This document shows, one piece after another, positions 1 through 11,940 of a DNA stretch of 11,940 bases. The translations under genes and the position numbers were made by a program. Under the pieces are notes generated by a model. It did no database searches and was not told the origin of the DNA. It was given only the letters and a program-made list of their open reading frames with translations. Numbering within the stretch: position 1 is the stretch's first letter; each line of letters starts with the position of its first letter. The stretch is taken from the IMG/VR virus record IMGVR_UViG_2703718835_000003; one strand, 5' to 3'. The stretch comes from a virus. Its lineage: Duplodnaviria > Heunggongvirae > Uroviricota > Caudoviricetes.

Positions 1-315
1 CGCAATGTTAATATTCGTTCTATTACAGATGGCGTTGACCTGAGCACTGCCAGTGGGCGCTATAACTTCCGTAATATTCTCTCTGCGGCACAATATGAGT
101 CTGATCTGAGTAGTGAACGCACTCTGGCAGGGTTAGCGGTTGCCCGCGCTAAGGGGAGGATTGGCGGACGTAAGCCTAAGTATACTGATGAGCACTGGGA
201 TGCGTTTGAACGGGAAATTAAGTCCGGCTGCTCACATCGTGATATAGCTCTCAAATATGGGGTCGGCCTGTCGACTCTCTACAAACGTTATCCGGCTCAG
301 CAAGAGCATCACTAA
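1..315 (+). CDS. DNA invertase (serine recombinase, Hin/Gin/Pin family), C-terminal portion; 5' end lies outside the window
   Basis: Frame-1 translation from position 1 reads ...SGRYNFRNILSAAQYESDLSSERTLAGLAVARAKGRIGGRKPKYTDEHWDAFEREIKSGCSHRDIALKYGVGLSTLYKRYPAQQEHH, stop TAA at 313-315. The ERTLAGLAxARAxGRxGGR motif and C-terminal HTH (GVGLSTLYKRY) match the Hin/Gin family as I recall it. Position next to tail genes fits a tail-fibre inversion system. Confidence 0.85.
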   Translation, partial: RNVNIRSITDGVDLSTASGRYNFRNILSAAQYESDLSSERTLAGLAVARAKGRIGGRKPKYTDEHWDAFEREIKSGCSHRDIALKYGVGLSTLYKRYPAQQEHH

Positions 316-332
316 ACACTCTTTGCGTTCAT

Positions 333-382
333 TTTTGCACTGTGCAGAATGTGTCTTTTTGGCACCTTCTGGCAGTGCAAAA
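333..382. repeat. Perfect 10-bp inverted repeat TTTTGCACTG (333-342) / CAGTGCAAAA (373-382) with 30-bp spacer; a third GTGCAAAA copy at 396-403
   Basis: Read directly from the sequence. Lies in the invertase-FI intergenic region upstream of the putative late promoter. Function unknown. Confidence 0.8.
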
Positions 383-411
383 TTTATCGCGTTTTGGTGC
401 AAAAAAAATCG

Positions 412-440
412 CCGCGCTACAATCTGCGGGGATTTTTTTT
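412..440 (+). terminator. Candidate weak intrinsic terminator after the invertase gene (short stem CCGC 412-415 / GCGG 426-429, then GGA + T8 at 433-440)
   Basis: Short GC stem followed by an 8-T run; preceded by an A8 run at 401-408. The stem is only 4 bp, so this is weak. Confidence 0.3.
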
Positions 441-451
441 GCCCCTTCCAT

Positions 452-469
452 TGTGCCATTCTCCACACA
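452..469 (+). promoter_or_regulatory. P2-type late promoter activator element TGT-N12-ACA (Ogr-dependent, P_F-like) upstream of FI
   Basis: TGT at 452-454, 12-nt spacer GCCATTCTCCAC, ACA at 467-469. Its centre is about 84 bp upstream of the FI ATG at 544. P2 late promoters carry this dyad centred near -55 (established knowledge). The -10 hexamer and transcription start are not confidently placed. Confidence 0.5.
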
Positions 470-543
470 TAGCCCGGTGCGTGCGCAGTGCGCATATCAA
501 CCAGAACATAGGCAGACACCCTGTAAACCGGAGAGACTGCCTT

Positions 544-1716
544 ATGGCTCAGGACTACCACCACGGCGTGCGCGTTGTTGAAATCAACGAGGGCACCCGA
601 TCCATTACCACGGTGAGCACCGCCATTGTGGGCATGGTATGCACCGGCGATGATGCTGATGCGTCCATGTTTCCACTCAATAAGCCGGTTCTGCTGACCG
701 ATGTGTTGACCGCCAGCGGTAAAGCGGGCGAGTCCGGCACGCTGGCCCGTTCGCTGGATGCGATTGCAGACCAGGCTAAACCCGTGACCGTCGTTGTACG
801 TGTGGCGCAGGGCGAAACCGAAGCGGAAACCACCTCCAACATTATCGGCGGCGTGACCGCTGACGGTAAAAAGACGGGCATGAAAGCGCTGCTTTCGGCG
901 CAGTCGCAGCTCGGCGTCAAGCCGCGCATTCTCGGCGTGCCGGGACACGACACGCAGGCGGTTGCCACTGAGCTGCTGAGCGTGGCGCAGAGCCTGCGCG
1001 GGTTTGCTTATCTGTCCGCCTATGGCTGCAAAACGGTGGAAGAAGCGATTGCCTACCGTGACAATTTCAGCCAGCGCGAGGGGATGCTGATCTGGCCTGA
1101 CTTCATCAACTTTGACACCGTGCTGAATGCAGATGCGACGGCTTACGCCTCCGCTCGTGCGCTCGGCCTGCGTGCCAAAATTGACGAGCAGACCGGCTGG
1201 CACAAAACCCTGTCCAACGTGGGCGTGAATGGTGTCACCGGCATTTCCGCTGATGTGTTCTGGGATCTGCAGGACCCGGCAACCGATGCGGGACTGTTGA
1301 ACCAGAACGACGTCACCACGCTTATCCGCAAAGACGGCTTCCGCTTCTGGGGTTCCCGCTGCCTCAGTGACGATCCGCTGTTTGCCTTTGAGAACTACAC
1401 CCGCACGGCGCAGGTGCTGGCTGACACCATCGCAGAAGCGCACATGTGGGCGGTGGATGGCGTGCTTAACCCATCGCTGGCCCGTGACATTATCGAAGGT
1501 ATCCGCGCCAAGCTGCGCAGCCTGAAAGCGCAGGGTTACATCATCGGCGCAGACTGCTGGCTGGATGAGTCGGTGAACGATAAAGACTCCCTGAAAGCCG
1601 GGAAGCTCACTATCGACTACGACTACACGCCGGTGCCGCCGCTTGAAAACCTGATGCTGCGCCAGCGCATCACCGATCAGTACCTGCTGGATTTCTCCAG
1701 CCAGGTCAGCGCGTAA
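544..1716 (+). CDS. FI: Contractile tail sheath protein (P2 gpFI homolog)
   Basis: The ORF from ATG 544 begins [40 protein letters not shown]..., closely matching the P2 FI N-terminus as I recall it (MSDYHHGVQVLEINEGTR...), and ends ...[23 protein letters not shown]. The upstream in-frame extension to 349 covers the promoter region and is rejected. GGAGAG Shine-Dalgarno at 530-535. Confidence 0.95.
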
Positions 1717-1725
1717 GGGGACACC

Positions 1726-2241
1726 ATGGCTTTACCACGTAAGTTAAAACACCTGAACCTGTTCAACGACGGGAACAACTGGCAGGGGATCGTTGAGTCT
1801 CTGACCCTGCCGAAATTCACCCGCAAGTTTGAGAAGTATCGCGGCGGCGGTATGCCGGGCGCGGTGGACGTGGATATGGGGCTGGATGACGGCGCACTGG
1901 ACACGGAATTTTCAATCGGTGGCACTGAACTGCTGTTATTCAAGCAGATGGGCAAGGCCACCGTTGACGGCATCCAGCTGCGTTTCACCGGCTCCATTCA
2001 GCGTGACGATACCGGGGAAGTGCAGGCCGTTGAGCTGGTTGTGCGCGGGCGCCATAAAGAAGTGGATTCCGGCGAGTGGAAAACCGGCGAGAGCAGCAGC
2101 ACCAAAGTCAGCAGCACCAACAGCTACGCGAAGCTGACCATTAACGGTGAGGTGCTCTATGAGGTCGATCTGGTCAACATGGTTGAAATCGTTGACGGCG
2201 TGGACCTGATGGAAGAACACCGTAACGCCCTCGGCCTCTGA
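1726..2241 (+). CDS. FII: Tail tube protein (P2 gpFII homolog)
   Basis: 171-aa ORF immediately after FI with RBS AAGGGGA at 1715-1721; MALPRKLKHLNLFNDGNNWQGIVESLTLPKF... is typical of P2-family tube proteins. Confidence 0.95.
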   Translation: MALPRKLKHLNLFNDGNNWQGIVESLTLPKFTRKFEKYRGGGMPGAVDVDMGLDDGALDTEFSIGGTELLLFKQMGKATVDGIQLRFTGSIQRDDTGEVQAVELVVRGRHKEVDSGEWKTGESSSTKVSSTNSYAKLTINGEVLYEVDLVNMVEIVDGVDLMEEHRNALGL

Positions 2242-2252
2242 TTAACCTTAAC

Positions 2253-2270
2253 GGCGCGGGAAGCCGCGCC
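2253..2270 (+). other. Intercistronic GC-rich stem-loop between FII and E (GGCGCGG / GAAG loop / CCGCGCC)
   Basis: Perfect 7-bp GC stem with a 4-nt loop, followed by AGTATTTCATT (weak U tract). Possible attenuator or mRNA-stabilising hairpin inside the tail operon. Confidence 0.4.
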
Positions 2271-2295
2271 AGTATTTCATTAACAGGAAACGAAC

Positions 2296-2598
2296 ATGAG
2301 CGACAAGCTGACTGAAAAGACCGTAAAACTAGATACCACCATCATGCGCGGTAAAACTGAAATTACCGAAATTGTGCTGCGTAAGCCGCAGTCCGGCGCA
2401 CTGCGTGGCACCCGTCTGCAGGCCATTATGGATATGGACGTGGGCGCGATGATGACTGTGATCCCGCGAATCTCCTCCCCGACGCTGACTGCGCAGGAAA
2501 TGGCAGAGCTGGACCCCGCCGATCTGACAGCAATGGCTGTAGAGGTGGTTACTTTTTTGTTGCCGAAGTCGGTGCTTGCCGATTTGCCGACAACCTGA
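2296..2598 (+). CDS. E: Tail assembly chaperone gpE (zero-frame product)
   Basis: 100-aa ORF MSDKLTEKTVKLDTTIMRGK... with RBS AGGAAA at 2284-2289. Position between FII and T and the internal slippery site match P2 gene E. Confidence 0.9.
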   Translation: MSDKLTEKTVKLDTTIMRGKTEITEIVLRKPQSGALRGTRLQAIMDMDVGAMMTVIPRISSPTLTAQEMAELDPADLTAMAVEVVTFLLPKSVLADLPTT

Positions 2599-2732
2599 CG
2601 GTTGATGATCTGGTGGCAGATATTGCCACCATCTTTCACTGGTCGCCGTCCATCACTGACGTTATGCCGCTGACTGATGTGCTGGAGTGGCGGCATAAGG
2701 CAATTCAGAGAAGCGGGGCCAGCGATGAGTGA
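2296..2732 (+). CDS. gpE+E' fusion produced by -1 frameshift at 2553-2559 (tail assembly chaperone, long form)
   Basis: After the slip the -1 frame reads VAEVGACRFADNLTVDDLVADIATIFHWSPSITDVMPLTDVLEWRHKAIQRSGASDE, stop TGA at 2730-2732, overlapping the T start codon. This arrangement is conserved in P2 and in the lambda G/GT analogues (established knowledge). Confidence 0.7.
2553..2559 (+). other. Slippery heptamer T_TTT_TTG for programmed -1 ribosomal frameshift in E
   Basis: In the E frame the codons are ACT TTT TTG (2551-2559); a run of six T then G gives the X_XXY_YYZ pattern. The -1 frame is open from here to 2732. Confidence 0.7.
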
Positions 2733-5502
2733 TAATAACCTGCGACTGCAGGTAGTTCTGGGGGCGGTGGATAAGTTAACCCGCCCATTTAAAAATGCAC
2801 AGGCTGGCTCTAAGGAGCTGGCATCAGCTATTCGACAAACCCGCGATCAGATTAAAAAGCTGAGTGATGCTGGAGGTCAGCTTAAATCTTTCGATCAGCT
2901 AACTCAAAGTGTTAGCCGTACTGGTGCCGAACTGGATCAGGCGAGGCTACGCGCTCAAATGATGACGCGCGAAATGTCTTCTTTGGAATCCCCGACAAAA
3001 AAACAAACGCAGGCGCTTGAAGCTCAGTGGCGTGCTGTTTCACGTCTTGAACAAAAACAGCAACAGGAAACTCGCCAGATGGCGGCAGCCAGGGCTGAGC
3101 TTTATCGGCTGGGGTTATCTGCTGGGGGCGGAGCGCGTGAGACGGCACGGATTGCACAAGAAACTGAGCGGTATAACCGACAGTTGGCTGAGCAGGAGCG
3201 CAGGCTGCGTGAAGTTGGCGAGCGTCAGCGAAAGCTCAACGCCATCAAAGCCAAGGCTGAAAAGACCCGCGAGTTAAGGAACTCTCTGGCAGGTAATGGT
3301 GCAGGGGCGATGGCGGCTGGGGTAACTACTGGCATGACGTTGCTGGCTCCAGTAAAAGCCTATTCAGAATCAGAAAATGCAGCGAATCAGCTCGCCGGTT
3401 CAATGATGGGGCCGGGCGGAAAGGTAGCGCCTGAATTTGAAAAAATTAACCGGCTTGCAGTTGCTTTGGGCGATAAGCTGCCGGGAACAACAGCCGACTT
3501 TCAGAACATGATGACTATGCTACGCCGTCAGGGTATGTCGGCGCAGGTCATCCTGGGCGGCTTGGGAGAGTCAGCAGCTTATCTTGGCGTGCAGTTACAG
3601 ATGGCTCCCACTGCAGCAGCTGAGTTTGCGGCTAAGTTACAAGATGCTACCCAGACCTCCGAAAAAGACATGATGAATCTGATGGACGTGATCCAGAAAG
3701 GATTCTACGCAGGGGTAGATTCAGGAAATATGCTGCAGGGGTTCTCAAAAATCAGCAGTGCGATGGATATTATTCATAAAAAGGGATTGGACGCGGCTAA
3801 GACATTTGCTCCTCTATTAGTTATGGCTGATCAGGCTGGTATGGCTGGAGAGTCAGCTGGTAATGCCTACCGAAAAGTATTTCAGTCCGTCATGAATACG
3901 GAAAAAGTGAAGGATGCTAATGATGAACTAAAAGGCACCGGTGTTAAGTTCGATTTTACGGATGGCAAGGGGGAGTTTGGCGGGCTGGAGAAAATGTACA
4001 CGCAGTTAGCTCAACTCCAAAAGCTTAATACTGAGAAAAGGTTAGCTACTCTAAAAGGTATTTTTGGGGATGATGCGGAAACGCTGCAGGTGCTAAATAT
4101 TATGATTACCAAAGGCATCTCAGGGTATCGAGAAACGGCTTCAAAGCTACAAAATCAGGCTTCTCTGCGCGAGCGTGTTGATGCCTCCTTGAATACTCTT
4201 GGTAATAAATGGGAAGCCGCTACAGGTTCCTTTACCAATGCTATGGCTAGTATCGGTGAAACAGTCGCCCCTGCATTAAAGAAGCTGGCTGACTGGTTGG
4301 GTGAACTGGCTTCGCGTCTGGATGGTTTTGTTAAACGACACCCACAATTGACCTCTGCGCTGTTTAAGCTGGCAGCTGGCTTTGCGATTGTTGCTACCGC
4401 CGCTGGGGTTGTTTCACTGGCGCTGGCGTCCGTGTTAGGACCGATGGCAGTAGTGCGAATGAGCGCAGGGGTGATGGGGCTAAAATTTTCATCTGCATTT
4501 GGTCTTATTGGGAAAGCAATCAGTTCTGTTGGCAAGTCAGTTATATGGCTGGGCCGATTGATGTTTGCAAATCCTATACTGGCTGTCATTGGGTTGATCG
4601 CCGCTGGTGCTATTTATATCTGGCAGAATTGGGACACGCTTGGGCCAAAGTTCAAGGCCATGTGGGATGCCGTATGTAATGCCACAGGTACGGCATGGGA
4701 TTGGATTAAAGAAAAGGCCAGCGCCGCATGGGAGGGGATTAAATCACTGTTCTTTAATTATACCTTGCCGGGATTAATAGCTAAAAATTGGGATGCAATA
4801 AAATCTGGCGTTTCTGAGGCGTGGGCTAATATCAGGCAATCTATTAGTGATAAATGGAATTCGATCTTGGCTGATGTTGCCGCGCTTCCTGCGAAGTTTC
4901 AGGACATGGGCAGCGCCATTATTGACAGTATTCTTAATGGAATTAATGCCAAATGGGAGACACTAAAAAGCAAGCTTTCCTCAGTCACCGATTATCTGCC
5001 TGACTGGATGACCGGAAATAATAAAACACAAGGCAAAGCACAGGTGCAGGTGGTTGGTGGAGCAGCGGCTGCTGCGGTTCCGTTTGCTGGCATGTATGAC
5101 AGCGGTGGCACGATCCCGCGTGGTCAGTTTGGCATCGTTGGGGAGAACGGCCCCGAAATAGTGAACGGTCCCGCAAATGTGACCAGCAGACGGCGCACTG
5201 CTGCGCTGGCTTCCGTCGTTGCAGGCGTTATGGGCGTAGCGGCAGCGCCTGCAGAGGCTGCTCCACTACATCCTTACAGTCTGCCTACTGTGGCATATAA
5301 ACAAAGCCAGCCAGCGAAATCAGCCAGCGCGCCGCCTGTGATGCACTTTGAAACTCACGCGCCGATCACTATCTATGCTCAGCCAGGGCAAAGTGCGCAG
5401 GATATTGCCCGTGAAGTGGCGCGGCAGCTCGACGAGCGTGAACGCAGGGCCAGGGCTAAAGCACGCAGTAATTTCAGCGATCAAGGGGGATATGAATCAT
5501 GA
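2725..5502 (+). CDS. T: Tail tape measure protein (P2 gpT homolog)
   Basis: Long ORF with a coiled-coil-like, Q/E/R/A-rich N-terminal region, central hydrophobic segments (LAAGFAIVATAAGVVSLALASVLGPMAVV; ILAVIGLIAAGAIYIW) and an Ala/Gly-rich C-terminus. Start chosen at ATG 2725 (MSDNNLRLQVV...), which overlaps the E' stop; the ORF-track start at 2677 is an alternative. Confidence 0.9.
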   Translation: MSDNNLRLQVVLGAVDKLTRPFKNAQAGSKELASAIRQTRDQIKKLSDAGGQLKSFDQLTQSVSRTGAELDQARLRAQMMTREMSSLESPTKKQTQALEAQWRAVSRLEQKQQQETRQMAAARAELYRLGLSAGGGARETARIAQETERYNRQLAEQERRLREVGERQRKLNAIKAKAEKTRELRNSLAGNGAGAMAAGVTTGMTLLAPVKAYSESENAANQLAGSMMGPGGKVAPEFEKINRLAVALGDKLPGTTADFQNMMTMLRRQGMSAQVILGGLGESAAYLGVQLQMAPTAAAEFAAKLQDATQTSEKDMMNLMDVIQKGFYAGVDSGNMLQGFSKISSAMDIIHKKGLDAAKTFAPLLVMADQAGMAGESAGNAYRKVFQSVMNTEKVKDANDELKGTGVKFDFTDGKGEFGGLEKMYTQLAQLQKLNTEKRLATLKGIFGDDAETLQVLNIMITKGISGYRETASKLQNQASLRERVDASLNTLGNKWEAATGSFTNAMASIGETVAPALKKLADWLGELASRLDGFVKRHPQLTSALFKLAAGFAIVATAAGVVSLALASVLGPMAVVRMSAGVMGLKFSSAFGLIGKAISSVGKSVIWLGRLMFANPILAVIGLIAAGAIYIWQNWDTLGPKFKAMWDAVCNATGTAWDWIKEKASAAWEGIKSLFFNYTLPGLIAKNWDAIKSGVSEAWANIRQSISDKWNSILADVAALPAKFQDMGSAIIDSILNGINAKWETLKSKLSSVTDYLPDWMTGNNKTQGKAQVQVVGGAAAAAVPFAGMYDSGGTIPRGQFGIVGENGPEIVNGPANVTSRRRTAALASVVAGVMGVAAAPAEAAPLHPYSLPTVAYKQSQPAKSASAPPVMHFETHAPITIYAQPGQSAQDIAREVARQLDERERRARAKARSNFSDQGGYES

Positions 5503-5984
5503 TGATGGTGCTGGGGTTATATGTCTTCATGTTGCGTACAGTGCCATATCAGGAGCTGCAGTATCAGCGCAGCTGGCGACACGCTGCGAACAACCGGGTG
5601 AACCGTCGTCCGTCAACGCAGTTCCTTGGGCCGGATAATGACTCGCTCACGTTATCTGGCGTACTGCTGCCGGAAGTCACCGGCGGCAGGCTGTCATTGC
5701 TGGCGCTGGAGTTGATGGCGGAGCAGGGAAAAGCCTGGCCTCTGATTGAAGGAAGTGGAACCATTTACGGTATGTTTGTGATTGAAAGTCTGAGCCAGAC
5801 CAAAACGGAGTTTTTTGCAAGCGGCATGCCTCGACGCATTGAGTTTACGATTACCCTCAAACGGGTTGATGAGTCGCTGTCTGACTTGTTCGGGAGCCTG
5901 AGTGACCAGCTGAGCAACCTGCAGGATTCTGCAGCCTCTGCAGTTGGGGGAATTAAAAACACAGTTGGAGGGTTGCTGCAGTGA
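5499..5984 (+). CDS. U: Tail protein gpU homolog
   Basis: 161-aa ORF whose ATG (5499-5501) overlaps the T stop codon (ATGA), indicating translational coupling; the position matches P2 gene U. Confidence 0.9.
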   Translation: MMMVLGLYVFMLRTVPYQELQYQRSWRHAANNRVNRRPSTQFLGPDNDSLTLSGVLLPEVTGGRLSLLALELMAEQGKAWPLIEGSGTIYGMFVIESLSQTKTEFFASGMPRRIEFTITLKRVDESLSDLFGSLSDQLSNLQDSAASAVGGIKNTVGGLLQ

Positions 5985-7081
5985 ATTTTAATTCTGATCT
6001 CCTGAACCTTAACAGCAAAAGCCCGGCTTTCAGTATCACCATTGAAGGTAAGGACGTGACTGCCGCGCTGGATGCGCGTCTGATGAGTCTGACGCTCACC
6101 GATAACCGGGGTTTTGAAGCGGACCAGCTTGATCTGGAGCTGGACGACGCCGACGGGCAGATCGTTCTGCCGCGACGTGGTGCCGTTATTCAGCTGGCGC
6201 TGGGATGGAAGGGCCAGCCGCTTTTCCCAAAAGGGGCCTTTACCGTGGATGAGATTGAGCACAGCGGTGCTCCTGATCGTCTGACTATCCGTGCCCGTAG
6301 CGCTGATTTCCGTGAAACCCTCAATACCCGGCGCGAAAAGTCATGGCACAAGACAACCGTTGGCGATGTGGTAAAGGAAATCGCCGCGCGTCATAACCTC
6401 AAAATGGCGCTGGGTAAAGACCTGACGGACAAAGCGCTGGATCACATGGACCAGACAAATGAAAGCGATGCCAGTTTCCTGATGAAGCTGGCGCGCCAGT
6501 ACGGCGCGATTGCTTCCGTTAAGGATGGAAACCTGTTGTTTATCAGGCAGGGGCAGGGAAAAACGGCGAGCGGTAAGCCGCTGCCGGTAATCACCATTGA
6601 GCGTAAGGCTGGTGACGGTCATCGTTTTACCCTGGCTGATCGTGGTGCCTATACCGGCGTTATTGCCAGCTGGCTGCATACCCGTGAACCAAAGAAAAAA
6701 GAAACAACCAGAGTTAAGCGCCGTCGGAAGAAAACCACCACACCCAAAGAGCCGGAAGCAAAACAGGGTGATTATCTGGTAGGAACGGATGAAAATGTGC
6801 TGGTTCTTAACCGCACTTACGCAAATCGCAGCAATGCTGAGCGTGCGGCAAAAATGCAATGGGAGCGTCTGCAGCGTGGTGTTGCGTCATTCTCCCTGCA
6901 GCTCGCAGAGGGCCGGGCAGATCTCTACACCGAAATGCCAGTAAAGGTAAGCGGCTTTAAGTTGCCTATCGACGATGCCGAATGGACCATTACAACTTTG
7001 ACGCATACGGTCAGCCCGGATAATGGTTTCACTACCAGCTTGGAGCTAGAAGTAAAGATTGATGATATAGAAATAGAATAA
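5981..7081 (+). CDS. D: Late tail protein gpD homolog
   Basis: 366-aa ORF with GTG start overlapping the U stop (GTGA at 5981-5984). Position directly before ogr matches P2 gene D; contains a basic linker KKKETTRVKRRRKKTTTPKEPEAK. Confidence 0.9.
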   Translation: MNFNSDLLNLNSKSPAFSITIEGKDVTAALDARLMSLTLTDNRGFEADQLDLELDDADGQIVLPRRGAVIQLALGWKGQPLFPKGAFTVDEIEHSGAPDRLTIRARSADFRETLNTRREKSWHKTTVGDVVKEIAARHNLKMALGKDLTDKALDHMDQTNESDASFLMKLARQYGAIASVKDGNLLFIRQGQGKTASGKPLPVITIERKAGDGHRFTLADRGAYTGVIASWLHTREPKKKETTRVKRRRKKTTTPKEPEAKQGDYLVGTDENVLVLNRTYANRSNAERAAKMQWERLQRGVASFSLQLAEGRADLYTEMPVKVSGFKLPIDDAEWTITTLTHTVSPDNGFTTSLELEVKIDDIEIE

Positions 7082-7082
7082 A

Positions 7083-7127
7083 TGGGTTCTCAATATTGAT
7101 TCTTTGTGTATCATTATTGAGAACCCA
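7083..7127. repeat. Perfect 13-bp inverted repeat TGGGTTCTCAATA (7083-7095) / TATTGAGAACCCA (7115-7127), 19-bp spacer, between D and ogr
   Basis: Read directly from the sequence. Starts 2 bp after the D stop codon and ends 22 bp before the ogr start codon. No U tract follows. Candidate operator or RNA hairpin. Confidence 0.8.
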
Positions 7128-7148
7128 ATGGCGGCGGAGAAACCCAAG

Positions 7149-7367
7149 ATGATGAATTGTCCAAAGTGTGGGCACTCAGCGCACACTAGGAGCAGCTTTC
7201 AGGTCACTGATAGCACAAAAGAACGTTACTGCCAGTGTCAGAATATCAATTGCGGTAGCACCTTTGTCACTCATGAAACAGTAGTGCGGTTTATCGTTAC
7301 GCCAGCCATAGTAAATAACGCTCCTCCTCATCCAGCAGCAGGCGGACAAGGGCACATGAATTTTTGA
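7149..7367 (+). CDS. ogr: Ogr-type zinc-finger late transcription activator
   Basis: 72-aa product MMNCPKCGHSAHTRSSFQVTDSTKERYCQCQNINC... with C-x2-C-x22-C-x4-C spacing (Cys 4, 7, 30, 35), matching P2 Ogr. RBS GGAGAAA at 7135-7141. The ORF-track start at 7104 lacks a comparable RBS and would add 15 residues. Confidence 0.9.
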   Translation: MMNCPKCGHSAHTRSSFQVTDSTKERYCQCQNINCGSTFVTHETVVRFIVTPAIVNNAPPHPAAGGQGHMNF

Positions 7368-7380
7368 AGAGTCTTTATCG

Positions 7381-7399
7381 CCATTTGGCTTACAAATGG
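7381..7399. terminator. Candidate hairpin between convergent ogr and cargo gene (CCATTTG / GCTTA loop / CAAATGG)
   Basis: Perfect 7-bp AT-rich stem between the 3' ends of two convergent genes; no clear U tract on either strand, so terminator function is uncertain. Confidence 0.3.
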
Positions 7400-7406
7400 A
7401 GTGTCA

Positions 7407-7790
7407 TTAGAACTGAGTAGCGTTTTCGATGATATTGGCTTTATAGGCTTTCTCTTGTTCAAAAGTCATAGAGCCACTTTTCTTACACTCATTCCCGCCA
7501 GCATCAATTTTGTAACCTTGATCGCGTGTGACGTTCAGAAGCGTGACCCTTTTTATTGTCTCCGGCTTCCATTTATTCATGAAATAGTCATTACATATCC
7601 AGTCAAACATGGCGGTAGCCATATTCTGCGTCACTTTTGAACGGTCATATCTGACAGTGAGTTCACCATTTTTAAGACTATGCTCACGAGCATTTGTGCC
7701 AGCAATGACATTCTCAATCGAAACCGGAATCTTGTCTGCATAGGAGCTGGCGCTGGTAAGAAGTAATAAGGCAATTAGAGATTTTTTCAC
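7407..7790 (-). CDS. Hypothetical secreted/periplasmic protein with Sec-type signal peptide (prophage cargo gene, unknown function)
   Basis: 127-aa ORF with GTG start at 7790 preceded by AAAGGGA 8 nt upstream on the minus strand. N-terminus MKKSLIALLLLTSASSYA|DK is a classic signal peptide with an A-x-A-like cleavage site and no lipobox cysteine. The mature part has two Cys. Visibly more AT-rich than the flanking tail genes (not computed). I do not recognise the family. Confidence 0.7.
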   Translation of the reverse strand: MKKSLIALLLLTSASSYADKIPVSIENVIAGTNAREHSLKNGELTVRYDRSKVTQNMATAMFDWICNDYFMNKWKPETIKRVTLLNVTRDQGYKIDAGGNECKKSGSMTFEQEKAYKANIIENATQF

Positions 7791-7842
7791 GTCGGTAGTC
7801 CCTTTAATGGATAAATGTCTGTCGCCATTTTGCCGCCACTAC

Positions 7843-7876
7843 TAAATAAAAAGGGGCTACGTTTTCACGTAACCCC
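7843..7876 (-). terminator. Rho-independent terminator downstream of ssrA
   Basis: On the minus strand: GGGGUUACG / loop UGAAAA / CGUAGCCCC (9-bp stem, one G.U pair) followed by UUUUUAUUU. Stem at 7853-7876, U tract at 7843-7852. Confidence 0.8.
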
Positions 7877-7886
7877 TTGTTTTGTT

Positions 7887-8249
7887 TGGTGGAGCTGGCG
7901 GGAGTTGAACCCGCGTCCGAAATTCCTACATCCTCGGTACTACATGCTTAGTCAGTCTTTACATTCGCTTGCCAGCTGCGGACGGACACGCCACTAACAA
8001 ACTAGCCTGATTAAGTTTTAACGCTTCAACCCCAGGCAGGGCTTCCACGCGATCTCTTTTGGGTTTGACCTCTCTTGATCCCCGTCCTAAGAGCGGAGGC
8101 TAGGGAGAGAGGGCTCTAAGCAGGTTATTAAGCTGCTAAAGCGTAGTTTTCGTCGTTTGCGACTATTTTTTGCGGCTTTTTACGAGGCCAACCGCCCCTC
8201 GGCATGCACCTTGGGTTTCGCAAATCCCGTCGAATCCAGAATCAGCCCC
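7887..8249 (-). ncRNA. ssrA: tmRNA (transfer-messenger RNA, SsrA), 363 nt
   Basis: The reverse complement begins GGGGCTGATTCTGGATTCGACGGG (5' end at 8249) and ends GGGTTCAACTCCCGCCAGCTCCACCA (3' end at 7887). The tag reading frame GCA AAC GAC GAA AAC TAC GCT TTA GCA GCT TAA (ANDENYALAA) is intact at 8128-8160. Confidence 0.97.
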
Positions 8250-8463
8250 AATGTGTAACGGTAAGTATACCAGATTTATGAGCGCCATGACCAGCCTCAA
8301 TGGCGTTATCATTAAAGATTTAGCACCCATGTAGCCTGATTTTTATTCGATTAAGCAATGGGATGGCAACATTTGTGTTGGATGTGATAGCCAATAAGAT
8401 GTTCATTCGCGCCGCCGGAGAGGGAGGCGCGGTGAGGAACTGGTCAATAATTGGACTACAGGT

Positions 8464-8946
8464 TTAACGGTGGGCGTTTTTCATGATACGCGCTTTATCC
8501 ACCTGCCATTCGCGTTCTTTGATGTCTGAACGTTTATCGTGCTGTTTCTTACCTTTGGCGACGCCGATTTTCACTTTGCACCAGGCATTTTTCCAGTATA
8601 GGGAGAGCGCCACTACGGTATAGCCTTCTCGATTGACGCGACCGTACAATGAGTCCAGTTCGCGCTGGTTGAGAAGTAACTTGCGGGTACGGGTAGGATC
8701 GCACACCACATGCGTGGAGGCCACGGCCATTGGCGTGATGTTAGCGCCAAACAGAAATGCCTCTCCGTCACGCAGAAGGACGTAGCTGTCGCTGATATTG
8801 GCTTTTCCTGCGCGTAGGGATTTAACCTCCCAGCCTTGCAGGGCAAGTCCCGCTTCGAACTCTTCTTCGATAAAGTATTCGTGACGGGCGCGCTTGTTAA
8901 GCGCGATGGTCGCTGAACCAAGTTTATGTGCTTTTTTCTTCGTCAT
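8464..8946 (-). CDS. smpB: SsrA-binding protein SmpB
   Basis: 160-aa product [73 protein letters not shown]..., essentially E. coli SmpB from memory. Directly upstream of and co-directional with ssrA. Confidence 0.97.
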
Positions 8947-9077
8947 AAGCGTCGTGAATCATCGGTAATCTGAAATCGAAAACACCCCATATCAATCCTG
9001 CGGGGGACAAGGCTCTATCTTAGCATGAACCCGATGTTACCCAGCGCCGGGATAGCGTTTTTTTTACAGCAGGATAA

Positions 9078-9554
9078 ATGATATTATTTGTTGGATTTTT
9101 GTTGATGGAAATTGTTATGCCTCAGATTAGCCGGACCGCACTGGTACCCTACAGCGCGGAGCAAATGTATCAGTTAGTGAATGACGTTCAGTCTTATCCT
9201 CAGTTTTTGCCGGGTTGTACCGGAAGTCGGATTCTGGAGTCCACTCCTGGGCAGATGACTGCGGCGGTAGATGTCTCTAAGGCTGGGATCAGCAAAACGT
9301 TTACTACCCGCAACCAGTTGACCAGTAACCAAAGTATTCTTATGAATCTGGTGGATGGGCCGTTCAAGAAATTGATTGGTGGATGGAAGTTTACGCCGCT
9401 GAGCCAGGAGGCGTGTCGTATCGAGTTTCATCTCGACTTTGAGTTTACCAATAAGTTGATTGAACTCGCCTTTGGTCGCGTGTTTAAAGAGCTGGCGGCT
9501 AATATGGTCCAGGCTTTTACGGTTCGTGCGAAAGAGGTTTACAGTGCCAGGTAA
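9078..9554 (+). CDS. ratA: Ribosome association toxin RatA (YfjG; SRPBCC/polyketide cyclase-like fold)
   Basis: 158-aa ORF ...[42 protein letters not shown]... matching E. coli RatA from memory; divergent from smpB. The true start may be the internal ATG at 9117 (MPQISR...). Confidence 0.9.
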
Positions 9555-9834
9555 AATTGCCGTTGAGGTGGCTTATGCGCTACCTGAGAAGCAGTACCTG
9601 CAGCGAGTGACGCTGCAGGAGGGCGCGACGGTTGAAGAAGCTATTCGCGCCAGTGGCTTGCTGGAATTGCGTACCGATATCGATTTAACTAAAAACAAAG
9701 TCGGCATTTACAGCCGTCCGGCAAAACTAAGCGATAGTGTGCATGATGGCGATCGGGTGGAGATTTATCGCCCTCTCATTGCCGATCCGAAAGAGCTTCG
9801 CAGGCAACGAGCAGAAAAATCAGCGAATAAATAA
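9544..9834 (+). CDS. ratB: RatB (YfjF), small protein co-transcribed with ratA
   Basis: GTG at 9544 gives [64 protein letters not shown]...; it overlaps the ratA stop by 11 nt. The longer ORF-track start at 9460 overlaps ratA by 95 nt and is less likely. Confidence 0.8.
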
Positions 9835-9841
9835 CAGACAG

Positions 9842-9870
9842 AAAAAAGGTGCTCATTGAGCACCTTTTTT
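9842..9870. terminator. Bidirectional rho-independent terminator between ratB (+) and bamE (-)
   Basis: AAAAAA-GGTGCTC-ATT-GAGCACC-TTTTTT: perfect 7-bp stem flanked by A6 and T6, between convergent genes. Confidence 0.85.
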
Positions 9871-9895
9871 AACGTCTTTGAGAGCAACTTTATTA

Positions 9896-10237
9896 TTAGT
9901 TACCACTCAGCGCAGGTTTGTTATCAATATTGGTCAACACACCGCTACTGTTAAAGGTCAGCGTCAGCGTTTGCTGAGTTACACCTTCATGACCTGGTTG
10001 CTGGCGGAAGACATAGAACCAGGTATTCGTACCAAATGGATCGGACATCAGCGGTGTACCCAATGCGTACGCAACTTGTTGTTGCGTCATGCCAACACGT
10101 ATTTTGGATACGTCGTTAGCGGTCAGATAGTTCCCCTGGTTGATGTCAGGACGGTAAACCACTCGCTCCAGAGTGGAACAGCCTGCGGTCAACATCAATA
10201 GTACTGCTGCTGCAGCAGTCAGCGTTTTACAGCGCAT
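9896..10237 (-). CDS. bamE: Outer membrane protein assembly factor BamE (SmpA) lipoprotein
   Basis: 113-aa product [55 protein letters not shown]... with lipobox LTAGC; RBS AAGGAA upstream on the minus strand. Confidence 0.95.
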
Positions 10238-10385
10238 AGTGATTTGATTCCTTTTCGGGCCCGAGCAGTACGTGGCTCATCTGTAATATGCCGATGATAA
10301 TAGACCTTTCATCACTTTAAAACCTTTTGCTTTCCGGTCTTACGGCGTTTTGCTGTTTACTCTGACCGTGAAGCAGGAAAAAAGT

Positions 10386-11940
10386 TTACGCTGCAAGCAG
10401 TTCTTTCGCATTCGCCAGTGTATTACGTGTGACTTCACTGCCACCAAGCAGGCGCGCCAGCTCTTGTAACCGCGCTTTTTTATTCAGGGATTGCATATGC
10501 GTTTCTGTCATCGCACCATCGGTTTCTTTGCTGACAAAATAGTGTTGATGACCACATCCCGCGACTTGTGGCAGGTGGGTAACACACATCACCTGAGTTG
10601 ATTCGCCGAGTTGACGCAGCAGTTTGCCGACAACTGCCGCTGTTGGACCGCTAATCCCTACATCCACTTCATCAAAAATCAGTGCCGGGGTTTCCATTTT
10701 ACGCGCCGTGATGACCTGGATTGCCAGTGCGATGCGGGACAATTCACCACCGGATGCGACTTTGGCAATAGGCTGCATTGGCTGACCTGGGTTGGTGGTT
10801 ACCCGAAACTCAATACGATCGGCACCGTCAGCGCCCAGGTGATGCTCGTCAAATTTAACATCGATCGTAAACTGCCCATGCGGCATTGAGAGCGCATGCA
10901 TACTGTCGGTGATCAGCTGTGCAAGTTCTTCTGCATATTGCTGGCGTTGTTGGTGTAATGCGCGCGCGATTTCCAGTGCCTGCTGATGATGTTTCGTTAC
11001 CGCCAGCGCAAGCGTTTCTTGTGAGTCGGCCTGATCGTCCAGTTGCTGCTGTTCTTCCAGTAGCGACTGGTAATACTGTGGCAATGCCTCAGGGCTGACG
11101 TGATGTTTACGTGCCAGCGAAATCTGTTTTGAGATGCGCTGTTCAAGTTCAAATAGTCGGTTGGGATCGAGATCCAGACGATCGCAGTAGTGGCGCAGTT
11201 CATCGCTGGCTTCAGCAATCTGGATGGTAGCTTCTTCCAGCATATCAAGTACGCCGGACAGTTTGCTGTCCATGCCAATCAATTCGCTCACCAGTTGTTT
11301 AGCCGTGTAAAGCTGACTTTGCAGGTTTGCGTCTTCACCGTCGGCCATTAATGCCAATGCATTCTGGCTGGTGGTCAGCAATTGACCGCTGTTCGCCAGA
11401 CGTTTGTACTCTTCGTCGATTTGTTCAAACTCTCCGGGCTGCGGATTAAATTCGTTAAGTTCTTTTAATTGGTATTGCAGCAGTTCCGCACGGGCAGCGC
11501 GTTCCTGACTTAACTGTTGATGATGCGCGAGGTCACGGCAGCTTTGATGCCACAACTGATAACGTGCTGTCATTTCCTGGAGTAGAGAGGTTTCATTGGC
11601 ATAGCCATCAAGCAGGAACTTTTGGTGCTCGGGTTTGGTGAGTAACTGATGAGCGTGCTGACCATGGATCTGAATCAGCAACTGACCCAGTTCGCGCAGT
11701 TGTGACAGAGGAACAGCTGTACCGTTGATGAAACCACGGGAGCGACCATCGCTGCTGATCACGCGACGAAGCAAACATTCATGCCCGTCTTCAAGCTGGT
11801 TTTCTTCCAGCCAGCGCAGAGCCGCTGGCGTATCTTTCAGAGAAAAACGGGCGCACAGGTCAGCGCGAGCAGCGCCGGTACGCACCATGTCGGCTTCAGC
11901 GCGACCACCGAGACAAAGACCGAGGGCATCTATTGCAATA
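10386..11940 (-). CDS. recN: DNA repair protein RecN (partial; N-terminus lies beyond the window end)
   Basis: C-terminal ...[19 protein letters not shown] with stop at 10386-10388. The minus-strand frame stays open upstream of the ORF-track Met at 11888 (reads ...[28 protein letters not shown]...), consistent with the E. coli RecN N-terminal region. Confidence 0.95.

Follow-up and report, generated by a model that had tools for sequence, protein, structure and literature searches.

The window, the whole 11,940-nt stretch of DNA analyzed here, is the right end of a P2-family prophage in which the tail genes through ogr all lie on the + strand. In order, they encode the sheath FI (349-1716), the tube FII (1726-2241), E (2296-2598), the tape measure T (2677-5502), U (5499-5984; PF06995, 4e-45) and D (5981-7081; PF05954, 7e-25), followed by ogr, which codes for an ogr/delta-type late activator (7149-7367; Pfam Ogr_Delta PF04606, 4.9e-20, in agreement with the RefSeq annotation of the ET650 locus). 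Because gpD shares 94.8% identity with Fels-2 gpD, we consider the prophage to be Fels-2-like (Felsduovirus-type). E. coli ET650 carries a prophage of the same type, with a locus 98.5% identical. A spacer of 39 nt (7368-7406) separates the stop codon of ogr from that of a convergent 127-aa ORF on the - strand (7407-7790), hereafter called the cargo gene. This ORF lies 96 nt downstream of an intact ssrA gene (tmRNA; 7887-8249, - strand; tag ANDENYALAA) and has the same orientation. Beyond ssrA, the DNA is ordinary E. coli chromosome (smpB, ratA, yfjF, bamE, and recN), and an Rfam scan of the window found nothing beyond the tmRNA. At the other extremity, a gene for a serine recombinase/DNA invertase (Pfam Resolvase 2e-7, HTH_7 2e-6) enters the window with its 3' part (1-315, + strand); it adjoins FI on its upstream side, the position of the Z/fun cargo slot. 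The same slot of the ET650 prophage holds a gtrABC-like O-antigen modification module in place of the invertase gene.

The cargo gene starts with GTG (7788-7790), stops at 7407-7409, and is preceded by a Shine-Dalgarno-like AAAGGGA (7799-7805, - strand) read from the sequence 8 nt ahead of the start codon. The initial annotation had described a 127-aa ORF opposite to the tail operon with an AAAGGGA-N8-GTG ribosome-binding site, all of which can be read in the sequence, and a G+C content below that of the flanking tail genes, which we also obtained: 41.1% (GC3 43.8%) as compared with 51-59% for FI, FII, E, T, U, and D. The start codon is GTG in the clade of the window and ATG in the other clades, and AAAGGA is kept at the equivalent place in the ATG-starting homologs. 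Coding constraint was evident, with an intact ORF and the same start position in all 35 homologous loci (IMG/VR) and a median dN/dS of 0.12 (range of 0.08 to 0.20) over the 70 pairs, drawn from 26 distinct nucleotide sequences, for which 0.1 < dS < 2.5. Together, the dN/dS values and the intact homologs exclude a chance ORF or a decaying remnant, and the cargo ORF is a real gene under strong purifying selection. A non-functional or mis-called frame in the att-proximal spacer could be argued from the lack of a recognizable promoter, the GTG start in this clade and the absence of an annotated function from all records, but this reading is effectively refuted by the selection analysis (35 of 35 ORFs intact and low dN/dS at saturating dS), as well as by the conserved start position and ribosome-binding site with ATG in other clades, a confidently predicted fold, and a family traceable to approximately 20% identity with both cysteines kept.

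Three features separate the cargo gene from the body of ssrA, two of them on the - strand. The first is a tandem repeat, TGGCGGC-AAAA-TGGCGAC (7821-7838), a putative Int arm-type site on the ogr-side arm of attP. The second is a phage-supplied ssrA terminator hairpin (7851-7878), consisting of a 12-bp stem followed by TTTTTATTT (leader fold z = -2.5). The third is the attR copy of a 46-bp att core (7886-7931), which spans the last 45 nt of ssrA and recurs without mismatch, as a direct repeat, beside int in the ET650 prophage. Since this repeat marks the ends of the prophage, the 95 nt that separate the start codon from the core belong to the phage, and since the phage supplies the last 45 nt of ssrA as well as the terminator hairpin, the functional tmRNA gene of the lysogen is a host/phage hybrid. 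Our own inspection of the sequence indicated that the hairpin is followed on the + strand by GTTTTGTTT, so the same terminator may also stop late transcripts of the ogr/F operon. The tandem repeat is kept in Fels-2 and in an ETEC prophage, and a second copy lies beside int in the ET650 prophage (L051 9690-9707, - strand). Because the repeat stands where P2 has an annotated Int arm site, we read it as an Int arm-type site, and the tandem repeats flanking both att cores, TGGCGGC-N4-TGGCG(A/G)C, are probably sites of this type. In relatives that integrate at tRNA-Met, the repeat reads TGGCAGC-AAAA-TGGCAGC, a difference suggestive of related integrases whose core specificity has switched. On the ogr side, the 39-nt spacer contained no convincing terminator, only a weak 7-bp AU-rich hairpin (7381-7399) that was not significant (z of -0.35 and -0.41). 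P2, Fels-2, and P37 have a strong hairpin right after ogr.

A three-way alignment of the window with Fels-2 and the ETEC ssrA prophage was identical from approximately position 7818 rightwards and fully divergent leftwards, where Fels-2 runs into its ogr terminator. This break pins the cargo slot down exactly between ogr and the arm site and implies that only about 27 nt of the leader belong to the cargo. In P2, the ogr stop codon is at 24254 and the attP core begins at 24356, with a terminator, the Int P-arm site and an IHF site in between. The short ogr-att interval given for P2 in the initial annotation was therefore correct (about 100 bp, gene-free), and Fels-2 has a similarly gene-free stretch of about 115 bp from att to ogr. 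The ETEC sister prophage (E. coli L3_E36_ETEC, NZ_LR882997; L002 3395-3877) carries, at the same junction and in the same orientation, a gene for an unrelated 160-aa BRCT protein, which is cytoplasmic and belongs to phrog_2561 (2e-66). Occupancy of the slot thus varies among these phages, the slot being empty in P2 and Fels-2 and occupied by the BRCT gene in the ETEC sister. The cargo gene is a dispensable insertion (moron), absent at the precise junction in P2 and Fels-2 and atypical in G+C content. The ETEC protein was also tested as a hidden relative of the cargo protein and rejected; it weakly resembles orf2 of Vibrio phage K139, a BRCT protein whose gene precedes glo.

The cargo protein matched the profile of PHROG 3807 (E-value of 8.3e-29, residues 1-120 on positions 4-128 of 135), a family labelled 'unknown function', and the 48 aligned relatives of the protein all matched it as well. 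The word 'orphan' used for this gene at the outset, if taken as ORFan, was wrong, as the gene belongs to a family that is frequent in prophages of Salmonella and Klebsiella. When 1.84 billion representatives were searched exhaustively with a profile, approximately 58 clusters at 50% identity were recovered, almost all of 120-140 aa. The exact protein is found on 206 public contigs, mostly from Salmonella enterica, and its 90% cluster also includes E. coli, Enterobacter, and Citrobacter; every public copy is named 'hypothetical protein'. The gene is present in one of 5,426 complete E. coli genomes, and a scan of GTDB representative genomes found no cargo locus. Examples of PHROG 3807 members are KS14 gp9, FSL SP-004 gp27, P37 gp16, KSP20 orf1, and hypothetical proteins of Klebsiella prophages, and KSP20 orf1 was recovered as a homolog of the cargo protein with an hhalign probability of 99.2%. 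The cargo protein shares with these members its length, a signal peptide, two cysteines, the slot beside gpD/ogr, and an orientation convergent with the tail operon. The differences are not essential: the clade of the window uses GTG and integrates at ssrA, whereas the other members use ATG and are associated with tRNA-Met or P2-type sites. Within the alignment, Cys66 is present in 48 of 48 members and Cys102 in 46, L44 and N86 are each found in 45, and W74, Q91, and G92 are common. The aligned cleavage site is signal-like, with small residues at -3/-1, in 44 of the 48, and lipobox-like in one. Scans of the cargo protein and its 48 relatives against Pfam, NCBIfam, and PADLOC gave nothing above noise, including zero matches to the defense models of PADLOC-DB v2, and the cargo protein had no similarity to known virulence factors. 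In the literature, its RefSeq accession is mentioned in no paper, and the KS14 and S. Typhi (PMC2704369) papers contain nothing specific on PHROG 3807. The cargo gene is hence an uncharacterized member of a catalogued phage family, and prophage cargo encoding an envelope protein is of a known sort. As PHROG 3807 is both catalogued and widespread, the find in itself is unsurprising.

Every genomic context examined for PHROG 3807 members was phage, mostly P2-like, the short metagenomic contigs L056, L058, and L059 being uninformative. The members come from P2-like phages of Klebsiella, Serratia, Yersinia, Salmonella, and Burkholderia and lie nearly always within the gpD/ogr-attP-int-repressor interval, on the repressor strand. 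The same arrangement of gpD/ogr, convergent member, and att was observed in Peduoviridae prophages of Klebsiella integrated at ssrA or a tRNA-Met gene, and in the phage genomes of KSP20 (Serratia), KS14 (Burkholderia, gp9), FSL SP-004 (Salmonella, gp27), and P37 (Yersinia, gp16). In the virion-derived genomes of FSL SP-004 and P37, the order on the strand of the gene is C, int, attP, and then the member; their alignment with P2 showed that the Int arm repeats and the hairpin are shared and that the gene is inserted between the hairpin and ogr. In Serratia and Gibbsiella 186-like prophages, the member lies directly downstream of CI and in the same orientation, in some cases with a paralog in between, while a P2-like phage (L057) has the order repressor, 74-aa ORF, and member, convergent with gpD. 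The 138-aa protein encoded beside the Serratia member is a PHROG 3807 paralog, the only neighbor confirmed as such; the 123-aa Gibbsiella neighbor and the neighbors of P0033, P0026, and P0045 were tested as hidden members and rejected. In Serratia liquefaciens CP033893 (L045 6567-7625), three consecutive genes for exported proteins follow CI, apparently as part of the lysogenic operon: two tandem diverged paralogs and then a gene for a Cys-rich, YdcA-like secreted protein of 66 aa (phrog_6000). The initial annotation had proposed that position and orientation fit a lysogenic-conversion gene, and the siting of PHROG 3807 members on the repressor/int strand, some of them in repressor operons, fits such a lysogeny-associated role.

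The first 18 residues of the cargo protein, MKKSLIALLLLTSASSYA (7737-7790, - strand), form the signal peptide part, with an n-region of MKK, an 11-residue hydrophobic core (SLIALLLLTSA), and SYA|D around the predicted SPase I cleavage site. This site was inferred with a rule-based script (-3/-1 rule) and from family conservation. No lipobox and no further hydrophobic segment were found in the protein, the maximum 19-residue hydropathy of the mature part being 0.26. The mature protein has 109 aa, 12.5 kDa, a pI of 8.6, and two cysteines, Cys66 and Cys102. Hydropathy, the -3/-1 rule, and family conservation thus uphold the Sec signal peptide cleaved after SYA, the missing lipobox, and the two cysteines proposed earlier. 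With all sequence hallmarks present, the cargo protein is predicted to be a soluble periplasmic protein exported through Sec and SPase I. Overall, we estimate at about 0.85 the probability that the ORF encodes a real, exported prophage accessory protein.

The structure search proposed in the initial annotation delivered a confident domain but no functional match. The AlphaFold2 model, built on 14 homologs, had a mean pLDDT of 84.7, with values above 90 for the mature alpha/beta domain containing Cys66 and Cys102 (7410-7736, - strand) and of approximately 50 for the signal peptide (below 55 over residues 1-20). The predicted topology is alpha-beta-beta-alpha-beta-beta-alpha-alpha. With this domain, Foldseek found nothing below an E-value of 0.05 in the PDB, the remaining matches were generic two-layer alpha/beta domains, and a BFVD structure search returned family members only, including orf1 of Serratia phage KSP20. 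The folds of Ivy, MliC/PliC, PliG, colicin M immunity, T6SS immunity, and T4 Spackle proteins were absent from the structure matches, and PDB sequence searches with a shallow and a deep profile found nothing. Since known periplasmic folds are missing and the matches are generic, the predicted fold gives no functional lead. Because catalytic-looking conserved residues are absent, the cargo protein looks like a binding or blocking protein stabilized by one disulfide, and it probably acts in this way in the periplasm.

The initial annotation had also assumed that the gene has its own ribosome-binding site and is expressed from the prophage. The ribosome-binding site stands, but an own promoter was not recognizable and there is almost no room for one. 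A tool scan of the leader detected no sigma-70-like promoter, and the best hit of a scored PWM scan (6.9) was equalled by 148 of 500 shuffles, the ssrA promoter used as a control scoring 9.4. No Ogr-type late element (TGT-N12-ACA) was found near or upstream of the cargo gene, and no terminator was found after it. At loci with upstream DNA available, the gene lies 95-96 nt past ssrA or 127 nt past tRNA-Met and is co-oriented with them, a fixed spacing that makes read-through from the stable RNA gene conceivable. In CP063956.1 (L070, Salmonella-type), however, a tandem P4-like satellite lies immediately upstream of the attR of the P2-like prophage, and only about 16 nt of ssrA remain ahead of the constant leader; as the satellite replaces ssrA there, read-through from ssrA is not universal, and we considered this explanation weakened. 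The genes of this satellite (L070 1-5000) encode AlpA, Ash, a derepression protein, and a primase, and helper and satellite share the ssrA site. As no convincing terminator separates ogr from the cargo gene, late transcripts probably run antisense over the cargo gene up to the att-proximal hairpin. Such antisense transcription would favor expression of the cargo gene in lysogeny over lytic growth.

The cargo gene is an accessory (moron) gene, carried at ssrA by a Fels-2-like prophage of the P2 family. Its product would be exported to the periplasm of the lysogen, lose its signal peptide, form a disulfide, and interfere there with genome delivery by incoming, probably P2-like, phages. Superinfection exclusion is, on our analysis, the most likely mechanism, with a probability of about 0.38. 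Low dN/dS values and zero PADLOC matches leave it as a leading guess and not more. Two sets of known proteins are useful comparisons. Small envelope-located phage proteins such as T4 Spackle (Sp), T5 Llp, phi80 Cor, and TP-J34 Ltp block genome entry by superinfecting phages. The cargo protein is likened to these for the way in which it is proposed to act. Three of them (Llp, Cor, and Ltp) are lipoproteins, whereas PHROG 3807 lacks a lipobox, Spackle comes from a lytic phage, and none of the four had sequence or fold similarity to the cargo protein in any of our searches. The second comparison is Glo of Vibrio phage K139, described as periplasmic and as having a part in phage exclusion (Nesper et al., 1999, as cited in PMC4870250; annotation in NC_003313). 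Like the cargo protein, Glo belongs to a P2-like temperate phage, has a mature size of approximately 13 kDa, and carries a Sec signal peptide. Its gene is part of a cI-orf2-glo-int operon, a siting in the lysogeny region comparable to that of the Serratia and L057 relatives, and orf2, like the gene at the cargo junction of the ETEC prophage, codes for a BRCT protein. On the other hand, glo is upstream of int, whereas the cargo gene is across attP from int. Homology with Glo was rejected (hhalign probability of 12.8%, BLASTP E-value of 5), as the signal peptides alone align; the two being non-homologous, the comparison concerns a possible mode of action and not family membership.

Among other functions for a periplasmic binding protein, the next most likely is an orphan immunity or inhibitor protein directed against a bacteriocin, a T6SS amidase/muramidase effector or a host lysozyme, which would give the lysogen a competitive or in-host advantage. 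A small, Sec-exported protein with a predicted disulfide and no catalytic-looking conserved residues would suit this role, the tandem diverged paralogs of Serratia prophages recall immunity-gene arrays, and the gene travels as mobile cargo; we regard this possibility as rather unlikely. A host-interaction or envelope-fitness factor, which would alter envelope physiology, stress resistance or colonization and leave phages unaffected, appears slightly less probable still. It is consistent with the frequency of the cargo in clinical lineages of Salmonella enterica and Klebsiella pneumoniae, and with other surface-modifying cargo in the same prophage type (the gtrABC-like genes of ET650). In strand-specific RNA-seq of S. 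Typhi, low-GC cargo in otherwise silent prophages was typically transcribed in lysogens, which is also in line with this role, the paper not covering the cargo gene itself (PMC2704369). Conversely, environmental phages of Burkholderia, Serratia, and Gibbsiella carry family members too, indicating that PHROG 3807 is not tied to animal pathogens, and the protein resembles no known virulence factor.

An accessory role in the lytic cycle, expressed on induction and not in stable lysogeny, would make the protein, for instance, a modulator that acts from the periplasm on the timing of lysis, or an 'anti-Kronos' factor keeping progeny from being lost on cells that are already lysing. The circular phage places the gene downstream of C/CI-int across attP, so that transcription right after infection or excision is possible, and the linkage to the end of the tail genes is conserved across Peduoviridae. 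We nevertheless find this role improbable, because the gene is oriented opposite to all late operons, has no TGT-N12-ACA element, is located outside the lysis cassette, and is missing from the majority of Peduoviridae (528 phage records contain gpD, as compared with a few dozen for PHROG 3807). In addition, with no terminator after ogr, late ogr/F transcripts would run antisense through it. We give equally little weight to a more elaborate form of the exclusion hypothesis, in which, in the ssrA and tRNA lineages, a promoterless PHROG 3807 gene would be switched on by integration itself, through read-through from the strongly transcribed tmRNA or tRNA gene across the phage-supplied terminator and attR, and would encode a Peduoviridae-wide periplasmic blocker of genome entry whose fold has not been seen before. 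In this form, lysogenic conversion would be wired to integration.

In Enterobacterales, P2-like prophages rank with the most common ones, and their cargo hotspots are a rich source of new defense systems. The gpA-Q and Z/fun hotspots are documented defense reservoirs (PMC9122126), and the iLund4u preprint reported a third hotspot, from tail protein to CI (10.1101/2024.10.15.618418). Earlier hotspot screens centered on the gpA-Q and Z/fun slots and on cytoplasmic defense systems, and the ogr-attP slot appears in published work only within the 'tail protein to CI' hotspot of iLund4u. The present analysis adds a third, precisely defined slot, from ogr to the Int arm site of attP, as well as a conserved, structurally unassigned family of exported proteins found repeatedly in this slot or in the repressor operon. 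If envelope exclusion is true, the family would provide a new periplasmic mechanism and a new fold for prophage-encoded immunity, with a bearing on phage typing and on phage therapy against carrier Salmonella and Klebsiella lineages. If the function is another one, the family would still be among the more widespread uncharacterized secreted proteins of P2-like prophages. At present, the finding has good support but is an ordinary one, a 'hypothetical prophage cargo gene'.

The cargo gene resembles old, tin, and Z/fun of P2 in being non-essential cargo in a fixed slot, with an atypical composition and a variable occupancy among close relatives, but Old, Tin, and Fun are cytoplasmic, while the cargo protein is predicted to be exported. 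One PHROG 3807 member, P0020, itself occupies the gpA-Q slot, where P2 has old/tin, beside a YafO toxin. In this locus of a P2-like prophage (L043 5549-7415), the slot is shared by the member, the YafO-family toxin, and a 206-aa protein, a cluster that may be a toxin-antitoxin or defense cassette.
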